Shown here piece by piece: positions 1 to 64,000 of a stretch of 64,000 nt of DNA. The notes below the pieces were generated by a model. That model was not told the DNA's origin. It made no database searches and was given only the letters and a program-made list of their open reading frames with translations. Source of the DNA: Spirochaetia bacterium. Lineage in GTDB: Bacteria; Spirochaetota; Spirochaetia; SZUA-6; Bin103. The translations under genes and the position numbers were made by a program. Location: NCBI GenBank assembly GCA_965203905.1, contig CBDBDQ010000005.1:5120001-5184000 (forward strand), given 5' to 3'. Every line of letters starts with the position of its first letter. The stretch's first letter is position 1.

Positions 1-146
1 GACGGATAGCTCCTGACGATGTCCTCCACTCGCATTCCGGCTGCCAAGCTATCGAGGATCGTAGTCACGAGCACCCGCGTGCCTGTGACACACTCCCGGC
101 CATGGCAAATCATCGGATCGACAGTTATATGGTCGCGCCAGTCCAT
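1..146 (-). CDS. DUF433 family antitoxin-like protein (partial, runs off window edge)
   Basis: Manual translation MDWRDHITVDPMICHGRECVTGTRVLVTTILDSLAAGMRVEDIVRSYP has the DUF433 pattern; GGAGGA RBS upstream of ATG at 146. Not in the ORF track. Confidence 0.85.
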   Translation of the reverse strand, partial: MDWRDHITVDPMICHGRECVTGTRVLVTTILDSLAAGMRVEDIVRSYP

Positions 147-284
147 GGGGTCCTCCACAACCGCCGTTGACCGGGGACTACCGCCCCTTGCCGGACAGAT
201 CGAACAGCTTGCTCATGGGATCACGTTACGCGGCACCGGTGCCTGGATCAAGTGTCGAGGCTGTCGAGGCGGGGGCGTCTGGAC

Positions 285-1170
285 ATGGCGCCGCGCACCG
301 CCGGCCACGTCTACCTCCAGCGCGATGTCCGCGTATCCTTTTCCCAGCTCCGCCTCCGAGCGGAACACGTAGTAGTCGGTCACGCTCAGATAGGCGGCCA
401 GGAAGCCCTGCACCACCTTCTCGCCGCTGATGTAGTCGCGGATGCCGGTCTGCGGCATGATCGCCTCGTCCAGGAAGTCGAACACCGGTCGCCACTCGCC
501 CCGGTTGGCCATCGCCATCAGCAACTGCTCGACCCGGAACAGGTTGACCGAGAACACTCCCACGTCGCGGATGCTGAGCAGCCCGAAGTAGTGCAGCAGG
601 GAGAGGAAGTTCTCGGGATCGGTGAGGCGCTCCAGCGGGAAGCTCGGCTGGATGCGGGTATCCACCTGCTGCTCGCCGATAATGTCGCGCAGCAGGTCGA
701 AGTTGCCGTTCAGTTGCCGGCCCACCACCAGCAGGTGGCGCAGCTTGCCGTAGTCGATGCGCACGTTGGTGTCGATCAGGTAGGTCGGCACGTCCCGGTT
801 CGGGATGGAGTTGTCGAGGTAGTAGAGCACCATGTCGGTGTTGTGCAGATCGGTGGCGGCTTCCTTGGCGAAACGGTAGCCGTTGTACCACTCGCTCATG
901 ATGCCCATGGCGGTCTCCACGTCCTGGTTGAACACGCCCAGGTCGCGGTACGTCTCGACCAGGCGCCGCACCTCCGGCTCGGTGAGCCGACCATCTCGTT
1001 GAAGTCCGGGTGCAGGCTGATGTTCTTGCCGATGTTGAAGCCGCTGGTGACGTCGTCCATGGTGACCGGCGACACGCCGGTGATGAACAGGCGCTCCAGG
1101 CCGCCGCCGCCGCTGCGGTCGGCGCCGGACCTCAGGATGGCGAAGAAGTTGCGTAGAAGCCGCCGCCGTC
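285..1170 (-). pseudogene. AAA-ATPase-like / PD-(D/E)XK nuclease family protein, fragment
   Basis: Motifs FITGVSPVTMDDVTSGFNI, WYNGYRF, LLHYFGLL and SEAELGKGYADI; paralogous to 15114..16661. Frameshift near 985, truncated at both ends, apparent internal deletion at RDV|GVFSV. Confidence 0.8.
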
Positions 1171-2535
1171 GTGTAGCCAGAAACGGACGCTTCTATTTGC
1201 CGAGCATCTCACTGACGAGGTGCTTCTGAACTTGCCGCATCGCCAGTTCGTGTTCGCCCTGCCGAACGCGCTGCGCATCTGCTTCCGCCACGACCGTCGG
1301 CTGTTCGGCCATGTCTCGCGGCTGATCTACCACATCATCCAGGAGTTCTATCATCAAGCTGCCGGTAGGCCGATTCGGACCGGTGTCGTAATCGCTCACC
1401 AGACATTCGGCGACATGTTGCGCTGGAACCCTCATTTCCACGCTATCGTCTTGGAAGGCGGTTTCGACGAGCAGGGTACCTTCGTGTACATACCGCTTGG
1501 CCACCTGCAGGCCATGACCGAGCTGCTGCGTCGCCGGGTGGTCGCGTTGCTGGTGGATCAGAAGCTACTCGACCGCCGCTTCGCGCGTAACATGCTGTCC
1601 TGGCGGCACTCCGGCTTCAGCATTGACAATTCAGTTCGCATCCTCGATCGAGGTGTGCAGCGATCTCTGGCTGAATACGTCTCGCGCCCTGCGATCTCCG
1701 CGCAAGCGCTGGAACAAGATCCGCTATGAACCCTTCAAAGGTCGTGTGTTGTTCCACACCACATACTCGGACTATTTCAAGCGCTGGGAAGCCAGCGCCA
1801 GAAATCGTGCACCTCTTCGACGCTCTGGACTTCCTTGCCGAGCTCGGAGATTGCCTGCGGCAACTCTCCAGCACATCCCACCGGCGCGGGTGCAACTCAT
1901 TCGTCGTTATGGTTTGTACTCCTCGCGGATCAAGGGTCACTGGACCCGCATGCCCTACGTTCTGCAGCGGGCGCCATCAGGTTGCACGAGCTCAGAGGTG
2001 CCTGCAACGGAAACCGACGCTCCAGACGCGCGTGAACGTCGCCATGCGTGGGCCCGCCTGCTCGCTCGAGTCTACGAAATCGACCCACTTGTCTGCCCCC
2101 GCTGCGGAGCTCGGTTAGAGGATTGCCGCAGGCAATCCCGTGATCCGCAGTGATCCAGAATCCCGTGCAAATCATAAAGATCCTGGACCACCTGGTGAGA
2201 ACCGGTCGAAACGACGAGCTATAGCTCGTCGTCCGCCTCCGGGGCTCGATCCGACCACCCTCGACTGAACAGGTTACTCGGCGTTGAGCCGAACTGCCGC
2301 TCGGATTGCGGCGGCGGTTCCACCCAGGGCAAGGTGCGAACGCCCGCGTCGGCGGCAGTCTTCACCGAGCCTCATCGCAGCCCCTATGCGCGGCATTCTC
2401 ACCGGCACGCGCCGCCGTCAGCGGTCGTTATCGCTGCTTCAGCCAGCCGTTCGCCATCGTGCCGATCAGTTACCATCCCGATGCTGCTCGCGGTGCTTTT
2501 ACGCTCGTTCGCTCTCGATTACTCTTCCTATCATT
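1166..2535 (+). mobile_element. IS91-family (HUH/Y2, rolling-circle) element remnant; transposase 5'-truncated and frameshifted
   Basis: PSCSQKRTLLFAEHL, PHRQFVFALP, HUH motif NPHFHAIV, IRRYGLYSSR and WARLLARVYEIDPLVCPRCG; stop at 2268. An oriIS-like end (TTCCTATCA, ~2525-2533) abuts the truncated permease at 2536. Confidence 0.85.
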
Positions 2536-2892
2536 CACCGCCACCACGACGTTGAGGGCGGTGGCGGCCAGCCCCACCGTCAGCGACAGCCGCGCCCCGT
2601 GGATGAGGCGACTCAGCAGGTCGCGCCCGACGTGGTCGGTGCCCAGCAGGTACTGGGCCGAGGGGGCCTGCAGGCGGTCGCGCAGGTGGATCTCCTGGTA
2701 GCGGTAGGGCGCCAGCGAATCGGCGAAGATGCTGACCAGCACCAGGATCAGGATGACGATGCCGCCGGCGGTCCCCAACGGCTGCTCGCGCACCAGCCGC
2801 CCGAAGAACTTCCTCAGCCCGGCCTGGCCGGCCGCAGCCGCCCCCGCGACCGGCTCGGCGACGGCCGGCGTCAACGGAGATACGTCACCCAT
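2536..2892 (-). pseudogene. ABC permease (DppC/OppC-like) 5' fragment, truncated by the IS91 end
   Basis: 2536-2908 matches 9021-9393 (373 bp, no difference seen by eye); homology stops exactly at the IS91 end. Confidence 0.9.
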
Positions 2893-2910
2893 GGGCTTCC
2901 CTCATTGCGG

Positions 2911-3256
2911 CTACTGCCGGATCCTGAGCCTTCCTGGTTCAGCGGTGACGATCGCTCCTGCTTCAAGCTCGGCCCCATGAGCTTCGAGGACTTGGTCGCG
3001 CACTACCGTCTGCTGGCGAGCGGCAAAGCCGACCAAGCGTAGAATTCCATGATGCGGCCGCTCGTGCACGACAGCCAGTTCGCCGAAGTCCTTGTCCAGC
3101 GTCACGAGGACGCGACGCTCGCCATGGGCTCTGGTGAGAATCTCGTCGTCGCCAGGGTCTTCGGGCGAATCGCCAGCGAACTCAACATCGTGGCCAGCGG
3201 CCCTCAGCCCACCGACGGCACCACCCCAGACGCACGAATCCCAGGAGCAGCCTCAT
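2911..3256 (-). pseudogene. DUF5615 (PIN-like, VapC45-type) toxin, frameshifted
   Basis: ATG overlaps the DUF433 stop. MRLLL-[extra G]-DSCVWGG...GHDVE...DDEIL...RVLVTLDKDFGEL; +1 frameshift at codon 6. Confidence 0.85.
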
Positions 3257-3510
3257 CCATCCCCGGGGACGAGGAGAGGTTCTACTCGCTCGCGACCGAC
3301 GACGCGGCGGGCGTACGCCAGACAGGCGAGGATGTCTTCAGGCTCGAGCCACGGATAGCCCTGCAGTATGGTCTCGTGATCGTCGCCTGCCGCCAGCATT
3401 CCCAACACGTGCTCGACGGCCAGACGACGGCCTCGCACGATCGGTTTGCCGCCGTAAATCCGCGGATCGGCAGAGATTCGCTCAAGGAGGTTTATTTCGT
3501 CTATAGTCAT
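3253..3510 (-). CDS. DUF433 family antitoxin
   Basis: RISADPRIYGGKPIVRGRRLAVEHVLGMLAAGDDHETILQGYPWLEPEDILACLAYA. Confidence 0.92.
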   Translation of the reverse strand: MTIDEINLLERISADPRIYGGKPIVRGRRLAVEHVLGMLAAGDDHETILQGYPWLEPEDILACLAYARRVVGRERVEPLLVPGDG

Positions 3511-3694
3511 TCAATCTTATCTTACTGGTAGAGCGCGAGGAGCGCTACGATTGGTCGCGGCGCTTCCACCACCGGTCGATCCAGCGTTGCTCGGCGGAGA
3601 GGCCAGCCGCCATCGGCGCGGCGGCGTGACCTGACGGCGGCTTCGGCCGGCTCGGCGCCAGCCGGCGTCAACTGTGATACATGACCGTGCCGCC

Positions 3695-4651
3695 TCATTC
3701 GTAGCGAATCCGCGGGTCCAGCGAAGCATACAGCAAATCGGTGAGCAGGTTGACGAACACCACCACCGTGGCGAAGAACAGGTTCACCGCCGATACCACC
3801 GGGTAGTCGCGGTCGTTGAGCGCGTCCAGCATCAGCCGCCCCAGCCCCGGCAGGTTGAAGATGTTCTCGATGATCACCGAGCCGCCCACCAGAATCGGGA
3901 GCTGCATGCCCACCAGCGTCACCACCGGGATGATGGCGTTCTTGAGCGCGTGGCGCAGAATCACCGACCGCTCCAGCAGCCCCTTGGCCCAGGCGGTCCT
4001 GATGTAGTCCTGCCTCAGCACCTCCAGCATCATGGTGCGAATCATGCGCATGGTGCTGGCCGCCAGGTAGGTGCCGAGGATCAGGCTCGGGATCAGGAAC
4101 ATGCCGAGGTTGCCCAGCGGGTCCTGGGCCAACGGAATCAGTTCCATCGGCGGCGACCACGCCCACCAGATGGCCGGGTAGATCATCACCATCGTTCCCA
4201 GCCAGAAGTTGGGCGTCGCCAGCCCCATGATGGCGACCGACCGTCCCAGGTAGTCGGCGGCGGTGTACTGGCGCACCGCCGAGTAGATGCCCACCGGCAG
4301 CGCGATGACCAGGCCGATGAGGATGGCCAGCAGCCCGAGCTCGGCGGTGACCGGCAGTCGTCCCAGCATGCGCTGCTCGATCCGCCAGCCGCCCAGCAGC
4401 GACTCGCCGAGGGTGCCGCGCAGGAGGATGCCACCGATCCAGCGGCCGTACTGCACGTGGATCGGCAGGTCCAGGCCGAGCCGCTGTTCGATGGTCGCGC
4501 GGTCGATCTGGCCGCCCACGAATGCCGTGCGACCGACCATGATGTCGATGACGTCGCCGGGGATGAAGCGGACGGACAGGAACACCAACACGCTCAGGAT
4601 GAACAGGGTCGGGACGACCAGCAGCAGCCGGCGGATGATGTACGCTCTCAT
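3695..4651 (-). CDS. ABC transporter permease (DppB/OppB-like)
   Basis: MRAYIIRRLLL start, LEVLRQDYIRTAWAKGL EAA-loop, DLLYASLDPRIRYE end. Confidence 0.95.
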   Translation of the reverse strand: MRAYIIRRLLLVVPTLFILSVLVFLSVRFIPGDVIDIMVGRTAFVGGQIDRATIEQRLGLDLPIHVQYGRWIGGILLRGTLGESLLGGWRIEQRMLGRLPVTAELGLLAILIGLVIALPVGIYSAVRQYTAADYLGRSVAIMGLATPNFWLGTMVMIYPAIWWAWSPPMELIPLAQDPLGNLGMFLIPSLILGTYLAASTMRMIRTMMLEVLRQDYIRTAWAKGLLERSVILRHALKNAIIPVVTLVGMQLPILVGGSVIIENIFNLPGLGRLMLDALNDRDYPVVSAVNLFFATVVVFVNLLTDLLYASLDPRIRYE

Positions 4652-4665
4652 ATCTTCGTGGTAAT

Positions 4666-4699
4666 AGGGCGCCGGGAAGCTTGAGGCTCCCGGCGCCCT
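4666..4699 (-). terminator. Intergenic hairpin between SBP and permease (mRNA stabiliser or partial terminator)
   Basis: AGGGCGCCGGGA-N10-TCCCGGCGCCCT, a perfect 12-bp stem. Confidence 0.6.
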
Positions 4700-4815
4700 G
4701 CTCAACAGCAAACAGAACGAGCGCGAAAACGCTCGCGGACCCCACCGCTAGGCGTGGCCCCGGCATGTGGAGTCGCGCAGCGACTCCCGTTTCAGTCGCC
4801 CCAGGGGCGATGAAT

Positions 4816-6633
4816 TCAGAATCCCATTTCTCGCTTCAGATCCTGGTCGATCCAGAGGCGGGCGAGGACGGGATGATACTGCAGGTCTCCCAGCGAGTAT
4901 TCACCGTTGTAGCCCTTGACCCACGGATTGTTCGCCTGAAACTGTGGCGCCAGAGGACCCCAAATCTGATTGTGTTGCTCGATCACGGACATATCATATG
5001 CTTTCGATGCCTCCAACTGCTCCTCCAAGGTCGTGGCGGCGTAATAGGCATCAGAGGCCGCGTCCAGCACGGAGGTGTCGATTGCGCACGGGTCGCTACA
5101 GGCCAAGTACTCCCGGCTAAATGGGTTGTCACTGCGATGAGCGTCCAGCCAGAAGCCCGTATGGGCCATGTCGCCAGTGGCCATCTCATACGTGAGGTCT
5201 GCTTTCGCAGCAACCCAAGTCGCCGTGTCAGCAATCTTGGTCGTTACCTCAACGCCAATATCAGACCAGTAGCCGGCAGCGATTTCTGTATAGCCCAAAT
5301 CAATGACGTCTCGGTGCAAATACTCTGCCGTGAATCGGATTCCGTCCGCGCCGCGCGGATAGCCAGCCTCATCAAGGAGTTCCTCGGCACTCTCCGGATC
5401 GTACCGGTAGTATCGTTTGAGCTCGTCTGGCCACTCTTCAAATGGTGTGTAACCCCCCTTGATGCCAATCCACCGAGGGTTTTCCCAGTCTGCAAAACCG
5501 CCAAAGTAGGTATCGTTAATCGTCTCGAGATCCAGTGCCATCTGCAGTGCATGGCGCACCCTGATGTCGTCAAATGGCGCGTTGCGAATGTTCAGACCAA
5601 AGACCTGAAACGCCCGCTGGTAATAACTGTGCACCTCGATTTCGGGGTTGGTCCTTTGGAGGCTCCTTATCACGTCCATGTTTCCTATGTCAACGACGCC
5701 GGCGTGCTGAATGATATCAACCTTGCCCGTACGCATTGCCGATATACGTGTTGCTTCGTCTGCCATAAGGAGAGCCCTTATCTCGTCAACATAAGGCAAG
5801 CGGTTCTCCGGGTATTTCTCGTCGTAGTCCCAGAAGTCAGGATTCTTGGTAAAGGTTTTTGAGACGCCCTCGACATAGTCAGTCAGTATAAGGGGCCCGG
5901 TGCCGACCACGTTCTTCCAATCCTCATAGTTGCCGTATTGCTCGATTACGTCAGGGGGTAGTATCCAATTCTGAGCTTCGTTGAGGATCGCCCATAGCGC
6001 ACCGAGGGATAGCCTTGTCATCTTCATGACGACCGTGTATTTGTCGGTGGCCTCTATCGATTCCCATGGCAGGTTGAACGTGGTGCCAGGCCTAAGGGGA
6101 GGTTCGGTGAAGTCACCCTGAGCGGTACTGCGCTGATAGGTATAGACGACATCATCGGCAGTTAGCTCCCGACCATTTACTAAGCGACTGGCCTCACTGT
6201 CTGGATTAAGAGCGTAGTGAACGCCCTGACGGATGTGAAAAACGTAGGTCAGCGGGTCGGGCGTCTCCCAGCTTTCCGCCAGATTCCCTGTCAAGAAGCG
6301 CGCAGGGACGTAATTGTCTGTCCAGTCAAATTCCTCCCTATCCAGTGCCCAGTCCCCGAGCGCGAGCTTCTCATTGACACCGTCTATGAGCCAGCCCGCT
6401 TCGAAGCCAACAGCAAAGGGGTCTACATTATTGCTTACTCTGTTATAGGGATAGGTTAATGTCCCGCCGTACTCCGGCGCGGTCACCATCTTGCCGGTGG
6501 CGGGGTCCATCACCATTTCCTTCTCCATCGCCGCTGCCGGCTCCTCTTCTGCGCCGGTCGCCCAAAGGCCGGTTGCCGTCAGGACGAGCCCGAACAGTAC
6601 CGCCAGCAATTTTCGCGAGATTGCGTAGTGCAT
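4816..6633 (-). CDS. ABC transporter substrate-binding protein, family 5 (SBP1)
   Basis: Signal peptide, PEYGGTLT, LAESWE, VGTGP, PFDDIRVRHAL, LLDEAGY; AGGAG RBS before ATG 6633. Confidence 0.95.
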   Translation of the reverse strand: MHYAISRKLLAVLFGLVLTATGLWATGAEEEPAAAMEKEMVMDPATGKMVTAPEYGGTLTYPYNRVSNNVDPFAVGFEAGWLIDGVNEKLALGDWALDREEFDWTDNYVPARFLTGNLAESWETPDPLTYVFHIRQGVHYALNPDSEASRLVNGRELTADDVVYTYQRSTAQGDFTEPPLRPGTTFNLPWESIEATDKYTVVMKMTRLSLGALWAILNEAQNWILPPDVIEQYGNYEDWKNVVGTGPLILTDYVEGVSKTFTKNPDFWDYDEKYPENRLPYVDEIRALLMADEATRISAMRTGKVDIIQHAGVVDIGNMDVIRSLQRTNPEIEVHSYYQRAFQVFGLNIRNAPFDDIRVRHALQMALDLETINDTYFGGFADWENPRWIGIKGGYTPFEEWPDELKRYYRYDPESAEELLDEAGYPRGADGIRFTAEYLHRDVIDLGYTEIAAGYWSDIGVEVTTKIADTATWVAAKADLTYEMATGDMAHTGFWLDAHRSDNPFSREYLACSDPCAIDTSVLDAASDAYYAATTLEEQLEASKAYDMSVIEQHNQIWGPLAPQFQANNPWVKGYNGEYSLGDLQYHPVLARLWIDQDLKREMGF

Positions 6634-6658
6634 CTTTGACTCCTGATACTCGTGATAT

Positions 6659-6702
6659 TTGAGAGTGCCGATGCCACTGGCCATCCCTCGCCCACTCTCG
6701 CG
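6659..6702 (-). promoter_or_regulatory. Conserved inverted repeat in SBP leader (copy 1)
   Basis: TTGAGAGTG-N25-CACTCTCGCG; also at 20558 and 25986. Confidence 0.65.
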
Positions 6703-6946
6703 GTACACCTGGTATCGCCGGTGCCCGGGAAAACGAGGGGGGACAGCCTCGAGCTACATCTACATCCGGCACCTCCTTGAACGCGTGCGCGGACCTGAGC
6801 CCGGAGCGTCGCGGGGGGCGGTGGTCCGCGACCGTTCGGTCGGCGCTGCAGCGCGGGTGAGTGACCGGCAACGCCGGCGGCCCGCCAGGCAGGCGGTCGG
6901 AGTAGCGGTGGTCCAGGAGAAGTGGCGCGCGGGGCGCGCTGCGCGT

Positions 6947-7144
6947 TCAGCCTGAGCGCTTACGCTTGGGGGGGGGGTAGGCGAGGATAGGACGCGCCGG
7001 TGGCGTTGCCGCTAGGAGCGTGTCGGCTGCGCCGACGAGGTCCGAGCGGATCGGCGGAATAGACCGCCCCGGCGCCTCGGGCGTCGGTTTATGGGGCGCC
7101 AACCGGTGGCGGCGCTGAGTAGTGTCATCAGGCATCGTTCGCAT
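6947..7144 (-). CDS. Putative poly-proline leader peptide (uORF1, 65 aa)
   Basis: MRTMPDDTTQRRHRLA...ATPPARPILAYPPPKRKRSG is homologous to the uORFs at 21041 and 26460; PPP is encoded across a C10 tract (G10 on + at 6968-6977). Confidence 0.45.
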   Translation of the reverse strand: MRTMPDDTTQRRHRLAPHKPTPEAPGRSIPPIRSDLVGAADTLLAATPPARPILAYPPPKRKRSG

Positions 7145-7165
7145 CCGTTCGTTACCCGAGACACG

Positions 7166-7194
7166 ACCCTCGGACACCTGGGCAAACACGTCAA
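7166..7194 (-). promoter_or_regulatory. Putative promoter of SBP1 leader
   Basis: TTGACG-N17-GAGGGT with an upstream A-tract; same geometry as at 21065-21093 and 26483-26511. Confidence 0.6.
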
Positions 7195-7467
7195 GCGGCA
7201 ATTGACGATTTTTTTTTCGATTTCTTTCGGGGCCGTCGCGGCCGCCGTGAGCGCCGTCCCGGCGCCGATCCGGGCGCATCGCCCTCTCCAGAGCCGTCAT
7301 TCGCCGCAGTTTGGCCGTCCGCAGGCCGTTCACCGTCCGCGTCGGCCTCACAGCGGCCCGCTGAGGGCCTTCCAGCGCCTCCGGGCTAGCCTGGGGTACC
7401 CCTGAGAAACACCCGTCACCCGCGAGCCTGCCTCGTCCGACCATGGCGGGCGGCCAGGCCGCGGTGC

Positions 7468-7539
7468 CGCCGAGGGTGCCGCGCAGGAGGATGCCACCGA
7501 TCCAGCGGCCGTACTGCACGTGAATCGGCAGGTCCAGGC
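7468..7539 (-). repeat. 72-bp copy of an internal permB segment
   Basis: 71/72 identical to 4405-4476. Confidence 0.9.
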
Positions 7540-7594
7540 GTTGACTGTACATAGCTAGGTCGAGGTGCGTATACTCAAACTTGAGAGATGGCAG

Positions 7595-7867
7595 ATGCCA
7601 CCGGTGTCGCATCCCTTCAAGCAAGGTGCTCTGGTCGTCCTGATGAACTACAATGACCATGCGCCGCCACACGTACACGTCAGGTATCAAGGCGATGTCC
7701 GCAGCTATCGGCTCGACATCAGAACCAGAGAGTGGCTTCGGCCCGGCGTGGCATTGCCACCCCGTCTGCGAAGAATGATCGAATCATGGGTAGAAGCACA
7801 CGAGGAAGAACTGCTGGAGCAGTGGGATAGATCCCGGCGGGGGCAGCCGGTTTCCGTAGTGGGATGA
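7595..7867 (+). CDS. DUF4160 domain protein (TA-like pair, first gene)
   Basis: MNYNDHAPPHVHVRY motif and C-terminal ELLEQW; TATACT -10 at 7570. Confidence 0.85.
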   Translation: MPPVSHPFKQGALVVLMNYNDHAPPHVHVRYQGDVRSYRLDIRTREWLRPGVALPPRLRRMIESWVEAHEEELLEQWDRSRRGQPVSVVG

Positions 7868-8250
7868 AGACCATGCGATGGAGCGAATGGCGAGCCGTAG
7901 CCGATGACCCGAGAAAGTGGACGAACCGATGGGAGCGAGGCTTGCTGAAGGTTGAGTACGTGACCGACTACATGTTGCGACTCTGGTTTGAGGAAGAACT
8001 GGACGTCTCCATCTACGAGTTGGACTTTCGGCCGCTCCTGATCGAGGAGAATCCCGGCGTCGTGTTTCAATCGCTGAGGGACAAGAGACGATTCCGTATG
8101 GTTCGAGCCGACTACGCCTTGGTTTGGCCCAATCCCGAGACCGGCGAACAGGATGAGCAAACGATTGATCTGGCCCCCGAGTGTGTTCGCTTCTTCTGTG
8201 AGCGATACGGTAAGCTGCGGTCGCACGCCGCGGCGGCGCGGCCCCCGTAG
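7864..8250 (+). CDS. DUF2442 domain protein (TA-like pair, second gene)
   Basis: VEYVTDYMLRLWF, VFQSLRD, LVWPN, IDLAPE; ATGA overlap with the DUF4160 gene. Confidence 0.85.
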   Translation: MKTMRWSEWRAVADDPRKWTNRWERGLLKVEYVTDYMLRLWFEEELDVSIYELDFRPLLIEENPGVVFQSLRDKRRFRMVRADYALVWPNPETGEQDEQTIDLAPECVRFFCERYGKLRSHAAAARPP

Positions 8251-8347
8251 GGCCAGGTGTGGCGCGATCTCCCGTTGCCGCTGCGATGGTTCGGCACTTC
8301 TCGAGCATCTGCCCCCGTTCGACGGGGGGGCATGCTACACTACCGTC

Positions 8348-8430
8348 ATGATCAGCCGTGGCATTCGCGGTTATATGGCTCGCGAGTGGCGAACGGCGCG
8401 GGCTGCCAAGGACGCGTATTGGGCCGCTGT
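8348..8430 (+). pseudogene. 5' remnant of a small antitoxin-like gene
   Basis: MISRGIRGYMAREWRTARAAKDAYWA behind a leaderless TACACT-N6-ATG start; cut off by the convergent permease. Confidence 0.4.
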
Positions 8431-9377
8431 CAGGTTCTGTCCCGGCCGGCGCCGTAGCGCCCGAGGCGGCCGCGGAGGCGGGGGTCGAGCAGGTCGCGCA
8501 CCGCGTCGCCGAACATGTTGAGGCTGTACACCACCACGGTCAGGCACACGCCCGGCCACAGCGCCAGGTGCGGCGCGATCTCCATGTACTGCCGCCCCTC
8601 CCGGCTCAGCATGCCGCCCCAGCTCGGGATGTCCGGCGGCAACCCGAAGCCGAGAAAGCTCAGCGCCGCCTCCGCCATGATCACCCCGCCGACGTTGATG
8701 CTGAAGATGATGATGATCGGCGCCGCGATGTTGGGCAGCACGTGGCGCAAGAGCGAGCGCCGGCGCGAGCTGCCGATCGCCTGCGCCGCCTGGAAGTAGA
8801 CGTTCTCCTTCACCCCCAGCACCGCGCCGCGCACCACCCGCGAGGCCGGGATGCCGCCCGACACCCCCAGCACGATGATGATCTGCGCCATGCCGCGGCC
8901 GGCAATCGACATGATGGTGAGCAGCAACAGCAGCCCCGGGAACGCCATCCAGGCGTCGACGAAGCGCTGCGTCACCAGGTCCAGCCGGCCGCCGATGAAG
9001 CCGGTGGTGCCGCCGATCAGCACCGCCACCACGACGTTGAGGGCGGTGGCGGCCAGCCCCACCGTCAGCGACAGCCGCGCCCCGTGGATGAGGCGACTCA
9101 GCAGGTCGCGCCCGACGTGGTCGGTGCCCAGCAGGTACTGGGCCGAGGGGGCCTGCAGGCGGTCGCGCAGGTGGATCTCCTGGTAGCGGTAGGGCGCCAG
9201 CGAATCGGCGAAGATGCTGACCAGCACCAGGATCAGGATGACGATGCCGCCGGCGGTCCCCAACGGCTGCTCGCGCACCAGCCGCCCGAAGAACTTCCTC
9301 AGCCCGGCCTGGCCGGCCGCAGCCGCCCCCGCGACCGGCTCGGCGACGGCCGGCGTCAACGGAGATACGTCACCCAT
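8430..9377 (-). CDS. ABC transporter permease (DppC/OppC-like)
   Basis: LLGTDHVGRDLLSRLIHGAR, HVLPNI, LSFLGFGLPP, FGDAVRDLLDPR. Confidence 0.95.
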   Translation of the reverse strand: MGDVSPLTPAVAEPVAGAAAAGQAGLRKFFGRLVREQPLGTAGGIVILILVLVSIFADSLAPYRYQEIHLRDRLQAPSAQYLLGTDHVGRDLLSRLIHGARLSLTVGLAATALNVVVAVLIGGTTGFIGGRLDLVTQRFVDAWMAFPGLLLLLTIMSIAGRGMAQIIIVLGVSGGIPASRVVRGAVLGVKENVYFQAAQAIGSSRRRSLLRHVLPNIAAPIIIIFSINVGGVIMAEAALSFLGFGLPPDIPSWGGMLSREGRQYMEIAPHLALWPGVCLTVVVYSLNMFGDAVRDLLDPRLRGRLGRYGAGRDRT

Positions 9378-9384
9378 GGGCTTC

Positions 9385-9438
9385 CCTCATTGCCTCAATA
9401 CCTCAATACCTCGTTGCCTGGTCCGAAAAGCGGACCAG
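9385..9438. repeat. 8-bp tandem repeat plus hairpin in the permB-permC spacer
   Basis: CCTCATTG CCTCAATA CCTCAATA CCTCGTTG followed by CTGGTCCG-AAAAG-CGGACCAG. Confidence 0.7.
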
Positions 9439-9498
9439 CGGGCGATGCCTGTGCATCGCTTTTCACGGTCTTCCGTATCACGGAGTGACGGTGCTGCC

Positions 9499-9856
9499 TC
9501 ATTCGTAGCGGATCCGCGGGTCCAGCGAAGCATACAGCAAATCGGTCAGCAGGTTGACGAACACCACCACCGTGGCGAAGAACAGGTTCACGGCCGACAC
9601 CACCGGGTAGTCGCGGTCGTTGAGCGCGTCCAGCATCAGCCGCCCCAGCCCCGGCAGGTTGAAGATGTTCTCGATGATCACCGAGCCGCCCACCAGGATC
9701 GGGAGCTGCATGCCCACCAGCGTCACCACCGGGATGATGGCGTTCTTGACCGCGTGGCGCAGGATCACCGAGCGCTCCAGCAGGCCCTTGGACCAGGCGG
9801 TCCTGATGTAATCCTGGCGCAGCACCTCCAGCATCATGGTGCGCGTCATGCGCATG
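9499..9856 (-). pseudogene. ABC permease (DppB-like) 3' fragment
   Basis: 9486-9856 aligns without gaps to 3682-4052 with scattered, mostly synonymous differences; the 5' two-thirds is missing. Confidence 0.9.
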
Positions 9857-9973
9857 AAGGGTATGGCGACTGTACAATTGGCCGACGGCGTGTTCTGCGA
9901 AGCCGAGATCCACTGGTATGAAGCGCACGGCGTCGGCCGCAAGGAGTTCAAGACAAAGAGGGTGATTCGATGA
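9854..9973 (+). pseudogene. 5'-truncated small protein of the HWYEAHG family (putative toxin)
   Basis: Manual translation MKGMATVQLADGVFCEAEIHWYEAHGVGRKEFKTKRVIR; its stop overlaps the ATG at 9970. Confidence 0.7.
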
Positions 9974-10206
9974 CCGACTATGTGCTGTGCATCAGCAACG
10001 CCACCAACCCAGCCAGTCTGATGCTTGGCAAAGTCTACCGGAGGTTGCCCGATGCAGAGGCCGAGGGGCACCAGATGCTTCGTGTAGTCGATGAGGACAG
10101 GTCAGAACCAGGCGGCTACCTTTACCCTGAGTCACACTTTGTTGCGATTGAGCTTCCCGAGGCGGCAAAAAACGTTCTGCGGACAGCCGGCGAACGACAG
10201 GGCTAG
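9970..10206 (+). CDS. Small hypothetical protein, partner of the HWYEAHG protein (putative antitoxin)
   Basis: YVLCISN..PASL..GKVY..LPD.EA....LRVVDE....YLYP..F..IELP pattern; translationally coupled. Confidence 0.75.
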   Translation: MTDYVLCISNATNPASLMLGKVYRRLPDAEAEGHQMLRVVDEDRSEPGGYLYPESHFVAIELPEAAKNVLRTAGERQG

Positions 10207-10320
10207 CATCGATCTCAGGGTCGGCCAGTCCAGGTGCGGCGGCTGCGGATCCCGCTCGAGAGCGTTCGCACTACACCGACGTGCACGCCCGGCGGCACCC
10301 AGACGCCCCCACCACCCCCC

Positions 10321-10412
10321 AACCTTGGGTCGAGCAGGTCCCGCACCGCGTCGCCGAACATGTCGAGGCTGTAGACGACCACGGTCAGGCACAGCCCCGG
10401 CCACAGCGCCAG
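10321..10412 (-). pseudogene. ABC permease (DppC-like) 3' fragment
   Basis: LALWPGLCLTVVVYSLDMFGDAVRDLLDPRL, similar to 8480-8567. Confidence 0.85.
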
Positions 10413-10503
10413 AACTGCCCACCTTGTAGAGAATGATCGACAGCCGGAGCGCCCGCGACTGCGCAGCTGCCCTGATGACCGGTTTCCGGCGCCCAACAAG
10501 TGC

Positions 10504-10782
10504 GTGACCATTGCCGGCGTGAATCGGGGCGCCCTGCCGGGCGCCGCCGCGATGCTCGCCGATTGCAGCACCTCGTCCATCTTCTTCAACGCCGCCAATT
10601 TTCAGCGTTTCGAGCTGAAAGCCGACGGCAAGCTGGTCCTCAAGAATTCCAACCTGTGCCTCGCGGTCGGTGCCGTCTCCGCCGCCACCTACTCAAGCTC
10701 CGACCGCTGGCGAACCCTGTTTGTGGACGATTGCGATAGGGCGGATGCCAAGCTTTCCCGCTGGGAGTTCATTACGCCGTAA
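10504..10782 (+). pseudogene. Ricin-type beta-trefoil lectin-like protein, probably 5'-truncated
   Basis: KCVT...LADC...QRFELKADGKLVLKNSNLCLAV...DDC...RWEF repeat pattern. Confidence 0.55.
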
Positions 10783-10785
10783 GGT

Positions 10786-10857
10786 GGCTTGCCGCCCGAA
10801 GCCGGCCTGCGCCGTCCGAAAGTCGGCTTCGGCCGACTGAAGGCCGGAGGCGTAGGG
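10786..10857. other. Structured palindromic element immediately 3' of the tRNA
   Basis: AGTCGGC-TTCG-GCCGACT hairpin (10821-10838) nested within CCGGCCT/AGGCCGG arms. Confidence 0.5.
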
Positions 10858-10946
10858 TGGCGGTGAGGGTGGGATTCGAACCCACGGTACCCATAAGGCA
10901 CAACGGTTTTCGAGACCGCCCCGTCCGACCGCTCCGGCATCTCACC
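10858..10946 (-). tRNA. tRNA-Ser(CGA)
   Basis: GGTGAGATGCCGGAGCGG..., anticodon loop CT-CGA-AA, long variable arm, GGTTCGAATCCC T-loop, discriminator G and encoded CCA. Confidence 0.95.
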
Positions 10947-11090
10947 TGGGAGCGCGAGTGTTAATGGATTTCGCCCCGGTCCGAAAGGGCAAATTGGCGG
11001 CCGCCCGGAAACGCCTGAAACTGCGCCCCTAAACCATTTGACAGTGATTCTCCCCCATCGGATTGGTCCACCCCTAGGTTTCGGACTGGG

Positions 11091-11610
11091 GTAAGCGCCG
11101 CGTCACGGCCCACTGTGTGACAGCGCGTGGCGGCGACAACAGTACGTCGGTGACGGTGTGACTTACCGGGAGAAGTTCCACGGCATGAGGTCGTCGATAC
11201 GCGACATGGGGTGCATGTCGACGATCCGTCGGAGGGTCACGGTCAGGTATGTCTGGGGGGTTATGTCGTTGAGCTTGCATGTGCCGGGCAGAGAGGCGCA
11301 ACCGGCCCAGGTCCTGGCGCCGTCATCGCTGCCGGCGAAGAGCGCATTCTTGCGCGTCAGAGGGATCGGGCGGATTGCGTTCTCGACCGGGTTGGTGTCC
11401 ATCTCGACGCGGCCGTCCCGGAGGAACCGGGTCAGCCCGTTCCAGCGCCGGAGCGCATATTTGATGTGCCTTGCCAGTTCCGAGGCGTCGGACAGGCGCG
11501 CGAGCTGGGCGTCGAGCCAGGCGCGCAGGGCCTCGACGATCGGAGCCGAGAGTTCCCGGCGCGCTTCGAGGCACTGCTCCGGCGTCCTGCCGCGCACCTC
11601 TTGCACCCGA
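11091..11610 (-). mobile_element. IS66-family remnant (TnpC C-terminus plus terminal inverted repeat)
   Basis: YALRRWNGLTRFLRDGRVEMDTNPVENAIRPIPLTRKNALFAGS...TCKLN...IDDLMPWN; IS66-type end GTAAGCG at 11091. Confidence 0.9.
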
Positions 11611-11648
11611 GGTTCCCTTGGCCGCAGACTTCGGGCACCGAGGTGACA

Positions 11649-12542
11649 ATGCCGAAAACCAACGCGAGGCCGACCACCCACGCGGGTCTCAGACCCGAGC
11701 AGGTCAGCGCCTTTCAGCGCGACGGGTTCCTGAACGCCGGCCGGCTGCTGGACGACGCTGAGCTGGATGAGCTGTCGCACGAACTGGACCGCATCATCGC
11801 CACCGGGCCGGACGGTTTCGCCGACGGTGGTCCGCGGCCGGTGGTGTACCGTACCTTCGAGCCGGAACGCCCGGTCTGGCAGATCATCAACGTCTGGGAG
11901 GCGTCGACGGCTTTCGAGCGGCTGATCTACCATCCCGCCATCGTCAGGGGCATCAGCCAGCTCACCGGCTTTTCCGACCTGCAGGTGTGGCACGACCAGG
12001 TGCAGTACAAGCCCGCCCGGTCCGGCGGCGCCACGGGTTGGCATCAGGACGCACCGCTGTGGCCGAGCATCGATCCGATGACTCCGGTGTCGGCGTGGAT
12101 GCCGTTCGATGACGCCGACGTCGACAACGGCTGCATGTGGATGGTGCCGGGCTCGCACCGCTGGGGGGACCAGCAGCGGGAGTACCTCGCTTCCCTGGAC
12201 GCTCGGCGCAGCCTCGCGGACTTCGCGAGGATAGGAGAGGGGTTCACCCCACCGGAGGACGCCGAGATCCGTGAGATCATGGCGGTACCGCGGCCCGTCA
12301 AGCGCGGCGAGGTGCACTTCCACCATTCCCTGACCTGGCACGGGTCGCCGGAGAACGACTCTGCACGACGGCGGCGGGCGCTGGCCATCCACTACATGAC
12401 CAGCGAGGCGCGGTTTACCGGCCGCGACCACCTGATGCGGGAATTCATCGACCTGGCCGTGGGCGAGCCGATGGCGAAGGCGGGCCCGCACTTCCCGGTG
12501 GTGTGCCGGGACGGCACGCCAGTGGCGCCGCCGGCGGCGTGA
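11649..12542 (+). CDS. Phytanoyl-CoA dioxygenase (PhyH) family Fe(II)/2OG dioxygenase
   Basis: WHQD, NGCMWMVPGSH, HHSLTWHGS..N.S..RRRA; GAGG RBS. Confidence 0.92.
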   Translation: MPKTNARPTTHAGLRPEQVSAFQRDGFLNAGRLLDDAELDELSHELDRIIATGPDGFADGGPRPVVYRTFEPERPVWQIINVWEASTAFERLIYHPAIVRGISQLTGFSDLQVWHDQVQYKPARSGGATGWHQDAPLWPSIDPMTPVSAWMPFDDADVDNGCMWMVPGSHRWGDQQREYLASLDARRSLADFARIGEGFTPPEDAEIREIMAVPRPVKRGEVHFHHSLTWHGSPENDSARRRRALAIHYMTSEARFTGRDHLMREFIDLAVGEPMAKAGPHFPVVCRDGTPVAPPAA

Positions 12543-12659
12543 TCTGACGGCTGAGCGGCGCGCCGGGGCCAGCCTGCGGGCGCGCCGTTACCTGGCGCGA
12601 TCCGCGGCGAGCCGGGCGCCGCCACCGCGGAGCGTGGCTCAGCTACCCCTGAGCAGCGT

Positions 12660-12990
12660 CCCGAGATTCTCCAGCGGGTCTTCGACGAACGGAACAAACT
12701 TCATCGGCGTGACCAGCGCCACCAGATCGGCGGGCAGATCATCACCATGATGCCGTTCCAGAAGTTCGGCGTTGCCAGGCCGATGACGGCGGCGGTGCGG
12801 CCGGCGTAGTCGACGGCCGTGTCCTGACGGACCGCCGAGTAGATGCCGACCGGCAGCGCCAGCAACAGCCCAATGAGGATGGCCATGATGCCGAGCTCGA
12901 TGATGAGCGGCAATCTACGCAGTATCTCGGCCTCTATCGGGCAGTGTCCGTATTTCCGCCTATGGTGCCCTCGCCGTAGTAACCCATGGA
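12660..12990 (-). pseudogene. ABC permease (DppB-like) internal fragment
   Basis: RLPLIIELGIMAILIGLLLALPVGIYSAVRQDTAVDYAGRTAAVIGLATPNFW, then FVPFVEDPLENLG after a frameshift. Confidence 0.85.
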
Positions 12991-13024
12991 TTCGACTCAC
13001 TGATGTCGCGTGCTGCCGCGGCAG

Positions 13025-13270
13025 TCAGGCCGCCACCGGTTCCCACTGGATAACCTCGACCACGGTGTGTTTCCGGCGGGCCTCGGCGACGATGGTCTCC
13101 AGGCGCGCCGCCACGGCATCTTCGATCCAGGCCTCGCCGCACTGCGAGCAGACCCGGGCCGGAACTCCGCGGACGACGACGACTCCGGTCTTCAGATCCA
13201 CGGCAAAGACCGTCGTGCCCGGTTCCTGCGGCCCCCCGCACAGGGCACATCTGCCCTCGTTCGACTTCAT
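13025..13270 (-). CDS. YgiT-type zinc finger / MqsA-like antitoxin
   Basis: CALCGG...VVRGVPARVCSQCGE; GGAGG RBS. Confidence 0.88.
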   Translation of the reverse strand: MKSNEGRCALCGGPQEPGTTVFAVDLKTGVVVVRGVPARVCSQCGEAWIEDAVAARLETIVAEARRKHTVVEVIQWEPVAA

Positions 13271-13435
13271 GAAGTCCTCCTTCGCGTCTTGTAGTCCGCC
13301 TCGAAATGCTCCGGATCCGGCCGCTAGGCGGTGATCACGTAGCCGATGCCCGCTTCCACATCGACGGCCGCGACAACGTGGAGGGGTTGCTGTCCCATGT
13401 GCAACAAGAGGCAGCTTGGAAGCGGCCTGTAAACG
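13267..13435 (-). pseudogene. DUF4258 toxin, 5'-truncated with a nonsense codon
   Basis: PLPSCLLL...PLHVVAAVD...YVITA*RPDPEHFEADYKTRR; TAG replaces the Tyr of ITAYxPD. Confidence 0.8.
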
Positions 13436-13454
13436 AGTGGTCGGTCAGGTTGGC

Positions 13455-13889
13455 TCAGTGGGGTTCGGCTCGAAATACAGGAATCCGGCGCTCGGTCTTG
13501 TTCTGATAGTCGGCGTAGGGAGGGAAGGCGGCCACGGCGAGGTCCCATAGCCTGGCGCGCTCCGGGTCATCCTGCACCTCACGCGCCCGCATCTCCTGCG
13601 TCGAAGTTCCGTCACGGATCGTCACCGTCGGGTTGGCCCGCAGGTTGTGCACCCACACCGGATCGGTTGGCGCGCCGCCCCGGGATCCGACCAGCACGTA
13701 GCCGTCACCATCCGCTACCCGCATCAGCGGCGTCTTGCGGATGGCGCCGGTCTTGTTGCCGATGTGTGTCACCACGATTACCGGCAGCCCGGTGTCGCGC
13801 AGGGTGGTCCCCTCGTTGCCACCGCTCCGTTCATACAGCTCCACCTGGTCACGTACCCACTGCACCGGACTCGGAATGTACTCAGCCAT
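13455..13889 (-). CDS. Deazaflavin (F420)-dependent nitroreductase family oxidoreductase (Ddn-like)
   Basis: GNKTGAIRKTPLMRV, VGSRGGAPTDPVWVHNLRANP, YADYQNKTERRIPVF. Confidence 0.92.
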   Translation of the reverse strand: MAEYIPSPVQWVRDQVELYERSGGNEGTTLRDTGLPVIVVTHIGNKTGAIRKTPLMRVADGDGYVLVGSRGGAPTDPVWVHNLRANPTVTIRDGTSTQEMRAREVQDDPERARLWDLAVAAFPPYADYQNKTERRIPVFRAEPH

Positions 13890-13996
13890 CACGTCGCACC
13901 CCCATGGCAGCGATGCTACCGCAATCCGGGTCCGCGCGTCCGCTTCACGCCGCGGCCGGGACCGAACCTGCATGTTCGAGCAGTGCTTCCGGCAGG

Positions 13997-14884
13997 TCAG
14001 GCGGTCGCTGCATCGATCCGGGCGCGGTCGCCGGCATCCAGCTCGAAGTCGGCAGCGCGTGCCGAGTCCGCGATGGTGGCGGTGCGGCTGGCGCCCACGA
14101 TTACCAGCACGTGCGGCCCCTTGGCCAGCAGCCAGGCGAGCACCAGTCGCTGCGGGCTCACGCCATGGCGCTCGGCCAGCCTCGCAACCGCGGGGTGCCG
14201 TCGAGCAAGATCGCGCGCCCCATGCGGCGGGGCAGCGATGCCGCCCAATGGGCTCCAGGGGATGAATGCCAGTCCCCGCGTCTCGGTAGCCGCCAGGGCG
14301 CCGTCCCGCTCGGGTTGCCGGTGCGCCAGCGAGTACTGGTTCTGGGTGCTGGCGATCGCGGTCACGGACTGGGCCTCGTCGAGTTGCGCGACCGAGTACT
14401 CGCTGACCCCGATGAAGCGCACCTTTCCTTCTTCGCGCAGGCGGGCAAGCGCGCCGATGCTCTCGGCGATCGGCACCTCGGGATCGGGCCGGTGGTGCTG
14501 CAGGAGGTCGAGCCGCTCGACGCCGAGGTTGCGCAGGGAAGCCTCGCACTGCCCACGCAGGTACTCCGGGCGGCCGTTTGGAACCCAGGCTCCGCCGGGG
14601 CGCATGTGACCGGCCTTGGTTGCCACCACCACCCGCGCGCGCACGTCTGCGGAGAGCTGCGCCAGGGCGGTACGAAACAGGCGCTCGTTGTGGCCCATGT
14701 CCGATTCGCCGCGGCCGTAGCTGTCCGCGGTGTCGATGAAGGTCACGCCCTGGTCTACGGCATGATGGATGACCTTGATCGCGGTTGCCTCGTCGGGGCG
14801 CGTCTCAGGGACGGACAGTGGCACGCCGCCGAGACCGACGGCGCTGACCGACAGGCCGGTGTTGCCAAGTGGACGGTATCGCAT
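13997..14884 (-). CDS. Aldo/keto reductase
   Basis: MRYRPLGNTGLSVSAVGLG, IDTADSYG, SLRNLGVERLDL, GKVRFIGVS. Confidence 0.93.
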   Translation of the reverse strand: MRYRPLGNTGLSVSAVGLGGVPLSVPETRPDEATAIKVIHHAVDQGVTFIDTADSYGRGESDMGHNERLFRTALAQLSADVRARVVVATKAGHMRPGGAWVPNGRPEYLRGQCEASLRNLGVERLDLLQHHRPDPEVPIAESIGALARLREEGKVRFIGVSEYSVAQLDEAQSVTAIASTQNQYSLAHRQPERDGALAATETRGLAFIPWSPLGGIAAPPHGARDLARRHPAVARLAERHGVSPQRLVLAWLLAKGPHVLVIVGASRTATIADSARAADFELDAGDRARIDAATA

Positions 14885-15113
14885 GCCGCCCAGGGTAGCC
14901 AAACTCCCGCCTGGACGAAAGCAAGTCCCTCCATCTACGTGCGCAGCTCTCCCATCGGGCGGAGCCCGTGGTAGTCACGGAAGAAAAGCGGCGGTTCTGG
15001 GATTCCGCAGCCGCCGGCGCGGTGCGGGCGCCCTGGCCCGCCAGTGAGCGCCGGCAGCCGGCAAGCTCACGACCTGACCACCAACCGCCGCGCATCGCCA
15101 GCGCCGGCCGGCG

Positions 15114-16661
15114 TCAGCCGTCGGCCACCTCGAACGCCGTGACGTTGCGCCGGTCGCGGCTGAACTCTACCCCGATCAGGTGGATCGGCTCACCGCGCCC
15201 CCGGTACTTCGCCGCGTAGTCCCGCTCCCGCAACTGCGCCAGCGCCGACCCCGGCGCCGACAACTCCACCACCTTGAACTCGAACAGGTACACGTGCCCG
15301 CCGGTACGGACCGCCATGTCCAGCCGCCCGTGGGTGCTCGATTCCTCCACTGCGATCTCGTACCCCAGCGCTGCGAAGTAGGAGTAGAACACGCTCGCGT
15401 AGAATCCCTCGTACCGCGCAATGTCGTTGTTCGTGTACCATTCGTACGGGATGCTGGCGAAGAAGGCGTGGAACAACTCCTTCAGCCCCGCACAGTCGCG
15501 CGCCGCAAGCAGCCGTTGCAGGCGGATGCTGTTCGCCGTCTGGCGTTCGCTGTCCCGCACCAGATGCAGCAGTAGACACTCATTCAGGCCCTGCCGCACC
15601 TCGCGGTTTGGATAGCCCAGCCGGTACAGCGCCTTGCCGCCCAACTCCTCCTCCCCGGTGATCGTCAAGTAGCCGGTCTGGAACAGCAGCGCCTCGGTGC
15701 CGATGTGCTCCACGTCGAACGCCGACAACAGCGCCTCGGTGCTGACCGTCTGGTCCAGTGACACCGACGTTACCCGCCGCTCGAACAGCGTGTCCACCAG
15801 AAACGCCGGCGTGCCCGTCTCGAACCAGTGGGCGGCGAACTTGCGGCGGCGCAACAGCAGCAGCACGTCGTACGGGTTGTACACCTTCTCCGCTCCCAGC
15901 CAGCTATAGCCGTTGTACCACTCACGGATTCGCTCCCGGTCCAGACCGGCCAGCTCCGGGGCGAACACCGTCTCCAGGTCGCTCTCCGTGTAGCCGCAGA
16001 CCGAGGAGTAGACCGGATCCAGCGTGATGTCCGTGAGGTTGTTCAGTTGGGAAAACAGGTTCACCTTGGAGAACTTGCTGATGCCCGTCAGAAACGCGAA
16101 CCGCACGTGCGCGTCGCTGTCTTTGATGACCCCGTACAGCCCGCGCAGGTAGCTGCGGTTGGCGAGTGCCACCTCCGCCGTCTTCAGCGCGTCCAGGATC
16201 GGCTTGTCGTACTCGTCCACCAGCACCACCACCCGCCGCCCGGCGCGCGCATGCACGGTCCTGAGCAGATGCGCGAACCGCTCCGGCGCAGTGGCGTAGC
16301 GCGGGCTCACGCCCTGTTGTTCCGCCACCCCCTCCAACTGCGCCATCACGTTGGCGTGCAGATGTGCGGGCTCGGTAAAGCTGCTGCCGCCGAAGCTCAG
16401 CCGCACCACCGGATGCCGCTCCGACCAGTTGTGGCCGGCGTGGATGTGCAGCCCTTCGAACAGCTCCTCGCTCCCTTCGAACAGTTCCTTGAGCGTGTCC
16501 AGGAACAGGCTCTTGCCGAACCGCCGCGGCCGCGACAGGAAGTAGTGTTTGCCTTCGTGGCGCAGCCGCTCGATGTAGGCGGTCTTGTCCACGTAGTAGC
16601 AGCCCTCCTCGCGCAACTCGCGAAAGGTCTGGATGCCGATGGGCAGCCGACGCCGTGTCAT
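15114..16661 (-). CDS. AAA-ATPase-like domain + C-terminal PD-(D/E)XK nuclease protein
   Basis: LPIGIQTF, YYVDKT, RPRRFGKSL (Walker A), LVDEYDKP (Walker B), GRLDM...FEFK; leaderless TAAGAT-N7-ATG. Confidence 0.93.
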   Translation of the reverse strand: MTRRRLPIGIQTFRELREEGCYYVDKTAYIERLRHEGKHYFLSRPRRFGKSLFLDTLKELFEGSEELFEGLHIHAGHNWSERHPVVRLSFGGSSFTEPAHLHANVMAQLEGVAEQQGVSPRYATAPERFAHLLRTVHARAGRRVVVLVDEYDKPILDALKTAEVALANRSYLRGLYGVIKDSDAHVRFAFLTGISKFSKVNLFSQLNNLTDITLDPVYSSVCGYTESDLETVFAPELAGLDRERIREWYNGYSWLGAEKVYNPYDVLLLLRRRKFAAHWFETGTPAFLVDTLFERRVTSVSLDQTVSTEALLSAFDVEHIGTEALLFQTGYLTITGEEELGGKALYRLGYPNREVRQGLNECLLLHLVRDSERQTANSIRLQRLLAARDCAGLKELFHAFFASIPYEWYTNNDIARYEGFYASVFYSYFAALGYEIAVEESSTHGRLDMAVRTGGHVYLFEFKVVELSAPGSALAQLRERDYAAKYRGRGEPIHLIGVEFSRDRRNVTAFEVADG

Positions 16662-16819
16662 TGGCCTCATCTTACCGCGTCGCCGGCAATGCACAAATCC
16701 GTCACCTGTCGTTGGCGCTGCTGAGCGGCGCCATCGACACCCGCGTAGGCGACTCGCTGCTATCGGTGCTCCAGTGACGAGGTCGGTCGTGTGAAGCCGC
16801 GCGCGGTACGTCGCACCGG

Positions 16820-17689
16820 CTACGTCGCGCGGTCGGTACCGAGACGCCCGCCACCGCCTCTGAGCCGCGGGTCGAGCAGATCCCGCATCGCGTCGCCGAA
16901 CATGTTCAGGCAGTAGACGACAATCGTCAGGCAGGCACCGGGCCAGAACGCCAGCCAGGGTGCCTGCTGCATGTACTCACGCCCTTCCCGACTGAGCATG
17001 GCACCCCAGCTCGGCACGCCGACCGGCAGACCGAATCCGAGAAAGCTCAGAGAAGCCTCGGCGATGATTGCCCCGCCGACGTTGATGCTGAAGATGATGA
17101 TGACGACCGGCATGATGTTGGGCAGGACGTGACGGATGAAGGTTCTCCACTTCGAGGCGCCGATCACTTCGACCGCCTGGAAGTACGCATTCTCCTTGAT
17201 GTCGATGACGGCGCCTCTGATGAGTCTGGAGCCACCGATGCCTCCGGTTACCCCCAGGACCACGATGAGCTGTGGCAAACCCCGTCCCACGATGGACATG
17301 ATCGTCAACAACACCAGCAGTCCCGGGATAGCCATCCAGGCATCGACCAACCTCTGCACGACCAGGTCTACCCGGCTACCCAAGAACCCTGACGTGCCGC
17401 CGATCAGGGTGGCGACCACGACATTCAGAGCGGTCGCCGCCAGACCGACGGTCAACGAGAGCCGGGCCCCGTGGATGAGACGGCTCAACAAGTCTCGCCC
17501 CATCTGGTCGGTACCGAGGAGATAGCGGGCTGATGAGCCGGTCAGCCGGTCTGCCAGGTGCATCTCGAGATAGTCATACGGGGCCAGAGCATCGGCAAAG
17601 ACAGCCACCAGAATCAGTATCAGAATGATGATCCCGCTGATAGCACCGAGTGACTTCTCTTTCCACATCCTGACAAGGAAAGCAGCCAT
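16820..17689 (-). CDS. ABC transporter permease (DppC-like), operon 2
   Basis: LLGTDQMGRDLLSR, HVLPNI, FGDAMRDLLDPR. Confidence 0.93.
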   Translation of the reverse strand: MAAFLVRMWKEKSLGAISGIIILILILVAVFADALAPYDYLEMHLADRLTGSSARYLLGTDQMGRDLLSRLIHGARLSLTVGLAATALNVVVATLIGGTSGFLGSRVDLVVQRLVDAWMAIPGLLVLLTIMSIVGRGLPQLIVVLGVTGGIGGSRLIRGAVIDIKENAYFQAVEVIGASKWRTFIRHVLPNIMPVVIIIFSINVGGAIIAEASLSFLGFGLPVGVPSWGAMLSREGREYMQQAPWLAFWPGACLTIVVYCLNMFGDAMRDLLDPRLRGGGGRLGTDRAT

Positions 17690-17694
17690 GTTCA

Positions 17695-18651
17695 CTACTG
17701 GTAGCGGACCCTGGGATCCAGATAGCCATAGAGCAGATCGACGACGAGATTGGCCCCCACCACCGCCGTGCCGAAAACCAGGTTCAGTCCGGAGACGACC
17801 GTGTAGTCTCGGTCGGTGAGCGCGGACACCATGAGAAAACCCAGCCCCGGCAGGTTGAATACGTTTTCCATGATGACGGAGCCGCCGATCACGATGGGGA
17901 GCTGCAGGCCTACCAGCGTAACGATCGGGATGAGGGCATTCTTGACGGCGTGTCTGAGAACCACCGCCTGTTCCTTCAGACCCTTGGACCAGGCCGTCCG
18001 GATGAAGTCCTGCCGGAGCACCTCCAACATCATGGTGCGCGTCATCCGCATGGTGGCGGCAGACATGGCCGTGCCCAGAATCAGGCTGGGAATGATGAAC
18101 ACCCCGAGATTCCCCAGCGGATCTTCGGTGAAGGGAATCAGCCGCAGCGGCGGCGACCAGCCCCACCAGATTGCCGGATAGAGCAACACCATGAGTGCTA
18201 TCCAGAAATTCGGCGTTGCCAGGCCAATAATGGCGACCGAGCGCCCCAGGTAGTCGGCGGCAGTATCCTGGCGAATCGCCGAGTAGATGCCCACCGGCAG
18301 GGCTATCACGAGCGCAATCACGATTGCCATGACACCAAGCTGAACGGTCACGGGCAGTCTGCCTACTATCTTCTCCTTCACCGAGAAACGGCTGACCAGT
18401 GATTCGCCCAGGCTCCCGTGGAGGACAATATCCCTTATCCAGCGTCCATATTGCACATAGACAGGCACGTCCAATCCCAGCGTATGCTCGAGAGCTTCAC
18501 GGTCGATCGTGCCCTCCGTGAACACCATGTCTTTCGCCATTGCGTCTATTACATCGCCCGGGAGGAAGCGGACCAAGAGAAAGACGATGACGCTCAACAT
18601 GATGAGAGTGGGGATGACCAGCAGCAGCCGCCGAATGATATACGCTCTCAT
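17695..18651 (-). CDS. ABC transporter permease (DppB-like), operon 2
   Basis: MRAYIIRR, LEVLRQDFIRTAWSKGL, YLDPRVRYQ. Confidence 0.95.
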   Translation of the reverse strand: MRAYIIRRLLLVIPTLIMLSVIVFLLVRFLPGDVIDAMAKDMVFTEGTIDREALEHTLGLDVPVYVQYGRWIRDIVLHGSLGESLVSRFSVKEKIVGRLPVTVQLGVMAIVIALVIALPVGIYSAIRQDTAADYLGRSVAIIGLATPNFWIALMVLLYPAIWWGWSPPLRLIPFTEDPLGNLGVFIIPSLILGTAMSAATMRMTRTMMLEVLRQDFIRTAWSKGLKEQAVVLRHAVKNALIPIVTLVGLQLPIVIGGSVIMENVFNLPGLGFLMVSALTDRDYTVVSGLNLVFGTAVVGANLVVDLLYGYLDPRVRYQ

Positions 18652-18659
18652 AATCAAAT

Positions 18660-18700
18660 GAGACGGGAGCGGGGAGGCTGACCCTCCCTGCTCCCGTCTC
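18660..18700 (-). terminator. Intergenic hairpin between SBP2 and permease
   Basis: GAGACGGGAGCGGGGAGG-CTGAC-CCTCCCTGCTCCCGTCTC long stem. Confidence 0.65.
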
Positions 18701-18727
18701 GTTCAAAGTCAGCAGTTGGAACTGAAT

Positions 18728-20539
18728 CTAATAGCCCATTTCTCCCTTCAGCTCCTGGTCAATCCAGAGGCGGGCCAACGTGGCATTGCTGTTACCGTGT
18801 CCCATGTGGGAATCACCGTCAAAGCCTATGACCCACGGCTGGGTGACGTTGAAATGCGGAGGCACAGGACTGATGAGGTGCCAATGCTGTGAGATGGCGT
18901 ACATTTCTGCCTCCCTGGATATCCTTTTCAGCTCCTCCACGGAGGAAGCGTCGCGCGCGGCGTCAACCAGGGCGTCGTAGTGCGGGTCACTGATGCCGCC
19001 GCGATTATGGTATTGATTGGGGAGACCGCGCGTGTAACCAAAACCTAGCGCAGCCAACGGCGCGTATGGTGTGGCCGAAATGAAAGCCGCAAATCCTTCA
19101 GTATCACGCTCGCTGAAGCGGCGGAAGAATTCAGGCCATTCATAGAGTACGGCCTTTACCTCGACGCCGATCTCGCGCAAATACGCCGTGACAATTTCTG
19201 CATAGGTTACGTCGCTGCCCATGAGATCCAAACCGGTCTGGAATCGAATGCCGTCCGCGCCGCGTGGGTACCCCGCCTCGTCAAGGAGCCTTTCGGCCCC
19301 TTCCGGGTCATAGGTATAGCCCTTCTTGACCGCTTCGGGCCACTCATCAAACGGAACGGTGTACCCGGCCTGCCAGTTAGCGATCATCCCCTGTGGAGTA
19401 CTATTGGCAAGACCCTTATAGTAGGTATTGTTGATCGTCTCGAGGTCGACTGCCATCTGCATCGCCTTGCGCACGTTGACGTCGTCAAAGGGCGGCTTGT
19501 CTACTGCCAGGGTATACGTTTCGTTCGCCCTGAAGTAGAAAGGATTCAACCTGAGCTCGGGATTGGTCTGCCGCAGACTGTCGGCCGCGTCCACGGTTCG
19601 TACCAAAGCACCGACATTGAGGCCGTTGTAATCCACCTTGCCCGTGCGCACTGCCGACGCAAACGTCGCTACCTCCGGCATGTACAGGCCTACCAACTGA
19701 TCAACGTAGGGCAGGCGGTTCTCGGGGTACTTTTCGTCGTAGCCCCAGTAGTCGGGATTCTTGGCAAAGGTGATTGAGCTGCTCTCGACCCAATCGGTCA
19801 TCATGAAAGGACCGGTCCCGACCAGGTTCCTCCAGTCGGTAACGTCGCCGTGTTGCTTGATGACCTCGGGGGCGTTCATGAAGGCATAGATGTCGTCGAG
19901 CAGTACCACCAGCGCATCGAGGGGTGGCTCCCTCAACTTGAAGACGACCGTATATTCGTCGGTGGCCGTTATCGATTCGAATTGCATCCCGGCGAATCGT
20001 GCCGCTTGGGCGGGAGGTTCGGTGAAGCCGCTGCCCGTACCGCTATAGCGGTGGAAGTTGAACACGATATCCTCGGCAACCAGCTCGCGCCCGTTCATAG
20101 GGGGTTTGTCGTGCCAGCGAACGCTCTCGCGGATGTGGAAGATGACGGTGCTGGGATCAGGCTGTTCCCAGCTTTCCGCCAGAGCCCCGGCATAGTGTTC
20201 TTCGAGCAGAAATTCATTTGCAAGGTCATTCACGCTTCTATCTATTGCCCAGTTCGCGTGGCCTAGTTTCTCTATGACGCCACTGACCGCTTTTTATGCC
20301 CCGTACCCCGCGATCGACATGTCAGCATTCGGAGGTTCGTACTGGTAGGCGAAGGTCAATGTCCCGCCATACTCGGGCGCGGTCACCACCTTGCCGTTGC
20401 TGGGGTCGGTGACATATTTCTTGTCGGCAGCGGCTGCCGGCTGCTCTTCTTCGCCGGCGGCCCAGAGGCCGGTCGCGGTGAGGACAAGGACCACCGTAAC
20501 CGCGAAGGTCCTGGTAATTTGTGCAATATACATACGCAA
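18728..20539 (-). pseudogene. Family 5 ABC substrate-binding protein (SBP2) with a single in-frame TAA
   Basis: ORFs 20294..20539 and 18728..20233 share one frame; reading through gives AGYGA*KAVSGVIEKLGHANWAIDR, which aligns to GVNEKLALGDWALDR of SBP1. Confidence 0.9.
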
Positions 20540-20557
20540 CTCCGTATGTTGGTTTTC

Positions 20558-20603
20558 TTGAGAGTATTGCGGACCGGCTTGCCGCTCCCTGGCTACTCTC
20601 GCG
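20558..20603 (-). promoter_or_regulatory. Conserved inverted repeat in SBP leader (copy 2)
   Basis: TTGAGAGTA-N27-TACTCTCGCG; A:T where copies 1 and 3 have G:C. Confidence 0.65.
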
Positions 20604-20942
20604 CCCGCAACGCAGGCGGCCAGACCGAGTCAGATTCGTGAAGCGCGCGGCGTGTGACTCCCGAGGCTCACGCCGCGCGCGTGCGGTTCTTTGAGAATCA
20701 TCTTGCGCTCCACAACGCCACGGGGCGGTGGTCGGCGGAGCACCGAAGGGTAATTGACCCGGCAACGCCGGCGGTCGGTTCTGCGACGGTGAGTCGGGGG
20801 GCGGGGATCCAGGACCGTTGCGGTGGTCAGTGAACGAACGCGAACTGAGCCGGTACCGCCCGGAGCCGGCGTTACGCCGCTGCTGAAGGCGAAGGCGCCC
20901 GCGGGGCGATCAGCCCAAGCGGTTAGTGATCTATAGGTAGTA

Positions 20943-21041
20943 TCAAGAGTGCGGGGGGGGACGGGAGTGGATCGGGCGCACCGGCTGCGTGATCGCTAAC
21001 CGGTCACTGCGCTGACTGTCTTCGTGGCGCTTCACCCGCAT
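20943..21041 (-). CDS. Putative poly-proline leader peptide (uORF2, 32 aa)
   Basis: Manual translation MRVKRHEDSQRSDRLAITQPVRPIHSRPPPHS*; PPP lies on a C8 tract. Confidence 0.45.
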   Translation of the reverse strand: MRVKRHEDSQRSDRLAITQPVRPIHSRPPPHS

Positions 21042-21095
21042 CGGGTCGATGTTCCGGACGTTGTATCCTCCCACGCGGCCGGCATACTGTCAAAC
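20967..21095. repeat. ~130-bp leader/promoter repeat (other copy at 26387-26513)
   Basis: Near-identical TGGATCGGGCGCACCGGCTGCGTGATCG...GGCATACTGTCAAAC; contains minus-strand TTGACA-N17-GAGGAT. Confidence 0.9.
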
Positions 21096-21145
21096 CCGGA
21101 TCGCCACGACTCGACGGACTCGACTCGGCGTTTCGGCGCTCGTGG

Positions 21146-21195
21146 AACGAGTGGTCGGTCGGGGTCGCTCAGTGGGGTTCGGCACGAAACACCGG
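21146..21195 (-). pseudogene. 3' remnant of a second F420 nitroreductase copy
   Basis: Encodes PVFRAEPH* and matches 13432-13481, including the downstream AACGAGTGGTCGGTC. Confidence 0.8.
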
Positions 21196-21199
21196 CGGA

Positions 21200-21925
21200 C
21201 TATCGAGCGGACGCCGTTCCCAGTTTGGCGACGAACGCGGAATGCTCAGGGGTGGCGATGCCGTTGCTCAACTCGGACAGCACGCCGGCGAAGTCGCCGG
21301 CGAGGAGCGCGTTGGAGGCAAGGCGCAGACCGGCGAACGTCTGGCTGTACAGAATCCCGGCGGCATCCGGCGCCAGGGGCCGGTACTCGTCTTCGGTAAG
21401 CACGAACCAGTCGATTACGTCATCGTATACCCGCCAGACCAGGTACTCCAGCACCCCGTTGCGGCGGTAGGCGTGCAGCTTGTCATGCAGGTCGTAGGCT
21501 GCGCTGCTCGCCACCACCTCTACCACCAACTCGGGCGCGCCGCTCACGTAGTCGTCGGCGTCGAGTCGCGACCGGCCGATGGCGGCCGGCTTGATGCGCA
21601 TGAGCACGTCGGGCTGCGGCTCGTTGTCGAGGTCCAGACGCACGGTGGCGTTGTCGAGCACCGAGACGCCGGGGGTCGATGCGCTGTAAACGCGCAGCCA
21701 TGCCAACAGGTCGCCGTGCTTCTCGGCATGGGTCGCGCGGACGGGCGACGGCACGTGGACTACCCCCTCGATCAGTTCCGCCTTCTTGATGTCGGGCTGG
21801 GCGAGATAGCGCCGCTCAAACTCGCAACGCGGCAGCCGATCTCCATTCTCCAGCGGAATGACCGGAGCGACGGGCGCCGCCATCGCGCCTTTTGCCGAGT
21901 CGGTCGGGAGAGCAGCGTGGCTCAT
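21200..21925 (-). CDS. Uma2 (DUF820) family restriction-endonuclease-like protein
   Basis: LENGDRL..EFERRY, KAELIEGVV, EPQPD, GAPELVVEV, YRRNGVLEYLVW; leaderless TAGAGT-N7-ATG. Confidence 0.93.
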   Translation of the reverse strand: MSHAALPTDSAKGAMAAPVAPVIPLENGDRLPRCEFERRYLAQPDIKKAELIEGVVHVPSPVRATHAEKHGDLLAWLRVYSASTPGVSVLDNATVRLDLDNEPQPDVLMRIKPAAIGRSRLDADDYVSGAPELVVEVVASSAAYDLHDKLHAYRRNGVLEYLVWRVYDDVIDWFVLTEDEYRPLAPDAAGILYSQTFAGLRLASNALLAGDFAGVLSELSNGIATPEHSAFVAKLGTASAR

Positions 21926-22112
21926 GAACGAGACTCTACGCACAACCCCGGGATGCTGCAAGCCATGGAACCGGCCGGCGACCGCAGAGTGGGTGGTTTC
22001 GCGGCGGCGCTGCGCCGGTCAGCCGGCCCACGGCGCCACGACCGACCGGTGCAAGAGGGACGCAAGCAAGTCCCTCCAACCTGCCTGCGCCGCACGCGGT
22101 ACGTCGCCCCGG

Positions 22113-23084
22113 CTACGTAGTGCGGTCGGTACCGAGACGCCCGCCACCACCCCTGAGCCGCGGGTCGAGCAGGTCGCGGACCGCGTCGCCCACCATGTTC
22201 AGGCAGTACACCGTCACCGTCAGGAACAGACCGGGCCACAGCGCCAGCCGCGGCGCCAGCTCCATGTAGCGGCGGCCCTCGCGGCTCAGCATGCCGCCCC
22301 AGCTCGGCACGTTCACCGGCAGGCCGAAACCGAGGAAGCTCAAGCTGGCCTCGGCGATGATCACGCTGCCGACGTTGATGCTGAAGATGACGATCAGCGG
22401 CGCGGCGATGTTGGGCAGCACGTGGCGCACCAGGATCCGGCGCCGGCGCGCGCCGGCCGCCTCCGCGGCCTGGAAGTAGGCGTTCTCCTTGACGCCGATC
22501 ACCGCGCCGCGGACTACCCGCGACGCCGGAATCCCGCCGGTGACCCCCAGCACCACGATCACCGTGACGATGCTGCGATCGACGAACGACATGATGGTGA
22601 GCAGCAGCAGCAAGCCGGGGAACGACATCCACGCATCGACGAAGCGCTGGGTGTAGATGTCGACCCGGCCGCCGATGAAGCCCGTGGTGCCGCCCACCAG
22701 CAGCGCCACGATGGTGTTCAGCAGGGTTGCCAACAGCCCCACCAGCAGCGACACCTGAGCGCCCTTGAGGATCCGCGCCAGCACGTCGCGGCCGGCGTGA
22801 TCGGTGCCGAGGGGGTGCTCGGCCGAGGGCGCCTGCAAGCGGTCCTGCACGCGGCCGATGTCGTACTCGTGCGGCGTCAACTGCTCGGCAAAGACGGCGA
22901 CGAAGATCAGCCCCAACAGGACCACGCCGGCCGCGGCGCCCAGCGGCTGCTGCCGCAGCAATCGACCGAAGAAGTCAGTCAAGGGGCGGCGCCGGCCGCC
23001 GTCCGGGTCACGCACCGCCTCACCCACCGGAGCGCCGCCCGCGTCAACCGAAAGCGGCGCATTCGACGCATTCGACTCATTCAT
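22113..23084 (-). CDS. ABC transporter permease (DppC-like), operon 3
   Basis: HPLGTDHAGRDVLAR, HVLPNIAAP, GDAVRDLLDPR. Confidence 0.95.
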   Translation of the reverse strand: MNESNASNAPLSVDAGGAPVGEAVRDPDGGRRRPLTDFFGRLLRQQPLGAAAGVVLLGLIFVAVFAEQLTPHEYDIGRVQDRLQAPSAEHPLGTDHAGRDVLARILKGAQVSLLVGLLATLLNTIVALLVGGTTGFIGGRVDIYTQRFVDAWMSFPGLLLLLTIMSFVDRSIVTVIVVLGVTGGIPASRVVRGAVIGVKENAYFQAAEAAGARRRRILVRHVLPNIAAPLIVIFSINVGSVIIAEASLSFLGFGLPVNVPSWGGMLSREGRRYMELAPRLALWPGLFLTVTVYCLNMVGDAVRDLLDPRLRGGGGRLGTDRTT

Positions 23085-24045
23085 AGCGGATCCTCGGATC
23101 CAGGTAGGCGTACGCCAGATCGGTGGCGAGGTTGATCAGCACCACCACCGAGGCGAAGAACAGGTTCACGCCGGACACCACCGGGTAGTCGCGCAGGTTG
23201 AGCGCGCTCAGCATCAGGCGTCCGAGCCCGGGCAGGTTGAAAATGGTCTCGATGATCACCGAGCCACCGGCGATGATCGGCAGTTGCAGGCCGATCAGCG
23301 TGACCACCGGGATGAGGGCGTTCTTGACGACGTGCCGGAGCACCACCCTGCGCTCCTGCAGGCCCTTGGCCCAAGCCGTCCTTACATAGTCCTGGCGCAG
23401 CACCTCCAGCATCATGGTGCGGGTCATGCGCATCGTGCTGGCCGCCAGGTAGGTCCCCAGGATCAGGGCGGGAAACAGGAACATGGTGAGGTTCGCCAGC
23501 GGGTCGACAGCGAAGCGGACGTGCGTCAGCGGCGGCGTCCACCCCCACCAGATGGCCGGATAGATGATGACCAGCAGCGCGAGCCAGAAGTTCGGGGTCG
23601 ACAGGCCGACGATCGCCGCCGAGCGGCCAGCGTAGTCGGCCACCGTGTACTGCCGAATCGCCGAATAGATACCGATCGGCACCGCGATGATCAAACCGGT
23701 CAGGATCGCCAGCAGCCCCAGCTCCAGGGTCACGCCTATCCTGGAGGCCATCATCGCCTCCACGGTGTAGCCGCTCGAGCCGCCGTACAGCGAGCTGCCG
23801 AGGGTGCCACGCACGACGATGTTCCCGATCCACCGCGCGTACTGCACGGGAACGGGGACGTCGAGCCCAAGCCGCTTTTTCGCGGCAGCAATGTCGATCG
23901 CGCCGCCGCCTTCGTAGCCCATCCGGGCGACCATCACCTCGATGACGCTGCCGGGAATGAAGCGCACCGACAGAAACACCAGGATGGTGACGATGAAGAT
24001 GGTGGGGATGACCAGCAGCACCCGCCTGATCAAATACGCCCGCAC
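23077..24045 (-). CDS. ABC transporter permease (DppB-like), operon 3
   Basis: MRAYLIRR (GTG start, GGAGGTG RBS), LEVLRQDYVRTAWAKGL. Confidence 0.95.
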   Translation of the reverse strand: MRAYLIRRVLLVIPTIFIVTILVFLSVRFIPGSVIEVMVARMGYEGGGAIDIAAAKKRLGLDVPVPVQYARWIGNIVVRGTLGSSLYGGSSGYTVEAMMASRIGVTLELGLLAILTGLIIAVPIGIYSAIRQYTVADYAGRSAAIVGLSTPNFWLALLVIIYPAIWWGWTPPLTHVRFAVDPLANLTMFLFPALILGTYLAASTMRMTRTMMLEVLRQDYVRTAWAKGLQERRVVLRHVVKNALIPVVTLIGLQLPIIAGGSVIIETIFNLPGLGRLMLSALNLRDYPVVSGVNLFFASVVVLINLATDLAYAYLDPRIRYE

Positions 24046-24080
24046 GTCAACTCACCTCCACACTCCGTTGCGCAAGAAAA

Positions 24081-24109
24081 CGGGGTGGCAGGTCGTCCCC
24101 GCCACCCCG
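24081..24109 (-). terminator. Intergenic hairpin between SBP3 and permease
   Basis: CGGGGTGGC-N11-GCCACCCCG, followed on the minus strand by TTTTCTT. Confidence 0.6.
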
Positions 24110-24137
24110 CGTTGGTTCGACCCTCTGCCGGCCGGGG

Positions 24138-25958
24138 TCAGAAGCCCATTTTCGCCTTCAGGTCCTGGTCGATCCAGACCCGCACCAGAATCTCGTTGTT
24201 GCTCATATCCGTGAGGAACGTCTCGCCGTTCCAGCCCTTGACCCAGGGGTTGGCCAGCTGGAACGCCGGCGCCTTGTGGCCGTAGACCTGGAAGTGCTGG
24301 CGCATGATGTAATCGTCGAACTCTCGCATGATCGGGATCCGCGCTTCCTGGCTGGTCGCAGCCTGGAACGCCTCGTAGAGCCGACTCATGGTCGCGTCCT
24401 TGAGCCCGCCGGTGTATTCGCCCGCCTGGTTCGCCTGCCCTTCGCCCTGGTAGTTGTGGACGTAGCCGTAGTAGCTCATGATGTGCGCGGGACTCAGATC
24501 CCAGCCGGAGTCGCCGGTCGTCATCTCGTAGAGCCCGCGGGCGCGGCGATCGACCCAGGCGCCGGTGTCCATCACCGTGATCTCCACCTCCACGCCGATC
24601 GCCTTCCAGTAGCCGGCCACGATCTCGACCCATCCGAGGTCGATCACGTCGCGGTGGTCGTAGGTGACCTTGAACCGCACCCCGTCCGCGCCGCGCGCGT
24701 AGCCGGCCTCGTCGAGCAAGCGCTCGGCCTCCTGCGGATGGTAGGAGTACTCAGCCTGCAGATCCGCGGACCGCTCCGCGAACGGAGTGTGCATCTCGCC
24801 GAGCGCGGCGCCGACCCAGCCCTGCACCGTCGGGTAGGCATACCCGCCGTAGTAGCTCTCGTTGATGGCATCGCGGTCGATCGCCATGTTCATCGCCTTG
24901 CGCACGCGGATGTCGTCGAACGGCGGCCGGCGGATGTTCAGGCCGGACACCTGCAGTGCGCGACTGTAGAACGGGACTGCCTGCATGTCGGGGTTGGTCT
25001 TCAGGATGGCATCCACCGCTTCGACGGTGGCCAGCGCGATGCCGCCGCCGACAGTAAGCATGTCTACCTGGCCGGTGCGCAGCGCGGCAGTGTAGGTCGC
25101 CTCTTCCTTCATATGGAGAGCCACCAGCTCATCGACGTAGGGCAGCCGGTTGTCCGGGTACTTCTCGTCGAAGCCCCAGTAGTCGGGATTGCGCACCCAC
25201 TGCTTGCGTACCTCGGGTTGGAAGTCAGCCAGCATGAACGGCCCGGTGCCGACCACGTTCCGCCAATCGGAGTAGTTGCCGTGCTGCTCGATGACCTCCG
25301 GTGGCAGGATCCAGACGCCGACCTCGGTGAGCACCTGGTTCTGCAAGTCCAGGCGCGGCTCGGTCAGCTTGAACTCGACCGTGTACCGGTCGGTGGCCTC
25401 GATGGATTCCCACGGAAAGTTGCGCAGGGCGTAGGTATACTCCGGCTTCCAGTCGAGCAGGCCGCCGATGCGGCGGTAGGTCCAGGCGACGTCTTCGGCG
25501 GTCAGCTCCCGTCCGTTCACCGGCGGCTTGTCGTGCCAGTGAACGCCCTGCCGGACCTTGACGATGAGCGTCCGGGGATCGGGATTCGACCAGCTCTCTG
25601 CCAGCCACCCGGTGAGGTGCTGGGGCGGCGTGTACCAAAAGGTCAAGGGGTACTCGTCCCGCGGCGTGGCCCAGTTGACGTATGCCAGCTTCTCGTTCAC
25701 CCCCATGATCTGAAAGCCGGCCCAGTGTCCGCCGATCGATGGATCCTGGTCCAGGAGCTCGTTCCTGGATGCGATGGTGAGGGTGCCGCCGTACTCGGGT
25801 GCGGTCACCATCTTGCCGGTGGACGGGTCCATCACCATCTCCTTCTCCATCGCCGCGGCCGGCTCCTCTTCTGCGGCCGGGCTCGCCCAGATGCCGGTGG
25901 CGATGAGGGCGAACACGAGCACAAACCCGAATGTGGGTGCGATTCTCAGAGTGTTCAT
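24138..25958 (-). CDS. ABC transporter substrate-binding protein, family 5 (SBP3)
   Basis: Signal peptide, PEYGGTLT, VVGTGPF, PFDDIRVRKAM, WIDQDLK. Confidence 0.95.
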   Translation of the reverse strand: MNTLRIAPTFGFVLVFALIATGIWASPAAEEEPAAAMEKEMVMDPSTGKMVTAPEYGGTLTIASRNELLDQDPSIGGHWAGFQIMGVNEKLAYVNWATPRDEYPLTFWYTPPQHLTGWLAESWSNPDPRTLIVKVRQGVHWHDKPPVNGRELTAEDVAWTYRRIGGLLDWKPEYTYALRNFPWESIEATDRYTVEFKLTEPRLDLQNQVLTEVGVWILPPEVIEQHGNYSDWRNVVGTGPFMLADFQPEVRKQWVRNPDYWGFDEKYPDNRLPYVDELVALHMKEEATYTAALRTGQVDMLTVGGGIALATVEAVDAILKTNPDMQAVPFYSRALQVSGLNIRRPPFDDIRVRKAMNMAIDRDAINESYYGGYAYPTVQGWVGAALGEMHTPFAERSADLQAEYSYHPQEAERLLDEAGYARGADGVRFKVTYDHRDVIDLGWVEIVAGYWKAIGVEVEITVMDTGAWVDRRARGLYEMTTGDSGWDLSPAHIMSYYGYVHNYQGEGQANQAGEYTGGLKDATMSRLYEAFQAATSQEARIPIMREFDDYIMRQHFQVYGHKAPAFQLANPWVKGWNGETFLTDMSNNEILVRVWIDQDLKAKMGF

Positions 25959-25985
25959 AACCAATCTCTCCATTCATCTTCTGAT

Positions 25986-26031
25986 TTGAGAGTGCTTCGG
26001 TGGGGAGTTGCCGGCCCGGCCCACTCTCGCG
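25986..26031 (-). promoter_or_regulatory. Conserved inverted repeat in SBP leader (copy 3)
   Basis: TTGAGAGTG-N27-CACTCTCGCG. Confidence 0.65.
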
Positions 26032-26094
26032 CCTGCAACGCAGGCGACCAGGCAGGGAGGGCAACCTCAGGTGGTCACACGCGCGGCATGAGCG

Positions 26095-26460
26095 TCATGC
26101 ACTCGGGCCGCGCGCGTGGTGCCATTCATTGAGTATCAGCTTGCACCTCCCTGTTGCGCGGATTCCGGGACTCGACGCCGAGAACGCGGCCGCGAGGCAC
26201 GCGCAGGGTGGCGGCTGTCCCGGTACTCGACGGAGTGATCTGGTATTGGACGGAGTGCTGCCGTAAGCGCAGGGCGGGCGTAATCGGTGGTGCGGTGCAC
26301 TCTGGCCCGGTTGGCCGGCGCGGTTAGTTACTTCTCGGATGAATCGAGAGTTAGATGTTATTCGCGTCCCGGGGGAGGGGGGGGGATGGATCGGGCGCAC
26401 CGGCTGCGTGATCGGTAACCGGTCACTGCGCTGACTGTCTTCGTGGCGTTTCACCCGCAT
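26095..26460 (-). CDS. Putative poly-proline leader peptide (uORF3)
   Basis: MRVKRHEDSQRSDRLPITQPVRPIHPPPSP..., with GGAG 9 nt before the ATG; C9-T-C5 tract. Confidence 0.4.
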   Translation of the reverse strand: MRVKRHEDSQRSDRLPITQPVRPIHPPPSPGTRITSNSRFIREVTNRAGQPGQSAPHHRLRPPCAYGSTPSNTRSLRRVPGQPPPCACLAAAFSASSPGIRATGRCKLILNEWHHARGPSA

Positions 26461-26619
26461 CGGTTGATGCTCCGGACGTTGTATCCTCCCACGCGGCCGG
26501 CATACTGTCAAACGCTCCTGCCTCGCTGCCTCGCCTCGGTACACCGTGACCGCCACGCCAGCTCCCGAAGTCGCGCGGCGGAGGATTGTGTGGACTCTGA
26601 GCACTCCGAGCACACGCGC

Positions 26620-26648
26620 TTGAACTGACTCGAAAGTTGGTTTACTTT
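26620..26648 (+). promoter_or_regulatory. Sigma70-type promoter of the Phd/VapC operon (leaderless)
   Basis: TTGAAC-N17-TACTTT-N6-ATG. Confidence 0.7.
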
Positions 26649-26654
26649 TTGGTC

Positions 26655-26918
26655 ATGTCGGAGAAGAGCCTGAACATACATGAAGCCAAGACGCATCTGT
26701 CCGAGCATCTCGCGGCCCTCGGCCCGGGAGACCGCATCGTTCTGTGTCGGCGCAACCGGCCGATCGCGGAGATTCGCCCGCTGGCGGCCTCACGCTCGAC
26801 TCCCCGGCCGGTGGGCCTCGGCAAAGGGCTCGTTACCATCCCGGAGACCTTCTTTGCGCCGCTGCCGGATGAGGTGCTCGACCTGTTCGCCGGCAGCGCT
26901 CGGACGGATGACCGCTGA
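26655..26918 (+). CDS. Phd/YefM family antitoxin
   Basis: LNIHEAKTHLSE...GDRIVLCRRNRPIAEI...FFAPLPDEVL. Confidence 0.92.
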   Translation: MSEKSLNIHEAKTHLSEHLAALGPGDRIVLCRRNRPIAEIRPLAASRSTPRPVGLGKGLVTIPETFFAPLPDEVLDLFAGSARTDDR

Positions 26919-27304
26919 TGCGCCTCCTGCTGGATACCTGCACGTTCCTGTGGCTGGTCGATGACCATCCAAGGCTCGCGGCACGGGCTCGCGACGCGAT
27001 TGTCGATCCTGCCAACGACGTCTACTTGAGCGCCGCGTCGGCGTGGGAGATCGTCATCAAACATGCGCTGGGGCGCCTCGAACTGGCGCTCGCCGTGGAC
27101 GACTACCTTCCTCGCCAGCGAGAGTTGCACGGCATCGAGCCGCTGCCGATCGGCGAGGACGCTACTCTCGCATTGGCAAAGCTTCCCGCCCGCCACAAGG
27201 ATCCGTTCGACCGCATCCTGATTGCCCAAGCGATTGTCGGTGGCTGCTCTCTGGTTACGCCCGATCCACTCATCAAGGCCTATCCGGTTTCGATCCTCTG
27301 GTAG
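26918..27304 (+). CDS. vapC: VapC family PIN-domain toxin
   Basis: MRLLLDTCTFLW, SAASAWEI, HKDPFDRILIAQA. Confidence 0.93.
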   Translation: MRLLLDTCTFLWLVDDHPRLAARARDAIVDPANDVYLSAASAWEIVIKHALGRLELALAVDDYLPRQRELHGIEPLPIGEDATLALAKLPARHKDPFDRILIAQAIVGGCSLVTPDPLIKAYPVSILW

Positions 27305-27357
27305 ATCTGGTAGAAGCTCCGGTGGCGACGACACGCGGGCGCGGCTATAGTTGCACG

Positions 27358-28776
27358 GTGCGTGAGACCATCCGCGAGCCGGCGCGCGATACGCCGGTGT
27401 ACGGACACTGCGATGTGCTGGTGCTGGGCGGTGGCCCGGGCGGTACGGCAGCGGCCATCGGTGCCGCCGCGGCCGGGGCGGACACCGTGCTGGTGGAACG
27501 CTACGGCCATCTCGGGGGGCTGGCCAGCGGCGGGCACGTCTGCTACATCGACCGCATGACCGACTGGGACGGGCGGCTGGTGGTGGCCGGCGTGGGGCAG
27601 GAGTTCATGGACCGCTGCGGCGTGGAGGCGGGCGGCATCATCGGCCCGGAGCGCGAGTACTGGGGTAGCCGCGACGCGGAGCTGGTAGAGTACTGGGGGC
27701 CGCGCTGGAACGCCCACCGCGGCGTCGTGTGCTGGTCGCCGACCATCGATCCCGAGATGCTGAAGCTGGCCTCCAACGACCTGGTGCGCGAGCGCGGGGT
27801 GCGTACCCTGTTCCACTGCTGGGCGGTGGCGCCGGTGATGCGGGAGGATCATGCAGCCGTGCCCGCGGTGGGCGGCGCGCTGTTCGAGAGCAAGGAGGGC
27901 CGCTTCGCGATTCGCGCCGGTGTCACCATCGACTGCACCGGCGACGGCGACATCTTCGCGGCCGCCGGCGCCGCCTTCGAGACCAACCGCGATCCCGACA
28001 CGATCCACTCCTGCGTCAACACCTCGGGGCGTTTCGGCGGCGTCGACACCGAGCGCTTCTGGCACTTTCGCACCTACGACGTGGAGGGCTACAAGGCCAA
28101 GCTGCAGGAGGCGCGCGAGGTGGGTGCCGTGATCCGCGCCTCGGTTCTGCCGCGGGAGGGGCAGGTGCTGAGCATGCACCCCAAGTACCAGGGCTACTCG
28201 GCGATCAAGGTGGCCGATCTGAGCGAGGTGGAGTTCCGCTCGCGCGACGACCTGCGCCGCGGGGTGGCGTGGTGGCGCCGCCACATGCCGGGCTGGGAGC
28301 ACGCCTACCTGCTGGAGACGGCGGACCAGATCGGCGTGCGCCACAGCCGGCGCCTGGTGGGGGAGGTGCAGATCACCCTCGACCAGTGGAAGCGCAGCGG
28401 CCGCCACGCCGACTCCATCGGCCTGTGCCCGGGCGTATCGCCGGAGTATCCCACGCTGGAGATCCCCTACGGCAGCCTGGTGCCGCGCGAGCTGGAGGGG
28501 CTGCTGGTCGCCGGACGCAACCTGAGCTGCGACGTGCGCTCCCACAACCCGCTACGCGAGATCCCGGAGTGCTGGGTGATGGGCCAGGGAGCCGGCGTCG
28601 GCGCCGCGCTGGCGGTGAGCCACGGGGTTGCCGCACGGGCAGCGCCGGTGGCGGAGATGCAGGCCGAGCTGCGCCGCCAGGGCGCCATCGTCACGGCGCC
28701 GGGGTCGGCCGAACTGGCACCGGGCGGCGCCGAATCCCCGGGCGCGAGGCGAGGCTCCCAGGAGGTAACCGCATGA
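27358..28776 (+). CDS. FAD-dependent oxidoreductase
   Basis: DVLVLGGGPGG Rossmann motif, IDCTGDGD, IPYGSLVP, LLVAGR; leaderless TATAGT-N6-GTG. Confidence 0.9.
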   Translation: MRETIREPARDTPVYGHCDVLVLGGGPGGTAAAIGAAAAGADTVLVERYGHLGGLASGGHVCYIDRMTDWDGRLVVAGVGQEFMDRCGVEAGGIIGPEREYWGSRDAELVEYWGPRWNAHRGVVCWSPTIDPEMLKLASNDLVRERGVRTLFHCWAVAPVMREDHAAVPAVGGALFESKEGRFAIRAGVTIDCTGDGDIFAAAGAAFETNRDPDTIHSCVNTSGRFGGVDTERFWHFRTYDVEGYKAKLQEAREVGAVIRASVLPREGQVLSMHPKYQGYSAIKVADLSEVEFRSRDDLRRGVAWWRRHMPGWEHAYLLETADQIGVRHSRRLVGEVQITLDQWKRSGRHADSIGLCPGVSPEYPTLEIPYGSLVPRELEGLLVAGRNLSCDVRSHNPLREIPECWVMGQGAGVGAALAVSHGVAARAAPVAEMQAELRRQGAIVTAPGSAELAPGGAESPGARRGSQEVTA

Positions 28777-29012
28777 TCGACTGGTCAACCTGCCCGGCGG
28801 TGGAGCAAGTCCCCGGCAAGGTCAGCGGCGCCTGGGTGTTCACGAACACAAGGGTGCCTCTCTCACACCTGTTCGCCAACCTGGAGGCCGGCGCAACCAT
28901 CGAGGAGTTCCTCGACTGGTTCGAGGGTGTCGAGGACTGGCAGGTTAGGGCCGTTCTGACGCACCTGGAGTCCAGCCTGTTGAAAGATCTCAAGCGTGAG
29001 ACTCCTGTTTGA
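28773..29012 (+). CDS. DUF433 family antitoxin
   Basis: MIDWSTCPAVEQVPGKVSGAWVFTNTRVP..LFANLEAGATIEEFLDWF; GGAGG RBS. Confidence 0.9.
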   Translation: MIDWSTCPAVEQVPGKVSGAWVFTNTRVPLSHLFANLEAGATIEEFLDWFEGVEDWQVRAVLTHLESSLLKDLKRETPV

Positions 29013-29316
29013 CAACGGCACACCGGCGCCTCTTCGGCGTCATCTTGGGGATCACACGATTCATACGGCGGCACAGCTCGGGTGGGCCACCTTGTCCAAC
29101 GGTGAACTGCTGGACAGAGCGGAGACGGCTGGCTACGAAGTCCTGATTACCACCGACCAGAACATGAGGTACCAGCAGAACCTGTCGGACAGAGGCATCG
29201 GCATCGTGGTGCTCATGGATTCGCGGTGGCCCCACGTCCGGCTGCGCACTGCGGACATTCGCGCAGCCATCAACGCAGTGACGCCTGGGGAGACAACGGA
29301 AGTGCCCATTCGGTGA
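28996..29316 (+). CDS. DUF5615 / PIN-like toxin
   Basis: MRLLFDNGTPAPLRRHL, GWATLSNGELL, LITTDQNMRYQQNL. Confidence 0.88.
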   Translation: MRLLFDNGTPAPLRRHLGDHTIHTAAQLGWATLSNGELLDRAETAGYEVLITTDQNMRYQQNLSDRGIGIVVLMDSRWPHVRLRTADIRAAINAVTPGETTEVPIR

Positions 29317-29413
29317 TGTGAGACACGACGTCGGGCCGCAGGTGCCGCCGTGTTCCGCCGGCCGGGCGCGCGCTGCCTGGCGCTTCATCCCCGGTGTGTG
29401 TATCGTGGTCACC

Positions 29414-30658
29414 GTGCTGGCTGACAACGAGCGGCCGTTCTTCAGTCGCGTGCGGGTGTGGGATGAAGACCCGGATGTCGCCGCCGAAGGGGTCTATCTC
29501 GAGGTGACGCCATCCGGCGACGTGCTGGGGTTTGGCCACAAGCTGGCCCGGGCGCGCATGCCCGGCGGCGCGGACCACGGCTTCCCGTGGCTGCATCTGC
29601 GCGTACGCAGCCGGGATGGCGGCCGTACCTGGGTTACCGAGGAGACCAAGTGGTGGGAGCCGGAAACCCGGGCAGCCCGAGCCAGCGTCGTGGACGCCGC
29701 AACCGGCGAGATCTTCCTGTTCAATCAAGGCACCTACCCATTGCAGGACGACGCCGGCCAGCCCATGTCCGAGTCGTGGCTGATTCGAAACCATGAACTG
29801 GCCCGCGGGCGCGGGTCGCGCCTGGTCATGGAGCGCAGCCGGGATGGTGGCAGCAACTGGGACACGGTTGATGTGACCGATCAGTTCTTCACCTATCCGG
29901 GGGCCGGGCTGGCGTGGTTCATCGGTGGCGGCATCCAACTCCAACGTGGCCGCCACGCCGGCCGGCTGTTGGTGCCCGCCCGCTACTTCACCGGCAATTG
30001 GCAGGAGGTGGACCCCGAGCGGCACCGGATCCTGTACTACCACCCGGCGCTGGGCCAGGTCTACGACGACGGCGAAGGGCAGATCGCCCAGGTCCTCGAC
30101 AGCGAGGCCCACAATGCCGTGATCTACAGCGACGACCATGGCGAGACCTGGCACTGGGGCGGCAGCTCCCAGGGCTATGTGGGTGAAGCCTGCATCGTGG
30201 AGCTGGCCGATGGCGCCGTCTACCTGAACAACCGCAACCACGACCCGCGCAGCCTCGGGTACCGGTCGTGGTGCATCAGCCGCGACGGCGGCGAGAGCTT
30301 CACCGAGTTTGGCGTCGACCGGACGCTGATCGAAGGACGGTGCCACGCCGCGCTGACGCGTTACTCGGCTGCTGCGCAGCAGGCCGACGGTCCGATTCTG
30401 TTCAGCAACCCGGCCTCGTTCGAAGGCGTCAACCAACTGCATACCCGCGAGATCGGCAGCGCCGCGCGGCGCGACCTCACGGTGCGGGTGAGCTACGACG
30501 AGTGCCGGACCTGGCCGGTCGCACGGCGTATCGACGAGTACGCCAGCTACTCGTCGCTGGTGGTGCTCGACGATGGCACCATCCTGTGTGGTTACGGGCC
30601 CTGGGTGTGTCGCTTCAACCTTGCCTGGCTGGAGGGCCAGGCTGACGGGGACGCATGA
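29414..30658 (+). CDS. Sialidase-family (BNR/Asp-box beta-propeller) protein
   Basis: Five Asp-boxes: SRDGGRTW, SRDGGSNW, SDDHGETW, SRDGGESF, SYDECRTW; also YSSL. Start inferred from TATCGT-N7-GTG. Confidence 0.85.
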   Translation: MLADNERPFFSRVRVWDEDPDVAAEGVYLEVTPSGDVLGFGHKLARARMPGGADHGFPWLHLRVRSRDGGRTWVTEETKWWEPETRAARASVVDAATGEIFLFNQGTYPLQDDAGQPMSESWLIRNHELARGRGSRLVMERSRDGGSNWDTVDVTDQFFTYPGAGLAWFIGGGIQLQRGRHAGRLLVPARYFTGNWQEVDPERHRILYYHPALGQVYDDGEGQIAQVLDSEAHNAVIYSDDHGETWHWGGSSQGYVGEACIVELADGAVYLNNRNHDPRSLGYRSWCISRDGGESFTEFGVDRTLIEGRCHAALTRYSAAAQQADGPILFSNPASFEGVNQLHTREIGSAARRDLTVRVSYDECRTWPVARRIDEYASYSSLVVLDDGTILCGYGPWVCRFNLAWLEGQADGDA

Positions 30659-30664
30659 AGCTGG

Positions 30665-30935
30665 CTACTTGTAGGGGTCGGCCGCGTCGCGCAGCCCGTC
30701 ACCCAGGAAATTGAACGCCAACACCGGCGGCCGATGACACTTCCCTCGGTGGCGCCGGATACAATGGCCGCCATCACGTAGTCCTCCGCGCGGAGCTGCA
30801 GGACCTTCCCCCGCACGATTCGTGCCAGACCGGTCCAACCCTTGATCGACAGGATGACGGTAATCATGAAATAGATGCGAAGTGGAGGCCAGGTGACCGG
30901 GATTGCTGCTGCCAGTGCCATCCACATGGGGATGT
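30665..30935 (-). pseudogene. Peptide ABC permease (DppC-like) fragment with internal deletion
   Basis: IPMWMALAAAIP...GWTGLARIVRGKVLQLRAEDYVMAA joined out of frame to VLAFNFLGDGLRDAADPYK. Confidence 0.85.
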
Positions 30936-31077
30936 CGGGCTGGGATTCCAGGATGACATCCAACGGGTCGAAGACTACCTGAAGAAAATCGGCGGTCCGC
31001 CGGTCGACATCAGCGACCAGACCTCTGATGAGCTGCGGCGGAAGTTCCCCGCCGCATTCGTCGGCGAGGCCGCGCCC

Positions 31078-32064
31078 GTGGCTGCGGCGCCGGCGCCACA
31101 GCCGATGCTGCAGATGGATTGGTCGAAACGCCGGCCGATGACGCAGAAAGAGCTCGCCGCGCACGTCCCGCAGCGCGTCCAGCGCGCCGGGTATCCGTTC
31201 CGGGAAAGCAAACACCTCCTTGGCGCACCGGATCAATTGAGAGAACGGGCGCAGCACGACGGCTACCTGTTCGTGCACGATGTGGTGAACCACGACTCCA
31301 TTCTTCGCCTCCGCCGGGACGTTACCGACATTCTCCAGGACGCCGGGTGGCTCGACGACGACACCGACCCCATGGACGCCATCTCCACGCTCGATGCGAA
31401 GGTCATGGGCACGCCCGAGTTCAACCCGGTCTACGATGCGATGCAGCGGCTGGAGTCGTTTCACACCATGGCTCACGACAAGGAGTTGCTCCGGATCGCC
31501 GAGAGCCTGCTCGGTGCGCCGGGAATGCCCCAGCCAGGCATTCGTGCGCGCGTGATGTTCGCCAGTGGCATCGTCCATACGACGCCGCCACATCAGGATT
31601 TCATCTTCGTCCAGGGGACACCCGAGGTGTGGACCTGTTGGACTCCGCTCGGGGCGTGCCCCCATTCCATGGGCGGTCTGGCCGTTCTGCGTGGCTCGCA
31701 CAGGCGCGGGGTACTGCCGGTGTTCCAGGTGAATGCGGACGGGGCGCTGAGCATCGAGGGCGACGCCCTGGACGGCGACTGGCACTCGAGCCCATTCGAG
31801 CTGGGCGACGTGCTGTTCTTCCACAGCAAGACGGCCCACCAAGGCCTGCCAAACGTGTCCGGTGATCGCGTCCGCCTCTCCGTCGACTATCGCTATCAGA
31901 AGAAGACCGACCTGATGATGGAGAAGAACCTCCGTGTTCATGGAGGGCGGCTCACCTGGGAGCAGGTATACGCGAGCTGGGAGTCCGATGAGCTCCAGTA
32001 TTACTGGAAGCGGAATGAGCGCGAGACCGTGCCCATGGTGCCTCCCACGGAGTACAAGCCATAG
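31078..32064 (+). CDS. PhyH-family dioxygenase (original 5' end probably lost)
   Basis: TPPHQD, WTCWTPLG, GGLAVLRGSH, FHSKTAHQGLPN, RLSVDYRYQ. Confidence 0.88.
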   Translation: MAAAPAPQPMLQMDWSKRRPMTQKELAAHVPQRVQRAGYPFRESKHLLGAPDQLRERAQHDGYLFVHDVVNHDSILRLRRDVTDILQDAGWLDDDTDPMDAISTLDAKVMGTPEFNPVYDAMQRLESFHTMAHDKELLRIAESLLGAPGMPQPGIRARVMFASGIVHTTPPHQDFIFVQGTPEVWTCWTPLGACPHSMGGLAVLRGSHRRGVLPVFQVNADGALSIEGDALDGDWHSSPFELGDVLFFHSKTAHQGLPNVSGDRVRLSVDYRYQKKTDLMMEKNLRVHGGRLTWEQVYASWESDELQYYWKRNERETVPMVPPTEYKP

Positions 32065-32104
32065 CGCGCCCCCGGCGCCGACGACCGACGAACAGCCGAT
32101 TCGG

Positions 32105-33484
32105 TCAGGCGCGCCGCCGGGCCTGGTCGCGCAGTGCCTGCGCGCTGACCTGTTCCGGGTCCGCGATGTTCAGCAGTTCCTGGTGCAGCGCCGCCCGCAC
32201 CGAGGCGCAGCGCGGGTCGGCGGCCAGGTCGTGAAACTCGCCCCGGTCCCGGCTCAGATCGAAGAGCTGCGGCTCGTGGCCCACGTAGTAGTTGTACTTC
32301 CAGGGGCCGCGCTTGATCATGAACCCGCCTTCGAGCATGCCCTGGGCGTGGTACTCGCTGAACACCACCCGCTCGGCGTCGCCGGCGTCGGTGCGCGGGT
32401 GCGCGAGGCTGGTGCCGGGCAGGCCGTCCGGAGTCTCGATGCCGGCGAGATCCAGCAGGGTCGGCATCACGTCGACCAGCGATACGTTGGCGTAGCTGCG
32501 CTGCCCGGCGGCGCCGTGCGGCGTTCTGAGGATCATCGGCACGCGCACCGAGGCCTCGTAGAAGCACTGCTTCTGCCAGATGCCGTGCTGGCCGGCCATC
32601 TCGCCGTGGTCGCTGACGTAGAGCACCACGGTGTTCTCGCGCAACGGGCTGCTGTCGATCACCGCCAGCATGTTGCCGACCAGGTCATCCACCAGCGTGA
32701 CCAGGCCGTAGTAGCTGGCCAGCGCCCGGCGCTGCACGGGTTCCGGCACGATTTCTTCGTTGCGGAAGAAATAACGGAGCTGGCGGATGGCCGGGTGCTG
32801 GCTCTCCAGGGTTTCGCCGCGCAGGTCGGCCGGTGTCACGGCCGCGGGGTCGTAGCGCCGGTAGTAATCCGGCGGACAGGTCAGCGGGAAGTGCGGGTAC
32901 ATCAGGCCGCTGTACAGCAGCCACGGCCGCTCCGAGGGGTGCGCCGCCTTGCCCTCCAGGAAGCGCACGCTCAGGTCGGCCGCCGTGGTGTCGTAGTCGT
33001 ACCACGCGCCGCGACCGGGGCCGCACTCGGTGACGTGTGAGTTGCTGCCGCGCCGCGCCTCAGGGGTGCGCCGCGGGGCCTGCCGCGAGCGCCACGAGTG
33101 CAGGTCGTCGTACAGCCGGGTGCCGAAGCCGTGCAGCCGCTCGGCGCCGGGCATGTGCGTGCGGCCGCACAGCACGGTCTCGTAGCCGGCCGCGGTGAAG
33201 TAGTGTCCGAACGTCGGAATCTCGGCGCGCAGCGGCGAGCCGAGGTCCCACACCCCGATCCGGTGGCAGTAGTTCCCGGTGAAGAACGCCATTCGCGACG
33301 GCACGCAGATCGGGCTGTTGCAGTAGGCGCTGTCGAACCGCGTCCCCGCGCCGGCGAGCCGGTCCAGGTTGGGGGTCCGCACCAGCGGATGCCCGGAGCA
33401 GCCCATCACCGCCGGGTCGTGCTCGTCCGACATGATGACGAGGATGTTGGGCCGGCGTGCGCCGCTGCCGCCGCGACCGCTCAC
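32105..33484 (-). CDS. Sulfatase (Cys-type, choline-sulfatase-like)
   Basis: PNILVIMSDEH, CVPSR signature, SDHGEM, FYEASVRVP; GGAGG RBS before GTG. Confidence 0.93.
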   Translation of the reverse strand: MSGRGGSGARRPNILVIMSDEHDPAVMGCSGHPLVRTPNLDRLAGAGTRFDSAYCNSPICVPSRMAFFTGNYCHRIGVWDLGSPLRAEIPTFGHYFTAAGYETVLCGRTHMPGAERLHGFGTRLYDDLHSWRSRQAPRRTPEARRGSNSHVTECGPGRGAWYDYDTTAADLSVRFLEGKAAHPSERPWLLYSGLMYPHFPLTCPPDYYRRYDPAAVTPADLRGETLESQHPAIRQLRYFFRNEEIVPEPVQRRALASYYGLVTLVDDLVGNMLAVIDSSPLRENTVVLYVSDHGEMAGQHGIWQKQCFYEASVRVPMILRTPHGAAGQRSYANVSLVDVMPTLLDLAGIETPDGLPGTSLAHPRTDAGDAERVVFSEYHAQGMLEGGFMIKRGPWKYNYYVGHEPQLFDLSRDRGEFHDLAADPRCASVRAALHQELLNIADPEQVSAQALRDQARRRA

Positions 33485-33717
33485 GAGCAGTCCTCCAGGT
33501 AGAAGGTGCGGAACGAAAAGCGCGGATAGCGGTCGTACCTGATGCTGACGCGGTCGCGGTCGGTCAGCGGACTGTTGGCGGCGGGCTGCTCGGACATGCC
33601 CCGGCAGTCTGCCGCCGCCGTGGCCGCGTTGTCCAGGCGACAGCGCAGGCCGTCGGCGGACGGTCGACGGCAACGGAGCTTGACCGCGGACCCGGCACCG
33701 GACAGAGTCCTTTGGAC

Positions 33718-34527
33718 ATGGAGTTCGTCGAGTTGACCGAACGCCAGCGCCGGTCGTTCGATGACAACGGCTTCCTGGTGGTGCCGGAGGCGCTGAGCGC
33801 TCAAGAGGTGGCGCAGCTCACGCCGGTCTGCGATCGGTTGATCGAGGACTTCGAGCGACCGCCGGACCAGTGCTACGTGCAGCGCCGTCCGGGCATCGTC
33901 GAGGAGCCGGCGTTCCACCCGTTGCTGGCGCATTCGGCTACGCTGCCGCTGGTGGTGCAGTTGCTGTCGCCCAATATCCACCTGCATACCACGGCTATTA
34001 TTTACAAGTTCCCGCAGGACGCGGCCGCCGGCGGGGAGCGCGGATGGCACCGGGACATCGGCATGACCGAGGACCTCGGGCATGGCGGCACCGTCCGCGC
34101 CGGCATCAAGGTAGGCTACTGCCTGACCGATTTCCCGGAGCCGCGTTCCGGCTTCACGCTGTTCGCGCCCGGCTCGCACCGGCTGCGCACGCCGCTGCCC
34201 ATTCCGAAGGGGGCGGTCGATCCCGACGGCGCGGTGGACCTGTGCCTGCGGGCCGGCGACGCGTTCCTGTTCGAGAACCGCGTGTTCCATACCGCTGCGC
34301 CCAACCTCAGCACTCGCACCTCGAAGGTGATCATCCTGGGCTACAGCTACCGGTGGATGGGTGGATGCCACGACGAGATGAGGCTGGTCCGGCCCGCCTC
34401 CCGGGTTCTCGACCAGGTGGACGGCATTCGCCGCCAGTTGCTCGGCGGTACGGGCGACGAACTGCTGGAGTGGGCCCGCCGGAACGGCGTCGCCCCGCCC
34501 CCCGTCGCGTGGACCATGGAGGTGTGA
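33718..34527 (+). CDS. PhyH-family dioxygenase
   Basis: WHRD, PGSH, FENRVFHTAAPN. Confidence 0.9.
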   Translation: MEFVELTERQRRSFDDNGFLVVPEALSAQEVAQLTPVCDRLIEDFERPPDQCYVQRRPGIVEEPAFHPLLAHSATLPLVVQLLSPNIHLHTTAIIYKFPQDAAAGGERGWHRDIGMTEDLGHGGTVRAGIKVGYCLTDFPEPRSGFTLFAPGSHRLRTPLPIPKGAVDPDGAVDLCLRAGDAFLFENRVFHTAAPNLSTRTSKVIILGYSYRWMGGCHDEMRLVRPASRVLDQVDGIRRQLLGGTGDELLEWARRNGVAPPPVAWTMEV

Positions 34528-34582
34528 CGGTGGCGCCGCGGCGCTGCGCACGCGCGGCGATGCCTCCTTAGAAACCAAGCAT

Positions 34583-35977
34583 TCAGGCAGCCTCCGGAAC
34601 GAGTTTGAAGCCGAGAGCGCGGGCCTGATTTCGAAGTCGCCGTTCATGGCGTTTACGGTCCTGGCGCTGTTGCTGGAGCAGAACGTTGTCATCGTAGAGG
34701 ACGTGGCGGGTCACCAGGTGGTAGATGATGCGCGCCAGCTTGTGGGCGGTGTCGGTAATCGCCTGCGGGGAGCCGACGCGGGCCCGCTTGCGGCGGAAGA
34801 AGTCACCGAGCGCGGAGTGGCTGCGGTACAGGGTCTGGGTTGCCATGCGCAGCGCCTGTGCCGCACGGTTGGCGCCGGGCCCCGTCTGAGAGCTGATCAC
34901 CTTGCCGCCGGTGATCTTGTTCTGCGGACAGAGGTTCAACCAGGATGCGAACTGCGCGGCGCTCGGAAAGCGTGACAGATCGGGGCCGAGTTCGCTGAAC
35001 AGCACCAGCGCGGTAGTGTCGCCGATACCGGGAATGAGGGTCAGGTCGGTGCCGAACAACCGCGTCAGGTGGGCTTTCATGTTGCACGCTTGCGGAGGCG
35101 ACGCAGGCGGTTCCGGGCCCGGTTCAGGGGATTCCGGCGGTTGCTGGTCGGTAGCGGTCGCGGCGGGCGGCTCCTGGGTCTGCTCGAACGCGCGGATGCG
35201 GGCCATGATCTCCTGGTCACACTCACTGATGAGCTGCTGGTAGTGCGCATAGGTCTGGCGTGCGTGGCGCAAGGTGAACAGATGTTCGCTGCGCCAATCA
35301 CCCTCCAGAGCCTTGATCAGGGTGGCACGGCTGGCCTTGATCCGCGGGTGCGCCAGCTTCGCCAAGCGCGTCGGGTCGCGCTCTCCGTCCAGGATGGCGT
35401 CGGTGATGGCCAGGCCGCTGAGCCCGGTCAGATCGGAGATCGCGTGGTGCAGATGGACGTTCATCTGATCGAACGCCTTCTGCATGTGCAGTACGCTGCG
35501 GGAGGCGGTCTTGATCACGCTGTCGCGATGGCGCAACAAGGAGCGCACCGCACATACCTCGTCAGCCGGTCGGAACGAGCCGCGCAGAAACCCTACCGAG
35601 TGCAGGCAACGCAGCCATTCGCAGTCCTCGACGTCGCTCTTGCGACCGGGCACCGAGCGCACGTGGCGAGCGTTGACCAGCACCACCTCGAAGCCGCGTG
35701 CTTCCAGGATCTGGTGCACCGGGATCCAGTACACGCCGGTCGACTCCATGGCCACCGTGGTTACCTGGCAGGTACTCAGCCAATCGGCCAAGGCATGCAG
35801 ATCGCGGGTAAAGGTCGGGAACGATTGGATCGGCTGCTCGGCGCGCTCAGCGCGTACCGCCGCGTAGATCATGGTGGCGCCCACATCCAGGCCTGCCGCC
35901 TCGGGGTGCACCACCTGCGGCTGCGCCGAGCGATTGCCCTTGCCGCTGCGTTTGCTTCTGCGTTTGCGTCGTGCCAT
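34583..35977 (-). CDS. IS110-family DEDD recombinase/transposase
   Basis: GLDVG, AMESTGVYW, GRKSDVEDC, IPGIG, RFPSAAQFASWLNLCP; GGAGGAG RBS. Confidence 0.95.
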   Translation of the reverse strand: MARRKRRSKRSGKGNRSAQPQVVHPEAAGLDVGATMIYAAVRAERAEQPIQSFPTFTRDLHALADWLSTCQVTTVAMESTGVYWIPVHQILEARGFEVVLVNARHVRSVPGRKSDVEDCEWLRCLHSVGFLRGSFRPADEVCAVRSLLRHRDSVIKTASRSVLHMQKAFDQMNVHLHHAISDLTGLSGLAITDAILDGERDPTRLAKLAHPRIKASRATLIKALEGDWRSEHLFTLRHARQTYAHYQQLISECDQEIMARIRAFEQTQEPPAATATDQQPPESPEPGPEPPASPPQACNMKAHLTRLFGTDLTLIPGIGDTTALVLFSELGPDLSRFPSAAQFASWLNLCPQNKITGGKVISSQTGPGANRAAQALRMATQTLYRSHSALGDFFRRKRARVGSPQAITDTAHKLARIIYHLVTRHVLYDDNVLLQQQRQDRKRHERRLRNQARALGFKLVPEAA

Positions 35978-35984
35978 GACTCCT

Positions 35985-36185
35985 CCTGGGAATGAGTGGA
36001 GCGGCCAAGGCGTGAAGCAACTGCGCATTCTCCTTATCGGGATGGATCACCACCGCAACCGGTCGCGGGCTGAGCCTCACCAATGACAACGCCACGGGCC
36101 TCGGGACCAAGCTTGACAACGGGTTCGCCGCAGGGCGCTACACCAGTGCATCGCCGGCCTACTTCGCGCTCCCTCGAAGACTAAC
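35985..36185 (-). ncRNA. Putative IS110 bridge RNA
   Basis: TATACT -10 at 36190-36195; contains GGCGATGC (equals flank 34556-34563) and TAAGGAGAA (equals predicted circle junction). Confidence 0.65.
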
Positions 36186-36305
36186 CCCCAGTATAGGCTT
36201 GCAGCCCTGTTTCTCCCATGCCAACTCCGGTCCGTCCCGGCCCGGGGGGTGAGCTTGACATGGGTCCGGCGAAGGCAGACTCTGCGGTAGCCGCAAGGCA
36301 CGCTC

Positions 36306-37487
36306 ATGTCCAGCACCTACACCCCCCTCGACGAGGTCCGCCGCAGCATGCGGGTGCGGTGGTATCGCAGTCCGATCGATCCCGCGACGCTGCGCCGCCT
36401 GATGCAGCGCGACGACCGGCGCGGCGCGTTCCAGGCGGTGGGGCACCTGGCGCTGGCAGCGGCCACCGGCGTGCTGACGTACTACCTGTTCACTCGGCGC
36501 CTCTGGGTGGCGTTCGCGCTCGCGCTGCTGTTCCACGGCGCGGTGACCAGCTTCTTCATCTTCGCCTGCCACGAGCTGGTGCACGGTACGGTGTTCAAGA
36601 CCAGGCGGCTCAACCGCCTGTTCCTGCACGTCTATTCCTTCCTGGGCTGGTTCAACGTGCACGACTACGCGCTCAGCCACACCTACCACCACCGTTACAC
36701 GCTGCATCCGGACGGCGACGGCGAGGTGGTGCTGCCGAAGACGCCCTCCCTGCGCCTGCTCTACCTGCTCCAGCTCTGCACCATCAACATCACCGGCGGG
36801 TTCGAGTCCAGCGGCCTGGTACCGACCCTGCGCTACATCGGCGGCACCGCGTTCGGATTCTTCCCGCGCCGGCTGCGGGACGGTGAGCCGGAAACCGGCG
36901 GCAGGATGGGCGACGAGTGGGTACGGGCGCTGTATGCCACCCACCCCGAGGAGCGCGCCAAGTCGGTGCGCTGGGCGCGACGGACGCTGGCCGGCCACGC
37001 GCTGCTGACCATCGTCGCCTTGGCGGCTGGGCTGTGGCTGCTGCCGGTGCTGGTGAGCTTCCCGATCGTGTTCTGCAACGTGTGGCGCTACTTCATCGGC
37101 GTACCGATGCACTGCGGGTTGCGCGACAACGTGCCGGATTTCCGCAAGTGCGTCCGGTCGATCCGGTTGGATCCGCTGTCCACCTTCGTGTACTGGCGCA
37201 TGAACTGGCACATGGAACACCACATGTACGCCGGCGTGCCGTGCTACAACCTGCGCCGCCTGAGGAGTGCGATCGCCGCCGACCTGCCGCAGGCGCGCAC
37301 GCTGTTCGGCGCGTGGCGGGAGATGCGCGCCATCTGGAAGCGTCAGCAGACCGAGCCGGACTACCAGTACGACACGCCGGTGCCGACGCCGGGCCGGGTG
37401 GCCGGCCGCGACGCTCGGGACGACGACAAGCTGGGCGCCTCGATCGGCGACCTGGCGCCTGGAATACTGGCCCGCGCGGGCACCTGA
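36306..37487 (+). CDS. Membrane fatty-acid desaturase family protein
   Basis: Three His boxes HELVH, HTYHH and HMEHH; hydrophobic segments. Confidence 0.9.
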   Translation: MSSTYTPLDEVRRSMRVRWYRSPIDPATLRRLMQRDDRRGAFQAVGHLALAAATGVLTYYLFTRRLWVAFALALLFHGAVTSFFIFACHELVHGTVFKTRRLNRLFLHVYSFLGWFNVHDYALSHTYHHRYTLHPDGDGEVVLPKTPSLRLLYLLQLCTINITGGFESSGLVPTLRYIGGTAFGFFPRRLRDGEPETGGRMGDEWVRALYATHPEERAKSVRWARRTLAGHALLTIVALAAGLWLLPVLVSFPIVFCNVWRYFIGVPMHCGLRDNVPDFRKCVRSIRLDPLSTFVYWRMNWHMEHHMYAGVPCYNLRRLRSAIAADLPQARTLFGAWREMRAIWKRQQTEPDYQYDTPVPTPGRVAGRDARDDDKLGASIGDLAPGILARAGT

Positions 37488-37623
37488 GCCGGGCCGAACT
37501 CCGGATCGGAGGGCAGATCGGACGGTCGGGCTGGACAATGCCGTCGCCCGTGCGTATTTTCGAGCGCACTTAACTGCCGACGGCACTGCATTTTGCTGCG
37601 CAGCGTCACCGTCATTGCTGAAT

Positions 37624-37710
37624 GGGCCGCCGTATACGCGGCGGCCATGCTCGTTGGGCCGCCGGAATAAGGGCGGCCATGCCCGCCGGGTCGCCGCACA
37701 CGTGGCGGCC
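37624..37710 (+). repeat. Three tandem hairpins with a 32-bp period upstream of the helicase
   Basis: GG(C/T)CGCC-N8-GGCGGCC units starting at 37624, 37656 and 37688. Confidence 0.85.
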
Positions 37711-37766
37711 GGCCCGCTGCGCTGCCGACCTGGCGGCTTCCGCCTGCTTCACATCAAGGATCTTTC

Positions 37767-39029
<1,263 letters not shown>

Positions 39030-39052
39030 AACGCGAACCGGGAGGTCTACGC

Positions 39053-39844
39053 TCAGATCCAGACAGCCGGGGCGCGGTTTTCGGCGCGATGCTCGTAGAG
39101 TAGCTTCACCTCGTCCGGGAACGCATCGAACACCTCGCCCGGGATGGTTGCGGTGTTGACCCCGTACAGTTCCAGATTCAACCACCACGGCGCATACCGG
39201 ACCACCACTGCCGTACGCCGTCCGTCGCTGGGGTTGGCCGCGTTGGAATGCCAGATTCGGCTGTCCATGATGAGCACGCTGCCGGCACTTCCGGTCGCCT
39301 GCAGCTCGCCTCGAATCGGGCTCCGTTGGTCGATGTTGTCGTGCTCGCCGCGGGGATTGCGGGTGTCCAGATGGGTTCGGGGAACGACCCAGGTCGCGCC
39401 GTTCCCGGTAGTGAATTCCGACAGCATCCACAGCGTGGTGATGCCGATCACGGCCTCGGGGAAGGGTTGCGGGATGTGCCATTTCTGGTTCAGGTCATAG
39501 GGGAAGTCGGAGTGGTAGCCGCGCATCAACTCATAGTGAGGGGGGCGCGTCTTGTACTCCGTCTGCGAGATTCTGACCTGGGGCCCCAACACGGCCTTGA
39601 TCACCTGCAGGAGCCGTTCGTTCGCCAGATGCTGCGCAAAGTCGGGCATGAACGCGATGACGTTTCTGCTCCACTTGTCGCGCTGCCGGATGAATTCGCG
39701 GTAATCAGCCTCGGAGGTCTCCACCTGGTCACGGATTGCCGCTACATCCGCCGGCGGAATGACACCTTCCAACACGCACCAGCCCTCGCTTTGCACCTGA
39801 GCGATGTAGGGTGTGACTGCATCCGTCAGACTTTCAGGGGCCAT
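39053..39844 (-). CDS. PhyH-family dioxygenase
   Basis: YHSDFPY, NGATWVVP, DSRIWHSNAAN, RYAPWW; AAGGAG RBS. Confidence 0.9.
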   Translation of the reverse strand: MAPESLTDAVTPYIAQVQSEGWCVLEGVIPPADVAAIRDQVETSEADYREFIRQRDKWSRNVIAFMPDFAQHLANERLLQVIKAVLGPQVRISQTEYKTRPPHYELMRGYHSDFPYDLNQKWHIPQPFPEAVIGITTLWMLSEFTTGNGATWVVPRTHLDTRNPRGEHDNIDQRSPIRGELQATGSAGSVLIMDSRIWHSNAANPSDGRRTAVVVRYAPWWLNLELYGVNTATIPGEVFDAFPDEVKLLYEHRAENRAPAVWI

Positions 39845-39991
39845 TCGCCAGCTCCTTTGGGATCGGCCAGGGACTGTCGCGCGACTCGATTCCGCGACAG
39901 GTGTAGCGCGTGCCAGCGCTCCCGTCAACAACGGCCCCCGCCGCACGCTGCCGGGATCACGTCGGAGCCGATCTGGTAGAATCACCCGGTT

Positions 39992-40948
39992 ATGGGTTTC
40001 AAGTACACCTTGCAGTGCGACACGTTGCCGTGGGTGGGATACAACGTGCTCGAAGAGCCCGAGGTGGTGCTCCAGGCGGCCGCGGAGGCGGGCTACGACG
40101 GCGTCGACCTGCCCGGCGACCCGGCGCGCGTGGATGCCGGCGTGTGGCGCAGGAGGGTAGAGCAGGCGGGCCTCGCGGTTCCGGAGGTGCTCGCTGCCTG
40201 GGGCTACTACCACGCCGGCGAGGAGCGCAACCTGGCCAGCTCCGACCGCGCCACGCGGGCGCGCGCGGTGCAGTACGCCAAGGACACGGTCGACCTGGCG
40301 GCGGATCTGGGGGCCAGCTTCACGGAGCTGTGCGCAGCGCAGCCGGCCGTGCCCCAGTTGCCGTTTCCCATCGAGCCGGTCGCGGCGCTGCGCGCCAACT
40401 TTCGGCAGTCGATCCGCGAGATCTGCGCCCACGCCGCGCCCCGCGGCATCACCATCCTGCTGGAGCCGCTCAACACCTACGAAGGCATCCCCGGGGTGCT
40501 GACCACGCTGTACGAGGCGGTCAACTACGTGGACGAGCTGGGACTCGACAATCTTGGCGTGCAGCCGGACGTGTACCACATGAACATCGAGGAGGGCTCG
40601 ATTCCCGACGCCCTGCGCTACGCCGGCTCGCGCATCAGGCACTTCCACCTCAACGAGACCAACCACTGCCAGCACGGCACCGGCCATGCCGACTACCGGG
40701 AGATCTTCCGCATCCTCAAGGGGATCGGCTACGACGGCTACCTGTGCACCTATATGCCCAAGACCACGCAGGCGATCCTGCAGAGCACGCCGGGCAATCC
40801 GTTCCTGCCGGAGGGGGTTGCCACCGGAGGCGGCGCGCGGCCGGACCTGGCCGAGGTGCTGGGGGGCCTGCTCGGGTTCCTGCGCGAGGTGGAGCGCACC
40901 GTGGACCAGTCGCGGGAATTCTACGAGGCCGGCGGCTGGCGGAGTTGA
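39992..40948 (+). CDS. Sugar phosphate isomerase/epimerase (xylose isomerase-like TIM barrel)
   Basis: LEPLNTYE, DVYHMNIEE, HFHLNETN, GTGHADY. Confidence 0.9.
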   Translation: MGFKYTLQCDTLPWVGYNVLEEPEVVLQAAAEAGYDGVDLPGDPARVDAGVWRRRVEQAGLAVPEVLAAWGYYHAGEERNLASSDRATRARAVQYAKDTVDLAADLGASFTELCAAQPAVPQLPFPIEPVAALRANFRQSIREICAHAAPRGITILLEPLNTYEGIPGVLTTLYEAVNYVDELGLDNLGVQPDVYHMNIEEGSIPDALRYAGSRIRHFHLNETNHCQHGTGHADYREIFRILKGIGYDGYLCTYMPKTTQAILQSTPGNPFLPEGVATGGGARPDLAEVLGGLLGFLREVERTVDQSREFYEAGGWRS

Positions 40949-40955
40949 ACCCCTC

Positions 40956-41900
40956 ATGATCGATTCCACCGCGCTGCTGGCCGATGCCACGGGGTTGCGC
41001 GAGCGCCTGCGCCGTGACGGCTACCTGTTCCTGCCGCGCCTGGTTGCCGCGGAACGGGCGCTGGCGGTCAAGCGCGACATCGTGGCCCTGCTGCGGGAGC
41101 ATTACATCATCGAGGATGACGGCGCCTCGGAGCCGCTGTGGAGCGGGGGACCGCAGCCCACGGAGACGGAGTACCTGGCGTTCTACGAGCGCATCGTGGA
41201 GCTGGACTCGTTTCAGGAGCTGGCCCGGTCTCCGGAGGTGATCGCGGTCGCGGAAACCGTCGCCGGAGGACCGGTGCAGGTGTGGGAGCAGCGATTGGTG
41301 CGCATCGTGTACCCCGACCGGAAGGCCACGGCGGCGCAAGGAGTGGGCGCCCACCAGGACGGCGACCCCACGTTGGGATACCGGGCCAGACACTTCTATA
41401 CCGCGTGGATTTCGCTGATGGAGATCGATGCGGCGCTGGGCGGGCTCGCGGTCGCCCCCGGGTCGCACCGCCTCGGCCTGCTGCGGAGCGCCGGTGCCGC
41501 ACCGAGCTCCGGCGCCGGCAGGACGGCAGCCGGCTACGGTCTGGATCCCGCCACGCTGTCGTGGGTGAGCAGCGAATTCGTTCCCGGCAGCACCGTCATC
41601 TTTCACTGCCGCACCGCGCATCGCGGACTGCCGAATCACTCCGACCGCATTCGCCTGTCGTGCGACTACCGCTATCAGCCGGCCGGCGACAACTCGACCT
41701 GGTTGGCGCATACCCCCGGTCCGGAAGTGCGGCGCACCGCGCAGCAGATCGACGAGGTGCTCTCCAGCCGGGCGCTCTACGTTACCACCCGGGCGACGAC
41801 CGAGCTGATCGGTGAGATCCGCCGGCACATGCTGGAGGAGCGCAGCACCACGCTGCAACGGGCCCGCGAACTGGCGCGGGAGCTGGGCGGGGCGCGATGA
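40956..41900 (+). CDS. PhyH-family dioxygenase
   Basis: AHQD, GGLAVAPGSH, FHCRTAHRGLPN, RLSCDYRYQ. Confidence 0.9.
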   Translation: MIDSTALLADATGLRERLRRDGYLFLPRLVAAERALAVKRDIVALLREHYIIEDDGASEPLWSGGPQPTETEYLAFYERIVELDSFQELARSPEVIAVAETVAGGPVQVWEQRLVRIVYPDRKATAAQGVGAHQDGDPTLGYRARHFYTAWISLMEIDAALGGLAVAPGSHRLGLLRSAGAAPSSGAGRTAAGYGLDPATLSWVSSEFVPGSTVIFHCRTAHRGLPNHSDRIRLSCDYRYQPAGDNSTWLAHTPGPEVRRTAQQIDEVLSSRALYVTTRATTELIGEIRRHMLEERSTTLQRARELARELGGAR

Positions 41901-42730
41901 GTCTCGAGGCACGCCTTGCGGAGCTGGCGGAGCGTGGCTACACCGTCGTGCCCGGCGCGCTGTCGCAGGTGGAAGTGGCGGCGACGCGGCGTGCCGCCCG
42001 CGAGTTGCTGGACGCCGAGGAGGAGGTGGCGCGCGGCACCGGAACCCAGACCGACAATCTGCGCAACAGCCACGCCATCGTCGGCAAGCACCCGCACTTC
42101 TACGAGTTCTATCTCAACCCGCCGGTGATGTGCATCGTGCGCGCGGTGCTCGGGGATGACGCGCTGCTGTACGACGGCAACCTCCGCGTTCCCATGCCCA
42201 CCGGGCAGCGCGACGCGGCCAAGGGTTTTCAGGTGCACGTCGACCGCGAGGACTACACGGTGCTGCCGTTCGTCGGTGGTGCACACTTTCCCATGGCGCT
42301 GAACGTGGTCTGGTGCCTGGTGGATTTCGACAGCCGGAACGGCGCCACCCTGGTGTGGCCCGGGTCCCACCTGTCGTGCCAGGTGCCCGCTGCCGACCTG
42401 GCACCGGACGCCGCGGTTCGGGTCGAGGCGCGTGCCGGGTCGGCGATCGTCTGGGACGCCGCGCTGTGGCACCAGGGCGGCATCAACCGCGGCACCGAAC
42501 CGCGCTGGACGGTGATCGGCTACTACCTGCGCCCCTGGCTGCGCGGCAAGACCGACAGCATCCGCATGCTGCCGCCGGCCGCGGTGCGACGCATGTCGGC
42601 CGCCGCCCGGAGGCTGGTCGGCATCCTGCCCGCCGTGTCCGACTACTCCGAGGTCAAGGCCCTGACCGCCGAACAGATCGCCGCACTGACCCTGGAACAG
42701 CGCAAGGTCCTGGGATTCCCCGTCTACTGA
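41897..42730 (+). CDS. PhyH-family dioxygenase
   Basis: VHVD, NGATLVWPGSH, WDAALWHQGGIN. Confidence 0.9.
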   Translation: MSLEARLAELAERGYTVVPGALSQVEVAATRRAARELLDAEEEVARGTGTQTDNLRNSHAIVGKHPHFYEFYLNPPVMCIVRAVLGDDALLYDGNLRVPMPTGQRDAAKGFQVHVDREDYTVLPFVGGAHFPMALNVVWCLVDFDSRNGATLVWPGSHLSCQVPAADLAPDAAVRVEARAGSAIVWDAALWHQGGINRGTEPRWTVIGYYLRPWLRGKTDSIRMLPPAAVRRMSAAARRLVGILPAVSDYSEVKALTAEQIAALTLEQRKVLGFPVY

Positions 42731-43187
42731 CGCCTGCGCGTACTATGCCCGCGTTCTACGCCTTCGATGCAAGATGTGGGCAAGGGATGTTCCGGAAGGT
42801 AGTGGCCGAGCCGCGGTTCCGACCCCGGTGCCTGCCAGATCGCGGCCTTCAGGGAGCGTGCGTTCGTTCACTATACGATGTGTCCAGGAATGAGCGGGTG
42901 GCAGCCCACCCGCAACGCCGGTCCCACCGATGCCGTGCTGTCACGTCGGCGCCGCGGTGCAGGATTCTGCGAAAACGTGCAAAAAAAAGTTCGCTGAGCA
43001 CTTGACGGGTTTGGCGCTGCTCGTGACGGCCCCCAGCCGCACGTGCCGGCCCCTACGACCCTTCGAACATCCCGCCACGCCCTCCAGGCCCGTCAGCACC
43101 CCGCCAGCGCCGGCCTGCACCCTTCCAGGTGCCCGTCCCGGGACTTGCCGTAACCGGCCATTTCTCAACCATGATTATATTTACGCC

Positions 43188-44780
43188 ATGGCTACTGTGG
43201 CTACCGCGACCGCTACCGGCTTCGCCTCCTCGCTCTCCGGGCTCCCCGACCAGGTGCTGCTGGCGCACACCAGGTCCCTCGTCCTGCACGAGCAGGCGCT
43301 GCAGCTCGCCGTCCTCGACCACCTGCGCGAGATCCACGCGCGCCACCTCCACCTGCGCCTCGGGTTCTCCAGCCTGTTCGACTACGCGGTGCACGAGCTG
43401 GGATATAGCGAGGGTGCCGCCTGGCGCCGTATCAAAGCCATGCGCCTGTGCTCCGAGACCGCCGGGACACGCGAGCGGCTGCAGGACGGCTCGCTCACCC
43501 TGAGCGCGGCGGCACAGTTGCAGAACACCTTCGATCTCCTGGAGCGCACGGCCACCGCCGCCGCGGACCCCGGCTCGGTACCCGCGGCACCGGAGCTGCT
43601 GCCGCGCGGCACGGGGCCGGCGCCGGAGGCTGGGGCTTCGGGGGCGGCGGCAGCGGCGCCGGCGCGTCCGCTGCCGGCGCTGGACGCGGCGCAGCGGCAG
43701 GAGCTGGTGGCGCAGGCGAGCGGCAAGAGCACCCGCGAGGTGAAGCAGTTGTTGGCCGGGGTGGCTCCCGAGCTGGCGCGGCCGGCCGATCGCATGCGCG
43801 CGCTGGGCGAGGGCCGCTGGGAGCTGAAGGTGGTGATCGACGCCGAGTGTCAGTGCGGGATCGAGCAGCTTCAGGCACTGCTGTCGCACGTGGACCCGCA
43901 CCTGACGCTGGGGCAGCTCGTGGAGCGGCTGGTGCAGGACGGCCTGCAGCGCTACGACCCGGGGCGACCGCCGCGCGGGCGCAGAGGTGGGCGCCGGGAG
44001 GCAAGCGCGGGCCAGGCGCCGGAGCCGCAGGCGCAGGAAGGGCCGGCGGGCGGGGCGACTTCGCTGGCGAAGCGGGACGCGCAAGAGCAACCCGGAGGGC
44101 TGTCGCCGCCGGAGGGCACGATAGCCGATGGCAGCACCCCGGCGGCGGCAGCGCTGTCCGCAGAGGAACCCACGCGCGGGATTGGCGGCGCCGGCACCTC
44201 GCCGGTGGCAGCGCTGCCCGCGCCGCCGTCGGGGCGCGAGACTTGCGGCGGCAGCACCCCGGTGAGTGCCAAGCCAGCGGTGGCGGCGCCCGGCACCGCT
44301 CCTTCGGCGGCGAAGTTGGTGGCCGATCGTGGGCCCCACGCCACCGTACCGACGCCACGGCCGACCCCACCGGCCGACCAGAGCATGCCGACCGCGACGG
44401 CAGCGGTAGACCGCTTTCGCAGCGCTCCTTCGCCAACGAAGCGGGCAGGGGTGGCGCAGTTCGATGGCCATTCGCGGTCGCAGCCCGAGGCAGCCGGCCC
44501 GTCCGAAGGCAGCGCGCAGCCGCCCCACCGGGCGCGCCGATCGCGCTACATTCCGGCACCAGTGCGGCGCGAGGTGTGGCACCGCGACGGCGGCTGCTGC
44601 AGTTACGTCGATCCGCACAGCGGGCGGCGCTGCGGCTCCCGCTTCCTGCTGGAGCTCGACCACATCGTTCCCTTCGCGCTCGGCGGCAGCGCTGAGCCGG
44701 GAAATCTCCGCGTTCGCTGTGCTGCCCACCACCGTTTCCGGCATCGGGAGTACGGACGGCCGCCAGACGGGGCCACGTGA
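43188..44780 (+). CDS. HNH endonuclease with helical (DUF222-like) N-terminus and long Pro/Ala linker
   Basis: C-terminal YIPAPVRREVWHRDGGCCSY...LELDHIVPFALGG...NLRVRCAAHH; N-terminal GFSSLFDYAVHELGYSEGAAWRRI; leaderless TATATT-N6-ATG. Confidence 0.88.
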   Translation: MATVATATATGFASSLSGLPDQVLLAHTRSLVLHEQALQLAVLDHLREIHARHLHLRLGFSSLFDYAVHELGYSEGAAWRRIKAMRLCSETAGTRERLQDGSLTLSAAAQLQNTFDLLERTATAAADPGSVPAAPELLPRGTGPAPEAGASGAAAAAPARPLPALDAAQRQELVAQASGKSTREVKQLLAGVAPELARPADRMRALGEGRWELKVVIDAECQCGIEQLQALLSHVDPHLTLGQLVERLVQDGLQRYDPGRPPRGRRGGRREASAGQAPEPQAQEGPAGGATSLAKRDAQEQPGGLSPPEGTIADGSTPAAAALSAEEPTRGIGGAGTSPVAALPAPPSGRETCGGSTPVSAKPAVAAPGTAPSAAKLVADRGPHATVPTPRPTPPADQSMPTATAAVDRFRSAPSPTKRAGVAQFDGHSRSQPEAAGPSEGSAQPPHRARRSRYIPAPVRREVWHRDGGCCSYVDPHSGRRCGSRFLLELDHIVPFALGGSAEPGNLRVRCAAHHRFRHREYGRPPDGAT

Positions 44781-45295
44781 TCGGCGCCTGCCAGGGTGCG
44801 AGTTGGGCGGTTGGGCGTCGGTCCGATGGCAACGGTAGTTACGATTGCCGGCTTGTCGCGTAAGCGTGGGAAAGTCCGGACAGTCCCGTCACCGCTTGCT
44901 CCCCGGATCGCCTGCAGCCCGCCGGCTGGCGGTGCCGAATCCCGCTCCGCCCTCACTTGTCGGCCGCAGGGCCGCCGTGGCCGTCAGCAGGTCCAGCGAC
45001 GCTTCCGGAAGCGCCCTGGCGAGCATGTGGGGACCACGGATCGGCCGCCGATCGGCCATCGTGCGGCCCGTTGTCGCCCTCGGGGATCACCGGCGCGCGA
45101 CTCCGGTTACTCCGGTTTGACACCGCAGTGCCTGTCAAGGAGTGTACTCTCTATTCGGGATTCTTCTGACCACGAGTTTCGCGTGGAGGTGATCAACGAT
45201 AACGTCAAACGCACCCCCGAGATCGAGTTGATGTCGGTCGAACTTGACTTCCGCCCTGGCTCAGATCAACGCGCTCGCCATTCCAGAGCTCGCGA

Positions 45296-46492
45296 TCAAC
45301 CCGGAGGCGCGCCCAGGTAGGGGATGTCGAGCAGCTCGCCGCCGCGGAGGGCCGAGTCGTGGGCGACGATGCCGGGCACGGTGTAGGCCACGGCGTTCCA
45401 CACGTGGTTGGGCGGCTGCGTCCCCTGATGGCAGGAGCGGACGAAGTCGTCGACCAGGAACTGATGGGAGCCGGCGTGGCCGTTGGGGAGCCCGGCGAAC
45501 TCCCGCGGCAGGCGCTCGACCGGATGGATGGGCGCGGCGCCCAGGTGGGTCCCGTCGCGCGAGGTGACGGCTGCCATCTCACCGCCGCCGGCATGCGCCG
45601 GCGCCGTGCGGCAGGTCAGCAGGTCGGACACGTCCAACCAGTCCTCCGCGGCCAGCTCCTTGGTCAGGAACCGTTGCGAGCCCACCGCTTCCTCGAACGA
45701 GCCCTCCGTCCCGAAGACGCTCATGCGCACCGCGCCGGGGTGGCCGATGCGGCGGAACTCGTTGACCCGGCAGGCGCTGCCGTCCGACATCGCGAACAGG
45801 GCGCTCTGGTTGCTGAAGGTGTTGCCGTGGGCGTTGTTCGCCGCCTCGTACACGCCATCCCGGTGGCGGTCGACGAACCCCTGGCAGGAGACGCGAGTCA
45901 TGTGGGCGCCGCTCACCGACATGATCTGGCTGGTGGAGTGGGTGGGGTAGTACATGGGCGGCGCGCCGGCGTTCCAGCGCCAGCGGTCTCCCGCCCGCCA
46001 ACGGGCCACGGCGTACAATCCGTGGTCCCAGTCGTGGTAGTACTCGCACTCCGCGTAGACGATGCGCCCGAACGCCCCCTCGGCATGGCGCCGGCGGCAG
46101 TAGATGACCGCCGGGTAGTAGTAGCTGGTCTCGGCCATCATGTAGATGCGGCCGCTCTCCTGCACCGCCTGCACCAGCGCCCGGCACTCCTCGAGCGTGC
46201 ACCCCGCCGGCACCGCGGACCAGGCGTGCTTGCCGGCGCGCAGCGCCTGTACCGCCTGCGGCCCGTGCAGCCACTGCTGGGTGATGATGACGGCGGCATC
46301 GAAATCCGACTCGCACACCTCGTCCAGCGAGGCGAACGACTCCCCGATCCCGTGGCGGGTCTTGTTGCGCTCCAGCTTCTCGGCGTCCAGATCGCAGAGC
46401 GCGATCCGCTCCACCAGCGGGTGCGCCTGGAACAGCGGGATGAACCCTTGCGCGAATGCACCCGTTCCGACCATCGCGACGCTGATACCCAT
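45296..46492 (-). CDS. Gfo/Idh/MocA family oxidoreductase
   Basis: VAMVGTGAF, ALRAGKH, YMMAETSYY, YPTHS. Confidence 0.9.
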   Translation of the reverse strand: MGISVAMVGTGAFAQGFIPLFQAHPLVERIALCDLDAEKLERNKTRHGIGESFASLDEVCESDFDAAVIITQQWLHGPQAVQALRAGKHAWSAVPAGCTLEECRALVQAVQESGRIYMMAETSYYYPAVIYCRRRHAEGAFGRIVYAECEYYHDWDHGLYAVARWRAGDRWRWNAGAPPMYYPTHSTSQIMSVSGAHMTRVSCQGFVDRHRDGVYEAANNAHGNTFSNQSALFAMSDGSACRVNEFRRIGHPGAVRMSVFGTEGSFEEAVGSQRFLTKELAAEDWLDVSDLLTCRTAPAHAGGGEMAAVTSRDGTHLGAAPIHPVERLPREFAGLPNGHAGSHQFLVDDFVRSCHQGTQPPNHVWNAVAYTVPGIVAHDSALRGGELLDIPYLGAPPG

Positions 46493-46520
46493 CAGGCTGC
46501 TTTCGTGTGGCCACCAGTAG

Positions 46521-47978
46521 CTACCAGCGCATGTTGATGTTCTTGACCCGGGTGTGGCTCAGCAGCTCCTCGAACGACTCCTCCTTGCCGATGCCGCTCT
46601 GCTTCCAGCCGCCGTAGGGCGCGCCGAGGTAGCGGCCCGACGAGTTGATCCACACGTAGCCCGCCTGCAACCGCTCGGCGGCGCGCATCGCCGCGCCGAA
46701 GTCGTTGGTCACGATCGAGGCTGTCAGCCCGTACATCACGCCGTTGGCGACTTCGATCATCTCGTCGAAGTCGGACCAGCTCATGATCGCCATCACCGGA
46801 CCGAAGATCTCCTCGCTGCCGATGCGCATCTCGGGCCGCACACGGTCGAACACGGTGGGCTCGATGAAGAAGCCGTTGGCGAGCTCGGGGTCGGGCGGCG
46901 GCCCGCCGCCGGTCAGCAGCTCCGCACCCTCGTCACGGCCGGAGGCGACGTATCCCTGCACCCGCTCGTACTGCGGCCGCGACACGATCGGCCCCATCTC
47001 GGCATCTTCCAGCCAGGGGAGGCCGATCGGGATGGCGGCCGCGACCTTGACCAGCTCGGCGCGCACGCGCTCGTGCAGCGAGCGGTGCACCAGCACCCGC
47101 GAGGTGGAGGAGCACGACTGCCCCTGGCGGTTCATGTTCATCGCCCCTACCGCCAGCGCCGCGGCCTTGGCGGGGTCGGCGTCGGGAAAGATGACGATGG
47201 GATTCTTGCCGCCGAGCTCCAGGGTGACCTCCTTGAGGCTCTCGGCGGCCTCGCGGGCGATGATGCGTCCGGTCTCCACCGAGCCGACGAAGCCGACCCT
47301 CGCCACGTCCCGGTGACGCACCATGGCGGAACCGGTGCCACCATCTCCGGTCACGATGTTCACCACCCCCGGCGGGAAGATCTCCGCGCACAGCTCGCCC
47401 AGCTTCAGGCTCGACAGTGGGGCCTGCTCCGGGCCCTTGATCACCACCGTGTTGCCGGCGGCCAGCGCCGAGGCTGCCTTCTCGGCGCAGAAGCGGAACG
47501 GATGGTTGAACGGGTTGATCCGGGCCACCACGCCGTATGGCTGGCGCAGGGTCAGGTTGAGGTGACCCGACTCGCGCGCCATCGTCTCGCCCTTCACCTC
47601 GGTTACCAGGCCGGCAAAGTAGCGCAGCGCCTCGGCGGTCCAGGTCATGTCCCCGCGCATGCCGGAGATCGCGTTGCCGCTGTCCACCGCGTCCATCAGC
47701 GCCAGGTGGTCGGCGTTGCGCTCGACCGCAGCGGCGAGCCGGCGCAGGTGCTCGGCGCGCCGCGTCACCGGCAGCGCCGCCCACGCCGGGAACGCGGCCT
47801 TGGCGGCGGCGACCGCCCGATCCACGTCGTGCTCGTCGGCCAGCGGCACCGCTCCCAGCAGCTCGCCGTTTGCCGGATTGATGCTGGTGATGGTGTGCCC
47901 GCTATGGGGGGTGACCCACTCGCCGCCGATGAACAGTCCCCGTGGTTCGAATGCCAGATCCGGAGTCGCTGCAGCCAT
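46521..47978 (-). CDS. NAD(P)-dependent aldehyde dehydrogenase (candidate phosphonoacetaldehyde dehydrogenase)
   Basis: PFNHP, LELGGKNP, GQSC catalytic Cys, EEIFGPV; in the phnA operon. Confidence 0.92.
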   Translation of the reverse strand: MAAATPDLAFEPRGLFIGGEWVTPHSGHTITSINPANGELLGAVPLADEHDVDRAVAAAKAAFPAWAALPVTRRAEHLRRLAAAVERNADHLALMDAVDSGNAISGMRGDMTWTAEALRYFAGLVTEVKGETMARESGHLNLTLRQPYGVVARINPFNHPFRFCAEKAASALAAGNTVVIKGPEQAPLSSLKLGELCAEIFPPGVVNIVTGDGGTGSAMVRHRDVARVGFVGSVETGRIIAREAAESLKEVTLELGGKNPIVIFPDADPAKAAALAVGAMNMNRQGQSCSSTSRVLVHRSLHERVRAELVKVAAAIPIGLPWLEDAEMGPIVSRPQYERVQGYVASGRDEGAELLTGGGPPPDPELANGFFIEPTVFDRVRPEMRIGSEEIFGPVMAIMSWSDFDEMIEVANGVMYGLTASIVTNDFGAAMRAAERLQAGYVWINSSGRYLGAPYGGWKQSGIGKEESFEELLSHTRVKNINMRW

Positions 47979-47990
47979 CTCCGTCGCTCC

Positions 47991-49088
47991 TCAGGGAACC
48001 ACCGCGGCGCGCAGAACCGTGCGCTCCGCCGCCCGCCGGAAGGCCTCGTCGAGCTGGTCGAGCGTGAACCGGGCGTCGACGATCTCCCGGAACGGAAACC
48101 GGTGGCGGTTGGCTACCACGAAGTCCAGCGCCTGTATCAGGTGCCGCGGGTGGTAGTTGTGCACGCCGCGCAGCGTGATCCAGTTCTTCACCAGCAGGTT
48201 GGCATCGATGGTGACGTCGGCGTGGGGGGTGACGATGCCGCCCAGGGTGTAGCGGCCGCCGACACGCAGCATCGCCAGTCCGTCCGGAATCACGGCGGCA
48301 TTGCCGCACACCTCGATCACCGCGTCGACGCCGTCGGGTGGTGCCAGCTCGCGCACCGCGGCCACCACGTCAGCCGAGTCGCGGCCGGACACGTCGATCA
48401 CGACATCCGCGCCGAACCTGCCGGCCGCCGCGAGGCGGTCTCCCACACTGTCGAGGCCGACCACGCGCCGGGCGCCGCGGGCCTTGGCGATCGCGCACGC
48501 GTACAGCCCCAGCAGGCCCAGCCCCTGGACGGCCACCACGTCGCCCATCGCGATCCGCGTCGCCTCGGTGATCGCGGTCACGGTGGCGACGCCGCAGTTG
48601 ATCGGGGTCGCCTCTTCGTCGCTCAGCTCCTCCGGTAGCTTCAGGATCGCGGTACCGGGCAAGACGTAGCAGTACTCGGCGAAGCCGCCCAGGAAATGCG
48701 GGTCGTCGGCCACCAGGTCGTGCCCGTATTTTCTTACCCCCACTGACTTCTGCGGCAGGTCGTGGACTTCCCGGTAGTAGGATGGGCCGTGGTGGAAAAA
48801 CTCGGTCCAGGTGATGCGGTCGCCGACTGCCACCGGATCGCCGCGCAGGTCGGTCTCGATGTCCGCGCCGAGCTGATCGATGATGCCGATGATCTCGTGG
48901 CCGAGGATTCCCGGGCACGGGTTGGGTCGATGGCCGTGGTAGGAATGGATGTCGGAGCGGCAGATGGTCGACATCGTGACCCGTACCAGGACCTCGTCGC
49001 GGCGCGCGTCGCGCAACGGATAGCGGCGGATGACGAACGGCGTATTGGGTGCGTCGTAAACGGCGGCGCGGGCCGTACGTGGTGCCAC
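47991..49088 (-). CDS. Zn-dependent alcohol dehydrogenase, phosphonate-catabolism-associated type
   Basis: ICRSDIH, GHE, LPQK...RKYGH, GLGLLG, GVHNYHP. Confidence 0.88.
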   Translation of the reverse strand: MAPRTARAAVYDAPNTPFVIRRYPLRDARRDEVLVRVTMSTICRSDIHSYHGHRPNPCPGILGHEIIGIIDQLGADIETDLRGDPVAVGDRITWTEFFHHGPSYYREVHDLPQKSVGVRKYGHDLVADDPHFLGGFAEYCYVLPGTAILKLPEELSDEEATPINCGVATVTAITEATRIAMGDVVAVQGLGLLGLYACAIAKARGARRVVGLDSVGDRLAAAGRFGADVVIDVSGRDSADVVAAVRELAPPDGVDAVIEVCGNAAVIPDGLAMLRVGGRYTLGGIVTPHADVTIDANLLVKNWITLRGVHNYHPRHLIQALDFVVANRHRFPFREIVDARFTLDQLDEAFRRAAERTVLRAAVVP

Positions 49089-49099
49089 GAGGTCGCCCC

Positions 49100-50374
49100 T
49101 CAGGCCGTGCCGTTGATGGCGTAGTCGAAGATCTGGTGGTTCAGCAGTTGCTCCGACCGCGCGCGTGCGCGATAGCCGGCGTTCAGCGGCCGGCTGACGA
49201 TGAACGGCACGTCGCGCTCGGACAGTCCGCCGTGGGTACGCAGCCGCTCGCCGTGCAGGTCAGCCAGGTCGTGATCGGCGCGCCCCATGCCGACGCAGTA
49301 ATCCGCGGTGGAGATCACGGCGACATCTCCCTCCACGTCTGCGGGAAGGTCGAACCGCTGCGCCGCTTCCTCCCGCTCCAGCACCTCTTCGATCCCCTGC
49401 AGCGGGCGAATGAAGTCGGCCACGGCGTGCGCCTGCACGCCGCCGAAGCAGTAGACCCGAACGAAGCCGCCCAGGGATCCGTGGTGGCCCACGAACGCGT
49501 CGGTAATCGGGCAGATCACCCTGGTGGCCCCGGTGCCGAAGCGCTGGTCCAGGAGATCCTGCAGGTAGACGATGTTGTAGCTCCCGTCGGCGGCGCACTT
49601 GTCCTTCATGCCGTGGTCGGCGGTCAGTGCGACCGTCGCACCCAGTTCCTCGAGGCGTGCGAAGCGTCGATCCAGCGCCGCGTAGAAGGCGAGCGCCGCG
49701 TCATGGTCCGGGGCGTACTTGTGCTGCACGTAGTCGGTCAGTGACAGGTACAGGAGCACCGGCGGATCGTCCTGCTCCAGGAACCTGATGCCGGCGTCGA
49801 GCACGAACAGCGACAGTTCCTCCGAGTACATGTCGGGGAGCGGCCGGCCGACGAAGCCCAGGGCGTCCGTTATGCCGTTCTCGGCGCCGGTGCACCGGTC
49901 GGCGTGCTGGGAGGAAAAACAGACGTTGCCGGCAGCGACGTCCAGGCCCTTGCCAAGCTGGGTACGCAGCTTGTCCTTGGCGGTGACCACCACGGTCCTG
50001 GCGCCGGCCTTGGAGAGCACGTCGAACACCGTGCGCGACCTCATCAGTTCGGGGCCGGTCATGACCACGGCCTGGCCGGTGGCGCGGTCGAGATAGAAGT
50101 TGCCGGAGATGCCGTGGACCTTCGGCGGCGCGCCGGTGGCGATCGACATGTTGTTGGGACAGGTGAAACTGGGGATGCCGCAGTGCGCGACTCCGCTGAA
50201 CCCGGCGTCCATGAAGCGGGAGACGGTGGGAATGCGGCCGGCCGCCCGTGCCGCCGCGAAGTACTCCGGGTCACCGCCGTCCACACACACCACGACGGCC
50301 GGGGCGTCGGGAACCCGGTAGGTGACCCCGTTCAACTCTGCTCCGTCAACATCCACTCGGCGACCGTGATCCAT
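49100..50374 (-). CDS. phnA: Phosphonoacetate hydrolase
   Basis: VVCVDG, PSFTCPNNMSIATGAPP.VHGISGN, VTAKDKLR, TDYVQHKYAP, TADHGM, LRTHGG. Confidence 0.92.
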   Translation of the reverse strand: MDHGRRVDVDGAELNGVTYRVPDAPAVVVCVDGGDPEYFAAARAAGRIPTVSRFMDAGFSGVAHCGIPSFTCPNNMSIATGAPPKVHGISGNFYLDRATGQAVVMTGPELMRSRTVFDVLSKAGARTVVVTAKDKLRTQLGKGLDVAAGNVCFSSQHADRCTGAENGITDALGFVGRPLPDMYSEELSLFVLDAGIRFLEQDDPPVLLYLSLTDYVQHKYAPDHDAALAFYAALDRRFARLEELGATVALTADHGMKDKCAADGSYNIVYLQDLLDQRFGTGATRVICPITDAFVGHHGSLGGFVRVYCFGGVQAHAVADFIRPLQGIEEVLEREEAAQRFDLPADVEGDVAVISTADYCVGMGRADHDLADLHGERLRTHGGLSERDVPFIVSRPLNAGYRARARSEQLLNHQIFDYAINGTA

Positions 50375-50484
50375 GCCCCGCCCGTTGTCAAGCCATCCTG
50401 CCGGGCCGGGCGGGCTGCCCTGCCGGGCCGTCCACCTTCACAGACGGTGCACGTACGCCTATAGTGATAGTCGATGGGATCGTG

Positions 50485-50793
50485 ATGAACCGTATCCTCT
50501 TCATCGACGACGCCCAGATCGCCTCGTCGAGGGACGTCGAGCGCAAGATCCACCCAGCCCGCAGGTACCACGGGAACCCGGTGGTCACGTCGGACTGCGC
50601 CTGGGAGGCGGCCGAGGTGATCGTGGGGACCGTGCGCAAGGAGGCCGAACGGTACCGGATGTGGTACCACACCTACGCCACGGGTCCCGGCCGCAACGGG
50701 TTCGATCCCTTCCTCCGCTCGCTCCACCTCTACGCCGAGAGCGCTGACGGCCCGCACGTGGTCGAAGCCGGAGCTCGGCATCACCGCACCCTG
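50485..50793 (+). pseudogene. N-terminal fragment of a five-bladed beta-propeller glycoside-hydrolase-like protein
   Basis: LFIDD, GNPVV, YRMWY, YAESADG then frameshifted TWSKPELG; paralogous to 56256..57710. Confidence 0.75.
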
Positions 50794-50837
50794 AGAGTGC
50801 ACGTCAGAAATCTGAGGGTGCGGAAGTTTATCAGACG

Positions 50838-51695
50838 ATGAAGTTTCATCTATTGGGTTCGGCCGCCGGCAAGCCAGTACCGAGAGCATTTTGTACTTGT
50901 CGAGGGTGTCAGGCGGCCATCACTGAGGGCGGGCACAGTCTGAGGAGCAGGACGAGCATGCATGTGTATCTCGACGGAGAGGGACCCAGCAACGTGCGCT
51001 ACAAGGTGGATCTGCCTCCGGACACCACTCATCATGTCATCCGGTATCGACTTGATATGACAGCCTTGGAGCACTTACTAATCACCCATGCACACCCAGA
51101 TCACCTTGACACTACGTTCTTGCAGGTAAGAAGACAAGCAATCTCTGGCAGAGAGGCGCTAAGGGAACTCCAAGTCTACGGGAGCGAAGAGGTGGAGGAA
51201 CGCATTCGAGGCGCGGTCATGGACCTCGCTGCATGCAAAGTCAGGTTTCACAGGATGGAACCGTTTTCTTGGATGCGGGTAGGTGACCTCGAAGTTTTTC
51301 CACTCTTGGCATGTCACAACTACCCGACCAAGTGTTTCAACTATGCGCTACGGGCGGAGGGGGTCATGGCCCTCTTGGCCTGGGATACGGGGTATTGGCC
51401 AGACGAAAGCTGGAGAGAGGCGTCGGGTTTGCGGTTTGATGCCGTGTTCCTCGAGTGCACAGTTATCGGGCCGCGGGGACTGTCGCTTGCTCCCCAGCAT
51501 CATGATCTTGCAACATTTCTCTCCATGAAAGAACGGATGAATGAGACCGGACTAATAGAGGAGGACACTCCGTTCATCGCTGTCCATATCGGGGACAATG
51601 GGCTTGTTAGCCATACGGAAGCGCAACGCCTCATGGACCCTCACCACGTTGCCGTTGGCTACGATGGCTTGTTACTCGACTTGGACCGGTCGTAG
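50838..51695 (+). CDS. PhnP-like MBL-fold metallo-hydrolase
   Basis: LLGSAAG..VPRAFCTCRGC...RSRTS and THAHPDH motif. Confidence 0.85.
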   Translation: MKFHLLGSAAGKPVPRAFCTCRGCQAAITEGGHSLRSRTSMHVYLDGEGPSNVRYKVDLPPDTTHHVIRYRLDMTALEHLLITHAHPDHLDTTFLQVRRQAISGREALRELQVYGSEEVEERIRGAVMDLAACKVRFHRMEPFSWMRVGDLEVFPLLACHNYPTKCFNYALRAEGVMALLAWDTGYWPDESWREASGLRFDAVFLECTVIGPRGLSLAPQHHDLATFLSMKERMNETGLIEEDTPFIAVHIGDNGLVSHTEAQRLMDPHHVAVGYDGLLLDLDRS

Positions 51696-52083
51696 CGAAG
51701 AAGCGCGCGAACGACGTGCCCATGCGGACTCATACGAGTGCAGCCGTAGCGCGTCCCGGTACATCGAGATCGATATGGCGATGAAGCGGGAGGCGACTGA
51801 GCGCTGTACCCCGCCAGTCCCCGAGCCGAGGGTAGACATCCCGTGGCGCATCCGGCGGAATGGCGGACCCCTGATCCTCGTCTGCCGCGCTCGATGTTGA
51901 GCAGATCGTTGCAAGGCAGGTACTTACGTCTGTATCGGTTGCATAGACATACGGTGATACGAGGGGCCCACAGGCATCAAGTAGCCACGCCTATAAGTAA
52001 TTGCTGAGTATACGTTTACGGCGGGCTCTAACCTTATCTGGCCGCGGGAGCGAGGATTTGGGCGGATGGGCGGATCCGAGGGG

Positions 52084-52112
52084 TTGACATCGAATCCGAA
52101 AAGGCTTATGAG
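52084..52112 (+). promoter_or_regulatory. Putative sigma70 promoter of the sugar ABC operon
   Basis: TTGACA-N17-TATGAG, ~250 nt upstream of the SBP. Confidence 0.5.
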
Positions 52113-52365
52113 ACTTGGTTATCGTGGAACTTCGGCAAGGCTCGGCTTGGGGAGAGCCCCGAACGGACTTCTTACCCCTCTCCTCGGGCCCTCCGCGGGG
52201 GGCTGACTGCTACTTATCCCGGGAGCTGGGCTCCCCGTGAAATGTCTCCCCGGGATTGCTGGAAGAACCTCGATTCTTTGCAGAAGGAGGTGATGAGTGC
52301 ACTCGTCTTCTTCCAAGAAGGAAGAAGTTCGTTTATCCTGACACAGAAATGGAGACGAAAAAGCT

Positions 52366-54042
52366 ATGAAAACAACAAGAATCGTAGCGATTACCTTGAC
52401 GATTCTCCTGCTTCCTGTCCTCTACCTGGCTGCAATGGCAGAAGGAGAAGCAGCGGCTCCGGCCGAAATGATGGAGATCACATGGATTGGCGAGACCTCG
52501 ATTGGAGAGGCGGGGTCAGTTCCTGAGGACAGCTGGGTAGGGCAGCAACTGAAGCAAAAGTTCCCTGACGTTCGTATCATTCCGGTGAATGTCGATCAGT
52601 GGAATGTCGACTTGTTGAAGATACTGGTCTCATCGGGAGATATGCCAGATTTTGGCTACTACGACCGGCTGCAAGGGGAGACCTGGAACTTCTACAAAGA
52701 CGGTGCTACGCGGTCGATACCGCATGCCATGATCAGAGAACACGCGCCTAACATGTCCAAATGGTACGATGACCGGCCGCCGGCGTGGCTGCTGAATGTG
52801 GTCCCTGGGACGGACGAGAAGTACGCTCTCGTTGGTTTGAAGGATTACAAGCTGGGGGTCATGTACCTGCCCTTTTTCAGGTACGACTGGCTTGAGAAAA
52901 TCGGCATGGAACCGCCGAGCGTCATCGATCTGGAGCCTGACAAAGATCCCGGCAAGTACCTCTGGGCGCAGCACCGGTATAGTCTCGACGAGCTGGAAGC
53001 TATCCTCGTAGCATTTCGGGACGAAGATCTGGACGGCAACGGCAAGCACGATACCGTGCCATGGGCCTTGGACCAGCGCTTCACGAGGTGGCGTTCACTG
53101 CATGAAATGTTTGGATTGGTGTGGGAGTGGAACATCGAGGAGAACGGCGAGACAGTACTCGCACCTGTGTCAGAGGCGGCGAAAGAGTATTTGAAGCTGA
53201 TGCAGAAGTGGTACGAGATGAAGCTCGTGAACTCGGATTTCCCGAATGTTACTTCGGAGCAGGTGCGAGCGTTCATGCACGAAGGAATAGCCGGTGTAAG
53301 TACCGGCGCTTACAGTCACTTGGGGATCAGGGCAGAACAAGACGCCAAATGGCCACAGGCACTCCTCGCCAATAATCCTGGAGCCAAGCTGGTAATGACC
53401 GATCCTTTCATGGGTCCTGCAGCATTCAACTCAGGTGCGTCGTCGAGCGTTCAGTCCTCTTCCTGGCAGTTCAACACGATAGTGGCGGAAAGGGTATCCG
53501 ATGAAAAACTGGCAAAATCCCTTGAGATCTGGGACTATCTCAATGGCACACTAGAAGGTCATGTGATGGCCATTTACGGTGAGCCCGGGGTGCACTTCAA
53601 TTGGGCTGGTGAGCCCTTTGGTTCCTACGCCCAGAGATTACCCTTGTCTACCGCGGAAGGAATGGGAGGAGAGGAAGGATTCCGGTTTTACCAAGGCGGC
53701 AATCACTGGCCTATCGAATGGATGATACACAGGGACCCACCGGAGTTCAGGGCCTTGATCGACTACTACCGAGACTCCGCTCCAGCGTTTACCCTTTACA
53801 TGCACCGAGAGGATCTGTTCGGTGAAACAGATTACTTGAATGCACGAAAGAGATATGCTGGAGACCTTGAGACAATACTTGCTGAGTTCTTCTACAACGC
53901 GATGACTGGTCAGCTTGACATTGATGCTGAATGGGACAACTATGTTGAAACGTATATGGGCGCCGGCGGCGCCGAAGTGCTGGCAGAGATTCAAAAGGCG
54001 CCACTCGTCTCGGGGTTGAGGCAAGGCGAGAAGATCTACTGA
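52366..54042 (+). CDS. Carbohydrate ABC transporter substrate-binding protein (family 1)
   Basis: Signal peptide, SSGDMPD, RYDWLEKIG, DLDGNGKHDTVP, YGEPGVHF, WDNYV. Confidence 0.9.
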   Translation: MKTTRIVAITLTILLLPVLYLAAMAEGEAAAPAEMMEITWIGETSIGEAGSVPEDSWVGQQLKQKFPDVRIIPVNVDQWNVDLLKILVSSGDMPDFGYYDRLQGETWNFYKDGATRSIPHAMIREHAPNMSKWYDDRPPAWLLNVVPGTDEKYALVGLKDYKLGVMYLPFFRYDWLEKIGMEPPSVIDLEPDKDPGKYLWAQHRYSLDELEAILVAFRDEDLDGNGKHDTVPWALDQRFTRWRSLHEMFGLVWEWNIEENGETVLAPVSEAAKEYLKLMQKWYEMKLVNSDFPNVTSEQVRAFMHEGIAGVSTGAYSHLGIRAEQDAKWPQALLANNPGAKLVMTDPFMGPAAFNSGASSSVQSSSWQFNTIVAERVSDEKLAKSLEIWDYLNGTLEGHVMAIYGEPGVHFNWAGEPFGSYAQRLPLSTAEGMGGEEGFRFYQGGNHWPIEWMIHRDPPEFRALIDYYRDSAPAFTLYMHREDLFGETDYLNARKRYAGDLETILAEFFYNAMTGQLDIDAEWDNYVETYMGAGGAEVLAEIQKAPLVSGLRQGEKIY

Positions 54043-54293
54043 GGGTCTGTCTTTAGTCCTCGTCACCAGGTCGTTAGTCCGCGCGCGCAGGGCGGCGGGA
54101 GATTCGTCAAACGCTGCCTTGCCGCCGCGGATGGTGACAACACTCTCATGGCCAAAGGCTTCTACGTCGAGCGCACCCAGGCGGCGTGCTAACGTCACGG
54201 GACTGGCGTGTCGGTGCCTTGAAGCGGTGCCCCTGCCTCGACTGTACCTCCGGTGCTTCCCGTGAGACATGACGACGGTGCGTGGCAAAAACT

Positions 54294-55286
54294 ATGAAAG
54301 AAGCTTCCGCGGGAGACTCTTCTATCACGAAACAAGAACAACAGCATTTCAGCAACGCTCAAAGTGCGAGTCGTCTACTGCTCAAAGAGCGGTTCCAGAA
54401 AGCACGCCGGATGAAAATGCTCTATCTTCTCTTGCTTCTTCCCCTTGTGTTGGTAGTCATCTTTCACTATCTACCGATGTATGGTGTGCTAATTGCTTTC
54501 AAGGACTATCGATGGGGCTGGGGTGTCCTGAAGAGCCCGTGGAACAATTTCGAGCATTTCAAGATCTTCTTCTCCAGCCCATTCTTCGGTCGCGTCCTGT
54601 TCAATACAATCTACATTTCTCTCTTGAGGATCATCTTCGGGTTTCCAGCTCCTATACTGCTGGCGTTGCTGGTAAATGAGATAAACAACAATACCTTCAA
54701 GAAGACACTACAGACCGTCTCTTATCTACCCCACTTCATGTCCTGGGTCGTCTTGGCAAGTATTATATCGGAGTTCTTCTCACCGACCAGAGGGCCGGTC
54801 GGCTACCTATACACTCTGCTCGGCTTGGAACCGGTTAACTGGCTGAACAATCCGGATATGTTTCGCAGCCTGTTGGTCGTTACCGGCATCTGGAAAGAGG
54901 TGGGCTGGGGGGCCATAATCTACTTGGCAGCGCTATCTTCAATTGACCCGTCTTTGTACGAGAACGCGGTTGTTGACGGCGCCAACCGGTTTCAAAGAGC
55001 GCGCCATATTACGCTGCCATCGCTCGTTCCTATCATGACAATACTGTTCATTTTGGGTCTTGGAGATATACTCGAGGCGGGATTTGAGCAGATCTTCAAC
55101 CTGTACAGTCCATTGGTGTATTCCGTGGCGGACGTTATCGACACCTACATTTACCGAGCAGGCATTCTCGATCAGAAGTTTGGTTTTACCGCGGCGGTAG
55201 GTCTCTTCAAGAACACCTTCGGGCTGCTCCTGATACTGGCGTCGAACTTCGTCATTCGGCGATTCAGTGAGTACGGCATCTGGTAG
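54294..55286 (+). CDS. Carbohydrate ABC permease (LplB-like)
   Basis: YLPMYGVLIAFKDY, QTVSYLPHFMSWV, IDPSLYENAVVDGANR. Confidence 0.93.
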   Translation: MKEASAGDSSITKQEQQHFSNAQSASRLLLKERFQKARRMKMLYLLLLLPLVLVVIFHYLPMYGVLIAFKDYRWGWGVLKSPWNNFEHFKIFFSSPFFGRVLFNTIYISLLRIIFGFPAPILLALLVNEINNNTFKKTLQTVSYLPHFMSWVVLASIISEFFSPTRGPVGYLYTLLGLEPVNWLNNPDMFRSLLVVTGIWKEVGWGAIIYLAALSSIDPSLYENAVVDGANRFQRARHITLPSLVPIMTILFILGLGDILEAGFEQIFNLYSPLVYSVADVIDTYIYRAGILDQKFGFTAAVGLFKNTFGLLLILASNFVIRRFSEYGIW

Positions 55287-55301
55287 GAGCGTAATTACCG
55301 G

Positions 55302-56195
55302 ATGAGAGATGTAGCACTAGCGGAGAAGTCCACAATCGGACGGATATTCGATTCGTTCAATTATCTTGCGCTTTGTATTTTTGCGTTCTCCATTCTGTAT
55401 CCTTTCTGGCACTTGGTACTTACCTCGTTTGCCAAGGAATCCACGTCTTTATCTCTGGGATTTCACCTGTGGATCGAGGAATGGACCATTCACGCCTGGG
55501 AGTATGTGTTATCGACGCAGGGTGTAGGGGTAGGCTACTTCAACACGATCTTGCGAACGTTTACTGGATCTCTGCTCACACTCGTAGTCACACTCTTTGC
55601 CGCCTACCCGCTGGCGCATCGAGATCTTCCGGGTAGAACGCCCTTGACCATATTATTCCTGGTCACTTTGTTTTTTTCGGGCGGGCTGGTGCCAACGTAT
55701 TTGGTGATCAGGAGTCTCGGCTTGATCAACAATCGACTGGTTCTCATTCTGCCACCGGCCTTGAACGTATACTACATCATCATCATGAGAAACTATCTGA
55801 TGACTATTGACAAGGCGGTTGAAGAGTCGGCTTTGGTGGATGGAGCGAACTATTTGACGATTCTATTCAAGATCATTGTCCCACTGGCCAGACCGGTAGT
55901 AGCGACGCTGCTACTGTGGACGGCCGTGTTTCACTGGAACGCGTGGTTCGATGCACTAATCTATATCAGGGACGATAATAAGAGGGTTTTGCAGCTGATT
56001 GTAAGAAGGCTTTACGAAATGGTGTCGGCGAGCGCTGAAGTCCGAGAGTATTGGGAGGACATGGGCGTACGCTTCCCCCCACAATCCGTGCAGGCAGTCA
56101 TGGTTCTCGCCACGATCGGACCGATCATACTCTTATACCCGTTTGTGCAAAGGCATTTCATCAAAGGAATAATGTTAGGTTCACTAAAAGGTTAA
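55302..56195 (+). CDS. Carbohydrate ABC permease (LplC-like)
   Basis: FSGGLVPTYL, EESALVDGA, YPFVQRHFIKGIMLGSLKG. Confidence 0.93.
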   Translation: MRDVALAEKSTIGRIFDSFNYLALCIFAFSILYPFWHLVLTSFAKESTSLSLGFHLWIEEWTIHAWEYVLSTQGVGVGYFNTILRTFTGSLLTLVVTLFAAYPLAHRDLPGRTPLTILFLVTLFFSGGLVPTYLVIRSLGLINNRLVLILPPALNVYYIIIMRNYLMTIDKAVEESALVDGANYLTILFKIIVPLARPVVATLLLWTAVFHWNAWFDALIYIRDDNKRVLQLIVRRLYEMVSASAEVREYWEDMGVRFPPQSVQAVMVLATIGPIILLYPFVQRHFIKGIMLGSLKG

Positions 56196-56255
56196 GAACG
56201 ATTGAATACGATCCTGCTACCGTCCCTGACAGGCGGCTGACAAACCAGTGCGCAG

Positions 56256-57710
56256 CTAGGCGACGAACTGGAACGCGAAGAGCTTCATCGAGCGCATCAC
56301 GAACCGCAGGCGAACGGGTTTTCCGGCGAGCGCCGAGACGTCCTGCTCGCCGCCCCAGGTCACGATCTTTGCCGTGGAGTTTCCTCGCAGCATGTCGGAT
56401 GCCGCGAGATCGTGCGGCTTTATGGGTTTGCCGTTTGGCGTAAGGATCTCAACCTGCAGCCAGCCGCCCGCGCTGCCGTCCAGGTTGAGCTCGAGATGGC
56501 TGCCGGCGAACGTCACCGGCGGGGTGGTGAACTCGCCGCCGTCGTAAGATGCGTCGACCGAAATGAAACCGTCCCGGCGCAACCGTGCGTGGAAGATGGC
56601 GCTCGGCGACTGATCGGCCGCGCGAACCATGTGATGGTGCACGCCGATGCCGGCATAGTATAGCCATATCTCATCACCCACAGGGATCAGCCAGGGGTTG
56701 GCGCAGATCATGCCCGCCGACCGGGAGCCGTCCGCCCCGACGCGAAGAAATGGTTCCCGTGCGGGATGCTGCCACCAGTTGACCGAGTCCCGGCTCGTCG
56801 CCAGCCGGACGTCCAGGGTGGACGGGAATCCGTTTTCTGCCCAGTGGTAGTAGGCATTCGGCAACAGGATGTAGGCACGGGCCACGCCCGGGACCTTCAT
56901 GCCGCCGGGCACGTAGAAGTCCACAGGCGGCCGCCAATCGGGTGCGCCACCGGGAACCGGAGCCGCTTCGTCTTGCTCGTCGGCGCCGAATACAACGTTG
57001 GCCATGGTCCAGTTGCGGAAGTCGTCGGATGTCAGGCGCCCAACTGAACAGGTTCTCTGCCTTCCCTTGGGGAACTTCTTGACGCGGACGAACCCGACGT
57101 ACTTGCCGAGATCCTCATCCCAGAAGCACGTATGCTGCGCATCCGCCGCATTCCCCCGCCTGATAGGGTAACCTTCCTCCTGCAGCAGTTTCCAGTGAAG
57201 CCCGTCCGGGGAGACCATCGCCCAAAGGCCGGTGACGATCCCCTGCTCCCGATCCTCGTCGCTGGCCATGTACTTCGTCCAAAGCTTGTACCGCTCCTCG
57301 GCGGGGCCATGGTCGTCGCGGAACACGGTCGCCCCCTGTTGGCTGGCGTTCGGTGACGGGGGACCAACGATGTTGTTCTCTCTGGAACCGTTGAACGAGA
57401 TAATGCCGAGCACGGGCTTTTCCCAGTGCAAGCCATCGGTGGACTCCGCGTAGCAGAGCAGTTTTCGCGCCCTGCCGTCCGCCCGGGTCTGCACCTCATA
57501 CCACATGCGGAACAGGTCGCCTTCCAGCATCACGGTGTGGTAGCGACCGAACCTGCCCACTTCCCAGGGTCTGTCCAGAGTTAGAACGGGCTCGGCGTCC
57601 TGATACGGGGCGTTCATCTTCAGCTCGACGCCCTTGCTGTCCGCCAGAAACAGCGGGTCGAACAAGAGCTGCCTGTTCGTTCCGATTTCGATCGGAGGCT
57701 TCTCAGCCAT
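56256..57710 (-). CDS. Five-bladed beta-propeller (GH32/43-like) hypothetical hydrolase
   Basis: RQLLFD, FRMWY, YAESTDGLHWEKP, SPDGLHW, LRRDGFIS, LFAFQF. Confidence 0.8.
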   Translation of the reverse strand: MAEKPPIEIGTNRQLLFDPLFLADSKGVELKMNAPYQDAEPVLTLDRPWEVGRFGRYHTVMLEGDLFRMWYEVQTRADGRARKLLCYAESTDGLHWEKPVLGIISFNGSRENNIVGPPSPNASQQGATVFRDDHGPAEERYKLWTKYMASDEDREQGIVTGLWAMVSPDGLHWKLLQEEGYPIRRGNAADAQHTCFWDEDLGKYVGFVRVKKFPKGRQRTCSVGRLTSDDFRNWTMANVVFGADEQDEAAPVPGGAPDWRPPVDFYVPGGMKVPGVARAYILLPNAYYHWAENGFPSTLDVRLATSRDSVNWWQHPAREPFLRVGADGSRSAGMICANPWLIPVGDEIWLYYAGIGVHHHMVRAADQSPSAIFHARLRRDGFISVDASYDGGEFTTPPVTFAGSHLELNLDGSAGGWLQVEILTPNGKPIKPHDLAASDMLRGNSTAKIVTWGGEQDVSALAGKPVRLRFVMRSMKLFAFQFVA

Positions 57711-57711
57711 G

Positions 57712-58656
57712 TCAGTCTTCTCCGCAAAAAATCGCATCGTCAGCGCCACGTCGCGCGCTTCGGCGATATTGAACCTCCGATCGCTGCGCGCTGGAGCGTC
57801 TCTCCGTTTGGGCGTCGCGGTCGCGCGCCATCTCGACAATCCTTTCCGGGAATGCGCCTGCCGCCTCGATCGCGCCGACGCGCGCGCGGCTCGTGGACGG
57901 CTCGAAGTTGATCAGTCCCGAGTAATCCGCGGACTTCAACGCGTCGAACAACTCGACCCACTGTATGCGATCGCCTGCATGAAAGGGCGGGTAGTGGTCG
58001 GTATCCACGAATCCGTGGAGGTGGACGTGCCGAAGCCGGTGGCCGCAGATCCCGACTACCTCGGTAGGACCGCCAGGGCGCGTCATCGGGTTCTGATCGT
58101 TGCCGTCTCTGACATGTCCGATATCCAGGATCATGCCGACCTGCGGATGGTCCAGGTCGTCCAGGAACCGCACCCGATCCTCCACGGATACGCCGTCCCG
58201 ACTGAAGTTCTCAACCGTAATCACCACGTTGGTTCCTTCACAGTGGCGCGCCAGTTCCTCATAGCTCCTCTTGACTATGCCGTCCTCGGTGTCGCCGGCG
58301 TGACACCCCCACACCGTACCGCCCAGTTCGGTCAGCGTATCGAGCTGGCGCTGGCAGTGCGCGACCCGCTCGCGGCGGCGGTGCTCCGTGTCGACATCGT
58401 TGAAACTCGTCTTGTGTGCATGATACGCCGCGACCCGGACCCCGGCGGCGCTGCAGATCTGCCCGACATACCGCATCGACTCACCGTCGCTGAAGTCATA
58501 CTGTTCAAGGCTCTCAATGAGCTCAATCCGGACGATCCCATGCTCCGCCATTGCGGCCAGGCTGTGCTCGCACAACGGCTGGTACCTGATCAGCGCGAGC
58601 GTCGAAATACTGAGGCGCTCCCGAATCTCCGCTGCCGTATAGAATGCAGACTGCAC
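57712..58656 (-). CDS. Sugar phosphate isomerase/epimerase (TIM barrel)
   Basis: ITVEN, LDIGH, HVHLHG, DHYPP; GGGGAG RBS before GTG. Confidence 0.85.
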   Translation of the reverse strand: MQSAFYTAAEIRERLSISTLALIRYQPLCEHSLAAMAEHGIVRIELIESLEQYDFSDGESMRYVGQICSAAGVRVAAYHAHKTSFNDVDTEHRRRERVAHCQRQLDTLTELGGTVWGCHAGDTEDGIVKRSYEELARHCEGTNVVITVENFSRDGVSVEDRVRFLDDLDHPQVGMILDIGHVRDGNDQNPMTRPGGPTEVVGICGHRLRHVHLHGFVDTDHYPPFHAGDRIQWVELFDALKSADYSGLINFEPSTSRARVGAIEAAGAFPERIVEMARDRDAQTERRSSAQRSEVQYRRSARRGADDAIFCGED

Positions 58657-58749
58657 TATTACTCCCCTCTCTCACCAGTAGCCGCTCCGCAGGGACGGGC
58701 GCCCATGCGCTCCGGCCGGTCCTCACCGGCAGGGCTCGGTTCATCCCTT

Positions 58750-58990
58750 CAGCGATGTATACCGTGTTGAACATGAGACGGCCACACGCCGTACATGGGC
58801 AGGTATTGAAGACAAACAGCAGGACCACGGGCAGGGCCAGCAGCACGTAGAGAAACCGCATCTTCTTTGCCCTGATCCAGGTCTGCCGGCGAAGAATGCG
58901 CGTAACCTGGAGTGGTGGCGGGGCGACCGTCTCCACCGCCGAGTTGGCTCCGGTCGTGTCTCGGATGCTCCCGTTCTGTGCACCACTCAT
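58750..58990 (-). pseudogene. LplB-like permease 5' remnant
   Basis: AKKMRFLYVLLALPVVLLFVF/YLPMYGV/RLMFNTVYI parallels the N-terminus of 54294..55286, with frameshifts and a deletion. Confidence 0.75.
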
Positions 58991-59233
58991 GGCAGCCTCT
59001 CGAGCCGGTCCACAGCATACACCTCGATGCGCGTCTTTGACACCCCACTCAGGTGCGGCTTACTCCCGCTCCGGGCTGTCCGTCTGCAAGCGCCGTCGTT
59101 CCAGGAGATGAGTGCGCAGCAGGCGCTCGGAGCGCATCTAACGAGTCGCGGCCGGCCGATCATCGAGCGCGATGTACTCGGCGATCTCATCAAGGTCGGC
59201 CAGAGCCGGTCCCGCCCAGATCAGTCGAGCCAC
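58990..59233 (-). pseudogene. RelE/ParE family toxin, broken
   Basis: MARLIWAGPALADLDEIAEYIALDDRPAATR* followed directly by C-terminal MRSERLLR. Confidence 0.8.
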
Positions 59234-59478
59234 CTGGCCAGTATCTGTTTCGCTTCCGCTTCGGTACAGGTCCGGTTTTCATGCAGCGCGCGTTCGCCGC
59301 CGGCTATGCCCTCCAGGATCCGCATCTTGCTCTGCATCGCTTCGTAGGACTCCACGTCGACGAGGTATGCGGTGGGCCTGCCATGCTCCGTAATGAGGAC
59401 CGGCTCTCCAGATTCCTTGAGCTCGGCGAGGAGTCGAGTTGCCTTTCGCTTGAGCGTGGTTACGAGTTCGGTCTTCAT
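59221..59478 (-). CDS. Phd/YefM family antitoxin
   Basis: MKTELVTTLKRKAT...EPVLITEHGRPTAYLVDV; TATCAT-N6-ATG with the palindrome GAGTG(A/T)CACTC just upstream as a likely operator. Confidence 0.92.
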   Translation of the reverse strand: MKTELVTTLKRKATRLLAELKESGEPVLITEHGRPTAYLVDVESYEAMQSKMRILEGIAGGERALHENRTCTEAEAKQILARWLD

Positions 59479-59649
59479 GGCTAAATGATACTTGAGTGAC
59501 ACTCTCGATGTAACGCCGGGTTCCACGGGCTACTGACGACCCTGGCGACCCGGAGGCGCGGTAGAACAGACCGACACGCGGACGGGAAGTGGCGCACATG
59601 GAGTCCCACAGGTATGCTTGCGTGGCGTGCGTAGGCCTGACCTGACTGG

Positions 59650-60058
59650 AGACGTGCAACCATCCGACGATGTTCGGCTGAGGCAGTACGTGCGCGACCT
59701 CGGCCTGATCGCTCGCCAGGACCCGGTGCGCATGGCCAACCCGATTTACGCGGAGGTGGTGCCACGGGAACTCTCCTACGCAACCCAGGCACGGCTGGTG
59801 CAGGAGGTGGACGTGGAGAAGCTGATGGAAGCGTTCCAGACCTTCTTCCGGGAGCACTCGGAGCATTGGCTGGGGCGGTTCGACTATCAGGAGGCGGGGC
59901 CGCAGCTTCTCCTGCAGGCGTATCTGAAGCGGATCGTGAACGGGGGCGGGCGTATCGAGCGCGAGTACGGGCTGGGGTACGGCCGCACGGACCTGCTGAT
60001 CGTTTGGCCGTTCGGCGCCTCCGCCGATGGCGCCGCAGAGGTGACCAAGACGGTGATT
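59650..60058 (+). pseudogene. AAA ATPase / PD-(D/E)XK protein C-terminal fragment
   Basis: YVRDLGLI, ANPIYAEVVPREL, FQTFFREHSE, EAGPQLLLQAYL.RIVNGGGRIEREYGLG.GRTDL; no start, truncated. Confidence 0.8.
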
Positions 60059-60293
60059 GGCGCAGGCACGCGACCTGCCGCTTATCGTCGACGACAAGGA
60101 GGCACGCGCGGTGGCCGTAGTAGCTGGCGTGGCGCACGTGGGTACGGTGGGCGTACTGTTGGAAGCGTATCTGCGGCGATGCCTGGACTTGGGCGAATTT
60201 GAGGCAACGCTCCGGGATCTTAGTGAGATCCTCTGGCTGTCGCCGGTCGTGGTGGCGGAAGCACTGCGACTGGCGCGGGAGGAAGGAAGATGA
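60057..60293 (+). pseudogene. DUF3368 (PIN-like) toxin, 5'-truncated
   Basis: LIVDDKEARAVA...VGTVGVLLEA C-terminal half only; coupled to the UPF0175 gene. Confidence 0.75.
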
Positions 60294-60610
60294 AGAAAGA
60301 GCAGATGGTGGGTACCCGCCTGCCGTTGGATCTCGTCCGCGGGCTGGAGCTGATCGAGGATGTCGAGCAATCCGATCGTTCAACCACATTGCGGCGGCTG
60401 CTCGCGAAGGCCATCGAACAATGGAAGCTCGAGCACTACGCCAGGCTCTTTGGCCACGGCAAGCTCACCCTGGCGCGAGCGGCGCGTGAAGCAGGAGTCA
60501 CCTTGTGGGAAATGATGGATTTCACGCGCAGCAACAAGATAGCGGTCCAATACGGCCTGGAGGACCTCCGTCAGGACATGGAAGTCATTCGGAGCAGGCT
60601 GGACCCGTGA
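60290..60610 (+). CDS. UPF0175 family antitoxin-like protein
   Basis: RHH-like N-terminus, GKLTLARAAREAGVTLWEM, YGLEDLRQD. Confidence 0.85.
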   Translation: MKKEQMVGTRLPLDLVRGLELIEDVEQSDRSTTLRRLLAKAIEQWKLEHYARLFGHGKLTLARAAREAGVTLWEMMDFTRSNKIAVQYGLEDLRQDMEVIRSRLDP

Positions 60611-60620
60611 TGATGCCGGC

Positions 60621-61460
60621 TCAGCGGTCGCCGGCGCCGATCGAGGCCAGGCCCTTGCGGAAGTAGGCGCCGACCGTGAAGTAGAGGATGATCACCGGCA
60701 GCATGTAGATCAGGCACATGGTGGCCAGCTTGGGGAAGTCGACGTTCTCGTCCAGGCCGAAGGCGGTGAACATGCCCACCGACACGGGGTACTTGTCGGT
60801 GCTGCTGAGCAGCACCAGGGGCATGATGAAGCCGCCCCAGGCGGCATCGAACGAAAGCACTCCGACGGCGCCAATGCCCGGCACGATCAGCGGCAGGACC
60901 ACCGTTCCCAGGATCTTCAACCGCGAGGCGCCGTCGAGTTGCGCCGCCTCCTCCAGTTCGACCGGGACCGCGTCGATCGCCCCCTTCATGATCCACAGGT
61001 TGAACGGTGTGGTGATGCCGACGTACACCAGCACCAGACCGAGGTGGGTGTCCAGCAGGCCCAGCCACAGCATCATCCCGAACACCGGCACGATGATCAG
61101 CGTCGAAGGAATGACCCGCGTCAGGATGATCCCGTACATCAGCGTCGCCTTGCCGCGGAAGGTGCCCCGCGACAGGGCGTAGCCGCCGGTCACGCTCGCC
61201 GCCAGCGCCAGCAGGGTGGTGGAGCTGGCGATGATGAAGCTGTTTCGCGTCCAGCGCAGGGTCTGCCCGGTGAACGCTTCGATGATGTTGGCGAGCGTCG
61301 GCTGTGCCGGGAAACGGAGCTGCAGGTTCGCCTGCGTGGAGAGCGCGGTGAAGATCAGCCACAGGTAGGGCGCGAACACGTAGAACAGCAGCGCGGCAAA
61401 CGCCAGATAGACGGCGCCGTGCAGTAGCGCCGGCCGTGCGGAACTAAGCCTCGATAACAC
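60621..61460 (-). CDS. Carbohydrate ABC permease (MalG-like)
   Basis: VPVELEEAAQLDGAS EAA motif. Confidence 0.93.
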   Translation of the reverse strand: MLSRLSSARPALLHGAVYLAFAALLFYVFAPYLWLIFTALSTQANLQLRFPAQPTLANIIEAFTGQTLRWTRNSFIIASSTTLLALAASVTGGYALSRGTFRGKATLMYGIILTRVIPSTLIIVPVFGMMLWLGLLDTHLGLVLVYVGITTPFNLWIMKGAIDAVPVELEEAAQLDGASRLKILGTVVLPLIVPGIGAVGVLSFDAAWGGFIMPLVLLSSTDKYPVSVGMFTAFGLDENVDFPKLATMCLIYMLPVIILYFTVGAYFRKGLASIGAGDR

Positions 61461-62316
61461 GGTTCAACCTGATGTAGATCAGCCCCAGCCCTACCGTGAG
61501 CATGAGAATCACGGTGCTCGCCGCGCCGGCATAGCCCAGCGCCATGTGGCCGAACGCCTCGTTGTAAAGGTAGATCGCGAACACCTCGGTACGTCCCAGC
61601 GGCCCGCCGCCGGTCAGGCCGTACACCATGTCGAACGCCAGCAGGGTGCCGAAGGTGCTCATCAGCACGGTCAGCAGGAGGCTGTAGCGGATCATCGGGA
61701 TCTTGATGTACAGGAAGGTCTGCCAGGCGGACGCGCCGTCGATCTTGGAGGCGTCGTAGACGGTGGACGGGATGCTCTCCAGGCCGGCCGACAGCAGGAT
61801 GAACGCCACCGCCATGCCGCGCGACCAGTTGGCCATGAGAATCGAGATCAGCGGGTAGTTGCGCAGCCAGTCGATGCGCGCCAGCCCGATGAGCTGCAGC
61901 AGGTCGTTGAGCGAGCCGTAGTCGACGTTCAGCACGCTGCGCCACATGTAGCCCACCACCAGGCCCGGGGTCAGCCACGGGATCAGCATGCTCACCGAGA
62001 TTACCTTGGTGAAGCGGATGCGCGGGACCCTGATCAGGTTTGCGTACAGCAGCCCGAGCGCGACGTGACCGATCACGGCCAGCAGCACGAACGACAACGT
62101 GACCGCGGTGCTGTTGTAGAAGTCGCGGTCCTGCATCAGCCGCGCGAAGTTGCGCAGCCCGACGAAGCGGACGCCGCGCGTCGGGTCCCCCCACAGGTTG
62201 AAGTCCGTGAACCCGAGCGCGACGGTCCAGAAGAACGGCGCCACGAACACCGCCATGATCATGGCCAGGCCCGGCACCAGGAACAGGAACGGTTGTCGCC
62301 GCAGTCGTTGCGTCAC
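61444..62316 (-). CDS. Carbohydrate ABC permease (MalF-like)
   Basis: FVGLRNF, IPSTVYDASKIDGAS, LTGGGP. Confidence 0.93.
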   Translation of the reverse strand: MTQRLRRQPFLFLVPGLAMIMAVFVAPFFWTVALGFTDFNLWGDPTRGVRFVGLRNFARLMQDRDFYNSTAVTLSFVLLAVIGHVALGLLYANLIRVPRIRFTKVISVSMLIPWLTPGLVVGYMWRSVLNVDYGSLNDLLQLIGLARIDWLRNYPLISILMANWSRGMAVAFILLSAGLESIPSTVYDASKIDGASAWQTFLYIKIPMIRYSLLLTVLMSTFGTLLAFDMVYGLTGGGPLGRTEVFAIYLYNEAFGHMALGYAGAASTVILMLTVGLGLIYIRLNRVIEA

Positions 62317-62424
62317 CGGCTTGGCATCTTGCGGGCGGCAACCGCCGCCCTGCCGCGGCCGGTACGGTGGGTGCCGTCAGGACACGCCCGCACCGGCCGG
62401 AACGAGTTTCCGCTCTACCGCCGC

Positions 62425-63822
62425 CTACAGGTCGATCTCGTACTTGACTTTGTCAGGCCCCATGAGCTGCTCCATCTCGCGCGCGAAGTGCTCCATCGCC
62501 TCCAGGCCGGTCCACTCGCCGATGATGATCCGGCCGATCGCTTCGCGGATGGCGTTCTCGGGACGGCCGCCAAAGTCGGCCACGAAGTGCGGCTTCATGT
62601 AGGTGTATTCCAGCCACGTGCTGGTCTCGGCCAGGAACGGGTTGGCCTGGAAGGTCGGATGCTGCATCACGTCCCAGCGGGTGGCGGCCTGGCCCTTGGT
62701 GGCGTTGTACTTGGCCTGGCGTTCGGTAGCGGAGAGGAACTTGATGAGTTCCCATGCGGTATCGGCGCGCTCGGTGCTGCTGGCCGGGATCATGTAGTTC
62801 CAGCCGCCCGATTGCGAAACCCAGTCCTGCCCGCGGTAGCTGGCGCCCGGTTCCCTGGCCGGCATCCTCGCGTAGCCCACGGTCTCCTGCAGGTTCGGGA
62901 TCGGGTGCGACCGGCCCTCGCTCCAGTGGAACATGTAGGCCCACGACCCGTACAGGTTGATCGCCCCGGTGCCGTTCTGGAACGCCTCGATCGACCAGTC
63001 ATTGGCCTGGCCGCCCACGGCGCGCTCGGGATTGAGCAGACCGCGCTCGGCCATGGTCTGGTAGAATTCGAACACGTCCAGCAGCGGCTGGCTGGTCACG
63101 ACCCACTTCTCGTCGTCGTAGTCGTAGAGCAGGCCGCCGGCGCCGTTGAACAGCAGGTTGAAGCGGCTGAACGTGACCTGGGCGCCCGCCTCCTTGCCGC
63201 CGATGAACAGCAGCGGCGTGACCTCCGGCAGGGACGCCTTGATCTGCTCCGCGGCGTCCAGAATTTCCTGCCAACTGGCCGGCTGCCACTCGGTGGGGAG
63301 CCCCGCCTGGGCAAACAGATCCTTGCGGTAGTAGAGCGGGATGGCGCTCGATTGAATGGGAATCATGTAGACGTGGCCGTCGTACCCCATCCAGCGCCGG
63401 AACGGTTCTATCACCTGGTCCCACAGCTCCCAGTCCGCCACGTAGTCGTCGAGCGGCATCAGGAACCCGGCGCGCATGTAGTTCTGAGACCGGCCGGTCT
63501 CCTCGAACAGCAGGTCCGGCCCCTGGCCCGAGCGCAACTCCAGCGTATTCTTGGTGGTGTACTCGGCATTCGGCCCCGCGAAATACTGCAGGTCCACGGT
63601 AACCGGCGTACCGGCATCGGCCATCATCCGTTCGAACTCGGCGATGTCCTCGGCCACGTCGGGATCGAATCCGGGCGAGTTGGGGCGCAGCTTGAAGGTG
63701 AGCACCACCGGCTCGTCAGGCGCGGCGGCGGTCTCCTCCTGTCCCGCCGCTCCGAGCGGGACAACGGCCACCCCGGCCAGGAACAGTACCGTCAGCAGGT
63801 ATCGCAAAGACTTCGTGTTCAT
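62425..63822 (-). CDS. Carbohydrate ABC substrate-binding protein (family 1)
   Basis: Signal peptide, SGQGPDL, LYYRKDLFAQAGL, GGWNYMI; GGAGG RBS. Confidence 0.92.
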   Translation of the reverse strand: MNTKSLRYLLTVLFLAGVAVVPLGAAGQEETAAAPDEPVVLTFKLRPNSPGFDPDVAEDIAEFERMMADAGTPVTVDLQYFAGPNAEYTTKNTLELRSGQGPDLLFEETGRSQNYMRAGFLMPLDDYVADWELWDQVIEPFRRWMGYDGHVYMIPIQSSAIPLYYRKDLFAQAGLPTEWQPASWQEILDAAEQIKASLPEVTPLLFIGGKEAGAQVTFSRFNLLFNGAGGLLYDYDDEKWVVTSQPLLDVFEFYQTMAERGLLNPERAVGGQANDWSIEAFQNGTGAINLYGSWAYMFHWSEGRSHPIPNLQETVGYARMPAREPGASYRGQDWVSQSGGWNYMIPASSTERADTAWELIKFLSATERQAKYNATKGQAATRWDVMQHPTFQANPFLAETSTWLEYTYMKPHFVADFGGRPENAIREAIGRIIIGEWTGLEAMEHFAREMEQLMGPDKVKYEIDL

Positions 63823-64000
63823 CACAACCTCCACTTCTTTCGCTGCCGCTACCGGCAGCGGCTCGGACATCTTGAATCACTCCCGTTGCCCTTGCAACCC
63901 GGACTCGCCGGGGGAGCCAGCGGTCAGGTGGTGTGCGGGCCGGGCTCCTCGGACAGGTACATCTGTATGCCCCACGGTTCGAAGCCGTGCCGGCGGTAGA

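Follow-up and report, generated by a model that had tools for sequence, protein, structure and literature searches.

An IS91-family transposase gene in the window (the whole 64,000-nt stretch of Spirochaetia DNA analysed) is broken by five palindromes, termed h1-h5, that are true insertions of 10-23 nt. A sequence-only reading had described five short palindromes at the points where the transposase frame switches, and all five lie at the positions it gave. When the intact homologue P0002 is compared with the window by tblastn, every junction between its matching pieces coincides with one of the five. Alignment to intact homologues, which that reading had proposed as a check, shows that P0002 and P0004 lack the inserts.

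The interrupted gene (1160..2268, + strand) is a 5′-truncated pseudogene of the Y2_Tnp (HUH) type, with its frame broken six times. The Pfam family PF04986 (Y2_Tnp) matches window positions 1220-1726 with an E-value of 1e-10 and 42.3 bits, against a cut-off of 20.9; a second piece of the transposase matches it weakly, under the cut-off. Homologues with E up to 1e-3 number 199, and their usual full length is about 445 aa. In its translation aligned to P0002, the window copy features an H-F-H motif and a RRYGLYSSR stretch, which we take to be the HUH motif and the tyrosine-bearing C-terminal motif, respectively. The N-terminal zinc-binding domain PF14319, present in P0001, P0002, L019, L022 and L004, is absent from the window copy because of the 5′ truncation at about 1160.

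P0002 (405 aa; 93% identical over the first piece) matches the + strand of the window as six pieces in collinear order, in frames 3/1/2/1/3/2. The piece with residues 55-233 runs to about 1699, followed by residues 235-256 (1716-1781), 257-271 (1801-1845), 272-370 (about 1866-2117), 374-394 (2147-2209) and 396-405 (2233-2265). Alignments also reveal a 45-nt in-frame deletion restricted to the window copy (site 1985..1990, + strand), where a contig of run X1 has extra letters, and a 1-nt insertion (an extra C at 2145..2146, + strand) common to copy L045 of genome G001. The 3′ non-coding end of the element (2269..2535, + strand) is conserved in L019, L022, L044, L045 and L048. Its right boundary was mapped to about 2533-2535 from contigs of four runs, which diverge at 2533-2536, while the left end is lost in the window copy. 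Terminators, translational bypass and intein- or intron-like elements were considered as readings of the inserts and dropped, as no defining signals were seen and the frame is not restored by the insert lengths, which total 91 nt for the five.

Insert sizes for h2-h5 were determined by DNA alignment with sister copies, and each insert, all on the + strand, was folded as single-stranded DNA and scored against 200 shuffles. The first, h1 (1699..1712), is a net +10-nt insertion at AIS|LKK, a size derived from P0001, P0002 and P0004, which run uninterrupted across the site. It is carried by all five DNA copies covering the site (the window, L002, L003, L019 and L022). Its hairpin is weak (z -0.56; 55 of 200 shuffles as good), so that h1 is a real insertion whose hairpin is no better than chance. 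The second, h2 (1782..1800), is a 19-nt insertion after DYFK, 20 nt long in other copies, with a 7-bp stem at 1781-1798 (z -3.96; no shuffle as good); the window, L002, L003 and L019 have it, and L022 (G001) and L005 do not. A net gain of 20 nt after LAEL with changed flanking bases defines h3 (1846..1869), which forms a bulged 10-bp stem with a 3-nt loop (z -2.76; 3 of 200) and is found in the window, L002, L019 and the translation of P0001, and is missing from L022 and L005. After CPRCGARL lies h4 (2117..2140), a net +19 nt with an 8-bp stem and a GCA loop at 2120-2138 (z -4.24; 1 of 200), present in the window, L002 and L045 and absent from L019 and L022. The last, h5 (2210..2232), is a 23-nt insertion after TGR that contains a perfect 22-nt palindrome at 2211-2232 (z -4.20; 0 of 200); L002, L019, L022, L045 and L048 all lack it.

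Across six close copies in three genomes, insert presence is nested but mosaic. All carry h1; a further insert, h0, is found in G001 and G005; h2 and h3 are missing from L022 of G001; h4 is restricted to G000, the 8-Mb host genome, and L045 of G001; and h5 is restricted to the window copy. Junctions also vary. The alignments show bases replaced at h0 (6 nt by 25), at h4 (4 nt by 23), at h3 and at one insert of a neighbouring gene family, PDDEXK_9. The flanks are altered at h3 and at the +18 PDDEXK_9 insert, and clean junctions occur at h5 and at the +21 PDDEXK_9 insert. In an examination for target-site duplications, repeats of 2-4 nt at most could be drawn in the flanks, which are partly replaced.

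The concentration of hairpins is higher than the background of the contig. Perfect hairpins (stem of at least 7, loop 0-6) number 7283 in the 7.79 Mb of contig C5, and the 534 nt that contain the five palindromes hold three (h2, h4 and h5) against about 0.5 expected (Poisson P about 0.014). The earlier reading noted no such density in other genes of the window; as a correction, a further insertion of this kind lies in the window at 4767-4788. Among indels of 16-26 nt in other G000 repeats of at least 88% identity, a stem of at least 7 occurs in none of 63, as against three of five here, the control repeats being mostly functional or recently active DNA. For paralog indels of 14-30 nt, 17 of 416 fall in the top 1% of hairpin stability. 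A scan of GC3 phase for hairpins that put host genes out of frame gave no excess of out-of-phase flanks (84 of 7283, versus 476 of 50000 random sites), a weak test that says little because the IS itself has a weak codon signal and is uncallable by it.

Hairpin insertions also occur outside the IS. The one at 4767..4788 (+ strand) is 22 nt long, with an 8-bp stem and a GCA loop (z -4.13); it lies between two ABC-transporter genes and appears as a gap against the paralogous operon C5:6010261-6013501. Adjoining the truncated 5′ end of the IS is a frameshifted fragment of an AAA-ATPase-like/PDDEXK_9 paralog (PF08011; 213..1150, - strand), recognized by three-frame translation, with at least 12 paralogs. 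This family holds two in-frame hairpin inserts, the +18 (in 5 of 12 paralogs) and the +21. Since the family is unrelated to the IS, the process is not confined to HUH genes. On the other side, an ABC-permease-like ORF (2470..2892, - strand, from the ORF list), so named from its translation rather than from a family search, is an N-terminal fragment cut at the IS end; paralog contigs diverge at 2536.

Hairpin inserts recur in broken copies of this IS clade from distant genomes. Of 73 loci there, 32 yield at least two tblastn pieces, and at 20 junctions 8-160 additional nt are present; by their folds these are mostly hairpins, with z-scores from +0.74 to -3.1 that the flanking sequence dilutes. 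AT-rich hairpins are found in the AT-rich genome G028; one of them has a copy elsewhere within its element, and one hairpin occupies an identical site in four copies. The recurrence across hosts is in keeping with a link to elements with a single-stranded DNA stage, and points to some means by which small hairpins are written into elements of this type.

Some inserts resemble one another. The third and fourth palindromes had been said to share one core in opposite orientations, and 15 nt of h4 indeed match the reverse complement of h3 exactly, at a distance of 265 nt (p 0.0005). A 10-mer is common to h2 and the h1 region 72 nt upstream (p 0.02). By these identities, h4 is an inverted copy of the h3 core, and h2 a copy of the h1 region. 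The 10-mer covers both inserted and ancestral bases, which fits templated copying better than the movement of a discrete unit. For h5, no template was found within 300 nt (p 0.67), and none beyond chance within the same distance for h0, both PDDEXK_9 inserts, the 4767 insert or an insert at C5:5088159 (p 0.17-0.67). With both arms new and no local template, these founder hairpins have no demonstrated source.

We tentatively propose that the hairpins arose by strand switching, as de novo or templated insertions, and were retained in copies where they are neutral. The inserts would have accumulated one by one in non-functional IS91-family copies of a Spirochaetia genus, each made in place as a compact self-complementary segment of 10-25 nt, often at the expense of a few target bases, and none would be a member of a repeat family. 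Later inserts may have been copied from earlier ones, h4 from h3 by inversion and h2 from the h1 region through a 4-nt microhomology. The generator would be strand switching or nascent-strand fold-back in replication or repair synthesis, where a very stable mini-hairpin, often with a G-N-A loop, could hold a misaligned 3′ end. Published accounts describe G-N-A mini-hairpins as extraordinarily stable and place them at ssDNA priming sites (PMC13037366), report hairpins created by template switching (PMC8794818, PMC5453318), and report its stimulation by DNA-protein crosslinks (PMC6357072). IS91 is described as having a single-stranded circle and subterminal palindromes (PMC13181058). Such a circle, together with covalent transposase-DNA complexes, may make the element especially exposed. 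An exposed single-stranded stage would explain the recurrence in this IS clade across unrelated hosts. As the copies are already dead, frameshifting inserts would be neutral and persist; in functional genes, only in-frame inserts would survive. Both a strand bias of the loops and a link to the single-stranded intermediate are inferred here.

Template-switch mutations, as in the Ripley model, the E. coli QP reporters and the four-point TSM model, share several features with these inserts. In both, one event makes or perfects a stem and brings clustered base changes together with a junction indel. Replacement of junction bases in the same event is seen here at h0, h4, h3 and the +18 PDDEXK_9 insert. 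Template switching also copies nearby sequence, directly or inverted, which here is seen for h4 and h2 and is unseen for h5, h0, the PDDEXK_9 inserts, 4767 and C5:5088159. They differ in that the new arm of a template-switch mutation comes from an existing neighbour, whereas both arms are novel for most of the inserts and no template was found. A series of such events within one 1.3-kb element appears to be undescribed in the template-switch literature searched. As separate observations against strand switching, its classical template-switch or fold-back form takes one arm from neighbouring sequence while both arms are new here, and specificity for the IS is drawn from few events.

A second explanation, less probable but still in play, is that the hairpins are ultra-small mobile elements defined by structure, each a hairpin with a few flanking bases. 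They would move by cut-and-paste or by copying, perhaps through the Y2 transposase, and would preferentially target single-stranded mobile DNA. The near-complete inverted copy of h3 at h4 and the G028 hairpin at a second site within one IS copy would suit such elements, and the clearest case for them is a conserved 44-nt hairpin element. This element, with conserved flanks and covarying stems, occupies one site in the IS copy L088 and another in L090, and is also found within an amidase ORF and a viral baseplate-like ORF, and as a direct tandem array. Its members (L088, L090, L125, L218 and L222) have conserved blocks of 13 nt on the left and 6 nt on the right, a variable stem and a C-GCA-G centre. 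The L218 member has 15 nt in common with the h3/h4 core. In G000, the pattern gave no true match, only the h3/h4 core resembling the L218 member, and a census of loop types showed no excess of C-GCA-G hairpins there. A metagenome scan, covering 20 of 64 parts of the collection, produced 119 pattern matches in 117 loci, of which six have a stem of at least 5 and three are full elements (L125, L217 and L218). L162 has the unit in tandem with a degenerate stem, and the remaining matches look chance-like. About 400 stretches of the collection contain the pattern, mostly by chance. Rfam holds no family for the element, with one chance-level match elsewhere (E 0.65), and the tandem array has no match in the phage and plasmid collections. 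With its different sites in two related IS copies and its occurrence in phage genes, the 44-nt element acts as a sequence that is copied or mobile would, and unlike a de novo mutation. Its presence in IS copies and phage genes shows that very small hairpin elements copied into mobile-element genes exist.

The ends of truncated IS copies bear on the same explanation. The 5′ end of L002 falls at h0 and that of L045 at h3, the 3′ end of L003 lies 6 nt past h2, and L044 has a deletion at h1. By a rough count of about 16 breakpoints, about 5 are no more than 6 nt from a hairpin site, versus about 2.5 expected, a coincidence that is suggestive only. The IS91 terIS is reported as a palindrome beside a cleavage tetranucleotide, and the IS91-family enzyme as recognizing such a palindrome on single-stranded DNA (PMC13181058). 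The host element here is itself of the IS91 family, and its truncated copies often end at hairpin sites. Unlike terIS and oriIS, the inserts lie within the transposase gene, and they differ in sequence both among themselves and from the 3′ end of the element.

Against mobility stands copy number. A genome-wide count of the palindromes, suggested earlier as a check, gave no family: exact searches and searches allowing up to 3 mismatches found no insert in G000 outside the paralogous IS copies, so that every window hairpin occurs once, or twice inside one element. The 44-nt element is likewise single-copy in the host genomes examined, and it was not found in 92 genomes of the order, where two pattern matches have no complementary stems. 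Alignments reveal no common target motif at the insertion sites, the junctions show substituted bases instead of a clean separation, h2 reproduces ancestral bases along with inserted ones, and no active transposase of the clade was found in G000.

The inserts can also be compared with known families of small palindromes. REP/BIME sequences, mobilized with RAYT (Y1 HUH) enzymes, are 20-40 nt palindromes on which HUH enzymes act as single-stranded hairpins, and occasional intragenic copies have been reported (PMC3733652). REPs come in high-copy families, marked by a conserved tag and accompanied by a RAYT gene, whereas the window hairpins have a copy number of 1-2 and no Y1_Tnp gene. A search of G000 (98.7% complete) for RAYT/Y1_Tnp (PF01797) gave 0 matches, with a control search positive in 6 of 14 genomes; the sequence-only reading had proposed looking for such genes. 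Its idea of ultra-small parasites is unsupported in the REP/RAYT sense, the inserts being unique and having neither RAYT nor parent, but stays viable in that the 44-nt element shows that copied tiny hairpins exist. Cyanobacterial SDRs, Rickettsia palindromic elements and yeast mitochondrial GC clusters are tiny hairpin inserts in genes or mobile elements, sometimes in frame, and the 44-nt element resembles them. These are multi-copy families within one genome, in contrast to the unique window hairpins and to the 44-nt element, single-copy in the genomes examined.

Excision offers a different source of palindromes. Nearly precise loss of a MITE or IS could leave its inverted-repeat ends joined, and the excision of Tn10-type elements leaves such a small palindrome of two inverted ends. 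Joined ends would have both arms foreign to the target, as seen here; the alike h3 and h4 could share one parent; and in the alignments a short repeat flanks h5, with 2-3-nt repeats drawable at h2 and h3. We consider this origin unlikely. The palindromes resemble Tn10-type remnants, but no matching parent element is present here: a search of G000 for paired arms (10-11 nt) of h3, h4 and h5 within 4 kb found only the hairpins themselves. Within 1.3 kb, the excision reading would call for at least six distinct parent families. Base composition follows the host, as in the AT-rich G028, which fits a local origin but would equally result from local parents.

The hairpins might instead be kept because they help defective copies to spread, as priming signals on circular ssDNA or as pseudo-termination signals for the transposase, and this too has a low probability. 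The copies that multiplied are hairpin-bearing and frameshifted, with h1 in all copies of three genomes and one G028 hairpin at an identical site in four. GAA and GCA loops are common on the coding strand, and such mini-hairpins are reported to mark primase sites of ssDNA phages (PMC13037366). Hairpins are also found in the non-mobile paralog family, however; h5 is a plain palindrome and h1 barely folds, and the copies resemble decaying, variously truncated fragments, not a thriving non-autonomous family.

Silencing by the host, suggested earlier, in which a defence system writes hairpins into transposase genes, found no support beyond the density of frameshifting inserts in one transposase lineage and is very unlikely: no candidate machinery emerged, non-transposase genes contain in-frame inserts, the first insert already kills the gene and leaves five more superfluous, and h1-h5 have no terminator-like T runs.

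The hairpins are polymorphic, differing between copies and between metagenomes. That h5 is found in one assembled copy among the genomes searched could point to an assembly or sequencing artefact, a reading that can be dismissed almost entirely, since h1-h4 are common to the independently assembled genomes G000, G001 and G005, contigs of runs X15, X16 and X3, from two studies, cover h5 gap-free, and a run X3 contig is an h3-free allele, missing exactly 20 nt at that site. Contigs from other studies, of which several carry h5 and one lacks h3, identify the inserts as natural polymorphisms, and the artefact reading is refuted as far as contigs can show.

More broadly, and speculatively, a clade-specific and hitherto undescribed process could seed and then re-copy hairpins of less than 50 nt in HUH/Y2 transposons. 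It would be either a mutational syndrome of the single-stranded, protein-linked intermediate or a new class of micro-elements defined by structure, with the 44-nt family as its clearest case, that colonizes IS91-type and phage genes without becoming genomic repeats. We regard this as doubtful. If the rolling-circle link is true, these copies would be a natural record of errors or parasitism in single-stranded transposition, which is hard to observe directly. In that case they would also represent a distinct class of spontaneous bacterial mutation, in which a hairpin of about 20 nt arises whole in a single step and is later re-copied. Structured DNA or RNA elements, HUH pseudo-termination sites and in-frame protein insertions could all originate in this way. 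Were the cause a general mutational bias of the host, the hairpins would still be a useful, if less surprising, Spirochaetia signature. There is a consequence for annotation too: such genes are called as several separate ORFs, and sequencing error is readily blamed for the breaks.

The 5′-truncated IS91-family transposase gene of the window (1160–2268, plus strand; Pfam Y2_Tnp, E 1e-10) carries five short palindromes, h1–h5. A sequence-only reading had placed them at 1699–1708, 1781–1798, 1846–1869, 2120–2138 and 2211–2232, and all five are confirmed. The same reading had the reading frame switching at the palindromes, which holds as well. In tblastn against the unaltered window, the intact protein P0002 aligns as collinear pieces in frames 3, 1, 2, 1, 3 and 2, and each junction corresponds to one palindrome. 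P0002 (405 aa, 93% identical) and P0004 (335 aa, 85%) are the nearest intact proteins; a large protein collection yielded 199 homologues at E ≤ 1e-3 among 2756 candidates, the full-length ones mostly of ~445 aa with a zinc-binding domain and Y2_Tnp. Folded as single-stranded DNA, h2, h3, h4 and h5 are far more stable than their shuffles, and h1 folds no better than chance (z −0.56; 55 of 200 shuffles as good). Perfect stems of at least 7 bp number 3 in 534 nt, against ~0.5 predicted from the genome-wide density (7283 such hairpins in 7.79 Mb).

The five palindromes are insertions that are polymorphic among copies of the IS. Four further fragments of the element lie in the same genome, with more in the same-genus genomes G001, G004 and G005, and presence or absence of each insert was taken from alignments of the copies. 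The h1 insert (net +10) occurs in all five DNA copies that cover the site and is absent from proteins P0001, P0002 and P0004. The h2 insert (net +20; +19 in the window) is shared with loci L002, L003 and L019 and absent from L022 and L005, while h3 (net +20) is found in the window, L002, L019 and the translation of P0001, and not in L022 or L005. The h4 insert (net +19) is present in the window, L002 and L045 and absent from L019 and L022; h5 (net +23) is seen in the window only, being absent from L002, L019, L022, L045 and L048. A comparable sixth insert, h0, lies upstream of the window copy's truncation point, with 25 nt replacing 6 in L019 and L022 and absent from L004 and L047, and L002 has one more insert of 8 nt. 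The distribution across copies is not tree-like. Base differences show that the IS copies are mosaics, and recombination among them is the simplest explanation for the incompatible insert patterns.

Hairpin inserts also occur in this IS clade in other hosts. More than one tblastn piece was obtained in 32 of the 73 loci with a copy, and 20 junctions contain 8–160 extra nt, some representing one event in several loci. Most of the segments that were folded form hairpins, and GAA and GCA loops are frequent among them. A copy in an AT-rich genome (L033, G028:C47, 1440–2660, minus strand) contains at least seven strong AT-rich hairpins with stems of 10–17 bp; in G028, one hairpin occupies a shared site in four copies, L033 among them, and stands at another site in L033 as well.

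Similar inserts are found outside the IS. Of 416 paralog indels of 14–30 nt in the window's genome, 17 reach the hairpin stability of the best-folding 1% of random genome segments; at 16–18 nt, 10 of 104 do so. Two of the 17 are independent in-frame hairpin inserts in the PDDEXK_9 paralog family. One adds 18 nt, has a 3-nt loop and is carried by 5 of 12 paralogs (contig C5:136320, 5781144, 6077xxx, 6682xxx and 7336xxx); the other adds 21 nt, has an 8-bp stem (C5:2750570) and is missing from three paralogs. A third belongs to the window itself: compared with a paralogous ABC-transporter operon (C5:6010261–6013501), the window has an extra 22-nt hairpin (4767–4788; 8-bp stem, GCA loop) and an extra 16-nt palindromic segment (4800–4815), both between the permease and binding-protein genes. 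The PDDEXK_9 and 4767–4788 inserts indicate that the process is not strictly confined to the IS. Nor is it a general feature of repeats, since none of 63 indels of 16–26 nt in other repeats (identity ≥ 88%) has a stem of at least 7.

A mutational origin is the best-supported account of these hairpins. Compact hairpins would be written, one event each, by strand switching or fold-back of the nascent strand, then re-copied inside the element, and retained because the IS copies were already dead; an IS91-type single-stranded, protein-linked life cycle would increase the rate. Shared stretches were sought with a longest-common-substring test scored against palindrome-preserving shuffles. A 15-nt identity links h4 to the reverse complement of h3, which lies 265 nt upstream (p 0.0005). 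For h2 the match is a 10-mer of the h1 region, 72 nt upstream (p 0.02); this 10-mer takes in inserted as well as ancestral bases, and the copied stretch begins at a 4-nt microhomology. No local template beyond chance was found for h5, h0, both PDDEXK_9 inserts or the window insert at 4767. The founder hairpins are the weak point of the account: each of their two arms is new and could not be traced, which is not the expectation from classical models. Several insertion events replaced a few target bases. Published work describes template switching as able to write hairpins and as stimulated by DNA–protein crosslinks (PMC8794818, PMC5453318, PMC6357072), a single-stranded circle as the moving form of IS91, with palindromes beside a tetranucleotide at its ends (PMC13181058), and G-N-A mini-hairpins as exceptionally stable and marking ssDNA priming sites (PMC13037366).

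Ends of truncated copies meet hairpin sites more often than we would expect, on small numbers. The L002 and L045 5′ ends, the L003 3′ end and an internal deletion in L044 have endpoints no more than 6 nt from the h0, h3, h2 and h1 sites, and the L045 junction has another small palindrome as filler. A Ku homologue (C5:3310504–3311049, E 1.3e-40) makes end-joining repair probably available in this spirochaete.

The main rival holds that tiny, structure-defined mobile elements are the hairpin source, and real support for it comes from a 44-nt element whose flanks are conserved and whose stems covary. On its left is a conserved block of 13 nt and on its right another conserved block; the stem between them varies around the centre C-GCA-G. 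Two genomes carry it in IS91-clade genes, each at a different site (L088 1820–1900; L090, equal to L217, 700–780). It is also found inside an amidase/SleB-like ORF (L125 ~470–530), close to the beginning of a viral baseplate-like ORF (L222 1195–1240), in an AT-rich intergenic spacer (L218 ~290–340) and, at one contig end, repeated in direct tandem for at least 2.5 units (last 135 nt of L162, minus strand). In L088 the 44-nt insert sits at the HUH-motif codons, and the 5′ ends of three fragments, L003, L044 and L049, lie within ~20 nt of those codons. There is a single copy in each of the host genomes G061 and G062, and neither Rfam nor the phage and plasmid collections gave a match to the element. 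The window's inserts do not form a repeat family: paralogous IS copies aside, no insert has a second match in the 8-Mb genome when up to 3 mismatches are allowed, and hairpins with a C-GCA-G centre show no genome-wide excess.

A parent element was also sought, and other than at the hairpins the genome gave no matching 10–11-nt arm pairs within 4 kb. A RAYT connection is unsupported: a search for Y1_Tnp genes gave none in this genome, although its control gave hits in 6 of 14 reference genomes. Assembly artefact is excluded by Logan contigs (contigs, not raw reads), which span h5 without gaps in runs X15 and X16 of one study and X3 of another, together with three independent genome assemblies. 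One X3 contig is shorter by exactly 20 nt at h3, and X15 also contains the L002-type variant. Runs with parts of the stretch are labelled as sponge, coral-reef, biofilm and other metagenomes.

Searches of an open-access library gave no account of small hairpins being inserted serially into genes of the IS91 family. We regard the inserts as a variant of two known kinds, template-switch hairpin mutagenesis and miniature palindromic inserts, with a modest chance that they are something more distinct.

The IS copy adjoins a frameshifted PDDEXK_9-family fragment (213–1150, minus strand) of an AAA-ATPase-like/PDDEXK_9 multi-copy family, and its 3′ end (~2533–2535) interrupts a permease-like ORF. Short minus-strand ORFs flank it (3–158, 2911–3105 and 3253–3510), whose translations suggest remnants of small toxin–antitoxin-type genes. 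A different IS91 subfamily has four copies in this genome, L006–L009 (C5:5298058–5301621, 5308693–5312256, 6312222–6315785 and 2163244–2166807), with a long open Y2_Tnp frame of 431–437 aa in which no breaks were seen. An upstream tyrosine-recombinase-like ORF accompanies L007, L008 and L009, and L006 diverges upstream.
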